DNA of 64,000 nt from Utricularia gibba (Eukaryota > Plantae > Magnoliophyta): the NCBI GenBank assembly GCA_002189035.1, contig CM007991.1, positions 3,596,001 to 3,660,000 of the forward strand. Reading direction: 5' to 3'. A program made the position numbers and the translations under genes. A model generated the notes under the pieces. That model was given only the letters and a program-made list of their open reading frames with translations. It was not told where the DNA came from and made no database searches. Below, piece after piece: positions 1 through 64,000 of the stretch. Each line of letters opens with the position of its first letter. Position 1 is the first letter of the stretch.

Positions 1-417
1 CGCAGACCCATGGAATGCAATTTTGATTATTTTTTTAATATTTTTAAAATTGTAAAATAAATATTTGTGTATAATAATAATTTATATTAATTTGTTGAAA
101 CGATGAATGCCTCCCCCTCACCACCTCTGTGCATTCCCGTACCACCCATCAAAACTTCGGCGTCGTTAATCGCCGCCGCGATCTCGTTTTGCAGGCGCAA
201 CGCAACTTCGTTTCGTTAACCGGCGATTTGGTGTTTGATTTTAGGGTTTTTCTTTGAAAACAACTACTGTCGCTCTGGGGCTTTTTTTTGTTTTTTCAAT
301 TGTGAGGGGATTGAATGAAGACGGTTTGGGAAAGGTTGGGGATAAAGATGACAAGAAGAGAATGGGTAGTTCAAAGAGGGGAAGATTGATCAAGGAGGGG
401 AGGGTTCAGCGTTCGGC

Positions 418-2448
418 ATGGGGATACGGGAGAGTGACGGCGATGAAACTGAGCGGCGGAGGTATTTGACTTCTAAACTGAGGGAGATTGCCATGAAGGA
501 GGAGCGTTTGAAGTTAGATGCTGAAGAAGCTGATAAGAGGGAGAAGAAATTAGCAATGGTTATAGGTACATTGGATGGGCGAATAAACGCTGTTGAGGAG
601 AGGGAGAAAGCTCTTGAATTGGCTTTGCGTAAAAATATTGAAAACTTGAGTCTGAAGGAGCAGCAACTGGACATGAAAGCAGAGATCTTTGCTTTGGAGG
701 TGAAAAAGGCTGAGGAGAGGATTCTAAAGCAGTTCGAGAAGGAGAAAGAGGAATTGCATTTTTTCCTTGAGGAGGGTTTGAAAGACTTGGGTCTGAAAAA
801 GGAGACATTTTGGAACAGGGTGGAGGAATTAACTGATAAGGTTAAACAGGTGCAAATGGTAAATGAAAGGCAGAAATCAGGGCATGGGAGTTCTGTGAAG
901 AGGCCGAGAATGGCTGAGAATCAAGTCAAGCATCGGAAAGTGGCTGCAGAAGGGAGACTGATGGTGAGTAAGACACAGTTTCAAAAGGAGAAAGAGGAGT
1001 TTGGTTTCTTCCTTGGGGAGAATATGAAGAAGTTGACTTTAAAAGAGGAGCTGTTTTATAACAAGGTGGGGGATTTAACTGATAAGCTTCAACAGGTGCA
1101 AAGCGTATTTGAAAAGCAGAGGATATTAAGTGAGAACAGTATGAAGAGGCTGGAGCTTGCTGAGGATAAAGTTGAGGTTCTGAAGGTGGTTGTAGAAAGG
1201 AGATTTATGACGGTTGAGTCACAACAGAACACAAGTTTCCAATCTCTATATGAGGTTTTGAGGGAAGCTGAAATGATCAAGGAATCAGCAGAGAAGAAGC
1301 TTGAGGAGTTTGAGAAGATGAAGCAACAATTTGATGCTTATCAGGAGGGAGTGAGAGGACTGGAATTGAAGAAACTGCACCTTGTTGCAATGTATAAGGA
1401 TTTCAATGGTAAGTTGATTGACAAAGAAGGGGCGGTCAATCAGCTCATCGACACCTTGAATTTGAAACTGATTAACGTAGAGGGAATATGGAAATCAGTT
1501 CAAGACACCTGTGAAAGGAACAGACTGAAGGAGACTGAACTTAGCACATTAAGAGATTGGGTTGAGAAGAAAATGGAGGAGGCAGATTCTAAACAAGCGG
1601 AGTTGAAGGAGAGGGAGAAGTTAATCATGTTGAAAGAAGATTCATTGATGGTCAAAGAAAAACATCTCATAATGAAGGGAATGGCTCTGATGACTCAGCA
1701 GAGGGATCTTGAAAGGAGGCAGGGAGAAGTTGATAAAGCTAAAGAACAAAATGAACAAATGTCAGCACTTCTGGAATGGAGGGAGAAGAATCTGAACTCT
1801 GTAAAAGAATTTACGCGCAAGTGTTTCCTTGAGCATCGTGCAATGAAGAAAGAACTGGTTGCTGAAAGAAAAGCTCTAGAGAAACGTGCTTTTGAACTGC
1901 AACACAAAGGAATGAACAGAAATACAGATGACTCTGGGGCTGAAAATTCAATGGTGTCCATGGATGAGGAAACAATGCAAATGCTGTTGGACAACCCCAA
2001 CATGAAAGTGGAGTTGGAGTGCATTTTACAATGCCCAGATCTACTTAGCGAAGAGTACATCACTACACTGCTGACCTATTCCTCTGATCCTGCAAAGGTT
2101 GTTGTAGATGCAATGGCTAGATTGTGTCCTCCTCAGTGGCCAGAGGAAGACTCTGCAATGCAAACATGTATCGCCTTCCTGGAGCAGCTGATGAAAACAC
2201 CACGAAAGATCAGTCCCCAAGTTAGGGAAGAAGCTGCCCAACTTGCATCTCAATGGAAGTCAAACATGAGAGCAGACAGCATTCTGGAGTTGCTAGGATT
2301 CTTGAATCTGTTAGCAGCTTATGATCTGGCTGCTTCCCACTTTGAGAAAAATGAGATCCTCGGTTTTCTCAGGAAGGTGCCTCAAGACAAATCGAGCCCC
2401 AGCTTATGGGAAGCCCTTGGTGTCTCAGAACTTCAGTCGGACAATTGA
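418..2448 (+). CDS. FRIGIDA-like protein: long coiled coil plus a C-terminal partial FRIGIDA domain, single exon, 676 aa
   Basis: Intact ORF. The C-terminus SSDPAKVVVDAM...CIAFLEQL...VREEAAQLASQWK...LGFLNLLAAYDLA matches the FRIGIDA-like domain core. The N-terminus is E/K-rich heptads. Confidence 0.85.
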   Translation: MGIRESDGDETERRRYLTSKLREIAMKEERLKLDAEEADKREKKLAMVIGTLDGRINAVEEREKALELALRKNIENLSLKEQQLDMKAEIFALEVKKAEERILKQFEKEKEELHFFLEEGLKDLGLKKETFWNRVEELTDKVKQVQMVNERQKSGHGSSVKRPRMAENQVKHRKVAAEGRLMVSKTQFQKEKEEFGFFLGENMKKLTLKEELFYNKVGDLTDKLQQVQSVFEKQRILSENSMKRLELAEDKVEVLKVVVERRFMTVESQQNTSFQSLYEVLREAEMIKESAEKKLEEFEKMKQQFDAYQEGVRGLELKKLHLVAMYKDFNGKLIDKEGAVNQLIDTLNLKLINVEGIWKSVQDTCERNRLKETELSTLRDWVEKKMEEADSKQAELKEREKLIMLKEDSLMVKEKHLIMKGMALMTQQRDLERRQGEVDKAKEQNEQMSALLEWREKNLNSVKEFTRKCFLEHRAMKKELVAERKALEKRAFELQHKGMNRNTDDSGAENSMVSMDEETMQMLLDNPNMKVELECILQCPDLLSEEYITTLLTYSSDPAKVVVDAMARLCPPQWPEEDSAMQTCIAFLEQLMKTPRKISPQVREEAAQLASQWKSNMRADSILELLGFLNLLAAYDLAASHFEKNEILGFLRKVPQDKSSPSLWEALGVSELQSDN

Positions 2449-2789
2449 AAATATGCAAACTTGACTTATGTTAAGCAGTTCTTAGTGCTGTATATGACCA
2501 AATCCTATATCTTATTCCATGACATGAAGCGCTTGCTTCATATTTCAGTCACCCCTATTTACAAAAGATCGAGTTAGCTTTTTTTTTTCTAACTTTGCAA
2601 AAGGTTATATCGTTGCAAAACACCAATACATCATTCCCCAGATTTCAACAAGTTACGGAAAGAAAATGGAGAAATTTAGGTCACAGTGTAGGAACCCGGA
2701 TGGGAAACGAACAGAACAGCCGCTTTTCGCGACCGGATCAACACCTGCGGAGGATTTGGTGATTAGACGAGCCGAGGATTGCTCATCGG

Positions 2790-2995
2790 GATCGTAACCA
2801 GGGTTTAGGCCGCGATCTCGATCGTGGACCACGTCACCACCCTAGCGCCACCGCAGCTGTCACTGTCACTCACCGCCCTTCCTCCCTTGTCCCTAACGCG
2901 ACACGTCAGACCAGATATTCCGCCGATTCGACTCCAAACAAATCCTAAAAGGCCCAAATTCAAATCTCCAGGCCCAACAATTAAAGCCCACCGAA
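2790..2995 (-). promoter_or_regulatory. Orphan housekeeping-type promoter (Site II x3, ACGT boxes, telo-box-like)
   Basis: GGCCCA/AGCCCA at about 2951, 2971 and 2985; CCACGTCA near 2829 and ACACGTCA near 2901; AGGGTTTAGG at 2800. No protein-coding start nearby. Confidence 0.5.
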
Positions 2996-3083
2996 TGTCA
3001 ATGTGCTTGTTTGCTGTTCTGTTACCCAAGTAAACCTTATGTTGAAACGCCATAAAAGGACGGGTTCAACTTCCTGAGATCCT

Positions 3084-4577
3084 TCATGCACCGTACTTGG
3101 GGGCCTTCCAGAGCTTGAACGCCACTTCATGTACGAACCGGTCGGCCGGAGTGATGAGATTCCCGCCCCTCTGCATCCAAGACGCACATCAAACACCCGA
3201 TGGGTGAAGAGACTTCCTTTGCTGCAGGCCAATGAAACTTTGTAGCTTTCAGCATTACCTGGATAAACTCCCGGAACGAAAACGACTCCGCCGTGTCCAA
3301 CCGAGTCACCGCCTTCTGGTACTGCGCAAGCAGCATCGGACAATACTGCCTGTGAAAAAGCATGCAGGTTTATAAAGCTTCCATGTGCCATCCGCAGTTC
3401 CCAATTCAAGTCTTTCTGCAATGTCTCTCACCTTACGTTTTCCCTCAGCTTCCCTGCTTTCATCATGTAACTTTGAGGAGGGACAAGTGATGAAAGCTCA
3501 TCCCTGCTCTCGACTTGCGCATCCAAAAGGGAGAAATTCAGATTGTCATTCGCCAAGGTAGGTCCGTAGCTCAAAACTACGGACAGATGCAGCCGAGAAC
3601 CGATCTCGGATTCTGAATCCACCGTGTTTGATAGCTCACCAACTAAATGATCCGTATGTTTGATACTGTTATGCCCATCGGCAGGTCCACAGTGAGCCAG
3701 AACAAGCTCAAAGCCATCAGGATCCAATAGCTTTCCTTGTTCAAACCCAAGAAGCTTTAACAGTCCAGAAGCCAAAGGAGAAGAATTGTTGGAGTCACTG
3801 ATTTCATTCCAATCAAAAGCCTTGAAGCCTAGAATGACTGCAAGAGACTTTACGGCCGAGTTATCAGTGATGATGGCTGCTTTCATTCCCATGAACCTGA
3901 AATCATATTCAAAAGACGTCATCCCCATAACACCCTCCAAGAACCTGAACTCTTTTGAACCACCCAGAGTTCGATGCCAACATCACCGTTGCTTGAAGAA
4001 TAACAGATGCATAGGAATAACTGAAATTAGCAAGAAAAGATTCAAGACCTTTCTTCAACAGTTTGGAATTTGCGATGCTCAGGGGAGTTATCAAGCGGTT
4101 TGTGAGCCTGAAGGGTAAATCGCCGGCCGACCGGTTTAGTAAATTTGATGATAAACCACAGGTACAGTGTCACAGAAGCGCTCTTACTGATTTCTCCACA
4201 ACATCCCTTGCATCCAGTAGCTCCGCCAGCTCCCAAACCGCACTTGCATAATCATTCTCTGCAATCTAAACCCATATAAATTCGAAAGAAACACAAGATC
4301 TTTAAAACCTTAGGATCACAAAACAAGGATTGAAGTCAGACAACAGATAAATCAATTCTCATCCATCCGTACCACAAAAGCAAAACAAAAAAAAAAAAAA
4401 AAACAGAATCCAATTCAACAAATAAGTTGCGTCACCTGAGGGAGGTAAATGAGTTAAAGACAAGAGACCACAAATCCCCCGACGCGCAAAGGCATGCAAA
4501 TGCGTCTCCGCCGGCGTGACCGATCGGGCCGACGCCTCTCCATACAACACCAGTGCTCTGCTGGGCTTGTCCGCCAT
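3084..4577 (-). CDS. Conserved plant protein of unknown function, multi-exon
   Basis: Spliced frame runs MADKPSRALVLYGE..., ENDYASAVWELAELLDA, RFMGMKAAIITD, YCPMLLAQYQKAVTRLD, RGGNLITPADRFVHEVAFKLWKAPKYGA*. All GT-AG junctions are in phase. Both termini match a conserved land-plant family I recognise but cannot assign a function to. Confidence 0.85.
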
Positions 4578-4937
4578 TGAAAACCCTCCCCTTTACGCGA
4601 ACCCAGTAATCAAACAACCAGAAAAGCAACACCAATTGCAAAAATTGCAGCGCCACTCCGCCGAATCCGATTCGTGGGGCAACTTTTTTTTTTCTTCTGC
4701 TTCTATAACCACTCCGCATCAGATTATTCGATATTATAATATTAATAAAGTAAAAGTAAAAACATTTTTAAAATTAAATATTAGAAATTGGTGTCCGAGT
4801 TCCGACTACACAAGATCTGGCTCCATGTCCTGAAGCCACTACGCTCTGTCGTGCCGGAGACTTGGCATCTAACAAAAATGGACATTTTCTTCTTGTGGGA
4901 ACTTTCCCCTTCCCCCAGGCGATCCCTCGACAAGTTC

Positions 4938-7900
4938 CTAACCCATCCACAACTTCAGAACTTTATCCTTGCCACCGGAAGCAACCTTTTCGCCATCCGG
5001 ACTCCAGTCGACGGCAAAAACCTATAGGGGGATTGAGTGTCAGTGACGTAATCTCTTTGCACATCAAATCAACAAGCCAGAGAACAGAAATCAAGGGAGA
5101 GCTTGAGTGTTTCTTGTTGCAAAAAGCGTGAGGAACTAACCTCATCAGCATGGCCTGGAAGATCTTGTTTCAACTTCTTTGTCCGGATATCCCAAACCTG
5201 ATGAGGATGTCTCATATAGAATGAGAAGTGAAGGGAAAAAAAGATACATTCGAGTTGGGAAGAAAAAGTTCACCTTTAAAGTTGAGTCCTTGCTTCCACT
5301 CAAGAGTAACCTGCTATCCGCTGACCAGCTGTTGCAGTACATAATTGCTCTAGTCAAGTGTGATGCGATGAGGTTCGAAGGAGAAGGGGTCTCACCTTAT
5401 TTGATAAACAGGCCCGACGTGACCACGGAAGGCAGCCACAAACTTTCCTGTGATCCCGTTCCATAATTTCACAGACTTGTCAAATGAGGCACTTGCAATC
5501 CATAGGCCGTCCGGAGAAAAGTAGACATGATTGACAAGCTGCAATGTTAAAACAATACGTGAATCAGGGGTAAAGTCTCATCAACCTGAACTTCAGTTTC
5601 TGACAATCTTAAAAAAGATAGCACATTTCAAGCAAATCTGCTGATACAGATGGAGCCTTTAAAAGAACAAAGGAGAAGGAAAACAAAACGGCTGTACTTG
5701 CTGATGACCGGTCATACGAATCTTTGGGCGTTTGTCCACCATGGGTTCCCATAGAAACATTGTAAAATCATCTGAGCCTGAGACTAGCCTTTCAGGTGCA
5801 TTGCCTTTCATCTTGTTATATTTTTCCAAAGCTGCCTGGTACAAGACCATGCAGCGAGAAAACATATTAGAATTTATGTAGGAAAAATAATGAATGAAAG
5901 CAAACGAGAGAGAACAGTGGTCGACATGCCCCTAATAAAGATACCATCGATGCGAAGAGCAACAGACATGCACTCAAGTTTGAAAAACCAAATGTGATAC
6001 GACAACCGTAAGCAATGGTCACCTGCTTCATTTCTTCGGGGGATGAATACTTCCGACCGGTGTGATCAAATGCACCAGTGCGAAGCATGTATTCCGTACT
6101 GAGTGCCAATGAATTCACCCAATGCCCATGCCCCTAGGAAGCGCCATTGAAAGAGTAAGTTCTGAATTTGTCTAAATAAATTTTTGGAGAGAAGAAAGAC
6201 AAGGAACTCAAAAAGGTCTAACACAATATACAGCCAACACAGTAACAGTCAACGGTAATTTCTTCATGAAAGGCATGATGTATAATTGTATAATTGTAAA
6301 ACAAGAAACCAGATCCCATACACGGTTCAATCTTGAAATAAAGAAAGATTTCGGATCACCAGATGTATAATTGTATAATAAATTCTGAAGAAATACCTTC
6401 AATTCACGGATGAGCTTCCCTTGAGAAGTTTCCCACATTTTAATTGTGCAATCCTGTGATCTGAAACAAAATTTGCATACTTCACCACAAAGAATACGCA
6501 TTTCAATCAGGAACTCAATAATGCAACCAAAAATTCTATTGAATTGGCTACTGGGAAAAGATTGAACCTAGTAACTACAAGAAGCTAACCAGAAGACAAA
6601 ATACAATTGTCAGACGGGTATAAAAGAAAGATTCATACCCAGTATATATGATTCCATCTCCACCCCATTTCACACAGGTTATCGCAAGTGTGTGCCCAGT
6701 AAGACAGATGACACACTTTTTCAAAGAAACATCCCAGATCCTTGCATCGCCATCTTTGCTTGCACTGACAAAGCGGCGACATGGAGCATTGAGATGAAGT
6801 GGCTCCCAAGAAACTCCAGTTATCCATTTTTTGTGGCCCTGGAACGTTACTCTATCAGTCTCCGAGGAAGCCATTTAAAGAGACAGCACAGAGCACTGAA
6901 TAATAATATATCTGATCGAATTTCAATAATTGCCTCTTCATTATGTTATTGCAGACAAAGAACAATAAGAATTCAGGGAACAAGTATGACTTTTCCTAGA
7001 AGAAATAAGCAAACTATTCATGCAGAGCTGAAGTACGACAGGGAAAAAAATACACTTAAACTCACAGTGAGCGGGTTTCCAGATTGCTTTCCAGTAAGAG
7101 GATCCCAACATATTAGTTCTCCAGACTTGCTTCCGCTAACAAGATATTTACCATCTGGAGACCATGCGATACAGAGAACCCAATTTCTGTGTCCTGTGAA
7201 AAAAATTAAAACAAATCATTAGAATTTAATGGTATTAATACATGAAAAAAAGATGGATGCAACCAGAAAAGGCACAAATAGAGGAAACAGGCATGAAAAT
7301 CGCAAAAAAAAGTCGACAGCATTGAAACATATTCAGTGCACCATGCTCAAATTTGAGCGATGAAAGATCGGGGCCCAAGAGGGAATGCACGAAACATGAT
7401 AACTCATTTTATCTTTTATTTCAATGCAAGGACATCATATGTATACGATTATATTAATATTAATATGCAGAGAGTAATGTGAACCTTTGCCAATAATGCA
7501 GCGGAACCAACCAAACCAAATTTCCTTGGGGAAATCATGGAAAGCAAAATAAAATATGCACCAAATCTTATGTGAAATAGATTCTGCTGATGATATCTAG
7601 AACAAAGACATGTAAAAATCCTACGTACTCATGGAAAAAAGTTAATTCTAAAAAAATTACAAACCTTGACATGTGAATAGTGGCGTCTGTGTGTTTAAAT
7701 CCCAGAGACGAACAGTTGTATCACCAGATCCACTCGCCAACTGCCTTCCATCTGGACTAAAAGAAACTGAAAGCACTGCTTCAGCATGACCTGTCAATGA
7801 CCATTGAAACATTATTTGAAAGTTTATGCTTTTGAAATATACCTTTTCCTGATGCGCAACACAATGTAATTCCAAATAACGTTTACCAGAGATGGTGGAA

Positions 7901-8425
7901 GAACACCGTGTTACAGGGCGTATTCGAAATACTGCTTGTGGCTGATAGACTATGGTGATCACCTTCTCCACCGAAACTGCATCAATGAACAAAATTAAGC
8001 TTCGAATATAACAGCATACAAACGAAGATGTATCGATGAAGAAGCATTGACCAAAAGCTCTTACCTTTATTCTGCTGAAGGTAGTTACCAAGCGGCCCCG
8101 TAAGCTCATCATCCGATATATAAAATGCATAAGGCAATTTCTCCTCCTTAAAAATATTCAATCACAAAAAGATAAAAAAACTTCAGCACGTAGCTTAAGA
8201 AGAAAAATTGGATACAATCAACACCGAAGGTTTTTGCTTTTTATGATGTAGAGAGTGTACGTTTTTCAGGAGTTGATTAACCAATTGCTGCAACTCCTTA
8301 GGGCCGGCGGCTTCCGAGAGAAAAATGGAGGCGCCCAGGGCTGTGCCCTCAGGGTCCGTCAATTTACACATAACGCGATTGCCCAGCTCTCTACTATCGT
8401 CATCCATGGCCGTTTCTACCTCCAT
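4938..8425 (-). CDS. NLE1: Notchless (NLE domain plus WD40 repeats), ribosome biogenesis factor, 13 coding exons
   Basis: NLE domain [10 protein letters not shown]...[11 protein letters not shown]; WD repeats [15 protein letters not shown] and [13 protein letters not shown]; ends [27 protein letters not shown]. All junctions are in phase. A 5'UTR intron (donor near 8766) and a telo-box near 8856 lie upstream. Confidence 0.97.
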
Positions 8426-9405
8426 CTTATCTCAGTTAAGAACTTCAACGAGCCAGAACTTAAGGAATTTTTTCTCTTATACTAATTAGTTCTGGCTTGC
8501 CGTCAGACACTTTTCATGGTGCCGATTCTCCTTGAAGCCACTACAAACGAAGGAAATGACGTCAGAACATTCAAAACGTACAACGTTCACAGAAAAAAAC
8601 CCACAATTCCCCAAAATAAGAAAGATGAAAACATCGACAACAGATTTGACAAGACCAATCCATTGGATACAAGCCATTCATCCTGAAATAGCTTCCAACA
8701 GAAAATTCAAGAATCAAAAGAAACAAATCTTGAAGGACCATCCAACGAGTAAAACGAATGACCACTCACCAGTAGCCAAGCGCGTAGACGAAGAACGCCG
8801 GCCGCCGCTGAGTATCAAAAACGGACCCCAGCTCCGACAGGGTAGACGGCTGGTCTAGGGTTTAGCGCCAAAAATTCAATAATTGGGTCTGAGTTAATAT
8901 CACAAACAATTTTTTTTATATTACTCGTTTTAAACGATTAATATGTATTATTTTATATTTTTCTTATAATAAAACTTCATCCAAAATTAGGAGATTATTT
9001 ATTTAAACATATTCTGTCTCCGTAACTAAATAGGCCCGAGACTCACGTCATCATCAGACCCAGAAGCTCGAGATATTATGAAGGGGAAGATATTTTGGTC
9101 GGTAATTTGGGCCTCGTGATGAATAATAGTACTCTACCTGGGCTTATTAAGTCAGCATAATGTTTAAAAAATGCACTTAATATCTTCAAATACCCCTACA
9201 TATTTTCATCCCAGCACAGAAGCAAACGGCAGGATCAGGAATGTTTTCAGTGATCACATGTGGGTATACAGTGAAAGCACAGACAGCAAATGGTGGCCAG
9301 AGCCGCAAGTATCTCATAGCCATTCAACAGAAGATCAACAGAAACATGGATGGCTACTAACCAAAATGTTCCCATGAGAAGATTCGGGTAGAAGATGGAG
9401 ATAGG

Positions 9406-10315
9406 CTATTGCTTCCTTCCCCTTCCTTTCCTGGGTGGCTGTGCCTCCATATGTTCCTTTCCACCAGCTTCAGATATGTCCGCTGTACAAACAACAAAAT
9501 TCCTTTCTTTGCTAAGTTAAGAGTTCAGGCAAAGGATGAAGAAGGTAGAATTATGGTAGCTGATAGCCACAGCGGGAGACAGGTATACCGTCAGGTCCAC
9601 GAGCCATCAGAGTGAAGAAGGTATTGTTTAGCTTCTCCATCTTCTTCGCATCCTGAGCTTGATCTGTCTTAAACTTGATGCACTGTGTGGAAAGGACTAG
9701 ATGTTAAAGAGCTGTACACTAGGAAAGGGAATGTACAACCGCACATGGGGTATACGCAGGTATCTCAGCACTTCCATGTTTTTCTAAGGCTAAGATAATG
9801 CTACAGAAATATCTACATGCACAATGAGAAGAACAATAACCAACCACCAACCAGTGACACCAAAAATATATCAAGAACCTCCAAAGCTCAGTTGCAAGAC
9901 AGCTATGAAACACGAAAGAACTACAACACATGAATATGAAAGGAATGAGCTTCATATGTAGGATAAAGGTACATTCAATGTCTACACTAACAAAGAAGAG
10001 GAAAAAATCAACAAATGGTGCTTAAATTCACAGAATTCATGCAAGATACTGATCAAAGAATGAACTTCCGAACATTACCACTTTATTGTCAGTGACTTTG
10101 AGGACAAGTTTACCATCACAATGCCTGTACTTCATCGTATAACGAGTCTGTACGAGAAATGCGGAAAGAAGCGCCATTACAATGCCACAAATAAGTACAC
10201 AAACAGTATCGAAAAGCAGAACAAGCTTCAACCGCAAATTTACCTTTTCCGGATCAGCACGAAACAATTGAACAGATTTCTCCACAAAATCATCCCACGA
10301 CTCAACGTACACCAT
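9406..10315 (-). CDS. SRP9: Signal recognition particle 9-kDa subunit, 4 exons
   Basis: MVYVESWDDFVEKSVQLFRADPEK / TRYTMKYRHCDGKLVLKVTDNKV / CIKFKTDQAQDAKKMEKLNNTFFTLMARGPD / ADISEAGGKEHMEAQPPRKGRGRKQ*. Site II cluster at about 10425-10455. Confidence 0.96.
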
Positions 10316-10692
10316 GATTCCCAAATCGAAGCTAACTCCCTCGCGGTGTTGATCCCAATCTCGCGAATGCTTACGAATCCAGGTATCATTTAGGGCTTCG
10401 GCGTAATAGCCCATTAATATCATTGATGGGCCCTGGGCCCAATAATAAGGCCCACAGTAAAAAATGGCTGCAAAAGGTAAATTATTTAAATACTTTCATT
10501 ATTTATTTTTACGAAAATAATATCCCCTTCAAAATAAATACCGTACCACAAAATAAGTGAAAACACTTGGCTTCTTCTTCTTCCGACTTCGGACAGCAAG
10601 TATTCACAACTTTTTTTCACAAGACAGAATCTTGCACAGGTGCTGGTGTCTGAAGAAGAGCTCTGAGAAAGGGCGGCGGTTGGCTGGTTATA

Positions 10693-13206
10693 TCAAGAAT
10701 GTGGAGTTCTTCGAGAATAAAACAACACCATCACGAAGTCCCTTGCTGATGAGCCGATTGCTGCGGACAGGTTCCCAGGTGCCGCTGTCCGGAGCCAGTG
10801 ATCAAGAAGTTTATCGAGAGTCAGGGTGGGAACCACTGTCTGCCCCATGCATTTGATCTCAACCTGGAAAAAAAACCATCTTGTTAAGCCGCAGTATTCA
10901 GTGCTGGTGAAAGTCTTGGACTTGCATGGAGCTACCTCCTCGTAGTTCGATAGATCTAACTTTGTGCTGACGTACTTCTGAATCAAGGAAACTGGCATAC
11001 TTCCATCCCTGTGTTATGTTGCATGGGAAAAAATGTTAGCAAAATATTGATTCAGCCATGCAGCAAAGTCTCTTGTTCCGGTTCTGCATGAACTGGGACC
11101 AAGAGCTTTGATTCTCACAGGCAGCATCATCTAACAAAAATTTCAGAAATAGAATTCCATACTTCATGTGCATGTCTTACTTTATTCTCAAGTAACTCGA
11201 GGAAATCTGAGGGAGGGGTGGTGTATCTGCTGAACTGAGAATACTTCCAAGGAAAATGAGAAAAAAAAAATGAACAGCCATAATTTGATCTTTGGATCAC
11301 GGTTGCTTGTAAAAATAAGGGCAGAAACTTACTGGGACTCAGCGATCAATGAGAACCAAATTGGATGGATTCTGAGGTCAGGTTTTGACCTGGAAGCATC
11401 AAGCACAACCTGTGGTGGGAACTCGAACTCCCCAGATTTTCGTGCTTTCTTCTGGCGAACTTTCTGCAGTTTCTTAGGCCTTTCTGTATCTGGAATGGTA
11501 TGATCACTGTGATTCTTCTCATCCTGAACTTTGGATTTCTGTTTCATCTCTTTATTTTTGGCTTTTCCAAGAGCCCCTTCATTATCTGGAGAATGCAAAG
11601 TTTCTGTTTTGGGGATAGGTTCTTGAACGATAGACTTGGAAGACTTGCTTCTGCTGGCAGCTTCAACCAAGAAATTTAACGGTTTCCAAAGATCAACCTT
11701 CCCTTCCAATGCCTCAGAACCATTCCCCTTCTTTATATCACCATTAGGAACATTAGAAAGCTCACTGGAAACAGAGCCCTACAACAATAATAAGATTAGA
11801 CATGGAATTTACTACACTGATGGGAATCTATGGAGTTCGGAAGCACATTTTCTCATGCTAACAAGATATACAATCCATCATCTTACCTGTCTAGTGTTTA
11901 GAGTAGATTTGTTAGCCATTTCTGGTGAGCTTGAACTCTCAAATTGTTCCTCTGCGGACTCCTCTTCATTCTTAACTGGTTTCTCGTTTGTAATGGATGA
12001 ACCTTTAGATGTTTTTCTTGCAACAGACTTTGATCTCCTACCCGTCATCCCAGAATAAGCTGATACTCTGGGAGTGCTAACTACTAATGACGAAAGAGAT
12101 CTTTCCTTTCTCTTGGCAGGTACTGAAACCGGAGCCACAATTTCGGGAGGTTTCATCTTTATCCTCTTGGAAGGGAATATTTTCGACCTCAAATCTTGCA
12201 AATTATGATCCGCCCTGTCAAGAACCACAGCACCAGTCTCAGATCCGCCGTTCTAGCGAGTTTCAGGGAATAACAGCAGGACCATCATCCCCATCAACAT
12301 CTTACAGAGAAAAATTTTGAGAAACCAGTTTGTCTTAAGGAATCAAGTTTGTAAAATTATCATTTGAATTGAAGTTCACTGCAGAGTTCATTCCAACATC
12401 AATATCATCAACAACATCCATTTCCAGTTCTAATTTCAACACAAGAGTAGAACACCATATGAAAACCATGGATACAGACTCTATCGAAACTGAGCACTTT
12501 GGCTCAGGGTGAGAGATGTGGAAAAAGAGTGACGAAGGAACTCCATTGAAGAGAAAGAATCTAAAACACCTTACCTCAACTTTTCAAGTGGTACACAACC
12601 CAGGTCTATGTTGCATATTGGACAGCGCTCCATTTCCTCATCAGACAGCTTCTTGTATATGCATTTCCTGCAGACTATCAAAACACCCAAAACAAAAATA
12701 ATGTACAAGGCTTACAAAACTTCCATACCAATTTCCAACAACTAAGTTCTTCAAAAGATCGATGATTTCATTGAGAATGGAAAATAATTTAAAATTACGC
12801 AGTTATTTCAACAGCGAATCTTATGATAAACCCCACGAACTTCGTCAGAGCGCATAAAAGAGCAGCAAAAATTAGGACTTTCATTGGTTAAACGTAAAGG
12901 AAACATGTAACCAGATGAAATCCATGTCAACAGCACCAAATTCAAGCAAGAAAATTGTCGACTGAGCAAAACATAGGAGACACTCACGAGAACTCATGCG
13001 AAGGTATATCAAAAAACAAAGCCACAGCGCATCATTGACAAACCATAGAAACGAAAAGGAAACTGCACAAGCATATCGCAGAAGCACCCACATGTGTGGA
13101 GACATTCGATGACAGTAGTCGCGTCGCGGAAAAGCTTGTGGCAGAGTGGGCAAGTCATGCAAGGTGAAACAGTCTCCCGCTTCACCATCACCACCTGATG
13201 CGACAT
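10693..13206 (-). CDS. DRIP2: DRIP1/2-like (BMI1-type) C3HC4 RING E3 ligase with a C-terminal RAWUL-like domain
   Basis: MTCPLCHKLFRDATTVIECLHT/FCRKCIYKKL...CPICNIDLGCVPLEKLR/ADHNLQDLRSKIFP; DLWKPLNFLVEAA; PIWFSLIA; PLPQISSSYLRIK; MPVSLIQKYVSTKL. A 5'UTR exon and intron lie upstream to about 13660. Confidence 0.92.
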
Positions 13207-16200
13207 CCTCAGCCAAATTTACACCCAAATCACCAAAACGCACCGATTTGCCCGAACCCCACGTATCTTAATCTGTGCATGCCGATACCAACGCATGACG
13301 AATGGGTTTCACGTTCATTCCTCACAGCTCTGATGTATCTACATCAACCCAACAAAAAAGAATCCGAAAATTTGCGGAATCAAAGATATTCACCAGCAAA
13401 CACGGACACCCAAACACACCCCAAGAAAGGTGAATGCCAGATGGAAAAACCAGATAGTATTCGCGAACCTACAAATCTGGAAAGGAGAGATCGGAGACAA
13501 GGAAAAAACTGGAGTACGGTGAGGCAGATGGGCCTTCGTGAATGATCCCCGGTTGTGATTGCCTGGGTGTTTTGCGTGCTTGTGGGCATGTGGGTTTCGG
13601 AGTCCTCGAGTTGAAATCGGGAGAATGAAAGAGAGAAGAGAGAGAGGAGATAGCTATCCGCATACACACCAAATAAAACGAATATTTTATTAAAATATTC
13701 CCCATTTACCATAACTCTTCTCAAACACAAACTTTCTGCAGTTCTGGACTTCCTCATTATCACCATCAACCAAAGTTCTCCGATGACCGATACCCTGAAA
13801 TGCCACCCGCCTCCGGTCAGCAACATTACAGCATATCTATCCTTATAACCAATGACGCCGCCGCCAAAACGCCAGAACTTGAAGATTACATTCTTCATGC
13901 GGCGGTTCACTCAGAACAGGCTTGTTGCACCTGGTGCAAATCCACACCGGAAAAATATTACAATTCCGGGAGCATGCTTTTCCTCCATTGTCCAGACGTG
14001 GCACTCTGTGGCAGAGAGCGGCAAGTTGCTGGGGAATCTCCCTCCCCCAAGAGAACCCTTCCAAAGCTTTCGCTCTTCCTTTGAAGTCAGGCTATGGAAT
14101 CTACGGTATTCCCTTCCTGGAAGCATCGGAATAAAGGATTCCGCCATACCCAACCTTGCCTTCACCGCATCTTTTTATCAAGTCCACCACTGTGCCATGT
14201 ACTATTGGTTAAGCACCATCTCCGAGATTGCTTGTATTAATTAATTTCCAAGACACTAATAAATGGGCATGTTGCTTTTCCGTACACAAAATGTATTAAT
14301 TTCCAAACGGGGGTTTGGATGGTTAGAACGCAATTCAAATCGTAATTAAATTATTTAATAAAGTTTATCATATACAATATGGATAATAATAATGTTCTCG
14401 TGTAATTGTTGAAACTAGGTAAATTGACTACTCATGTTTTCGATTTTTAAACTTTTCAAACTCGAATCAATTTACAAACTAAATCGTAAATCATGGTTTA
14501 ATTGTAATTGAATTACGATTCAGCTCAATTTCAATTTGCTAGGTGGATGTTCCTTCCTGTTAATTAATAAATGTTTTAAATTACTCAGAATTAGAGATAA
14601 TTTGTAACTGTTTTTTTTTATTTTTTAATGAACAACCTCTTGACTGCTCACGCTGCCGGTGGATTCCCCCAAACTGGACCTACTACTTGGGCCTTAAAAA
14701 TACCAACTTTTGGCCCAATAGTTTTAATTGAGCCCCAGGAGGAAAGCACATGGACATCAAGGGCAGGGAGATTTGTTGGGTTGGCCCGGAAACCAGCGCA
14801 TTTATCAGCTGGCCCACAACCATACACAGAAAATGCAACAAGCAATAACAATGGAATGGATGCGGTCAGCTCATTGAAGAAAAAAGAAATGTTGGGTTTT
14901 TTTAAAAAATACCCACTGTATTTTTACTACCCCAAGCTCAAAGAGTGTCGGTATTGTGGAGTGAATGTAGTTGTTTGATAAGAAAGTATAGAAAATATAT
15001 ATTTAATTTTACATATATATCATTGTTTGATTGATGAATATATGTATATCGATCTTGTATTGCCATATAATTGATATACTTATTTTTTGATTATATAGAT
15101 ACTATATAAATGGATGGGACTACCTATTTATATATATATATCATTCATATATTCAAACTTCTATTTTTATATATTAAACGTTATTGACAATTAAGTATAT
15201 ACATACTTAATTATACTATATTTAAACATATTAATATCTTATTATCAAAAGATCTTTAAAAGTTATTATTATCACATATGAAAGTCTTTTTTGTCCAGAA
15301 TCAACATCTAAAAAAACAATATCATATATGAAAATTTGATATCTTTTTATCAAGATTCAATGTTTAAAACTAATAATATCATGCATGAATATTTGATTCT
15401 TCTTTGTAAAGATTCAGTGTCTAAATCATGAAGATTCAGTGTCACTAGTTTACATAATCTCATTACTGCTTGCCTTTCCTCCCACTCTCCAACACTCCTT
15501 TGACACCAATACCCCTCGGTAGCTTAAACTACGAATATATTAGAAAATTGATCATCCAATATGAACTATGTAAAAAAAAATTAGCCACCATCAATAAACA
15601 AATTTGATTGAATGTTTAGATAGAAGGGAAAGATGGTCAGTTTAGTAAATAACCCTCTAAATCACTTTCGTACATCTTTTTGTTCATAGGCTCTACCAGC
15701 ACCTCTCGTATTTTTCTTATGTAATCCTATGAAACGTAAAATGTGACATTCATGACGCATTACCAGACGAAAAAAAAAAAATACTTAGATTACTACGTGT
15801 CCTGTTGGTACGTGTATTAATGGTTGACAAATTATTTTATATTAAAATAATATTTTAAAAAGGATAAGATAAGGCGATGCGATGGGCCCCATCAAGATGG
15901 GCCTGAAGTCCATCTCACGTGCGGCCTGGCCCATCCAATTTAATGCCGCGCCCGCGCCGCACGTGTGGGGCTGGCTAGTTAAACAGAACACATCCGTTAC
16001 CAGAGCGTGCGAATGTGCGCAGAGTTTCTTTTTTTTTTCTCCTTTTTTTTATATTGTTGACTGGTTACCAGCGGGCAAAGGGGGCGTCGTGATCAAGCAA
16101 GATGCGCGATCTTCAAATGGGTTGGCTCAAATGTTCACATATAACGTCCCCATCCCCTTCCCCATCACACACCAATGCGATATCTCGATTTGCACAGCAT

Positions 16201-16567
16201 GTCACATCCCCTTCGTCCCCACGATCCCCCCCCACCCATCTCAGTACAGCCTCACGCCACAGCCGTACACTCCATCGGAAAGCGGGGAGAAGCGATGTGG
16301 GATGAGGGGTTCCAGTCTGCTACCAGTGTATCAGAACCAAATAAAGTTGCTGATGCGGGAGTAAAGGAGGAGGAGGGTTTGCGGGTGGGTGGTCCTAACC
16401 CTAGTGGACAAAAATGAGTTGGCTCGCGTGTGACGGGGCGCTCGGGTTCAATCAATGCAATGAGCTGGGAGATTTGGAAAGGAAAAGGTACAATTTTGCT
16501 GGTCCCCATGTTGGATTCTTGTCTTGGGGCAATAATGCCGAGTCCTGCGCAGCACTCGGTGTGCAGA

Positions 16568-16589
16568 TAGGGTTAGGGTTAGGGTTAGG
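16568..16589 (+). repeat. Short (TTAGGG)n tract, about 3.5 units
   Basis: TAGGGTTAGGGTTAGGGTTAGG read directly. Confidence 0.8.
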
Positions 16590-17364
16590 TCCATGGGAGC
16601 GAAGGGAGCTGGGGAACTGCTACCTGTTGCTGTTCGTTGGAGGAGACGGAGGAGCAATGTCCGGTCATCCATGCTGCTAGATTCACTGTGTGTGGTCTTT
16701 CAGGCAGCCCTAGCAATGGTGACATCAATTCCAGGGCTACCTACCCTGGTCTGCGATGGGCCCCGGAGCCCTCGTGCCTCCTGAATGCAGTTCTTACCAA
16801 ACGGAGGCTCTCGGGCCCCCGTCACATGCTTCGTCTTGCCGGCCTTCATCGGAATCCGCGCAGTCACTAAACAAATCGTAGGTTCTTTACTGTGCCACCT
16901 GTCATGTTACTGTTGGTTGCCTGCCCGATATCGAAATCTTTTATTTACTTATTTTTTCAAATGTTAAAATACTATATTGAATTAAATTTGTATTGAATAG
17001 GAATAAATAAATCACGATTTAATATAATTTAATCTCAATTTGATGCTTCTTTTTATAAATTGTAAAAAAAACGAATGATTTTTTTGTAATTTAAATTGTT
17101 AGGGGATTATTATTTTTTGTTCTAACAATAACGATACAAATAATATATGAAAATTTATTTCCAAAACGCCATTAAATCCATCTTAGAAGAAAATGAACAT
17201 ATTTCAAGTTTCATTATTTTTTGAGTCAAAAATTACTTTATTTTTAGTATTTTAAAAATAATTTAAATATTATAAATTGAATTATCCTAACAAATATTTC
17301 AAATCACGAATCTATACATAGGCACCAATATATACTAGCAGTTTACTGAAGTGTTTAGAATTAA

Positions 17365-17682
17365 AGTTATGTTCTAGAAAATTTGTATCACCTATTTTTA
17401 CTTTTATAAAGTTAAAAATATTTTTAATTAAGAACACTACCTATTTTTACTTTTATTTTTTCCTAAAATATTTTTGGTATTACACTTCAAAAATTATTTT
17501 TAAAAAATTAGGAAAAAACTACTTTTACATTCTATTTTTATTTTTCAATATAAATCCACAAGTTTTTTCATTATTTTCTAGAACACCCATTTTTTATTTC
17601 TACTTTTGTAAATTATTTATACTTCTAATTTTTACTTTTTTAAAAACAAAAATAGATTCTACGAATTTTCTAGAACACACCT
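17365..17682. mobile_element. Tourist-like (PIF/Harbinger) MITE
   Basis: Left end AGTTATGTTCTAGAAAAT versus reverse complement of right end AGGTGTGTTCTAGAAAAT (16/18). TAA on both flanks (17362-64, 17683-85). AT-rich 318-bp interior. Confidence 0.65.
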
Positions 17683-18177
17683 TAATTTGGAGCGGTTTCT
17701 GTTTTTATTGAAATATTTTAGAAATATTATTATTATTATAAAATATTGGAAATTTGGAATGAATTATTATTAATTAGATTTTGAAAAAGCAATTAATAGA
17801 AGCATGTCCGGCATTTGAATAAGGGGGAGTTGGCAGTGGCCCAGTCGTGTTCCCCTCCGCAGTGAATCATGACTAAAGCCTGCCCTTTGCTTACCCGACA
17901 GTGATATCTGTCCGTAGAAAAAATGGTGCCCCACATCTGGACCGTTCGTTTCAATCCAGCAACGCGCTTTCTCTTCCCCACCCATCACCACCATGCCAGC
18001 GAATCTCCGCTGTACGACGTTAACTCCCCACCTGACGCCGTCAACTCCCCACTTAACGCCGTTAACTCCCCCCGCACGTCCACTTTTATCCTCCATCCCC
18101 AGGCCCTTCTATATATGCGGACCTCACCCCTTCACAATTTCTCTCATCCTTATCAGACAGTCGCAGCGATTGAGTCA

Positions 18178-18824
18178 ATGGATCTGAACATGGAAGCAAC
18201 AGAACTTCGATTGGGATTGCCGGGAGCCTCCTCCAGCAGCAAGAGATCTTCTGCTGGAATGGGAGGAAATCCAGTTCAGAAGTGAGTACAAGCCTCGCTA
18301 CAGAATTTCTTCTTTTCCGATGGTGGTTAGGGTTTTGATGAAATCTGGTTGTGATTTTACAGGCAGCAAGTTGTCGGTTGGCCGCCGGTGAGATCTTACC
18401 GGAAGAACACGCTTCTGAAAAAGGCGGATTCGTCGGAGAACGGCTCTGGAATGTTCGTGAAGGTGAGCATGGACGGCGCTCCCTATCTGAGAAAAATCGA
18501 TCTCAAGTGCTACAACAACTACGCCGATCTCCTCAAGGCCCTGCAAAACATGTTCAAATGCGATCTCGGTACGGCACCCCAACCACTAAGAACAAAAACA
18601 AAAGCTGAAGGAATCTTACGACGTTAGCTTTGGTGATTCCAGGTGTCTATTCCGAGAGAGAAGGGTACTCCGATTACGCGCCGACGTACGAGGACAAGGA
18701 CGGCGATTGGATGCTGGTGGGCGATGTTCCATGGGAAATGTTCATCACTTCCTGCCAGAGGATGCGAATCATGAGAGGCTCAGAAGCCAAGGGGCTGCCG
18801 GTTCAACAACTGTTCATCAAATAG
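18178..18824 (+). CDS. IAA: Aux/IAA repressor (short, IAA1-4-like), 3 exons
   Basis: Domain [10 protein letters not shown], degron [14 protein letters not shown], domain [20 protein letters not shown], domain [21 protein letters not shown]. Exons 18178-18281, 18363-18568, 18643-18824. TATA near 18110. Confidence 0.97.
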
Positions 18825-20336
18825 ATGACTTCGCATGCTCCTGGTTCCACATCCATCCTCTTCCCTTCTCGTATTCCTCCGTAAGCTGCTGAACACGAGA
18901 ATGGAAGACGATGGTTGGCTGGGTTGCTCCACTGCTTACTGCACGCACCGTAGGAAGAAAGCTGAGGGTTTTGTTCATCTGTCGGCGGAGAATGGCATCC
19001 CATATGTTGATGTATATACCCCTCCATTTGTTATCTCTTCTGTGTTTCTTGAATCGCTGCTGGTTTCTAGAGACGACGACGTGCCTGCCTGTGTGTTCAC
19101 CATGAATTCAAGATCAACCCTTGGAAGCTCAAAATTCTAAAATGTGGGGAAAATATCAACAAATTTAGGTCAATCCAATATTTAAAAAATGAATTCCATT
19201 ATGGGTAAGATGTATTATATGATTTTTTTAAAAAAAATTATAGTTACATAATTATTTCTATTTATTTATAATAATTTACATTTCATAATAATGATTAATA
19301 ATTAATCAATTCAATTTAACTCATTGCAAAAGATTTAAATCGAGATTAAATTGTCAAACGGATTGAATATGTTTTAAAACAATTTCCATTCTCTTTCTAA
19401 TTATTTGTATAATTTAATGTAGTAATAATTTAGTGTAAAATAAAAAACTTCAGGTTATATAAAAGTATTATCATAAAATAAAATACTATAAATATAAAAT
19501 AATATTAAAATCCTATAATATATAAAACATAGAAAACGGATATTAGGTTTTAAAATTAGTAATGAAAGATAAGGTTGGACACAATCCAAAAATGAACGGC
19601 TGGGATTCAATCATGAATCCAACTTAGGATTGGATCAATCTGAGGACGTCCAACATGTGGGTATTACACAATAATATATGCAATCCACGTCACTATCCAG
19701 TGCAAATTTTTTGAATTATTTAATAATTTTTAAAAATACAAAATAAAATTTTATAATCATTTTTTTTACTACAACTATATAAATTTCACAAAATCATCCT
19801 GATTTTCGTGTTTTTTTAGTAGATTTCTTTTGTGACCGAATGCCACTGAAATAATGCGAATGATTTAAAATAAAATTATAAATTAACGTCTTCAAATATT
19901 GGACTATTGAGTAGTATTTTAAAATCGAATGTTAAGTTCAATTCAATCTCGAATTTTTGAATAAATCATAAAATGAACTTAATTTATTTAAACTATAATT
20001 TTATTTGCTAAATATCTTGAAATAACATTAATGAAGTGAAATACTGTTCATTATAAAAGAGATTAATTTAAATTCGTGGTTAAAAAGATGGGGTTCAATA
20101 AATTGTTAAAACATGGATGCTAAAAAGCTCCTTGTATTTGGGCGGGCCGGAAGTAGGCTCCATTTCCGGCCTGGATTGGATTTGGCAGAAATGGGCTTCG
20201 AGCTTTTGGGACGAAGCGGAAAGCGTGGTTTTGCGTCCAACGACGTGTACACATTTTTCTAGCAGTAGAATTGCTACGGGTTTGCTTCATTTTTAGAGTA
20301 GCTGATTAGCGTCGGAATCGTCCATCCGCCGGAAAA

Positions 20337-22279
<1,943 letters not shown>

Positions 22280-22469
22280 AGCTTGGGAGGTGGTTTTAGA
22301 GCAGCAGATCTCTGCAATGAGAACTGGTTAATAAACAAAGACCGCCATTTGATTCTACTTGTTTTGGACACAAGGAAACAAGCACGCAACGATATTTGTT
22401 GTTGGGCTTTTGGATCTCGATAACGGGCCTCGTATTTGGATAGATTTCCGCTTTTTATTAGTGATGTTC

Positions 22470-22890
22470 ATAAATCGAATACTATTCTAAAACTGAAATG
22501 ATTTAAGAATCGATAATATAAAAAGTTAAAGAAATTGATTATGAATTATTTGGATTCGGGTTTGAATTATTATGAATCGTTTATTTAAACCCAAACCGAT
22601 TATTTTTTTATTTTTATGTATATAATTTTTTAAGAATACTAATTATATGATGTATTGTATTTTTATGAACAAATACATATATTATTTAAAGTTTATAATA
22701 CAAATTTATCATTTATATATAAATAAAATTGAAATTTTAGATTATTAATGTTTCAAATCTAAAATATAAATGAATAATTTTATAATATACTGTTATTTGT
22801 AACCGGACCGAAATCAAATAAGAATCGGATCAAAATCGACTAAGAATCTAAATTGATGGTAAATCGATTAACCGAATATTTAATAGAATT
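22470..22890. mobile_element. Possible decayed non-autonomous DNA transposon (AACCG/AATCG-rich subterminal repeats)
   Basis: Many AAATCG/AAACCG/AACCGA motifs at both ends of an AT-rich block. No clear TIR or TSD. Confidence 0.25.
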
Positions 22891-23233
22891 CTGTTTTGAT
22901 TCTTACTCATACAGTCATACTGCACCAAACTCGATCCACTAATATCTCTAGTTTTTATTTTTCTGCCACGTCACCTAAATTCTTGAAATTCGGTATTAAA
23001 TTTAATATATTGAAAAAAATATTTTGATATAAAATATATGGATGGTATAAATATCTTTGAATTAATTCTCTAAAAATTATATAATTTTCAAATTAATTCT
23101 CTAAATCTGATTTCAAAATTCTCTAATCCCTTTATCAGCCGTGCACATAACGCAGTTTCATTGCACACGTAAGGCAAAGCATCCATTTTTTCTTTGATTT
23201 CGATTTATTTCTGAGAATTGGAAAAGGTTTGGC

Positions 23234-24145
23234 ATGTGGGGTGGCTGGAAGTATGATCTGGAGAGCGGCGGAGCGGCGGCCGGGACAGTGTCTCTAGAAG
23301 GGCCGGATCTCCGTTGGTCGTTCATCAGGAAAGTGTATTCGATTCTAACGATTCAATTTCTTTTGACAATTGCCGTTGCCGCCGCCGTCGTCTACGTCCA
23401 TCCTGTTTCGCAGTTCATCGCCCACACCAAGGCTGGTTCAGCGGTTTTCTTCGTTATCATCATCATCCCGTTCATCTGTATGCTTTAATCCCTTTTGCTT
23501 TAACGCAGTTTTTCTCGAATTGCTCGTGGTTATCGTGTTCATGATATTTCACCCTTTTGTTTGATGGCTATCTGCACGCAGCTCTTCTCTTTCTGCGTCG
23601 CTATTATCAGAGTCACCCCATCAACTATCTTCTGCTTGCCCTTTTCACAATGTCCCTTGCATTTACTGTGGGCTTTGCATGTGCCTTCACCAAAGGTATA
23701 TATCTTCATCTTTCTCGAATTTGATTTCCTTAAACTGCTTGATCATCAGATTGGTATCTTTGAACCTTTCTCTATAGGAAAAGTGATCTTGGAGGCTGCA
23801 ATCTTAACAGCAGTAGTCACAATCAGCCTCACTTTGTACACATTTTGGGCAGCAAAAAGAGGCCAAGATTTCAGCTTTCTCAGGCCCTTCCTGTTTGCTT
23901 CTCTGTGTCTCCTCATAGTATTTTCCCTGATCCAGCTCTTCGTTCCCTTCGGAAGAACCGGTGTGATGATCTACGGCTGTATTGGGTCGCTAATCTTCGC
24001 CGGATACTTGGTATACGACACCGACAATCTGATCAAGCGGTACACATACGATGAATACATCTGGGCTTCGATTGTCCTCTACCTGGACATCCTCAATCTC
24101 TTCATGATGCTCCTGCAAGTTTTCACAGCTGCTGATGATGCTTAG
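23234..24145 (+). CDS. LFG: LIFEGUARD / Bax-inhibitor-1 family (TMBIM) membrane protein, 3 exons
   Basis: DLESG, LRWSFIRKVYSIL, YYQSHPINYLLLALFT, KVILEAAILTAVVTISLTLYTFWAAKRGQDFSFL, YLVYDTDNLIKRYTYDEYIWASIVLYLDILNLF. Confidence 0.95.
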
Positions 24146-24582
24146 AACTCTCCCAGAATCGTATAATATAATTGTTTTTTTTTAAAAGATTCATCTCATT
24201 AATCGAAATAAATTGTTTCTGAATCTCACTTCAAGCGAAATGTCTCGAATTTGAACATGAAGAATGTCTGTTGAAGAGAAGAAGTCTTGGAGTTGGCCAT
24301 GAAGAACACCAGGTTTCTTCCGAACTTTAAAGCTGGCCTATCATGGGCCAAACCTGTAAAAGGCCCGGAAATTAAAGTGGGCTTTTAGGCCCATTTCTGC
24401 ACTGAACATTAACATGACCATATCAACACGGCCCTAGGGCGAAATTGGCCGTAATTCAACGGAGGCAACGTACAGCAAAGCCGCAGCAGCCGGAGGCGGA
24501 GCAGAGTCTGCTTAAGGTGTATGTTTCTGCTTCATTGGTCATCGTTATTCACTGTGTGTTGATTTATTTCTTTTAGCAGAAA

Positions 24583-25754
24583 ATGGCGGAAAAAGCTGTT
24601 ACTATTAGGACAAGGAAGTTTATGACAAATCGCCTCCTGTCAAGAAAGCAATTTGTATGATCCAATCTGTTATTTTATGGAAAATCGCCTCCTTTTAGTC
24701 TTCCATTTTTGTGATCCATTTAAATTCTGTTTTTTTCTTCGATTGTTCTTAGGTCATTGATGTGCTGCATCCTGGAAGGCCTAATGTTTCCAAGGTTCTT
24801 GTTTTGTATTTTTTTCCGATGTGAAGTTGAATAAAGAGTGTGCTTGATTTCAATTTCTGGGGGTCCATAACTTGAAGAAACACGCTGCATTTTTCGTGCT
24901 TGATTCCAATTTCTGAAATCTCTGAAGCAGTAGACCCTGTGCTGTTTCACCTCATTAAAATTTGCATCATTTCTTCACTTCGTGATAGCTGTGTTTATGT
25001 GAAGTTGTTACTCGTTCACTTTAAGTTTCTGGTCACTGCGCTTTTGCAGGCAGAGTTGAAGGAAAAATTGGCTAGGATGTATGAGGTTAAGGATCCCAAT
25101 TCCATTTTTGTGTTCAAGTTCAGAACACACTTTGGGGGTGGCAAGTCAACTGGATTTGGCTTGATATATGATTCTGTTGAGAATGCGAAGAAGTATGAGC
25201 CTAAATACAGGCTTATCAGGGTAATTTTTCTGACTGAACTAGTCACAGCTCGCGCGGTATAATTAGAGAGCATCTTAATTTTTCAAATCTGTGCAACTCA
25301 TCTGGCATTTATGGTTTATACTGGTGCTCCCTTTATGTTGCCCCAAGTCTATAAATTTTTTCTTATCCAAACCTGGATTATCGTGCATCTATTTCCTATA
25401 GCTCTCTCACAGTTCCCATGCTTATTTTTCAAAATGCGTGATTTTCAGAATGGTCTCGATACCAAGGTCGAGAAGTCAAGGAAACAGATGAAGGAACGCA
25501 AGAACAGAACAAAGAAAATCCGCGGTGTTAAGAAGGTATGCCTTTTCTGGCTACTAGCCTAGTAATGCTTGAGCGTACGCAAGGCATTCCTACCTTTACG
25601 ATCACCCTGAAATATGATTTTCATGTCTCCGTTGTGAAATCATAGTGCATTTGTAGTATATAATCCACTGGAACACCATTACTGAATGAATGAATGGATG
25701 ATTCCTTTGCAGACGAAAGCAGGTGATGCTGCAAAGGGTGGAAAGAAGAAGTGA
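24583..25754 (+). CDS. RPS24: 40S ribosomal protein S24 (eS24), 5 coding exons
   Basis: [51 protein letters not shown]...[15 protein letters not shown].../[20 protein letters not shown].../[13 protein letters not shown]. Site II cluster at about 24345-24395. Confidence 0.98.
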
Positions 25755-25872
25755 GATTCTGGTTATCCCTCTCGGCAATCGGCCATTTCCTTTTCAAGCT
25801 CGGTTTCAGATGACATTGCTAAGACAAAAAGCCTTGACTCTTTTTATTGATGTGTATTGAGAATCGAGCAAG

Positions 25873-28800
25873 TCACACAACTTTCTCAAAGAGGACTCGA
25901 GCAACATGAAAATCGATGGTCGCCGGGCTAAAGTAAGCCTTATAGTAAAAAGCCTTAGCCACCATAAGAAAATTCTGCTTCACCTGCAGGCTCAGACCGT
26001 CCCTGGTTCCAGTGAGCACAAGCTCCGCCAGCCTCTGCATCCCCAGTTCGATCTCCGGTGTCATCTTCCCCCCCGCCCCGCCGTTGATCATCTTTTCCCG
26101 CTGAATCTCATGGCACACAGCCCTGGTAGCTTCCATCAGGTGCTGGTACTTGGGGTGAGCCTCCTCCCCCACCAACCATCCGGTCAAGTTCACCGTCCGG
26201 ACGAACAGCTCCGCGTCCCCCCGCCCTCCCTCCGCCCACGTCCTCAGCCATCCCACCCACTGCAGGCATTCTCCTTTTACAACAGATGTATTATTTTGCA
26301 AGGGAAGCACAAGAGCAAGAAAACCAACCGCCTGATGCAGCTTCTGGCGCACGTCGAGGCCTCGAGACAAGAGAGCGTCCAACGCCAACTGGTTCACCGC
26401 CCTCAGCAGCGTCCCCACCATCCCCGCCTTCACTCCATACCCTTGATGGGTCGCCGCAGCCTGGAACTCCTCCAGGAAAACCCGCTTCTGGTCTCCCAGG
26501 TGGACGGCGGAGCACAGGGCGTCGACCAACATCGCCGTTTTGGCCCAGGCGAGGCGCGGCACCCGTCTCTCGGGCTCGAAGATGCAGGCCGCGGCGGTGA
26601 AATACCCCAACAGAAGGGTTCTTTTGCTCGGGCCGGCTACCAGATCGCAGGCCTCGTACCATCTGCAACACATTGTAATAAGGAAACAAGAATTATAGGA
26701 ATTGTTTTTATGGGAATCATTCAGACAGACAGACAGACTGACTGACTTCAGGATGCTGTTCCACTCTTGCTGGTGCAACGCCTGACAGTGGTTGTAGTCC
26801 AGTTTCGCCAGCTCTAGATAAGCGCTGTTGTTCACGTGCGGCATTCTGCGTTTTTTTTTTTTTTTTGAAAAAATGGTTAAAGACAGAGAAAAAGTAAACA
26901 ATTATTACACAAGAAAACCTACCTGTAGAGGGTTTTGCCGATCCAGACGTCGTCGTCTCCGCCGTACTGCTCCAAGTAAAATCGCGCTTCGAGACGAGGA
27001 AGATTCGCGTGCCACGGCACCTCCAACGCATACCCTACCTGCAAAACGCCGCCCTTCTTTGACTCCTTTCACCGGAGAGAATCTCACCATTTTTTTTTCC
27101 TTATTTGGTATTAAGAAAGGTTTTTCTTGTTATTATTTAAATTTAAAAGGGAAAATGCGTGGGGCCCAGATGTCCTTATCCTGTAGTTTTTTTTTTTATT
27201 CATGGTGAGAAAAGCTGACCTCGCCGGGGAGGTCTTTGGTGATGATCCACTTGTCGACGAGGGCATTGCGAGCCCTTTTCTTCCTCAGGAAGTCGCCTGA
27301 GAAAGTGGCCGCCGCCGCGAGAATTTCCTCTCCGGGAACATCACCTGCGCCGCCCTGTACAAGTTGTACATCCCCGTGACCGCCTGAGTCGACTGCCCTG
27401 CGAAGCAGACGAACTCCCCCCTCCTCTCGAACTGCCGCAGCACCCCTGCCATCATCCATCATCCAGTTCAGTTCGCAGGCCTGTAACTCATTTTCAAAAA
27501 TTTCTTTTATTTTTTTGTTGGGTTGTGGATAATTCCGCACCTGATGAGACGGTGTAGCCATGCAACCTGAGCAGCCTGAACCCCATAGACGTGTCGTCGA
27601 TGTCCTGCACCTCCGAGTTTCTCGCCCAGCAGATTCCCTTCTCCGTCCAATACCTTCAATCAGTTCTCATTAAACTTTTCAAACATCAGATTGGATCGAT
27701 ACTTGATGTATTCCAAATGGGATTTAGGAAAAAGAGACAACCCAAGTCCCGAGAAGCATTTGGAAAGGATACCTGTGCAGGTACTGGATGCATGCATCAA
27801 TCTCCGTCTGAAAGTAACGGGAAATCCCCAGCCTCTGCAGCCTGTCCACAGCCCAGATCCGCTCGAACAGGTCCACCGGGTAAACATTAGGAACTGTGGA
27901 GAAAAAAAAACCGATGATTCTGCCATCAAGACCACAAATTCAACTTTAATTCACTGTAGGCTTCACGGTGGGACCGGACCTCCACCGTGAAACCGCCGCA
28001 CAATGTCGTCAAGATACTCGAGGCAGCGGCGGTGGCGCGTGTGATGGAACGCGAAGGCGGTGGATGAGGGAGAGAAAAGGAACGAGCCGTCGGATGACTG
28101 TAGCTTCAATAGGTTCTCCCATTTCAGCCCTTCTGTCGGCATTCCTTCCAAGCTGTGGAGGAGAGTCGTCGGAACACTGTGCATGACATCTCGTGGTATT
28201 CTGTGGGGAATATTAAAATATATAAATGAATTAAAACTAATGTTTATATTTATATTAAATTATTAACATTGTTCCGTACCTCGTGAGCTTGACGTCACGT
28301 TTGGCGTAAATCCGGCGAAGCGCGAGGGAATCGTCGGGAAGTGCGATGTCGAGAAGTCGCGCCTTCTGCAGCAACGACGGGAAGGCGACTTCGAATCCGA
28401 TGGGCATTTGCTCCTCTCTTTCGTCCTCTAGTTTCTGGATGTTTTCTCTGATGAACCGAACGCCTCTGTCGCGCTTATCGGAGTGGACGTTCCACGTAGC
28501 GAGGGCAATCACGCAGGCCAGAGTGTTGAGAATCCGGTCGTAGAGGGAGAAGATGTCGCGGTCACCCCAGGAGCCGTCCCAGAGCTGGTTCCCGGAAATC
28601 CAGTCCAAGCAGGAAGGGAACTGTGGGCGGCGCTGCCCGCTGCTGACGTCTTCCACCATGGCGACGTAGGCGGTGTCGTACGGCGACGCCGAGATGTCGC
28701 CGTCGTCGATGGAGCGGAGGATAGCGCATACTTTCTCCACCAGGGCGGCGATCTTATCCGGACACTGTTGCTGTTGGAGATGATTTGACGGCAAGGCGAA

Positions 28801-29476
28801 CAAAAGAGATCAAGAAACCAGACTCGGACAAAGCAAACAGAATTAGTGCTCACCTTGATATCTTCTTTTTCTTCGTCATCCTCCAATACGTCCTCCTCCC
28901 ACTTTATCAATCTCAATCCCAACTCTGCGTTTGCTGCAAAAAAAAAAAGAAAAAAATTCCCTCTTTATCAGCAAAAGAATCATGTTATCTGAACCAAATC
29001 GGTATCGGTTCCCAACACCCTCAAAAGTTGGGATTGTCGGAGGCCAATTTCAGCCGAGTGAAGTGAACGAGCAGTTCTGCATCAAACCCGATTCCGAATC
29101 CGAATCCGAATCCAGGCTCTTTACCTTGGGTTGTACGGGGACCGGAAACGGCATTACATCGAAGAGAGATCTCCGGCTTCGCCGAGTAAGTTTTAACTGT
29201 GCTTTGTCCTGGAAACACACGATTCCACAGAGCGGGTGAGGGGGAGGTTCACAGAGGGGTGAAGAAAGACAAGGGAAAGAACAAAATTTTAACGCATACT
29301 TCAAAACTATATGCCCCTGTCACCAGGACCAAATAGTAATGAAAACGACTACACTAGTTTTTAAAGCTAAAAAAAAAAAGCAGAGAAATTCAGATTCACC
29401 GCCGGTGAAAACAGGAGTGGAATTGGGTATGGTGGAACGGGCGCCGTGGCCGGCGGAGAGACGGAGGATGGACATC
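25873..29476 (-). CDS. CPS: Class II diterpene synthase, ent-copalyl diphosphate synthase type (TPS-c), 12 exons; one -1 frameshift in exon 8 as assembled
   Basis: [41 protein letters not shown], catalytic DIDD (about 27595-27606), [11 protein letters not shown]. No DDxxD class I motif seen. The frame breaks at ATG TTC CCG GAG AGG (27330-27340), where MFPGEEIL is expected. Confidence 0.95.
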
Positions 29477-32400
29477 ACCGGAGTCGCTGAAAATGGAAAA
29501 CAGGTCACCACAGGAAGCCGATAATTGTGTCAGGAAGAGGAGAAAGGGTGGCAAGTGGAAGAATGGGAGACAAGTGAGACTTGTGAAAGGGGGTTTTAAA
29601 GAGTTGGGAGAAGGAACAAGGAAATGGTGACAAAAACGTTGGAGATTCTGAGGAGCGCAGTGCATGGGACGACCATCCACAGCACAGAGAAGTTCTCCTC
29701 CACCTCCTCCTCCTCCTCCCCTGCTGCTCACCATTTTCACGCTTCATCATATTTAATGTAAAGCATCTTATCCTCCTCCTACTTTGTACTGTTCCAAATC
29801 CCTTTTCGCTGCTCGTATTCCTCCGTACCTTGTACACCCCACCAGGCGCCGATACGCGTACCGCAGGCCGTCTTTCCGACGTGCCCTAGTTTTGGACGAT
29901 GCGCATGAAACGGGGAACTCCAGCGATGCGTCGTCGAATATTTCACGACAGTCGCCATTATGCGGATGCTCCCCCTTTCAATAACCTGCTTTTCCTCTCT
30001 CCGTATTAGTTACATAAGTACAAAAGTATTTAAAAATTGTTTATTTAATTACTTTAATATTCCAATTTAATAAATATTTATTTATTTTATAACATCAAAC
30101 ACTCCAAATCATATACAATGTTCTTAAAAATATAAAAATATATTGAAAACACACATTAACCCACAATTTTCAAAACATAGGGAATCAAAAAAATAGGAAA
30201 AGCAAATGGTACGGACTAGGATTGTTCGTTGGGTCGGATTTGATTTGGAATGAAAAGAATCCGAACCCGATTAAAGATATCTGTAATTAATTCCAACCCA
30301 AAATAGAAATTTTCCCATTTTTATTTTAAAATAATATATTATCAATTTCTTATTCAACGGTTATCAAATAGTTTTGACTCTAATTCGTCATAAAACATAC
30401 AAAAACATTTTCATCATATGCGACTATGGACACTCACTCAATCTTCATGGTTTTACGTTTTTCGTATTGGATGGTTTTTCAGCTTATACATTATCACGGT
30501 TTACAAAACACGGATCCATTTGATCCATGAATACGAAAAGGGAGTAGGATTAATTTACTTAGGAACCGACCCACGAGCACCATTCGCAAGTAAACGACTA
30601 AACATGCAGGGGACAAGATGAAGAAAGGTCTTGGTTTAGTTTAGTGTGATAGTACGTTAGTGGGATTGGGGGGCATTTCAGGGATTACACTTTTATTTAC
30701 ATGCATGCGACAAATATTAAATGTTTCTTTTAGGAGAAAAAGTAATCGTTTTATGTTATTTTCACGGGAAAGTTCGCTACTGGGTCCCCCATTTGTGAGA
30801 AGCGACACGTTCATTTTATTCACTTTGGGTATAATAAACCAGAAAGGGAGTAAAGAAAAATCACTCATTGATTTAATATATATATATATTGAAGTAAAGT
30901 GACCTGCATTAGATGATAATATAGTTATTTGTAATCATGTATGAAAATTTTTTTCGAAAGTAAATAACATAAAATCATAAAATTGGATATTGAAAGCTGA
31001 TAATATGATACAAAATGAGTGTATATACTGACATAATTTGTAATAATAAAGTATAAAAGTTTGTTTGGATCATCTTCTGCTTTTAGAAAATACAAAAAAA
31101 AAAAAGAATTTTTAACAAATATGATTGATTTGTATACCAACCAAATATGATTTAATGCTCAAAAATCAATTTTGAAGTGTTTTTAAAAAGTATAATGGAA
31201 CATAACTTAAAGTGAACCCTTTAGTTACTTGTCCATGTAGTGATAGATTGTTGTTAGAGGTGGTATTCGCCCGGTCCGATCTCCTAAAACAGGAAAGACG
31301 ACAATATTGATTTTGAAAATTAGGAAAAAGGTGATTGGACAAGGCAGGGAGCGAGGATTCAGGGTCTAATCGCGGTCGTGTCGTGTCGATCTGGTGCAGT
31401 GGCACACACAGCACAATGGACAACTCTCCTCAAAATGGATTGCAAAATCTTCTGGGGCCCTGCCCATTCCACAACCAGCACCAACATTCTGTGATGGAGC
31501 ATGGACCCGTGGACCAGACCAGCCAGCCATGGCTTCCACCTTTTTCCAGGGAAAAAAAAGCTGGTGATGTGAAGTGAACCCGGTTCAGTCTTCTCTTCCG
31601 AGCCGGCCAGGGCAGACCAGCGATCCCCCACTTCCTTCCTTCATTACTAGTTGTGTTGTATTGGTGATGATGAATGTATTCTGGGAAACGTGTCTGAAAT
31701 GAACAAGATCTTCTGGTTCTGCTCTGCCCATCAAGTGCAGGGTTTTAATGATTAGGGTTCCTTGTCGGGTTTGATCTGATTGATGGGTTCCACTACCCAC
31801 ACCCACACCACAGTGGAGAGGAGTGGAGACTTGGCGTGATTGATTTCATGCTCATCCCTATCACCAGTTCCTGGAACTGGAGCAGATGTTATCACATCGT
31901 AACACACTTTGTCCTCCAACTTTCAAAGCAGGTGTCATTTCGGAGGGACTGCAAATAGGGGATGAGTTTTAATTTTATATATATAATGATCACTTTTTTA
32001 AACACAATGTGTGACATATTGTTAAAATTACCAGGAATTCATCAAAAGTTGCATACAAAATCGATCACTTAGATCATTGTTGTCTACATAGGAAAATGAG
32101 ATTATTCTTCAAAATTATAATATAATCTACATTACTATTACTGTTGCTATTATTTATAGCATAGTGGGGGGTAGCCATTTGGACAAGTCCACGTGGACAA
32201 ACAAGCCTACTTTAGACATTGTTAAAAGAATCACATGGTCAGTGATACAAGAGGTATTTCAGGCTACAACCCCTAATAAGATTTAATCACCAGATTTGAA
32301 AAAACTTAACAGTACCATAAATCTTGTACTCATTTTAGGTATCTATAATTTTTTTATTATAAAAAAATATATTTAATAATAAAAAACAATAAATAGTATA

Positions 32401-32627
32401 GTATTTCCTTAATTCGCGTTTCTTCCAATTACTTATGTAAGAAAACTTTTCAATGGAGGATGGCAAAATCTCGTATTTTAGGGTCGATTTCAGATTTTAG
32501 GGTTATGTGATTAAAAGAAATTTAAGACACGATGATTTGCTTGAAAGAGCAGAGTTCGATCCTTAATCTAATGGTGGGCACTTCCTTTGAGATGTTTTTG
32601 TGGCCAAAGATTTGGTTGAATAACCGT

Positions 32628-32930
32628 TTATTGAATATCAGGTGAAAATATGATGCTATGTATAATTTGGATATGTAAAATATAGTTTACATATATTTTA
32701 ATTACTTGGTCGAAATAGAGGCGATATATTTCGTCATTTGGATCTCTAACATAACCAAATGTTGCATCATCTACATGGAAGTCCACCCAATGGTGTGGAA
32801 ATATGAATGACAAAGACGAGGATTAAGGCTTTGGGTGTCAGCACTAACGATGGTGCGATTCTTTTAATAATGTCTAAAGGAGGTTCCCTCACGTGGCCTT
32901 GTCCAATTCCCCTGTATGAAAAAATAGAGG
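32628..32930 (-). mobile_element. Possible decayed LINE RNase-H-like fragment
   Basis: Short translations WTRPREG and HWVDFHVDDATFGYVRDPND loosely resemble the W-x-K-x-N-x-DGA...VRD motifs of plant non-LTR RNase H. Resemblance only. Confidence 0.25.
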
Positions 32931-33631
32931 GCTAGAAATGTGCTTGTGCACTCAGGAGAGAAACTGATCAATTCTTCACCACACATTGTTTTAGGCATTA
33001 CATTTAAATAAGTAAAAAAAAAAATAGTAATCATGGTGAATATCCTCAAAATACTAAAAAGCAGCATATTTCCTTACTGATAGTAGCAAATTTTGAAAAG
33101 TAGCTACTGTTAAAACATTGTATGAGAAAATTACTTATTGTATATTTAATTCTTTATGCTTAGTATATGAGAAAGAAATCAAGAGCGGGATTATCAATTG
33201 TTGGAGATGATCACATTTACATGCATGTACATGTATCCTTTCATGTATTGTAATAATTTCTCTAATGTATTAAACCACATCATGTTTGAGTTTGGATAAT
33301 TTAGATTATACGGTGACTTTGACACTCTCATTTAGACACATCAACCATTTTATCTCCTATTTCCTTATCACTCTATATTCCTAACTAATTACTCTTCCAA
33401 TGGTCGTTTTCAACATTCCCATCCCTCGGATGTTTTTAAAAGTCAATTCTAAATTTATTAATGTGGACTATTTTATAATTATTTAAATCATATTTAGAAT
33501 TTTTTTAATCAAAAATACAAAAATTATAGGTTTGAATTGAATTCGATCTAGTTTCGAATTCAAATCATTATTTATAAACATATTGTCATTGAAAAAAAAA
33601 ACTCCATTTTATTGGATTAAGAGAACACTAC

Positions 33632-33975
33632 ATAGGGATGAGGAAAATTATGAATCGGTTGGATTTTGGTTAGTAAATTTGGTATAAATCGGCTATCGAT
33701 TAGTTCAGTTATTTATCGAATTAATTATTTTTTTAGATAATTGGACAACTTTTATCTACTTTTTTATAATTTAATTTCAGTTATCAGTTTATACATTTAT
33801 TCGATTATCAATTCGGTTTAATTTTGTTTCGGTTAACCCCAATAATGAACTCTGGTTAAATAATTTTTTGAAAATCGATTCATTCAATTAACCCCAAATG
33901 GAACCGATTTAATTAGATTTGGTTTTAAGTATTAGTTTATACATTTATTCGATTATTGGTTCACTTTTTTATTTT
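33632..33975. mobile_element. Possible decayed hAT-like non-autonomous element
   Basis: Begins TAGGGATG, carries many CGGTT/TCGATT motifs and an internal duplication GTTTATACATTTATTCGATTAT (about 33787 and 33934). No matching right TIR found. Confidence 0.3.
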
Positions 33976-34214
33976 TTTATAGGTATTATTCGACCTACCG
34001 TGCAATAAAAGTTTGGTCGACGAGAACTTCGAATTATACCACGTGGATGGGCGAGATTAAATGTAAAAAAAACAAATAAATAACTAAAAATGTTTGGCCG
34101 TTGGATAAATAAGAACGTTGGCGGCTGGTCTAATTTAAAGCAGAGGCTGAAACTAGCCGTTACAGAACTTAGGTCTTCTGTGTCCGGCAGCTGAGCACAC
34201 AAAAAAAATCTCCG

Positions 34215-35531
34215 ATGGCTACTCCGTCACCGTCTTCTCTCGTGAAGGTGGGTCTTGGATTTCTCCATTTTATTAAAGTTAAAAGGTGAGTAATCGACGA
34301 TGTTTGTTGCAGGGATGCTCGAGATATCTGGGCTCTTGTTGTTCTTCTCCTGAGTTCAGTCCTTCCTCCGATCAGCGGTTCTGGAGCAATCTCGGCCGCC
34401 GGGTTGATGCTCTACAGGAGAATAGAAAGCCTTCCGATGAGCCCTTGGTGATGCCAACGGTGATTAATTTGTTGTCTTCACTCGTAATTTTGGGAATTTA
34501 GGGGTGATTTTTGTGCATTACGGTTTTTTCCAGAATGTTGAAGCTGCACATCGAACTAAGAGACTGAAGGAGGATTCCTTGCTTCTCATCAGAGGGTTTG
34601 ATTCGGTAGCTCAGACTCTGTCTCAGCTTTCCAGCAGTCTCGACAATGCCCTTCAGGTGAATTGATTAGGGCTCAAGCATTCACAGTGCGAAGCTCCATC
34701 TTTGACATTCTCATTGTTTGTGTTCTCAGGGAGCTGAGAAGCTAGCCAAGCCACCCAGCTTAAGAGAAATAGCTCGAGCTGCCTTTGAGAAGGCAGAAGA
34801 AGCTGAAGAGAATCCTGTTCATGATGCATTGAGCAATCCCAAAAACAGGGAAGATGGAAAACAGGGGCAGGAAAGGATAACGAAGAGGAAGTTGGATTCG
34901 CAGGAAATTGACGATAACCGAGAAGATTCTAAGGAAGTCGACAGATTCAAGAGAGTGAAAAATGTAAGAACCACCTTTCCGAGCACCTCTCCTTAGCTTT
35001 CTGTCTTCTGTAATCTAACACTGGGGAATATGTGCTTGCTTCTCTGTACATGAAGCTGGCGATTTCAATGGCAGCCAAAGCAGCAACACTGTCAAGAGAA
35101 CTGAAGTCGATCAAATCAGACTTGGGTTTTGAGCGAGAGCGATGTGCCTTGCTGGAGGAAGAGAACAACACTCTCCGGCTCGGATTACTATCGAGAAGGC
35201 AGTTTCCCCGGAGGAAGATGATCTGGTAAGGCTCCAGTTGGAAGCTCTTCTAGCCGAAAAGTCGAGACTAGCGAACGAGAACGCGAATTTGCTTAGGGAA
35301 AACAGATGTCTGCACCAACTGGTGGAGTACCACCAGCTAACATCACATGATGTCTCAGCTTCTTACGAGAATCTGGTGAGGGGGATGTGCCTGGACTTCG
35401 ATTCTCCGCCACAAACAGATCACGGAAGCAGCAGTGCAGATACCAAGACTCCTCCTCCTCCTCAGGTGGATGATGTCTTGGGATTCAACAGATCACTGAA
35501 CCAGTGCTTTGATGATGAAGAGAAGCAGTAA
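34215..35531 (+). CDS. Uncharacterised coiled-coil protein (At4g02800-like); one -1 frameshift as assembled
   Basis: SDQRFWSNL, EDSLLLIRGFDSVAQTLSQLSSSLDNALQG, LAISMAAKA...RELKSIKSDL, EEDDLVRLQLEALLAEKSRLANENANL..VEYHQLT. The frame breaks at about 35185. Confidence 0.88.
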
Positions 35532-37299
35532 ATTATGGCTGTCTGAAATTCACCAAAATCTGCACCTCGCTCATCCACTTGTTTTCACAGTTGTGTTTGG
35601 TAGTTATTATAGTTAAAGTGGAATTATTAATTAAAATCTAGTATTATGTTTAATATAAACCTTATTAAAATTATTAATAAAATCGTTTACTCAAAAAGAT
35701 TGAATTAAAAGAAGAGGAACATGTGGGCCTACTGGGCTTCAGCCCAAAAATATCAATTTGATGTTGTGGGAGGTACGGATTAGCATTGATTTGTAGTTGA
35801 AATAATATATAATATACAATGTAAATTCAAAGATCAAAATTGGTTATTTCAGATTTTTTAAAAGAATGGAAATGTGAAAAATAAGAAAAAAAAAGGACAA
35901 ACATTAGAGTAAGATCAATGAAAATACAAGGTTTGGATTCTAGACATATGTCTATGTTTAACCTGCATCATATGTGTATGTAAATCTTAAGTTCGATTTA
36001 AATTTTAATGATATTATAATAAAATATTAATATTCATGCTACCTATATAGCATCTTATCTCAAGTCACATGATATAATAGATTATTAATCTTATATTTCT
36101 TAATTCACATGATATAATCTATTAGGCTTGGATGAAATTTCCATATTTTTCTTTATGTTGAACAAATTTTCAGGTCCCAAGCTTGTTGGGTTTATATGCA
36201 TGTCCAATTTCATGTAGTTCATAGTCCACATTTTTTTAATCTTAATCTATCTTCAAATTGATTAAAAATATATTAAAAATCTGAGTTCTTTAAAAAAATA
36301 CAAATTAATTTAAAACATGTAAAATCAATATAATGTAATAAGAAATTGAGGCATAAATTAAGTAATGATAATTAAAAAAAATTAAATTAAAATTAATTTT
36401 TCTGATACATTTTTTTATTTTACTATAAACATACATTTATCCTACATGTCATATCTCATTAAATTTATCTTGATATCGTAGATAAATTTATATCAAGATA
36501 ATACATATCGATATAAATTTAGGTGGTTACCAAACATGTCTTAAGATAAAAAAAAATAAATAAAGTCAAGTTTTATGCCCATATATTCTACCACACATTA
36601 AGATAAAAAAATATGTTATGAGTGAAGTCAAGTTTTATGATCAGATTTGTAAATGCTATATATATATGATGAGTCATTTATAAATCTGGCTACTTGTATA
36701 CTCTTTCATACATATTAAGATACAAAAAAATACATTGTAAATGATCAGATTACGTACACATATCATGTTTTATGGTTAGTTTTCTAAATGGTGCTAACTG
36801 CTAATGTTGTTGATCCTGATCCGAGGTGGAATCCATCATTTCTCGTTTGGTTTTAGTTATGAACTAAAATGAAAAGAATAATGAATGCCAATTACACAAA
36901 TGATTTGTGTAGTACGGGTGCGAGAATGATTGTAAGAGAAAAAAGAGGCTTGAAATATTAAAAAAACAAAAAGTAATGGACAGTAACCGCCCGATAAACA
37001 AGTGTGGAGAAGGTGGGTGGGGCGGAGCTCGGAGCAAAGCACCGACGGCGGCAGCAGAAATTCATAAAATAAGCGGGCACTGGGCGTCGATGGGTAAACT
37101 TGGTGTGGTGATTGATAATGGAACCAAATGAAATTAGGAAATGAAGGGTTTTTGTGGATGTGGGTTGACTTTTGTTGTCCAAAGTTAGGTATTTCCATGC
37201 ATCGGGGAGGCATGAGGTTTAAGCCTATAAAGTCAGTGATTCCCATCTCTTTCGTTGCAACCAGTTCAAGAGGGAGCGGCGCACATTCCATTTGATGAA

Positions 37300-37754
37300 A
37301 TGCATGCTGTTCATCGTCCATTTGGTGATTCCGGGTCGTTTCTCAGCCTGGAAATGTGTACTGAATTCTTGGGAAGCGAAACGGGGAGCTGGGATTTCGC
37401 TACGGAGCAGAATCCCAGCAGCACAGCAGCTCAGGTGCAGTGGCAGGACAAGAAGAAGAGGACGAGTAAAAGGTGCGAGTTCAGCTGCCTTCCACCGCCT
37501 CTGAGTTCCAAGGGGCTCCTGCATGTCGAATCGTACCGCGAACCAGGCCGCCACGTGATTACAGCTTCTAAGGTCTCTCCTGTGGGAACATGCCTTCATG
37601 TCGAGCGCGGCAATGGGCGTCTCCGTCTTTCTATTGTATCCCGGTAGCAGAAGAAGAAGCTGAAACAGAAGAGAACGAGAAGAGAGCCGGAGAGGAAGAA
37701 CGAGGATCGGAGTGGCGTAGAGTGGCCTGGCGGGATGCCACTCGAAGGAGTTGA
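37300..37754 (+). CDS. FAF: FANTASTIC FOUR (FAF) family protein; short N-terminus, and a -1 frameshift separates the FAF domain from its acidic tail
   Basis: SLEMCTEFLGSETGS, CLPPPL, HVERGNGRLRL. As assembled it stops at 37647. The shifted frame continues YCIPVAEEEAETEENEKRAGEEERGSEWRR to TGA at 37752-54. Confidence 0.8.
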
Positions 37755-38028
37755 CTACCAATTTCCCTTTGTGGTGGGAGACCACGACTATTCTGTAACT
37801 TCTTTGTATTGTATTTTATTGTGTCCCGTGCGCATGGTTCGTTGCATTGGCGCTCCTCTGTTTGCTGCTTTCTAATTCCCAGGTGTTATCTTATTCACAA
37901 TACAACGAATGAGAACCCCCATGAAGAACATGGCACCTGCTCCATATTTACGCTTCATGAGGCACAGCAAGATCTATGGAGGAATATATGCACATGGAAC
38001 AGAAAGGTGCCGAGTTCAAGGATTGTGT

Positions 38029-39150
38029 TCACATACAGTACAAGCAGAAGGTGAAAAAAGCAGCAATGCTTCCAAGGATGCACAGCTTGTCTAACCTGTT
38101 CTCGTACCGCATCTTCTCCTCCTTGAGCTCGCTCTGAACTTTGGAGTACAAATGGCAAGATTCCAGTGCCGCACTGTAGTCCTTGCTACGAGGGCAGCTC
38201 AGCGCTTCATTCAGGACGACAAGGCTGTTACGACCATTGACATGGGATCCTTCCATGTCTACCAGCTGCATACTGAGTTCTGTCAAACTGAGCACTGTCT
38301 GCGAGCCTTCGTTTTCTGTGAGAGCCACTCTGAACTTCATCATGAGAATGCACTCCACTGCTTGGCATGGGAGAATGTCTTTTGCAGGGAGGATGGAGCC
38401 GAATCGTATCAAGAAATCTCTTTCAGTTGGCCAATGCCTCTGACCTCCAACGGGGCTCCAGCTTGAGAGATTAGCAGCCTTCTTGGTTCTTCTGTTGACG
38501 AGGATCCAGCTCAGCCTGATCCCATCTCGAAGCTCTCGCCATAGCTTTCCATCTTTTCTTTCTTGCTCCAGGGACCAAATCGAGGGAAGCCCTTCTGAGG
38601 GTGATAGTGTGGCTTCGTCTGAATGATCATCTTCTCGAGCAGAGTAGGCAAGAAGGTCGATCCGAAAAGGGCAGCTGTAAAACCATCCATTTGAGCCGTT
38701 GGCATTGGGAATGCCCCAGAGAACCTTTGAACACACTGCTTTTTCTTTGTATCTGACATCCACTACAGAGACAAAATCAGATGGTGAAATGTTGTCAAAC
38801 TCATCTTCATCAAAGCAACCCACGAAATCATCCAATTCTTCAGGGTAGTCCGAGTACTCTCTCAACTGAAACTCCTGCACCCCCTTGTTCACTATGAGGG
38901 GAAAACAGTCTGCAAAAAATTTTTTGAACCCTCCAATGGAGCAGATCATATTCTTGACATCATCCCGGTTGGTTGAAGGCCACATAGATGAACACACATT
39001 TTCCCATAGTCTTTCTTCTTTGGAGATAGAATAGAAAGTTTCACATGCACAAGCAGCAGTAGCCAAAGTAGCTCCATCCAGACGCTTAAGTATGTCATAA
39101 CAGAGGTCAGTGCTCAACGAACTCATGATATCAGTGAACAAAACGGGCAT
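38029..39150 (-). CDS. F-box protein with C-terminal hydrophobic anchor (At2g27310/At2g36090/CFB-related family), single coding exon
   Basis: F-box LSTDLCYDILKRLDGATLATAAC...LWENVCSSMWPST; LSWILVN; C-terminal LCILGSIAAFFTFCLYCM. Acceptor near 39154 and a 5'UTR exon at about 39742-39960. The start could be 39150 or 39126. Confidence 0.88.
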   Translation of the reverse strand: MPVLFTDIMSSLSTDLCYDILKRLDGATLATAACACETFYSISKEERLWENVCSSMWPSTNRDDVKNMICSIGGFKKFFADCFPLIVNKGVQEFQLREYSDYPEELDDFVGCFDEDEFDNISPSDFVSVVDVRYKEKAVCSKVLWGIPNANGSNGWFYSCPFRIDLLAYSAREDDHSDEATLSPSEGLPSIWSLEQERKDGKLWRELRDGIRLSWILVNRRTKKAANLSSWSPVGGQRHWPTERDFLIRFGSILPAKDILPCQAVECILMMKFRVALTENEGSQTVLSLTELSMQLVDMEGSHVNGRNSLVVLNEALSCPRSKDYSAALESCHLYSKVQSELKEEKMRYENRLDKLCILGSIAAFFTFCLYCM

Positions 39151-41391
39151 TATCTGCAAGTGCGTGCCAAATGGAAATCCTGAATAAATCCAACTGAGAA
39201 GAAGATCACAAAATAGAAAGCCTAAGACAGCAAAGGTGGTTGACCCAATTCCTTAGGATGTGGAGGAAAAAAGTTTGATTCCCACAAGTGACATCTATCT
39301 GAGAAACCTGTGGTGTCTGGTTTCCTTCCTAAAAAATAAATAAAGAAATAGCATTAATCATGATTTAACACCACAGGAATCCAAGATTCCCCTGTGCCAG
39401 TAACTCGTCTTGGTTAAAGAACAGATCTTTCGTGCAACAAATGAAGGTTAGCAGAAAAATCTACGAGTGAATCTGTGCAATAATCACTCATTGCGCGTTT
39501 ACGCCGCGCGTAAAAAAGAAGCATTCACCTCTCACAGTCGGCGACTTGACGAAAACAAAAAGAGAGAAAAGCAAAAGGGGCACCTTCTCCTTCACCAAAA
39601 AATCCAATAACCCAGAGCAAGAGCGGCAAGTTCACCCGCACACCAACATTTCGAGCAAAAAATACACTAAAATTCCATAACATCCAAAAACAACCCAGGA
39701 AAGAGGCCTCGAAGATACGTGAGAAGGGAGCCAACAGTACCTGAAAGAAGACAAAACTGCACAGAAGAGTTTCTGGGCATTGACCTGAACGCCGAGAAGG
39801 GCTCACAATTGAGTCAAAAGCGAGACAATGGTGACGAGTCAATCTCAGGAATTGCAGCCTCCCACGGAGGAAATTCTTCTCCTTTTGAGGGGCCCCGACT
39901 TTTTCTGCTCTGATATTTCTCAATTCTCTTTCCTCCGGCCGCCCATTTCTCACTTCTTTTCTACAAAAAATTAAAAAAAAAGAAAAACATTTTTTTTTCA
40001 ATTAATAAGATGAAGCATATTGTAAAATATGTTATAAATTTAATATTGTAATAATATTAAATATTATTGAAACTATTGCATTTCAAAATGATCATCTCCA
40101 CTTTTTATTATATGTATTAACATAAAATATTCTTATGAGACAAAATTGGGCCCATGGTCTTCTTGGATTCTATCTTTTTTTTTTAAATATTTCAAAAAAA
40201 AAAAAGTTTAAAAAAACATTGTTTTAATAATTTTTTTTATGTTTTGACCTAGTGACCATCATATACATTGATTACGAACATGGTAAGAAATACGTTTAAA
40301 TAGAATGACTTTTTTGATCTTATGTGAGATATTTTTTTAAAAAATAAGAATGTAAAATTATGAAGATTGGATGATTAAAATGTAATATCATATAAAAATA
40401 ATATGAATCTTAACATTTAGTATTAAAGTCAAAATTGGACATATGCCAATAGAAGTACAAAGACACTATTGCCTAAACGTGTAATAATGTCAACTAGGTA
40501 CCTAGTGATGATATCATATATTGGTTATAAATAAAGGAAAAATTATATTTAAATAGAGATAATCTTATGTGATTAATTTTTCTTAAAGAAAATAACATAA
40601 AATTGTGATAATTAAGTATTTAAAAGTATAATATCATATAAGTAGAACATAATTGATAACAAGGATTATAAAAATGATCAATTTTCTCTCACACATATCA
40701 ACATATTGTGTAGATTTTTTTATCTAAATAAGGGGATGATGATGAGAGAAGTTGATTTCTCAATCAATGACCTAATCAAGCAAAACAATAAAAGTCAATG
40801 GATTTAATGGGATGGGGCCCTGAGGGATAAGCACAATGTCTTCGCCATGTCATGGGCCCGATGTGCATATGCCCCAACTAAAAGCATTTAATATTTTTTT
40901 AGTAAAAAAGAAAAAAAACCTACTCAATTATTGTGATGATGATGACGTGAGATCTCGACAGGTGGACGGTTGCTAATTAGTCATGCGAAAAGGCCCTCAG
41001 TGAGAAAAAAAAAAAGCTAATCCGGGGCGGGCCCAAAGCGGGTAGCGGGCTTATTGGGTCCGTTTGGATACTTCATGGGCCTCCAGCGCCCTTTTACAGA
41101 ACTGGCCCAAAAATGCACATATTTGACTCTGTACACGGCGGACCTGTCTTCACCGGCGAGGCGAAGATGGCCGTAATCGGGACCCTCGTTACTTCCCAGG
41201 TGTTCGCCGGAGAGTGTGGGTATTTGAGGGTGAGTGATTGCGAGTAACATGATGATTTCTGTTGGATTGCAATGGAGGAAGAAGATATGAATTGAGCAGA
41301 GATTGGGGGGCTTTTACAAAAACTGATCGGATACAAGAAACCAGCCTGCGTCTAAACCCTAGGATCTACTGTACAAGGGAGGAGCGTCCCG

Positions 41392-41505
41392 TCATTCATG
41401 CCAGCAGAGGAGAAGAAGAGCGCATCTCCAGACAATGTAAAGGCGAGCCTTGCGCTGTCTAATCCCATTCCTCATGCTTCTCCCACTCGACAAAACCGAA
41501 GCCAT
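41392..41505 (-). CDS. DVL: DEVIL/ROTUNDIFOLIA-like (DVL/RTFL) small peptide, 37 aa
   Basis: MASVLSSGRSMRNGIRQRKARLYIVWRCALLLLCWHE* matches the RTF motif xxRLYIxxRCxxxLLCWxD/E. TATA (CTATATAA) at 41611-41618 on the same strand. Confidence 0.93.
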   Translation of the reverse strand: MASVLSSGRSMRNGIRQRKARLYIVWRCALLLLCWHE

Positions 41506-42650
41506 CTTCCTTCTTCTTCCTTTTCGACACAACAAGGACTCACTGTGAACACCAATGGAGGGAGGCAACCTGCAGTGCTTGTGCTGCTGGTATTCGTCGG
41601 GGTGGGCTGCTTATATAGCACTGGGAATGAATGATTAGAAAGACAGACACAGCAGCCCCTGTCTCGTTCTCTGGATGATGACCATGTTCATATGTTCCGG
41701 CGGTTGAGGGACACAAATCTCCAATCCCATCCACTGAATTTGGACTCCACTGCGGCGGAGCCGGCGGATGCACGTGGCGCCTCCTTGCCGTGTCCCATTC
41801 GGCCGACCAGACACACCACCACCCCTATGGGACACGGGGAGAGTTGGAGTGTAGTGAGACAGGAATCCAGAGCCACCAATGGGAGCTGCACCCCCACGTG
41901 CGTACAGTGCAGGTCACCACACCACCCGATCGTGTATCATTACAGCTGTGTATCAATCATTATGCTTGCCATGGGATGAAGATGATCAAGATGGCAACAC
42001 GTATAGCTTCTCCCCGGGATTAGGACACTGGAGATGATGAGGCCACGTGAGGCTGTTGTGCTGTATAGGTACACATCATTTGGAAGCATTCAAAAAGTTT
42101 AGAATATAATTGTAATTACGAATTATTTAAAAACTTCGTAAATTTTAAATTCTAATGTTATTGCCAAGCAATCATCAGCACAATGCAGGGAATTTTGTCA
42201 GCATTTGCATTCTTTACAGTACCAGGTTTGCTAATAATGTTACAGCAATCTAGCAAGTAAAAATCATATGACTGGAAAAGGAAAAAGGAAAGAGTTCATA
42301 GCAGGTGATATATTACAGTAACCTAGAAGCAATCTGTCAATGAGGATGGTAGACTGACAGACTGACAGACAAGACAGACCGATCCCTTCATTTACAGAAG
42401 GCAAATATTTCTGAGGGAGAGAATACAGCACCTAGAGGCAGGTGTGGATGACATCATGGAAGTTACCAATACCATAACGAACATGTGGTCCTGGCTTGGT
42501 TCATTGACCCACACCAGTTAAAAAAAAAACATCTCCCAACTGCCAAACCACCAAAATCTGAACTTCAGTTCAAGCTCCAGCACAAACGAAAGACATGGGA
42601 TCAAACGTGGAGAGGGAATTGTTACCTGAGAAGCTGGAAAAAACCGGAGA

Positions 42651-45600
42651 TCACCTAGGCCTCCAGTAATCAGAAGCTGAAATGCACAAGAAACCGGAGA
42701 TCAGTTATGGGGAAGAAAAAGGAGGTCAAAAGCTAACATAAAAAGGTCAGTCTGGTGAACCTATATTATCAACAGGAATGGGGCCTTCACAATGGCTGTA
42801 GTGATTTACATGCCTATGGTTCACAGGGCCTGGAGGGCAGTTCCATCTGTTGCTTGGAAAAGGGGGATCACGGGGCGAACCAGCATATGAAGGTGGCACA
42901 TTATTCATCCTACCATTATCTTGATAGCATGGACCTGAGAGAGGAGATGAAGAGATGAATATTCTATTAATTATGAAGCGGCTAAGGAACTATAATAAAC
43001 GAGTCAGATAGCTCTAGTTACCTGAATTGTATGGATATGGAGGCCTCCAGTAATCTCCTGGATGACCACGATAGCTAAATTTATTTCTATCCCGGTGTCG
43101 GTAGAAATTACTGTTTTCAGGATTGCGAGAACGATATCTATTATAATGCTGAGGTGGGTTATCTCTACGTGATTGTTCCCGTTCATGGGCATATGAAAAT
43201 TGACTCTGGGCAGCAGACTGTGGAGGCCGCCAATGGAAACCCTTACCATACGGCTCACTTCTCTGGAAATCAGAAGAAGCTCGGCCAGAGAAATGGGAGT
43301 TAGGCCGATTGACAGGACAGGCACTATTTGAATCAGGAACCTTTCTGGGCACCTGGTCTTCAAAATATCCATTGCCCTGATGGCGATGATGAGCAGCATC
43401 CACCGCCGGCCTTACTCTTTGTTGATCAGATTGGTTGCATATTGATTCCCTATTGCTATTCTGCTCACAGACAAATAACACATAATGATTAAAATATAAA
43501 AACTTTCACCAAGACATATGAATATCACACACACACACACACGCAAAACCAGTAAAAAGGGGCTAAGAAAAGAACCTGAGAATTTGATAAATGCTTTGAG
43601 TCAACATCATCTGTAGGGGCTACAGAAGGAAAACCAGATGGCGAGTTTTCATGAGGCAGAGGCTGAGGCTGCTGAGGAGCACACTGAGAAAATGGAGCAG
43701 ATGCGAGCTGCGCATCCCCTTGCTGCAGTGTAAATAATGTCTCATCGTTGTTCATGGATAGATGATGTGAAATCTGAGTGCTATCTGTTCCAGCAGTGTT
43801 GGTTAAAGTAGAATCAGCTTCACAAAAGGGGGCCACATCCTCCATTTCAAGCTCACCCTCAACATCTTCCAAGATGCAGACGCGTTTCTCTACTGTAGGA
43901 ATTGGAGTCCCTTCAGCGTCCTGAGTATCAACACTAAGCCATCCAGATTCGGAGTTCTCTCCATCAGAATAATTTTTTCCATCACTGTGACACCGCATGG
44001 GAGGCATACAGAAACCTGGAAGCTGAATACTTGAATTACTGAAAGAAGACAGGATACATAAGAAACACTTCAGGCCTAAAAAAAACCCGAGTAGAATTAA
44101 ATTGAAGAGATGTATCATCATCAAATGGACTGTGAAAAAAACATCAACTTGCCTTCCATATTCGTCAACTAGCATACCCTCCATTTGTCTAATAGGATCA
44201 TCAAAAGCTCTTTCATTTCTCTGCGGACGCCGGGGGCCAGCCACAGGGTATGGACAACAGAAGGCCTCAAGTTCTCTGATATGATGGCGGATTATGGGTT
44301 CTGGAAGTATTTTTCTCTCCAGCCACACCTTCAAAACCTACTCATTTTCCCAATTAATTAGAATATTATGCACTGAACGAAACATCAAGGAAGTTGATCA
44401 AGAGGTGGATTGAAGCATGAGCATACGGAGCATATCACTCACTTTTAGACACTGCCTATGATTTTCAGTAGAGCTGCTACTAGGAGGGGCAGCAGCTGAT
44501 AACAGACGGGGCAACATTGCCTGCACTGAGGATAGATACACCCCTCCATCACCTGACCATGCAAAGAACTTCAGGCTAAAACATCCAGTAAATAAAAATA
44601 CAACCACCCCACAAGCCCGATTTAAAATGGTGATGACTTCATGACAGAATTGAAAATATATATCTTACCTTTCATTGTCCGGGAGCACTGAGTGATGGAA
44701 TCAATAAGGAAGAACAAATTTACTCTTTTGTGCAAACTTGTTTCACGTTCCAAAACACAAACCAGTATTTCTACCACCTAAAGAATAAGAAAAGGAAAAT
44801 CAATATAAGGATGGCTTCTAGCCAGTCAAACATACACTCAAAAACTTAGGAGGTGAAAACAATCCAGCCAATCATGCAAATTATTGGCATTAGTCTTACG
44901 GCACTCAATAGCTAACTCTTTAAACAGGTATATGTAAGCAACATACTAGAGCTAAAATCAGTTTACAAATATATGATAAAATTAAATTCTCTAGATGGTA
45001 AAGGGTAAAAGATAAAGTTCTACATAATACCTTGGGTGCGAGACCAAATTTTGCAGCATCAATAGCCATTCGAGTAGCACGACCAATACTATCTTTTGTC
45101 CTGGTCAATGATCCTAGCATGGATTCAAAAGCCAATAAAGATTCTTCTTTGTTGCTTGACTTGCTTGCAGAATTGAATTTATCAAGAGTGATGTTATTTA
45201 TCACATCAGTTGCTAAAGAACAAGGTGGAGACTCTCTTGCACCAGGATTTGGCCCATCAGTTACTGAGGAAGAAGATTGAGTAACTGAAATAGTTCTTTC
45301 ATCCATGTATTCACATGCAACAGAAGGCAATAGAGATTGATCAACACTATCTGACAGCTCAATGTGGGCTGGAATAGCATTTGAATTCACAGATGGCAGA
45401 CTCGCTTCTTCATTAGATTCAGACCTAAGGAAATGCAGGAAAAAAAAACAGGATGAATACATGTCCAGGAGCTGGGGAGGGGGTGAACTTTGATGGCCGT
45501 AAAACGTCATTACCTCCTAGCCTCTTGTTTATTTTTTATCAGAAGATCAGTGTTGTTGAACTCATCATCAGCTTTAGGATCTGAATCATTCATAGGAACA

Positions 45601-48600
45601 GCAGTATTGTTCTTGGATGGAGCTCTAGAAATTTCTTCCACAGGGTTGGAATGTGAATTCATCTGCAAAATAGCAGGAGCTGCTTTCTCTTCCATGATAG
45701 CTTCAGTGACTTCTTCTACATTGTTGGAATGTGAATTTATCTGCAAAATCCTAGGATGTGATTTTTCTTCGACAATGTCCAAGTTGGGACTACCAATCTT
45801 GCTCTGATCAGTTGGGGAAATTTTTGGGTGGGTACCCAGTTCATTGCCAGCCGTAGTTGAAGCTAACTTTTTATGAAGCACAACTTCCATTTCCGTTACC
45901 AAATCCTCAGTCATCGAGATCTCAAGGGAACTATCTTCAGTTTTCACACATTCAGATGATTCCCTGTGAATTTCATGACTTGTGTTGTGAACATCAGTTT
46001 CACAACGATCCAGTGTGGCTATAATCATTTGTGTGTTGCCATCCCCACATAGCCCAGATTCATCAGTGCCGACATCCTTTTCTGCCTCCGACACCATTTC
46101 AGCTGAGTCCTTCCCAAAGGCACAGGAATTATTAGAGTAAACACTTACAATAGGAGAATCAAGGAGGGGCCCCTCGCAATCATCAGCAGCATTAGCAGAC
46201 ATTGCCTCTAGTGCACGATGTATACGTTTTGTCGGAGGCAAACTAGCTTCTCCATCCATGGGATATCTCTTAATGTCACAATGGTGAGATTTTTCATCAA
46301 GGCTTACACTTGATAAATATGAATTTGGATGGTTCTCCATGCTTGGCCGTTCCACAACTGCAGAAGTTTTCACAATGCTATGATGGCAATGTACGGATGA
46401 ACTTTCAGGGTCCTTAGACGCTTCTTTCTTGTGAGACATCAAACCTTCTTCTAATGATGATGGAGATGATCTTCCCATTCGCACTCGGGCTCTCTTCACC
46501 AACGGCAAGTGTTCATCACCATCTTCCTTGATAGTTATTTGGACTGACTTCTTAGAGAAACTAGAGGAAGAATCAAAAGAATTTACAACTCCGGCATCTG
46601 AACAAAAAAACCTGGCCTTATCTACGGTAGCATTGTCATTCCCCTGCCGTTTTCGACTTCGCATTCTTTTCTTCTTAATAATTGCTGGATCAATTGGAAA
46701 GTCAAGTCTATCATCTAACTCTCTTTCCAGTACACTCTTTTCAGCTAAAATCCTTGATCCCATGGATTTGGCATTAATATCTGAAGCTTTCCAGTCATTA
46801 ATACTCACTGTATCAGATTCCAATGACAAAATTTCAGAGCCACTTTCTTCATTCTCATCCTCTGACACACTGCAATGCAGATCCGCATCCTGACCTTCAG
46901 AATCATCAGACGCTTTCATGATTCTCCTGCTTCTTCTTAAATGGCGATTCTGAGACACATTAGCCCCAGAATTTCTAGTACGCCTACTACACCCATTTCC
47001 AAGTCCTCTACTACCTCCATAGGAAGTACTTCTGGACCTAAGAGTAGATTTGCTACTCTCAGACGAACCATTTACATGATAAAATTTCGACTCATCCCCT
47101 CGGGAACCAGAAATAGACGGAGGTTCTATAGACACTAAACTTGATGATGCCTCCAGAACCTTTTTCTCTTCATCATGCAAAGGTAATTCAGCAGCTGCAG
47201 CCACAGCTGCCTCACACAGAAAATGAACATCCGTGTTGACCTCTGTTTCACGTGGGTTTTCCATTTCAATGGAAGGTTCGGCTTCACATTTCGCTGGTGA
47301 AGTTGTTGACTGCTTAGAGTTGTTTCCATTGAGTATAATACTCTCTTCAGAACCATTAGCTTTACCATCATCCTTTTGTTTTTTTAACTTTTCAAAGCAT
47401 TCAATTATCTCATTCACTGCTCTACCAAACTCGGCGCCTTTACCATGACGTCTTCCCAACAGAGACACCTTCTTCTCTTCTGTAAACTCTTCAATGTCAG
47501 CAGGATTGCAGAAGGCACTGAAACAGTATCACAAGATAAGTTATTCTCATGAGCAAAAACTTTTGAAAAAAAAAATGAATACCCTTAACCCCGTTATATA
47601 CGTACAAAAATCAGGGTTACAGAACTTTCAAGAGAAATAATAATCGCACAAGAACTCACATCTGTTCGCCACCAAAAAAACATACTACCACTTTCTTTGA
47701 ATCAGCTGAATGGCCCCACTTCTCTGGGTCGCCAACCTGCCAAGGGAAAGCAGAGAGATTGCAGGACTAATAACAAAGTTTATATATCTAGAGTGGCTGT
47801 GAATAAAACAATTAGCAGCTTTTGCATGATGACAAGAAATGCCAAACAGTACACTCTGTCGAATAACAAAGATGTCAAAATAATCCCTCAAAAGATTAAC
47901 CCAATGCCTACACCATTATCAAATGAAAAAAATCTGCAAGGAACGAGAAAATGCTTGAAAAGAAAACATTATCAATTGGAATCCAGAAAAAACTCTTAGC
48001 AAAGACATCGAACTAATTTATTAGCATGTTGAGCAGAAAGGGCATATCCAACTATTATTTTAGCTTTATAAATCCTACCTACATACACATTCAATTCAGA
48101 AATTCTATGTTCATGCATGAGTTGTCAATTGAACAGAATCGAATTAAGTTTGCAGGACATGCCTGATGGCACACATGCAAACAAGAACAATCATCCCCCA
48201 TGAGCCAGTTTCAAACAAATTTCATTCATCTTGAGTTAGAGATTCAAATTAACCATAAAAAACGCCAATTTTACACCATGGACTATGAAATCCCCCACAT
48301 AAATATCTTTTCTTGTATGAAGCACACATGAATCAAATTATAATTTCAACATTAAATACCCTAGTGCCTTCAGAAACACCTAGCAATAATTTAACCAGAG
48401 GAGCAGGACGAGGTTCTAATTCAGATCTAAGCGAAGCAAACAGCCTCCGAAAGCAGAAAAATAAAACCATAAACCGGGAACAAGAGACATACGAAAACAT
48501 ATTCTTTCCTGAAGGAAAACAGAAGCAATTCAAGACTTACCCTCGCAGGCCACGCCGGAAATCCCTTAACTTTGGCGAGCACGAGATCCCCAATCTTCCA

Positions 48601-48654
48601 CGTCCGCGGTGCGGCAGACAATCTCTGGGCAGCGCTCCTTCCTCGCGGCGCCAT
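42651..48654 (-). CDS. HULK3: HUA2-LIKE (HULK2/3-type) protein: PWWP, CID and Pro-rich tail
   Basis: WKIGDLVLAKVKGFPAWPAR/VGDPEKWGHSADSKKVVVCFFG; CID region FESMLGSLTRTKDSIGRATRMAIDAAKFG...RVNLFFLIDSITQCS; NERAFDDPIRQMEGMLVDEYG; final exon ASDYWRPR*. One GC-AG intron (44039-44152). Confidence 0.95.
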
Positions 48655-49470
48655 AACGAATTACCAAAAACCCATACATAAACTCCAAAATCAGCACGCT
48701 TATACAAGAAGCCCCAAAACCCACAACAATTCACATAAACGCACTCAGTCTCCCAACCCACTGCACTTCGAGCCACGATACACTGAAAAAAATTAAGAGG
48801 GCGCGCCCTCTAATCAGCAGCGTTAAGGTGTAGAAGGAGAGAGCTGGGTAAAGTTGGTTTGCGGTAGGCAGAAAGGAGGTGAGAACAGAACTCTACTCAG
48901 TCAGAAGAGGAGACAGAATCGAAGTATTTTTTTTTTTTTATTTTTGATCAGTTTGATTTTCTGGTAATGTGCGACGCGGCATCCTCAAGCCCGTCATCAA
49001 GATTCCGTGACCGGAGCATTCTGGGCCCCGTTCGGCCCAAGCCCAATCCCTCCGTCAGTAAATACAATGGAGCCCACTGCATTAAACCTTCAATATCCTA
49101 TAATTTTGAGTTATTTAAAATAATATCAATTTAATATACAGGATAATGCAGAACACTAGCATTACCTTATGTTCAAAAACAAATAATATTATCTAAAATT
49201 AATTTTAATTCAGTAATATATTTATTAATAATCGTAGTTCATGGATTTATAAATTATTTGTATTATAGAAATCATTTTTATTTAATATAATGAGTTACAA
49301 CAAGAATAAATATAATTATAAATTTAAATTTCAAAATTCATTTTTTTAAATGATCCGAATCTATTTTATGCTTCTTGTAAAATTATAATGATTTTAATTA
49401 TTCGCATTAAATGTATAATTTATTCTTTGAACCACAATTGAGATTGTCAATTGGTTTTGATTTCAATATT

Positions 49471-50165
49471 CTACATCATTGAGCAGTTGCCGCCATAGCC
49501 GTGTGGGTCGTAAGCTCCTGGTCTGGTGCAGTGCTGCTGGAAGGAGGGATCCCTCATCGGCCAAGGCAGTGTGTATTGATTGGCGGACATGTAAGGAGGG
49601 AAGTGATGGTGGAACTGGGCGTCCTCCGGGGCGGAATTGCGGAACATCCCCATCTGCCGATGATCAGTGCAGTAAAAATCGCGGCAAAACCGGTCGTCGA
49701 ACGGTACCGGGTCGTACTCCTCGCATCTGTGCTCTTCTCCGGCGGTGTCGTGGCTCCGGTAATGGTGGTTGCTCTTTCTTGGCCGCACGACCTCAGCAAC
49801 CTTCCCACTGTCAGATACTGCTTGCACCAGAAACTTGGGGTCCATGCTACCGGTGACTGTCAGGAGATTCTCCTCCGCGTCGATGGAGACTGATTGCACG
49901 CCTAGTTGAGAAGTAGAACAGAAGACGCGATCAACATACACACGGTCAGCAGATCAGTGAAATGAAAGAAACTGCTGGAGAATCATCACTCATCACCATC
50001 GATCTTGAAGATTTTCCTCCTAAGCCTCCTCTGGTATGATGGGCAGCATATTGTTTTGATCTTCAACTCAACAGTCTGCAAAATGCAAGGCATCAAGGAG
50101 CATACCCTTCACAGGCTGGTCTACAAAAGAAACTCTGTTACCTGATTGTCAGAGGAGTATTCCAT
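49471..50165 (-). CDS. Heavy-metal-associated isoprenylated plant protein (HIPP) with a degenerate metal site, 3 exons
   Basis: MEYSSDNQ/TVELKIKTICCPSYQRRLRRKIFKIDG/VQSVSIDAEENLLTVTGSMDPKFLVQAVSDSGKVAEVV...CSMM*. HMA fold pattern plus CaaX terminus. Confidence 0.88.
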
Positions 50166-50472
50166 GATCAGAAAACGAGAAGAAGAAGATGAAGAAACGC
50201 TGCTCTTCTTTCGTCTGTAACCGTAGGCTATGTATGGATCTTGGTGTAACGACTTAAAGGCGAGATTTTCTACTGTGAAATTTGGTAAAAATGGAGACCC
50301 AATAAAGGAAATGCTGAAATTCAGGATTTTCTGCATAAGGCAACGATTGCCAAGAGATCACAACGTTTCGACAAGAATATCAAATGCAACACTAAGGAAC
50401 TAAACTCAAATTTTGCCTTCCATAAAACCCAAATGCACCACCGCAGCGTTTCCATAAATCCTGAAAGCAGAG

Positions 50473-51200
50473 CTAACCACCACGAGCTTCTCGTCTGGTG
50501 GCATCATGAAGCAGTTCAGCATCAACCCCCTCAGGAGGTAGCTGAACATACCTGACAACCGATCCTCTAATGAAGCAGTTCCGGACTGAGAGCTGCAGTA
50601 TTATCAACCATTAGCCTTAGGATGGATGGTATGTGAAGCTTGCAACATAATAGCAGAAAATCCATTTCGCACTTAATGCATATCATAAGATGCAGCATTG
50701 ATACCCCAAGAGCAACTCAGGAGTGAACGAATCAAGAAATGCTATCAGGTCTATAACATAATCGATCAGCGAAAGCAATGCTTCAACAGTTAATGTGAAC
50801 AGAAAACCACTTCATAGAAAACTCAGATACCCCATTAGAAGCTCATGCTCAAGCATTCAGTGCTTTCAAACAGACACATCTACAAACCACGGGAACAAAA
50901 TCAGAACACAAATTGGGCAATGCCTTCGCACCCATCACGCAGTTTCCTTTTCGCAAGAAATTACCATGTGAGGGTACTTGTCTTGATCAACAGCCCTTGT
51001 GTTCTCCAACTTAATGTTGAGATATTGATCAACCGAGTGAAGAGTTCCCCTAATACCCAAATCGTTCTTCAACTCCACAGTCACCTCTCTGCCCACCAAA
51101 TCCTTGAAGTACGAAAAGAACAACTGCAAGAAGAAACAAGAAAACGAAAGGTCAATAAATTAGCAGAAGAAGCGTCGTAAGGGTAAGAAACCGGAACCAT
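50473..51200 (-). CDS. LSM2: Sm-like protein LSm2, 3 exons
   Basis: M/LFFSYFKDLVGREVTVELKNDLGIRGTLHSVDQYLNIKLENTRAVDQDKYPHM/LSVRNCFIRGSVVRYVQLPPEGVDAELLHDATRREARGG*. Confidence 0.97.
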
Positions 51201-53498
51201 TTTCTCCGCACTTGCAACAGTCTACTCGCGATAAGCAGCAGCAGAATCCTCGACACCCGACGCCGGAAGAGCCCCTGAAGTTGAAACGAAGCGGCTTCGG
51301 GTGGTTTGCAAACAGTCCCCCGAAACTCATTATTTACAAACAAAACCCCTGCCTTTCATGTTTTTCAGGAATGCCTGCCTAATTTCTTCTAAATGTCAAT
51401 TTCAGTACCCAATTCGAAATCAGAAAATTTTTCGAATTTTGTGTATTCAAATGAAAATACACCCACAGACAGGGCCACGATTAAAACAGGTAACAAATGA
51501 AGGGCCTCTTAGTACAAATTCACCTGTTGGGCCGCGTAACTGACCTTGGGCCTTCACCCAGTACCCAGTTATTGTAATTATTATTATTGAATATTAATTA
51601 TTTAACATATTATTAAAAGCAGTAATAGACGTTTTACAATGATGCGGTTTATAATTATGAACCGTGGTCCGTGGGGAGGCGTGAACCGGGGCCAGGCCGA
51701 ACCAAATTATATAACACCTTTAGGCGGTTGAGGATGATGTTATTGAGCAAAATACTTTTGGGCCCAACATTTTTAATTTTTCTCCAATAGGTCCCCTCTT
51801 TAAAATTATTAGTTCAATATTAGAAAATAGTAAATGTGATTTAATTCATTATATTCAAATATATGATTAAATCAAAAAATGAATTCAATCCCTTTTTAAT
51901 ACAAGACACCTCACAACCCTAGTTTTTTTAGGTCTTCCAAAATAAATATTCATATCCCCCTTCTTGACTAAAGTGTGCCTAGGGCTAGGGTTGTCATTTC
52001 ACCAAGGTCCCATGCTTTGATTCCTTGGTTGGGTTGTAAACAGGACCTTGCTACTCATCACATCCTGGTTGTCTTTTTCTTAGGCAATGAGAAAGCAAAG
52101 CCAAAAAAAAAAAGTACACCTACTATTCACAATGTTGGTGATCCTAAATGAGTCACATGGACTAAGTAAAAGTACATGCTTTATAACCTAAGTTGAATCT
52201 CTTAAAGATAAAAATTGTGTAAATAGTTATGTGAGTTCTACATATGAGTTCAAGTTGACATGATTCTCAAGTCAATGAGCCTAGAACCTCACATTGGTAG
52301 GTATAAGAATAAGTAAATATTGTAGATTATTGATATTGTTATCATTCTGTTTCGGTGTATATGATGTTATTTATTTCAAATATATAGTAATCATAATATT
52401 ATGCACTTTCCCATCTTTAGATAAATAGATTTCCTATTTTTTCCTTTGTAAGATTTACATAATTCTTCATACTAATCATTTCAACTTTCATATAACAATC
52501 TCCATTTTTTTGATAATCCTTGACATGAACATGTGATATATCAAGATATTTTAGAGATGAAACAAAAATGAATAGATCAATATTCACAATGACGATACAT
52601 ATCTTTAGATAGTGAATTAAATCTTTACAATACCATACATCCATAGTAATTCATATTTTTTATATGATATTATACATTGTAGATATTATTTCTCATAATT
52701 TTACATTACCTTCACATCTTTAAAATGATAGTTTTTCCAAGTAATCTTCAATCTTGAAACTCATGAAGATAAGACATGTTTCACTCTATTTAATTTCTTC
52801 CCTCCTCCCCCACCATAGTAACCGATATGAGATTCACTTACCATTGCGCTGTCACGTTTCCTCAGACACGGGATTTAACGTAGGCAATGCAATTTATTGC
52901 ATGGATCGAGTGTCGAAACGCTAGGCAGCAACAGGGTAACCGGCAAGTCGGATCATTATTACATTGTCATGCACACACAGCCAGCGCCTTTGGTTGTCTT
53001 TAAAGTGAAGGAAAAAAGGGTGCTTTTATGTTTTGACGTGCTACATGTCCCCCCTCTTAATTTGGGATACTCGATTATTAATAACTATTGGAATTAAAGA
53101 GTCAACCATAACATAAATGTGAATGGGACAATCATTCTGGGTTCTAGCTGTAAACTACATTTTCTCAACTGTCAACCTTAATACACCTCCCCCATTATTA
53201 CAAAACCCCTATTATTTTGTTCAGGAATATGAAACTTTCCACTTACATTATGGATTCTCGGGGCCCTGCCCCCCTACTGGATGCTTCCAAACAAAACCAC
53301 TTCTAAAAAACTACTAGGGCTTGTTTTGTACTTTATTTCAAATTTAGACAACCACATGTAGAAAATTTAATAAAAAACATGTTTTGGGGAGGTTCAAAAT
53401 CATCTAAAATTAATTTTAGATTAAAAATATCGATTTAAATACATTAGACTCCAAAAAACTATTTTTGGATTGGTCCACTTTAAATTAACAAGGATAAA

Positions 53499-53703
53499 TT
53501 TCATAATCAGATATGAAAATGTCGAATTTATGAAAGATAAACAACTGTGAAAACATTTGTCAAGGATGTTTTTATTAATTAAGAAAAAATGTGTAGGGTT
53601 CGAAGATGATAAGATACTGTCTTAATCTCAACCATAAACGATGGTGACTAGGGATCAATGGATGTTGATTTTAGAACTCTATTGACACATTATGAGAAAC
53701 AAA
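53499..53703 (+). pseudogene. Degenerate 18S rDNA fragment (central domain), about 200 bp
   Basis: Aligns by eye to plant 18S ...GGATTTATGAAAGACGAACAACTGCGAAAGCATTTGCCAAGGATGTTTTCATTAATCAAGAACG...CTCAACCATAAACGATGCCGACCAGGGATC...TTATGAGAAATCAAAG. Most differences are C>T or G>A. Confidence 0.9.
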
Positions 53704-54792
53704 TACTCATATTAAACAAAAATATTCCTAAATCAATACAAAACTATATTAATCACGAGTTTTTATTTAATGCCATAGATTGCATGTCACCAGAATTTTA
53801 CTATTTAATAAACTCATAACCACTTTTGTTCAGAAAATATTATCCTTAATTATGAGATTTGTTTGCTTATTAATACTCTGTTTAAATCACAATCTTTTTC
53901 TTTAATTATTAAAAATACTTTTTCATTTTACCTATATTTAATATGTTCAAAATTACACATATTTACTAGCTTTAGGTAAACCTTTTTTTTCTTACCTTTT
54001 AGGTAGAAATTTACTCTTGACACGCATGGGAATGATTGGACCTTTTTTGGTCTCCCATTTACCAAAATTGGTTAAAAAGCTATTCACATTCACTCTTCTA
54101 GGGGATAGGGATGGTTAATTCATAAACCTAGTAATATTTGATTAAAGGGGGATATTTCTCTCTACTGAAAAATAATATTTTTATTAATTAATGGACTTCT
54201 CTTTTTTTTTTAAAAAAAAAAAAGCTGCAAAATTCCAAAAAAACGTTGGATGCTTTTTAAGAAATAAAAAGTGCAAATAAATAAATAAATGTTTTTTCTA
54301 GGGTGAAGTCTATCTCACTTCTAGGGAGTTGCGCTACACTCAGGCGTGATGGGATACTACGGGGTCCACATACATCTGTCTGCTTTTTGGTGACGTGGAA
54401 TCCTCTTTCCTTCTTTGGTGTCAAAAAAAAATCATATTTTACTCATAATTATATTATAATTTTTCACCGGTTATTTAAAAAGTTGTTTATATTGTGAAAT
54501 GTATGTGGGAAAAATAGTGAATCTAAATATCAAAATATAAATTACTAAAATATTTATAATTAATCATTTACTTATCATACCGTTGACAAAAAAAATTAAT
54601 ATCATATTTTACTATCGTGGGATTAATTAAACCTAATTAATATATGAATTTATGTTTTAACTTAAATAATAAAATTGATAAGATATCTTATTTATAACAT
54701 TATATATCATTAATTATTAAACCGTATGATTAATATTTATTATTTAACGGAAAAATTACGTCAATATCCCTTATTGTTTAACTAAATGACAT

Positions 54793-55062
54793 AATTGATT
54801 TCTCGAAATAGTGTTTTAGTTTTCAATATTTCAAAATCATTTATAAATTGATTTCTCGAAATAGTGTTTTAGTTTTCAATATTTCAAAATCATTTATAAA
54901 TTGATTTCTCGAAATAGTGTTTTAGTTTTCAATATTTCAAAATCATTTATAAATTGATTTCTCAAAATAGTGTTTTAGTTTTCAATATTTCAAAATCATT
55001 TATAAATTGATTTCTCAAAATAGTGTTTTAGTTTTCAATATTTCAAAATCATTTATAATTGA
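54793..55062 (+). repeat. 53-bp tandem minisatellite, 5 copies plus a partial copy
   Basis: Unit AATTGATTTCTC(G/A)AAATAGTGTTTTAGTTTTCAATATTTCAAAATCATTTATA starting at 54793, 54846, 54899, 54952 and 55005. Confidence 0.97.
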
Positions 55063-55908
55063 TCTCTACTGTTTCGAAATCGGATAAAAATAGTTGACAC
55101 TATTTACACTAATGGTTAAATCAATATCAATTTAAAACTTTACTTTTTTCAAATCAATTTTACTATTTTCGACCGACCGCCGACTATTGCTAACCACCGC
55201 CTGCAACCTCCCCACCGTCCACCGCCCCGCGTCCACTATAAAAAATTATTGAAGTAAAAAAAGTTGATGATTAATTATTTTCAATACATCAAAAGTTAGG
55301 GATTAAATGTATCCGATACATTAAAATTTGGAGACTAAATACGCTTATATGAACTATTTATGCTAATTTCATTAAAGATTGGGAACTAATTTTGCGGATT
55401 TTAAAAACTTTAGGGATTCATGCAACCTAGTGCCCATTATGTAACATGATATCAAACTAACCCAAAGCATGATTCCCAAAAGTGTCATTGTCAATGATAT
55501 GGGTTGGGTGTGGGTGAAGTCAAAGTTGGGCTGTTACTCATTGACTCTGGGAATAGTTTTTTCTATAATTGTTTTTTCGAGGCACCCTACGTTGGGGGGT
55601 GTAACAGAAGCTTGTAATAAAATTTAAGATTAGTACACAAGGCTTATTTACTTCTATCGTTCCATAGAGTAATGATACGTACGCGGCAGATAGAGGCGTC
55701 GCTTTCCTCCCTCTGGAGTTCTCACTTTCTTGTGAAGCCAAACCCACATCATGCCTTTAGTTTCATGAATTTTTCACGCACTACTGATAACTGTCGGCCT
55801 CCGAGCTTCACCATAACGCTTCTTTTCTCTTCCCACCCGCCGCTCTACTCTGGTCTGCTGTGTGTCTCTATATATACAGCATCGGCGTACCTTCCCCGCC
55901 CTTTCACC

Positions 55909-57111
55909 ATGCTGGAGAAGGTTTGCGACTTCAGAATGAGGATTGTGTTCCTTTTCGTGTTTTTGTTGTCAGGTTTCGAGCTGGGGGAGTCCATGCTTGA
56001 CCCGAATGATTTCCTGGCGCTGCAGTCTATCAGGAAGAGTTTGAACGATATGCCCGGCTCCAATTTCTTCGAATCATGGGATTTCACTTCAGACCCGTGT
56101 AATTTCGCCGGGGTTTACTGCTCAGCCGGCAGAGTTGTTACGCTTAACCTGGGGGATCCTCGGGCATCTTCCACTGGTTTAAGCGGCAGGCTCGATCCTT
56201 CCATCGGGAAACTCTCTGCTCTCACTGAGTTCACTGTTGTTCCTGGGAGGGTAATGGGCCGGTTGCCTCTGACTATTTCCGATTTAAAGTTCCTGCGGTT
56301 TTTGGCGATCAGCCGGAATTTCATATCCGGAGAAATCCCATCCGGGTTTAGGTTGCTGTGGCGTCTGCAAACTCTCGATCTTAGCTACAATCAGATTAGC
56401 GGTACCATCCCGTTCTCAATCGGAACGCTGCCGGCGTTAAGTAACCTCATTCTCAGCCGCAACCATCTCACCGGTTCGATTCCCCCATTCTTTTCCAAAA
56501 CCTTAACCCGCCTGGATTTGAAACAGAACCAGCTCTCCGGTTGGCTTCCCCGGCTGGGTCTTCCTCCATCCCTACAATACCTTTCTTTATCAGGGAACCA
56601 GCTCACGGGTCCGATTGGCCGGGTCATCGGACGATTAAACCGGTTGAATTATCTCGACCTCAGTATGAACCGGTTCGTAGGTGCAATTCCAGCTATTCTC
56701 TTCACTTTCCCGATCACTACCCTCCAATTACAAAGGAACCAGCTATCGGGCCCGGTTCAGCCCGGCGGTCCGGTCAGGATACAGACCGTCGATCTCAGCT
56801 TTAACCGTCTCTCCGGCGAGATATCCCCGTCCTTTTCCAGCGTCCAGGTTCTGTACCTGAACAACAACCGATTCACCGGCGAGGTCCCTGGTTGCTTCGT
56901 TGACCGGATTCTATCCGCCAGTATCCAGATTCTATATCTGCAGCATAACTATCTGACGGGGATCAAGATCAACCCGACGGTGGAGATTCCTCTGAGCGCG
57001 TCGCTGTGCCTACAGTACAACTGCATGGTCCTTCCCGTGGAGACGCCCTGCCCTTTGAAAGCTGGAATGCAGAAAACACGGCCTGCGGAACAGTGCCGCT
57101 GGCAAGGATAA
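55909..57111 (+). CDS. Secreted LRR protein (LRRNT plus about 10 LRRs, no TM or kinase; At4g03010/At1g03440-like), single exon
   Basis: Signal peptide RIVFLFVFLLSGFELGES; LDPNDFLALQSIRKSL..WDFTSDPCNFAGVYC; repeated LxxLxLxxNxLxGxIP; ends LCLQYNCMVLPVETPCP. TATA near 55868 places the start at 55909 rather than 55672. Confidence 0.92.
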   Translation: MLEKVCDFRMRIVFLFVFLLSGFELGESMLDPNDFLALQSIRKSLNDMPGSNFFESWDFTSDPCNFAGVYCSAGRVVTLNLGDPRASSTGLSGRLDPSIGKLSALTEFTVVPGRVMGRLPLTISDLKFLRFLAISRNFISGEIPSGFRLLWRLQTLDLSYNQISGTIPFSIGTLPALSNLILSRNHLTGSIPPFFSKTLTRLDLKQNQLSGWLPRLGLPPSLQYLSLSGNQLTGPIGRVIGRLNRLNYLDLSMNRFVGAIPAILFTFPITTLQLQRNQLSGPVQPGGPVRIQTVDLSFNRLSGEISPSFSSVQVLYLNNNRFTGEVPGCFVDRILSASIQILYLQHNYLTGIKINPTVEIPLSASLCLQYNCMVLPVETPCPLKAGMQKTRPAEQCRWQG

Positions 57112-57443
57112 AACTGGAATTTGCAGCCAAAAGAAAAAATATATATATAATTTTATTTTTATCGCAAATGACGAAAAGTCACATATTATTTTTTGTGGGG
57201 CCCCAATTACCTGTTGGAGATCAAGCGTGTGAACCACGGCTGTTTGGTCTTCGGCAAAGTGTGAAAGGACGATTTACTTCTACGCCAATCCTGCTTTGTT
57301 TGATTTGTACCTCCGGTCAGATCCGGTCCGGTCCGTGCCAGATTTTGAGCTTTGACCCGTTCCTCCAGGATGTATAGACCACCAGATTTTTCTTAATTTC
57401 TAATTGCATGAATTTAAATATTTCCATGAATTTAAATTCCTCC

Positions 57444-57666
57444 GAGTGTGTTTCACATAATCTGAAAATAAGTTATTGAAAAATGAGAATGAAAGACTAT
57501 TCAGTAATTTGTAGAAATATAAATTATTTTCAAATTTCTAATAAATATTAAAATAGAAAAATAATTTATATCTCTATAAAAATAGAAACACATCATGTTC
57601 AAAATTATTCATTTTTAATTTTGAAAATAAGTAAAAATTAAACCAGAAGTTGTGCGGAACACATCC
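57444..57666. mobile_element. Possible degenerate Tourist-like MITE
   Basis: Left GAGTGTGTTTCACATAATCTG versus reverse complement of right GGATGTGTTCCGCACAACTTCTG; AT-rich interior. TSD unclear. Confidence 0.35.
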
Positions 57667-57989
57667 TATTTCTTCTATTTTCAATTATCAAACGATTTTT
57701 TTTTGTTAAGGAGGAAGCCCAACAAATATGAGTATTTTTATTTTGGAGTATCAAAGCCCAAGAGATTTTTTTGGAGGGGTAGTGCCACGCTGGCGATCCT
57801 AGTATTGTCGACAGAAGGGATCTGATCGTTGATTGAAATCAACGGCGCGATGGCATCCACGCTTTCGATCCGAGAATAGTCAAAGGAACCAATCAGATGT
57901 AGGAACTCATCATTATAAAAAGGATTTCATCGTCACTTCTTCGGTACCACTGAGTACTGAAATTCGAAACTCCCTTTCCCTCCAGGAAG

Positions 57990-58500
57990 ATGTCAACTGT
58001 AACTCCGAAAGTCTCTGGCGGCCGTGGGAAGCCGAAATCGAAAGCCGTCTCCAGGTCTTCAAAAGCCGGTCTCCAGTTTCCCGTCGGCAGAATAGCTCGT
58101 TTCCTCAAGAAAGGCCGTTACGCTGAAAGAGTTGGATCAGGTTCGCCGGTCTACCTCTCCGCCGTCCTCGAATACCTCGCCGCTGAGGTGCCTGATTCCT
58201 TCATCTTCTATATTTTTCTGTTGATAACTCGATTGCATGTCTCGATTTGATTTTGAAATCGTTGATTCGGCGTAGGTCTTGGAACTTGCTGGAAATGCGG
58301 CTAGGGATAACAAGAAGAATCGGATAATCCCGCGGCATATTCAACTCGCGGTGAGAAACGACGAAGAGCTGAGCAAGCTTCTTGGTTCCGTCACGATCTC
58401 CAGCGGCGGCGTCCTGCCCAATATACATCAGCTTCTGCTGTCGAAGAAGGCCGGTAAAGGCAAGGGCGGCGAACTTGGCTCCGTATCTCAAGAGTTCTGA
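57990..58500 (+). CDS. H2AX: Histone H2A.X (C-terminal SQEF), one intron 58188-58275
   Basis: [20 protein letters not shown]...[27 protein letters not shown]...GGVLPNIH...GSVSQEF*. Confidence 0.98.
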
Positions 58501-58949
58501 TCGTTATAATATCCTTTTTAGATGCACGTGAAATAGCGCAATTGGGTCCAAGAAGCATTTGTGTAGTCGGCCCAGTGCACCTCCACCCGGTAAATTCATC
58601 ACTAGACCGGAGTCCGGTTTTTTTTTTTTTTTTTTTAATTTCCATCCGGCCCAGTACTAAACAAATCATAACCATTTTAACAAAATTGCTAATTGGAATA
58701 TTAGGACTTATTTATGAACGATTTTAAGATGATTTTTTTATAATTTTAATGTATACTAATATTTTGAGGACAACTTGTAGTTTAAATTTTAAAATTATCG
58801 AACCAGTTGGTCTGAAAGGGCAACAAATTTTGAAAGGTGGCCCCGTGGCGCCGGAGCAATAAAACCCACAGTTCGCTTCAATAATTTCTCCGAGAGAACT
58901 CCGAGATTTCTCGTATGCGCAGTTTTTTCTTGATTTCGTCATCATCTCT

Positions 58950-58985
<36 letters not shown>

Positions 58986-59049
58986 GGGTTCTCGTTTCTC
59001 CGCGAAATAAACCGAAAACTGGGAAATCCCTGTAACCGCCGGCGTCCTC

Positions 59050-60772
59050 ATGACGACGAGTAGCGTATGTGCAGAAGAAAGGCAGGAGGATCCGCGGCAG
59101 CAGCAGCAGCTGTCTTTGTTGGAGTTCATTTTGTCTGCTTTGAGAAAATCCATGGCGTCTAGTTGTCGCTTCGACTGTATGGATCAAGAGGTCATCTCTG
59201 CCGTTCGTCAGATGGAAATCGGGTGGCCGACGAACGTTCAGCATATAACCCATGTTACCTTCGACAGGTTTCAAGGATTTCTTGGTCTCCCTGTGGAGTT
59301 TGAGGTTGAAATTCCATGCAAAGTCCCCAGTGCGAGGTGTGTTTATTTGCTCTCTCTTAAATTCTTTCGATTTTGAATCAGAATATCGGTATTCTTTGAT
59401 GTGTTTCTGGAGTTTTCTTGGTTGTGGGTGTGTTTGATTGACGATGAGGGCAGTGACATCATGGAATCCCACGAACATTGAAGGCATTGCAGAAATAATA
59501 ATGATTTACTTCAGGGAGTAGATACTATTCATTTACTCAAGAGATCAGTAGCTAGACGTAGGTCCATGGATTGCATTTATTCACACTGTAGAGAGTTTTC
59601 TATTAGACGTAGCTGCTCCTTGGGACCAAAGTTTAAGATGGGCATGACCCTCATGTTCCCCGTATTCTCCCTTTCTCTCTTTGCTGGTATGATATGCTTG
59701 TCTACTTTCAAAGGGCTTGCTCCTCTCTCAACTTTACCTGTGCCACGTTTCGTATTGATTGTTAAAAATCTGCCTTTCTCTTCCTCTTGTGAGCTATTTT
59801 GATGTGACTGTGAACTCTTCCAGTATCAGCGTATTTGGGGTGTCCCCGGAGTCAATGCAGTGCTCATACGACTCGAGAGGAAACAGTGTCCCAACCATTT
59901 TGTTGCTAATGCAGGAGAGGTTGTATTCACAAGGAGGATTGAAGGTGACTTGACAGGATTTTGTGTTTAATGCGGTCTCTGAGGGGACTTTACTTTGACG
60001 TCGATTGTCTTTCTTTACTGCAGTCTGAGGGAATTTTTCGAATAAATCCGGAGAACAGCCAAGAGGAACATGTGAGGAACCAGCTCAACAGCGGAATTGT
60101 GCCTCAAGACATTGATGTTCATTGTTTAGCCAGCCTGATCAAAGCCTGGTTCCGCGAACTGCCTTCTGGTATTCTTGATGGAATATCTCCTGAACAGATA
60201 TTACATTGCAAAACAGAGGAGGAGTCCATGGAACTCATCAAGCAACTGAACCCATCGGAAAGTGCTCTTCTCAGCTGGGCCATTGATCTCATGGTGGATG
60301 TTGTCCAAGAGGAGGAATCTAATAAAATGAATGCAAGAAACATTGCTATGGTCTTTGCCCCAACATGACAAAGGTCCTTTTTGTTCTTAGATCACGCTGT
60401 TCCTTTGTACATGGCTCAGTGTTCTTCATTCCTCTGCAGATGTCTGATCCCTTAACTGCCCTGATACATGCTGTCCAAGTGATGAACTTGCTGAAGACAC
60501 TCATCTTGGAATCTCTACGGAAAAGGCAAGTAGCTTACTCACCCCATCCAGACCAAGCACACGACAGCCATCAAGAGATGGAGGGAAGCAGCTGCGAGTC
60601 TGCAGATCATGACAAGCAAGAAGCATGCAGCAGGGACAAAGAGGAAGTTGGATCACTGAACAAAAACACCTTCCTGGATCACCTGAGGGCCAATAAGAAT
60701 GCGATCATTGATTTCAGGAGACAACTAGAAGGCAATGCAGGTCCACCATGTGGTGTTTTGACTGTCAGATAG
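59050..60772 (+). CDS. ROPGAP2: RopGAP (CRIB plus RhoGAP, RopGAP2-like), 4 exons; one -1 frameshift as assembled
   Basis: CRIB MEIGWPTNVQHITHVTFDRFQGFLGLP; SVFGVSPESMQCSYD..VPTILLLMQERLY; SEGIFRINPE..IKAWFRELP; KMNARNIAMVFAP then an immediate stop (expected APNMT); last exon MSDPLTALIHAVQVMNLLKTLI. Confidence 0.93.
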
Positions 60773-61368
60773 AATGACGGGAAGTTCATTTCTCAGCAGG
60801 ACTCGAGAACGCAGAGCTAGTTCTGTCACTAGAGTCGTTATAAGAGACAAATGTTCCCCTGTTTCTGTGGTCAGAAACATGGCAGATCAGCATACCTGCG
60901 ATGGTCTGTTTTAGTTACCCGTATTCTTTTGTCTTTTGAAGTACCCCGTTTGTATGAAGTTTGATGCTACCAATAATCCTTGTGACTGTGAGGTGTAACT
61001 TAGGATTCATGGCGATGGAGTGACGTGAAATTCGTCTTCCTTTTCTTTGAAATGCCAGGGCTTGACTTTCATGGGTCAAATATTGGGCCGCATAGCCATT
61101 TGAGCTCGTTTTAGGCCCAATAAGTAACAAAAGGCCTAGCCCAGTATGGGCCTTTAAGATATTTTAATATAATAATTATTATTATATCGTGAAAAAAAAC
61201 ACCCACACCATGACACTATTACAGTAACTCACGAGGCAGAAACCAAAGGTACTGTCACACTGTAGGCATATGAAGAAGCATCCTGCCTGTAGAGAAATTC
61301 ATCAAGCTAACGTGTGAACTTCCATTGAAGTAGAATAAACTGCTCCCCAAGGAAAATAAGCTTCAAAT

Positions 61369-61773
61369 TTAGCAGAATCCCAGCACCCCGAGTGCGAGCA
61401 GAGTCACGGCTCCTGGTAAATTGAGCCCAACGGAAGAAGAGTCGGCGGAGCGTGTGAGGGGCACCGAGGCGGCGTCGGGACTGAAGGGCGCATTTGCTGT
61501 TGCATCAGGGTTTGGTGGGCTGGGGAACGATGGAATGAAGGGGATAGTGTGCTCACTGGGGCTTGGAGACACATCCTCACCCCCCGCCGGAGAAGGGAAC
61601 AAGGGAATGTAATCTGGCGACAATGCCGGAGGGGAAGCCACCGGAGAAATGGGGTCAGGCAGCAATGCTGGCGCAGCAGAGATATGAGCTGAGGATGCTA
61701 GTGGCGCAGAGAGAGCGATGACGAGCACAACTGCAGCGAACAGGGGAAACTCAATCGCTGCTGCTGCCGCCAT
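61369..61773 (-). CDS. Classical arabinogalactan protein (AGP25/26/27-like), probably GPI-anchored, 134 aa
   Basis: Signal peptide, ISAAPALLP..LSPDYIPLFPSP..IPSFPSPPNPD, P/A/S-rich body, hydrophobic C-terminal tail. Confidence 0.88.
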   Translation of the reverse strand: MAAAAAIEFPLFAAVVLVIALSAPLASSAHISAAPALLPDPISPVASPPALSPDYIPLFPSPAGGEDVSPSPSEHTIPFIPSFPSPPNPDATANAPFSPDAASVPLTRSADSSSVGLNLPGAVTLLALGVLGFC

Positions 61774-62059
61774 TAATCCTAATGATGATGATGACGAGGA
61801 AATGCCGCGTTTGTTGGGTTGAAGTAACAGGATGGGGTCTTGCAGCAGATAAAGAGAGATGGAGGTGTGGGGGCGGAGCAGACGAAAAGGAGAAGAGGAG
61901 TGAATGAAGGGACACCAGCGAAGCATCTTGTGGATATCAAGGCGGGGCGGAGTAGGTTTCAGTTGTCTTGATCGAAGCGTCTGGTTTCTGGAGTTCACGT
62001 GCTCGCAGAGCAGTTGTCGAACCTTGAAATTTCATTCATCAAATGCCCAATCAGGGGAC

Positions 62060-63012
62060 TGATGATTGGACTGGATGCCATAGTCTCACTTAGTCCTCCC
62101 TAATCTGAACCGATGCAAGAACATTCAAACCGGTCAATCACTTAAGACATTTCAACAAATCATTCAAATTTTTGGCCCTATAAATTGGCATCAAACCCAA
62201 ATTGGGAAGGATAATCAATGGTGAAATAAACATCAATGAGAATGTTGAGTTTTCAATGGAGGTGGAAGGTTTCGACCCAAAGAACTTCAATGAATTTTAC
62301 ATCCATTGCGAATGGGATAGAAATAATGTTTATATAAAAAGAATTGATGAAGTACTAAATTGGGATATGTGATGTGGAGTCGAAATAAGTTGAAAAAAAG
62401 GTTTTGGGTGGGTTCTAATAGTTTGTAATAGACGACAAACCAATATGAGCCAAAATTGGGCAATAGTAACCATATTTGACAAAGTATTAAGAGTAACTAC
62501 GTTATAGAAATATCAAAGTAATCAGTGGTTATTTATCAACAAAACTACGTATATGATAGTTAGAAGTAGAAAGTGGATGACACCTAATATTGAGGCAACT
62601 CCTATAAATAGGAAAATGATTGAGTAAAAATTGATTTAATTCTTAATATACTTTTTGTAATGTTTCTTATCTCCTTTTATTTTTTTGTCCTCTAACAATT
62701 TTTACGTAAAAATACTTATCTCTTTTTATTTTTTCATCCCAACATTAATACAAAAATCGACAAAAATTCCAAATCGGATACTAACAAACTAACTTTACAA
62801 CCCTAAAATTGATCAATTTCAATAGAACTGATATTCGACAGCAACAATAACTTATCTAATATTGCATGAGCCTTTTGATAGTGATGCTGTGAGTGATGAT
62901 TGGACAGGATGGCATAGTCTTCACTTAGTCCTCCCTAAAATGTGAACCGCTGCTTGAACATTCAAGCCGGTTAATCACTTGAAGACATTTCTACAAATCA
63001 TTAAATTTTTTT
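62060..63012 (+). repeat. Pair of about 115-bp direct repeats (62060-62173 and 62894-63012), possible decayed small LTR element
   Basis: Both copies read TGATGATTGGAC.GGATG.CATAGTC..CACTTAGTCCTCCCTAA...AACATTCAA.CCGGT.AATCACTT.AAGACATTTC.ACAAATCATT. A PBS-like TGGCATCAAACC follows copy 1 at 62186. Confidence 0.8.
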
Positions 63013-63474
63013 GTTAGAAACATCCTCACGTGGGTCTGCTGTCATCCATTGGATCGGATTTCTAATGGGCCCAATGGGCTTCGGAATGGATAAAATGCCA
63101 TTTTCCCTCCAAAATGTACGAAAAGCTGCGTTTAGTACCCGGTACGTGAAGTCCGTTGCAATTTCCTTGAAATACATCTCTGGAAGCGTCGTCTCCGAGG
63201 AAGGCGATTCGCATTAATCTCGCTTCTGTATTTTCTGCTGCTGCGAAGCTCTTAGGTACTTAATCCTTTTCATTTGATTATCTCTTTCACATGATTTCTA
63301 TGATTTAATTTTACTTTTCATGCTTCCGTCTTCTGGATTCCCTGGCTTTCCCTTGTTATGGCGGTGTATATTTTTTTCTGGTCTGCTGGTGATGTTGCTG
63401 ATGTTGATGATCAGTGATCGTATATTTGATTACTGCTCGTTTAATCTGCGTGCAGAATATATTGTTTGTGGCTA

Positions 63475-64000
63475 ATGATGGACGTGCACTATTACTGTGC
63501 TCCAGTGGATGAGATGACCAATTTTCAAAGCTCCATTATGGAATCCTATTTTCCCATTGTTGATTTGAGCTGCGAATTTATTGACGATTGCGGGTATGTC
63601 GAAGATTCTGAAGAGCAGATGAAGGAAGTTGTGCTTGATAGTGATGATGATGCTAGAGAAGAGCACCAGGGCACCGCTTCGGAGCCTGGGAAACGCGGCC
63701 ATCTCACTGGGTCTTTTTCTGGAAGAGCAGTGGTGACATTGCCAAGACGCCGCTGGCTTCCATCCGGTACGTACTTTGGGTATGATTTATGTTGAACGCG
63801 TTAGCTTCCATTTACCTCCTTCCTGTCTACATATTAGGATGCTTTGTGACCGTGTTTTTATCTTGAAGCAGCTTACACCGTTAAGCGGGGTAAAGGAATG
63901 GCTAGTGGGTTATCTACTACTAGGTTTCTGGACCATGATATTGTCATGAGCAATACAGAATCCAAGCCACCTCCTCAAAAACAATTTCACACTGATGCCA
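63475..64000 (+). CDS. 5' part of an unidentified gene running off the window
   Basis: 5'UTR intron about 63256-63455. ORF MMDVHYYC...KEVVLDSDDD...WLPS, donor GTACGT near 63766, and the next exon (AYTVKRGKG...) stays open to the window end. Confidence 0.6.

Follow-up and report, generated by a model that had tools for sequence, protein, structure and literature searches.

To our knowledge, the His/Arg switch is the only enzyme-level regulator that has been proposed for entry into gibberellin synthesis. A 64-kb stretch of DNA from Utricularia gibba, a member of the core Lamiales whose genome is compact, is analysed here as a whole and referred to as the window. It encodes a class II diterpene cyclase of the ent-CPS type with Arg at the switch position, and the locus raises the question of whether this residue signals new biology or a variant that gibberellin-type enzymes tolerate. 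According to Peters and co-workers, the regulatory His (AtCPS H331) belongs to the definition of gibberellin CPSs; the window gene carries Arg329 in its place. A literature search found no publication on CPS or gibberellin enzymes of Utricularia. The reading that we prefer, with a probability of roughly 0.6, is that the gene encodes the gibberellin-type ent-CPS of the plant and that its Arg, on a branch that evolves fast, is one more instance of a natural variant that recurs and is tolerated.

Gene structure and integrity

The features of the gene are collected in Table 1. All 11 introns are GT-AG and range from 69 to 191 nt. Nine of the 11 were seen as joints in contigs from two RNA-type runs, with splicing that matches the model, and the introns at 28934-29124 and 26846-26922 were deduced from the lengths of contig pieces between adjacent joints. 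Exon 4 corresponds to two exons in Lamiales relatives, as judged from split tblastn matches, so that the window gene has lost an intron. The predicted N-terminus encoded by exon 1 is rich in Ser and Thr and poor in acidic residues, consistent with a plastid transit peptide.

Table 1. Features of the ent-CPS-type gene, in window coordinates.
Feature	Coordinates	Strand	Basis or remark
Class II diterpene cyclase (ent-CPS type) coding region	25873..29475	(-)	12 exons; 782 codons + stop
Exon 1	29400..29475	(-)	start codon 29475-29473; joint 29207/29399 in RNA-type run
Exon 2	29125..29208	(-)	gene model + run contigs
Exon 3	28854..28933	(-)	gene model + run contigs
Exon 4, gamma-domain part	28280..28770	(-)	gene model
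Exon 5, LLHSLEG	27980..28200	(-)	joints 28200/28280 and 27893/27980
Exon 6, dyad Asn + F327 + W331	27773..27893	(-)	minus-strand 27893-27773
Arg329 = CGG, AtCPS His331 position (Mg2+/GGPP inhibition switch)	27859..27861	(-)	3pya alignment
Exon 7, WAR...DIDD catalytic acid	27541..27653	(-)	gene model, motif scan
Exon 8, FVCF + DKW motifs	27220..27445	(-)	one base of C run absent from window
Exon 9, WIGKTLY motif	26923..27038	(-)	gene model + run contigs
Exon 10	26747..26845	(-)	gene model + run contigs
Exon 11, alpha domain without DDxxD	26329..26662	(-)	gene model + run contigs
Exon 12 + stop codon (25875-25873)	25873..26259	(-)	gene model + run contigs

As given, the window letters contain a 1-nt frameshift that runs exon 8 into a stop codon; the gene might on that account be read as a decaying pseudogene in which Arg is one among many unconstrained changes; the very long terminal branch described below would also agree with decay. 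The reads were checked using contigs from four public runs from four studies (two DNA, two RNA-type). An extra G behind 27333, at the C run (minus strand) of 27334-27336, was present in all four runs, DNA and RNA-type, converting TTC CC followed by GGA into TTC CCC GGA (..MFPGEEIL..) and leaving a frame open for 782 codons. Since every run carries this base, the frameshift in the window is an assembly error, which settles the caveat in the original prediction that the enzyme needed frame correction. Spliced transcripts are present, every catalytic motif is intact, and polymorphism leans synonymous in the catalytic half. Compared with two of the runs (one RNA-type), the window showed 14 synonymous and 10 non-synonymous differences; exons 4-6 contained synonymous differences only and every non-synonymous one lay at codon 431 or later, suggesting constraint on the catalytic half of the protein. 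Decay is thus refuted for the sampled accessions, in which the exon 8 frameshift was seen in none of the four runs, and is as a general reading extremely improbable. The window CPS gene is intact, spliced and transcribed.

Catalytic motifs and the switch residue

The His of the base dyad, H259 of the model (AtCPS H263), is encoded by CAC at 28157-28155 within the LHS motif (LLHSLE), in the exon 5 LLHSLEG that had been pointed out from the letters alone. Its partner Asn, N320 of the model (AtCPS N322), lies in the PNV motif with its codon at 27888-27886; both motifs follow the published definition of the LHS/PNV His-Asn dyad (PMC12410513, PMC7952997). The catalytic acid motif WAR...DIDD occupies model residues 367-378 in exon 7 (27628-27593), with D375, D377 and D378 at 27604-27593. 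All seven active-site aromatics conserved in AtCPS as F329, W333, W369, F412, W464, W505 and Y511 (PMC12410513) are kept, here as F327, W331, W367, F410, W462, W503 and Y509. No class I motif, either DDxxD or (N/D)Dxx(S/T)xxxE, was found in the whole protein model. These motifs establish the predicted protein as a monofunctional class II cyclase with a DIDD acid and a His-Asn dyad. Its motif content matches the gibberellin-CPS set of PMC12410513 with the exception of the His, so that, as far as motifs can define such an enzyme, all hallmarks of a gibberellin-type ent-CPS are present save that one. An enzyme with these motifs would be expected to protonate GGPP and to yield ent-CPP for ent-kaurene and gibberellin synthesis.

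In a phmmer search against PDB sequences, exon 6 aligned end to end with positions 238-276 of the AtCPS 3pya chain (PNVFPVDLFEHIW; E 6e-15), and this alignment of 39 residues places the window Arg on the H331 of Mann et al. The codon is the CGG in exon 6 that the original prediction had named. At 27859-27861 no other letter occurred in any of the four runs, so CGG was unchanged in 4 of 4 and neither CAC nor CAT was seen. A DNA contig from one DNA run spans 27831-29260 with 0 differences from the window, and an RNA-type contig crosses the joint between exons 5 and 6 and extends to 27831. Elsewhere among the PDB matches, the switch position is Arg in the syn-CPS OsCPS4 and Gln in a labda-7,13E-dienyl diphosphate synthase. 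At three gibberellin-type Lamiales loci it is His, encoded by CAT or CAC, and in Phlomoides it is Arg, encoded by CGT.

Phylogenetic placement

In each of three tree searches the window gene grouped with SmCPSent, Isodon CPS1, Scutellaria and Paulownia_a, that is, with the core-Lamiales gibberellin-type clade (c.1.1), with support of SH-aLRT 99, SH-aLRT 99 and UFBoot 96/SH-aLRT 94. The terminal branch of the gene has a length of 0.66, where the median is 0.08. Among the members of the sister core-Lamiales clade (c.1.2/1.3-like) are the Arg enzymes Sesamum_b, Andrographis CPS1-like and that of Tectona.

Were the window gene a member of this sister clade, it would be a paralogue of specialised type, and the hormone copy would either lie at another place in the genome or have been lost, with the window gene taking its place. 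Under LG+C20 PMSF with 63 rows, the tree holding the window gene with the 15 sister rows was 2.4 log-likelihood units better than the comparison tree, which was the free quick tree (AU test, p-AU 0.56), and pairwise identity peaked with Paulownia_b of the sister clade (66.8%, vs 66.2% with Paulownia_a). Against this stand the recovery of the gibberellin-type clade by all three tree searches and the AU test under LG+G4 with 32 rows, in which the sister-clade alternative was 8.0 log-likelihood units worse (p-AU 0.046). The clade-diagnostic columns, of which only five qualify, point the same way: the window gene is ancestral there, lacking both derived states of the sister clade, F492 and S633. 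Orthology of the window gene with the gibberellin-type clade is favoured by these comparisons, in a model-dependent manner. The original prediction of a GA1 orthologue finds partial support in that the trees put the gene in the gibberellin-type clade, whereas the AU test under the mixture model accommodates the sister clade as well. Word searches with exons 4 and 5 for close relatives among the Lentibulariaceae returned nothing closer than 59-73% identity, and their sole Genlisea match was a 154-aa N-terminal fragment with 52% identity.

Genomic context

The gene had also been described as positioned like GA1. In Erythranthe, Paulownia and Sesamum, the gibberellin-type CPS locus is flanked upstream by a chalcone-isomerase-like gene and downstream by an F-box-like gene of ~530 aa. 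Six-frame pieces from three gibberellin-type, one Lamioideae and three sister-clade loci were compared with the window in both directions. Neither the chalcone-isomerase-like nor the F-box-like flank was found across the whole 64-kb window, and CPS was the only gene that matched between the window and any of the seven loci. Because the flanks conserved in three Lamiales genomes are missing from the window, the positional claim is unsupported. Their absence would suit membership of the sister clade, but the flanks of the sister-clade loci are unmatched in the window as well, and on the whole of this evidence we consider such membership unlikely. The neighbours that the window does contain are Frigida-like, Bax1-I, RPS24e, F-box-like, LRR and RhoGAP genes.

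Occurrence of Arg at the switch in other CPSs

Arg is not uncommon at the switch: it was found in 12 of the 110 eudicot CPSs whose dyad and DxDD motif are both intact, and at least six changes between His and Arg were counted on the 63-row tree. Leonurus and Phlomoides, which fall within the gibberellin-type Lamiales clade, also carry Arg. Johnson et al. describe 17 new c.1.1 candidates from Lamiaceae, 3 of which lack the His. Arg being common among the gibberellin CPSs of related plants had been named beforehand as a finding that would weigh against new biology, and these frequencies go part of the way towards it. The rule that His marks gibberellin CPSs and Arg the specialised enzymes holds in that most hormone-pathway CPSs have His, and has exceptions in that Arg also occurs in CPSs that are apparently of hormone type. 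Since the same replacement of His by Arg recurs in related plants, the Arg of the window gene is best regarded as a natural variant rather than as new biology.

Expected consequences of the substitution

AtCPS is strongly inhibited by Mg2+, with a Ki of 0.7 mM, and its H331R variant showed no appreciable Mg2+ inhibition in vitro (Mann et al., PMC2898348). By analogy with the swaps AtCPS H331R and AgAS R356H, the window enzyme would be expected to be far less inhibited than AtCPS by millimolar Mg2+ and by GGPP, and a release from Mg2+ inhibition can reasonably be predicted. In AtCPS, H331 has a surface-facing side chain and acts by an indirect mechanism (PMC12410513), so that the effect of Arg in a background of 66% identity may differ from that of H331R in AtCPS.

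Selection might have freed the enzyme from Mg2+ inhibition for high-flux specialised ent-labdane metabolism, either as its only role or as one of two. Arg is the usual state of specialised class II cyclases, the swap abolishes inhibition in vitro, and the Arg-bearing Andrographis and Sesamum copies of the sister clade fit such a pattern. Arg is, however, also found in apparently hormone-type CPSs, the long branch fits a general acceleration of rate, and no TPS or P450 (KSL/CYP) gene accompanies the CPS gene in the 64-kb window; selection of this kind is accordingly judged improbable. The original prediction had gone further, proposing either recruitment into high-flux diterpenoid metabolism or rewired gibberellin control. 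The substitution provides no good evidence for either. Arg recurs in apparently hormone-type CPSs, and the Arg-type OsCPS2, expressed from the OsCPS1 promoter, restores the rice gibberellin dwarf oscps1-1 to near wild-type height, a rescue which shows that gibberellin synthesis can run on an Arg-type enzyme and that Arg in a hormone role need not signal rewired control.

On the preferred reading, that of a gibberellin-type ent-CPS with a tolerated variant, the natural hormone-type CPSs with Arg (the window gene, those of Lamioideae and those of several other eudicots) are exceptions to the His rule and offer cheap material for testing the physiological weight of the brake. The window case alone is one further exception and demonstrates no new mechanism. 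A stronger version, which we put forward only tentatively, is that this plant, a rootless and aquatic carnivore, has no ent-CPS other than the window gene, and that the enzyme is truly insensitive to Mg2+ and GGPP. If so, the light-linked feed-forward brake on gibberellin synthesis proposed for AtCPS would be dispensable or otherwise replaced in this lineage, and the window gene, together with those of Leonurus and Phlomoides, would constitute a set of natural tests of the Mann/Peters switch in planta.

Comparison with known systems

AtCPS/GA1 (PDB 3PYA, 3PYB, 4LIX) is, like the predicted window protein, a monofunctional class II cyclase, and the two share the LHS, PNVxPVDLFExIW, WAR..DIDD, FxCF, DKW and WxxKxxY motifs. 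They differ at the switch, where His331 of AtCPS faces Arg329 of the window protein, and in gene architecture, the window gene being compacted into 12 exons within 3.6 kb, unlike AtCPS. SmCPSent (SmCPS5; UniProt A0A0U3LQ20) shares a clade with the window gene in three trees; the two are ~63% identical over ~720 columns and both have the dyad and DxDD. SmCPSent and the other Lamiales c.1.1 ent-CPSs compared with it have His at the switch and evolve slowly, with terminal branches of about 0.05-0.2, in contrast to the Arg and the 0.66 branch of the window gene.

OsCPS2, maize An2 and wheat LMA-1 resemble the window gene in combining the LHS/PNV dyad of ent-CPP synthases with Arg. They are extra paralogues beside a His-type hormone CPS, with phytoalexin or other roles, whereas the window gene appears to be the hormone-type copy itself. 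The Leonurus japonicus ent-CPS (UVE15959.1) and Phlomoides rotata KAL8530613.1 belong to the gibberellin-type clade and have intact LHS, PNV and DIDD motifs together with Arg. Their Arg arose separately from that of the window gene, on a different branch and, in Phlomoides, with the codon CGT rather than CGG. The Leonurus and Phlomoides enzymes are the nearest precedent for the Arg state of the window gene.

Gene structure, read support and transcription

The gene of interest is a class II diterpene cyclase, for which we built our own model. The Pfam terpene synthase N-terminal domain was found in exons 6 and 7, and when exon 6 was compared with all PDB sequences by phmmer the top match was AtCPS (3pya, E 6e-15), with the 13-residue segment containing the Mg2+-inhibition switch aligned to PNVFPVDLFEHIW (3pya chain 238-250). 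Since the 13-letter gibberellin-CPS motif ends at residue 333 in a 2025 CPS paper (PMC12410513), the His aligned to the window Arg is H331 and the Asn is N322. The original prediction of an Arg CGG codon in exon 6 opposite AtCPS H331 is therefore correct.

Features of the window CPS gene.
Feature	Position	Strand	Remarks
CPS gene, 12 exons	29475-25873	minus	own model; 11 GT-AG introns, 69-191 nt
Switch codon CGG (Arg)	27861-27859	minus	exon 6
Missing base in C run, exon 8	27334-27336	minus	4/4 runs carry base

As assembled, exon 8 contains a frameshift that leads to a stop. Contigs from four public runs of four studies (two DNA, two RNA-type) were placed on 25800-29600, and all four have an extra base after 27333, so that the minus strand reads TTC CCC GGA GAG (..MFPGEEIL..). 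Restoring this base opens a frame of 782 codons, which rules out gene decay as the cause; the frameshift is probably a homopolymer error of the long-read assembly, or else a private variant. Nine of the 11 predicted introns were seen as joints in the two RNA-type runs, and the remaining two follow from how long the contig pieces are, indicating that the gene is transcribed and spliced according to the model. The window CPS gene is thus intact and expressed.

The switch codon also held up in the reads, with no alternative letter at 27859-27861 in any of the four runs. A DNA contig (X1 record 7) spans 27831-29260 with zero differences from the window, and an RNA-type contig (X7 record 22) crosses the exon 5/6 joint, and these two contigs anchor the CGG in this gene. 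Relative to the window, runs X3 and X7 carry 24 coding differences, of which 14 are synonymous. The 10 non-synonymous ones all fall at codon 431 or beyond (exons 8-12, 25873-27445), mostly in the non-catalytic alpha domain; differences in the gamma/beta catalytic half are synonymous only (five in exons 4-6), a pattern that suggests purifying selection on the half responsible for class II catalysis.

Three further features were observed. At intron 1 (29206-29399) the X7 joint is off by one base, skipping 192 nt plus an extra C where X6 skips 191, a shift due to sequence variation or to use of another acceptor site in a divergent accession. In all four runs a separate set of contigs matches only 27793-27866 (∼74 nt of exon 6, including the ERIW codons), leaves this match into unrelated sequence on both sides and, in the RNA-type runs, has another upstream exon joined to it by splicing, indicating a partial exon 6 copy in another transcribed locus; an A>G at 27823 probably stems from this copy. 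Finally, the gene is compact (3.6 kb, 12 exons) compared with 7-7.9 kb in Erythranthe (L001 10001-16980) and Paulownia (L002 10001-17866), and in tblastn its exon 4 and its exons 11-12 each split into several blocks in these relatives, indicating intron loss in the window gene.

Predicted activity, phylogenetic placement and genomic context

Apart from the His at the switch, the sequence features of hormone-pathway ent-CPSs are all present in the window model: the catalytic acid DIDD with WAR before it, the base dyad formed by the His of LHS and the Asn of PNV, and all seven conserved active-site aromatics (F327, W331, W367, F410, W462, W503, Y509). The class I DDxxD motif is absent from the model, and the N-terminus, Ser/Thr-rich and almost without acidic residues, fits a plastid transit peptide. 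Judged from its sequence, the enzyme would almost certainly produce ent-CPP.

A word search with exon 4 returned only fragments of no more than 60% identity; an exhaustive HMMER search with the same exon led to a full-length representative from Perilla (P0048), the nearest among the fetched proteins (55%, tblastn against the window gene). The best matches to P0048 in a word search were 120 named eudicot CPS-type proteins, many of them from Lamiales. In trees built with the switch column masked, the window gene fell within a core-Lamiales clade of SmCPSent, Isodon CPS1, Scutellaria, Leonurus, Paulownia_a, Erythranthe 04G and Sesamum_a, with support of SH-aLRT 99 (127 rows), SH-aLRT 99 (63 rows, LG+C20) and UFBoot 96/SH-aLRT 94 (32 rows). 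Its terminal branch is long, at 0.66 substitutions per site where the median is 0.08. The sister clade comprises Sesamum_b, Andrographis CPS1-like, Tectona, Callicarpa TPS1/2 and Erythranthe 14G. In AU tests under LG+G4 (32 rows), placement with the sister clade was 8.0 log-likelihood units worse (p 0.046) and placement outside both clades 8.5 units worse (p 0.029), whereas under the mixture model the sister-clade placement was 2.4 units better (p 0.56, not rejected). Because these results conflict between models, and because only five alignment columns separate the clades, at which the window gene retains ancestral states, orthology to the hormone (gibberellin-type) clade suggested by all three trees is favoured, not proven.

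The gene had also been described as GA1-positioned, a description that is unsupported within Lamiales. In Erythranthe nasuta, Paulownia fortunei and Sesamum alatum (L001, L002, L005) the hormone-clade CPS is flanked by a chalcone-isomerase-like gene on one side and a ∼530-aa F-box-like gene on the other, neither of which was found across the 64-kb window; flanks of the sister-clade loci had no match there either. The neighbours are instead Frigida-like, Bax1-I, ribosomal protein S24e, unrelated 376-aa F-box-like, LRR and RhoGAP genes, and the three-gene context is lost or rearranged in this genome. At one sister-clade locus, the public model of an Arg-type Sesamum alatum CPS (L004 10001-90939) is 81 kb long, probably merged or mis-joined over a tandem array.

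Arginine at the switch position

AtCPS is inhibited by Mg2+ with a Ki of 0.7 mM, the H331R exchange removes appreciable inhibition, and the reverse exchange in AgAS (R356H) lowers the Ki from 12 to 0.25 mM (Mann et al. 2010, PMC2898348). The conservation pattern in that study was based on four genetically proven gibberellin CPSs, and the H331 side chain faces the protein surface, hence an indirect mechanism (PMC12410513). By analogy, Arg probably lowers Mg2+ inhibition in the window enzyme; loss of inhibition is a reasonable prediction, yet one extended to a protein that shares only ∼63-66% identity with its closest relatives.

In 110 named eudicot sequences that keep both the dyad and DxDD, the switch residue is His in 97, Arg in 12 and Gln in one. 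The 63-row tree requires at least six His/Arg changes, two of them inside the hormone-type clade: one in the window gene, the other in Leonurus japonicus ent-CPS and Phlomoides rotata. Phlomoides has a single annotated protein cluster in the best 120 matches, and it carries Arg. The Arg codons differ (CGG in the window, CGT in Phlomoides; CAT/CAC in relatives), which fits independent origins in the two lineages. The Gln occurs in a Morus notabilis CPS (P0283) with otherwise canonical LHS/PNV/DIDD, and also in labda-7,13E-dienyl diphosphate synthase (PDB 9b99), so a basic residue is not obligatory at the switch. According to Johnson et al., 14 of the 17 new Lamiaceae c.1.1 candidates keep the His, as do several specialised enzymes. 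Wheat LMA-1 has Arg with the dyad present (PMC7952997), and OsCPS2 is Arg-type in the Mann et al. alignment (PMC2898348); driven by the OsCPS1 promoter, OsCPS2 brings gibberellin-deficient oscps1-1 to near wild-type height. Taken together, the counts, the repeated changes, Leonurus and Phlomoides, and the rice rescue bear out in part the refuting condition set beforehand, that Arg be common in bona fide gibberellin CPSs of related families: Arg is recurrent, and occurs in the nearest large family, but is a minority state.

The observation of Arg at the switch is right and supported by reads. The step from this residue to an escaped brake and new biology is weak, because the same residue is found again in hormone-type enzymes of related plants, because the window gene lies on a generally fast branch with both position and clade membership insecure, and because an Arg-type enzyme sustains normal growth in rice. 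The window gene serves best as one among several naturally occurring cases with which to test whether the switch matters physiologically.
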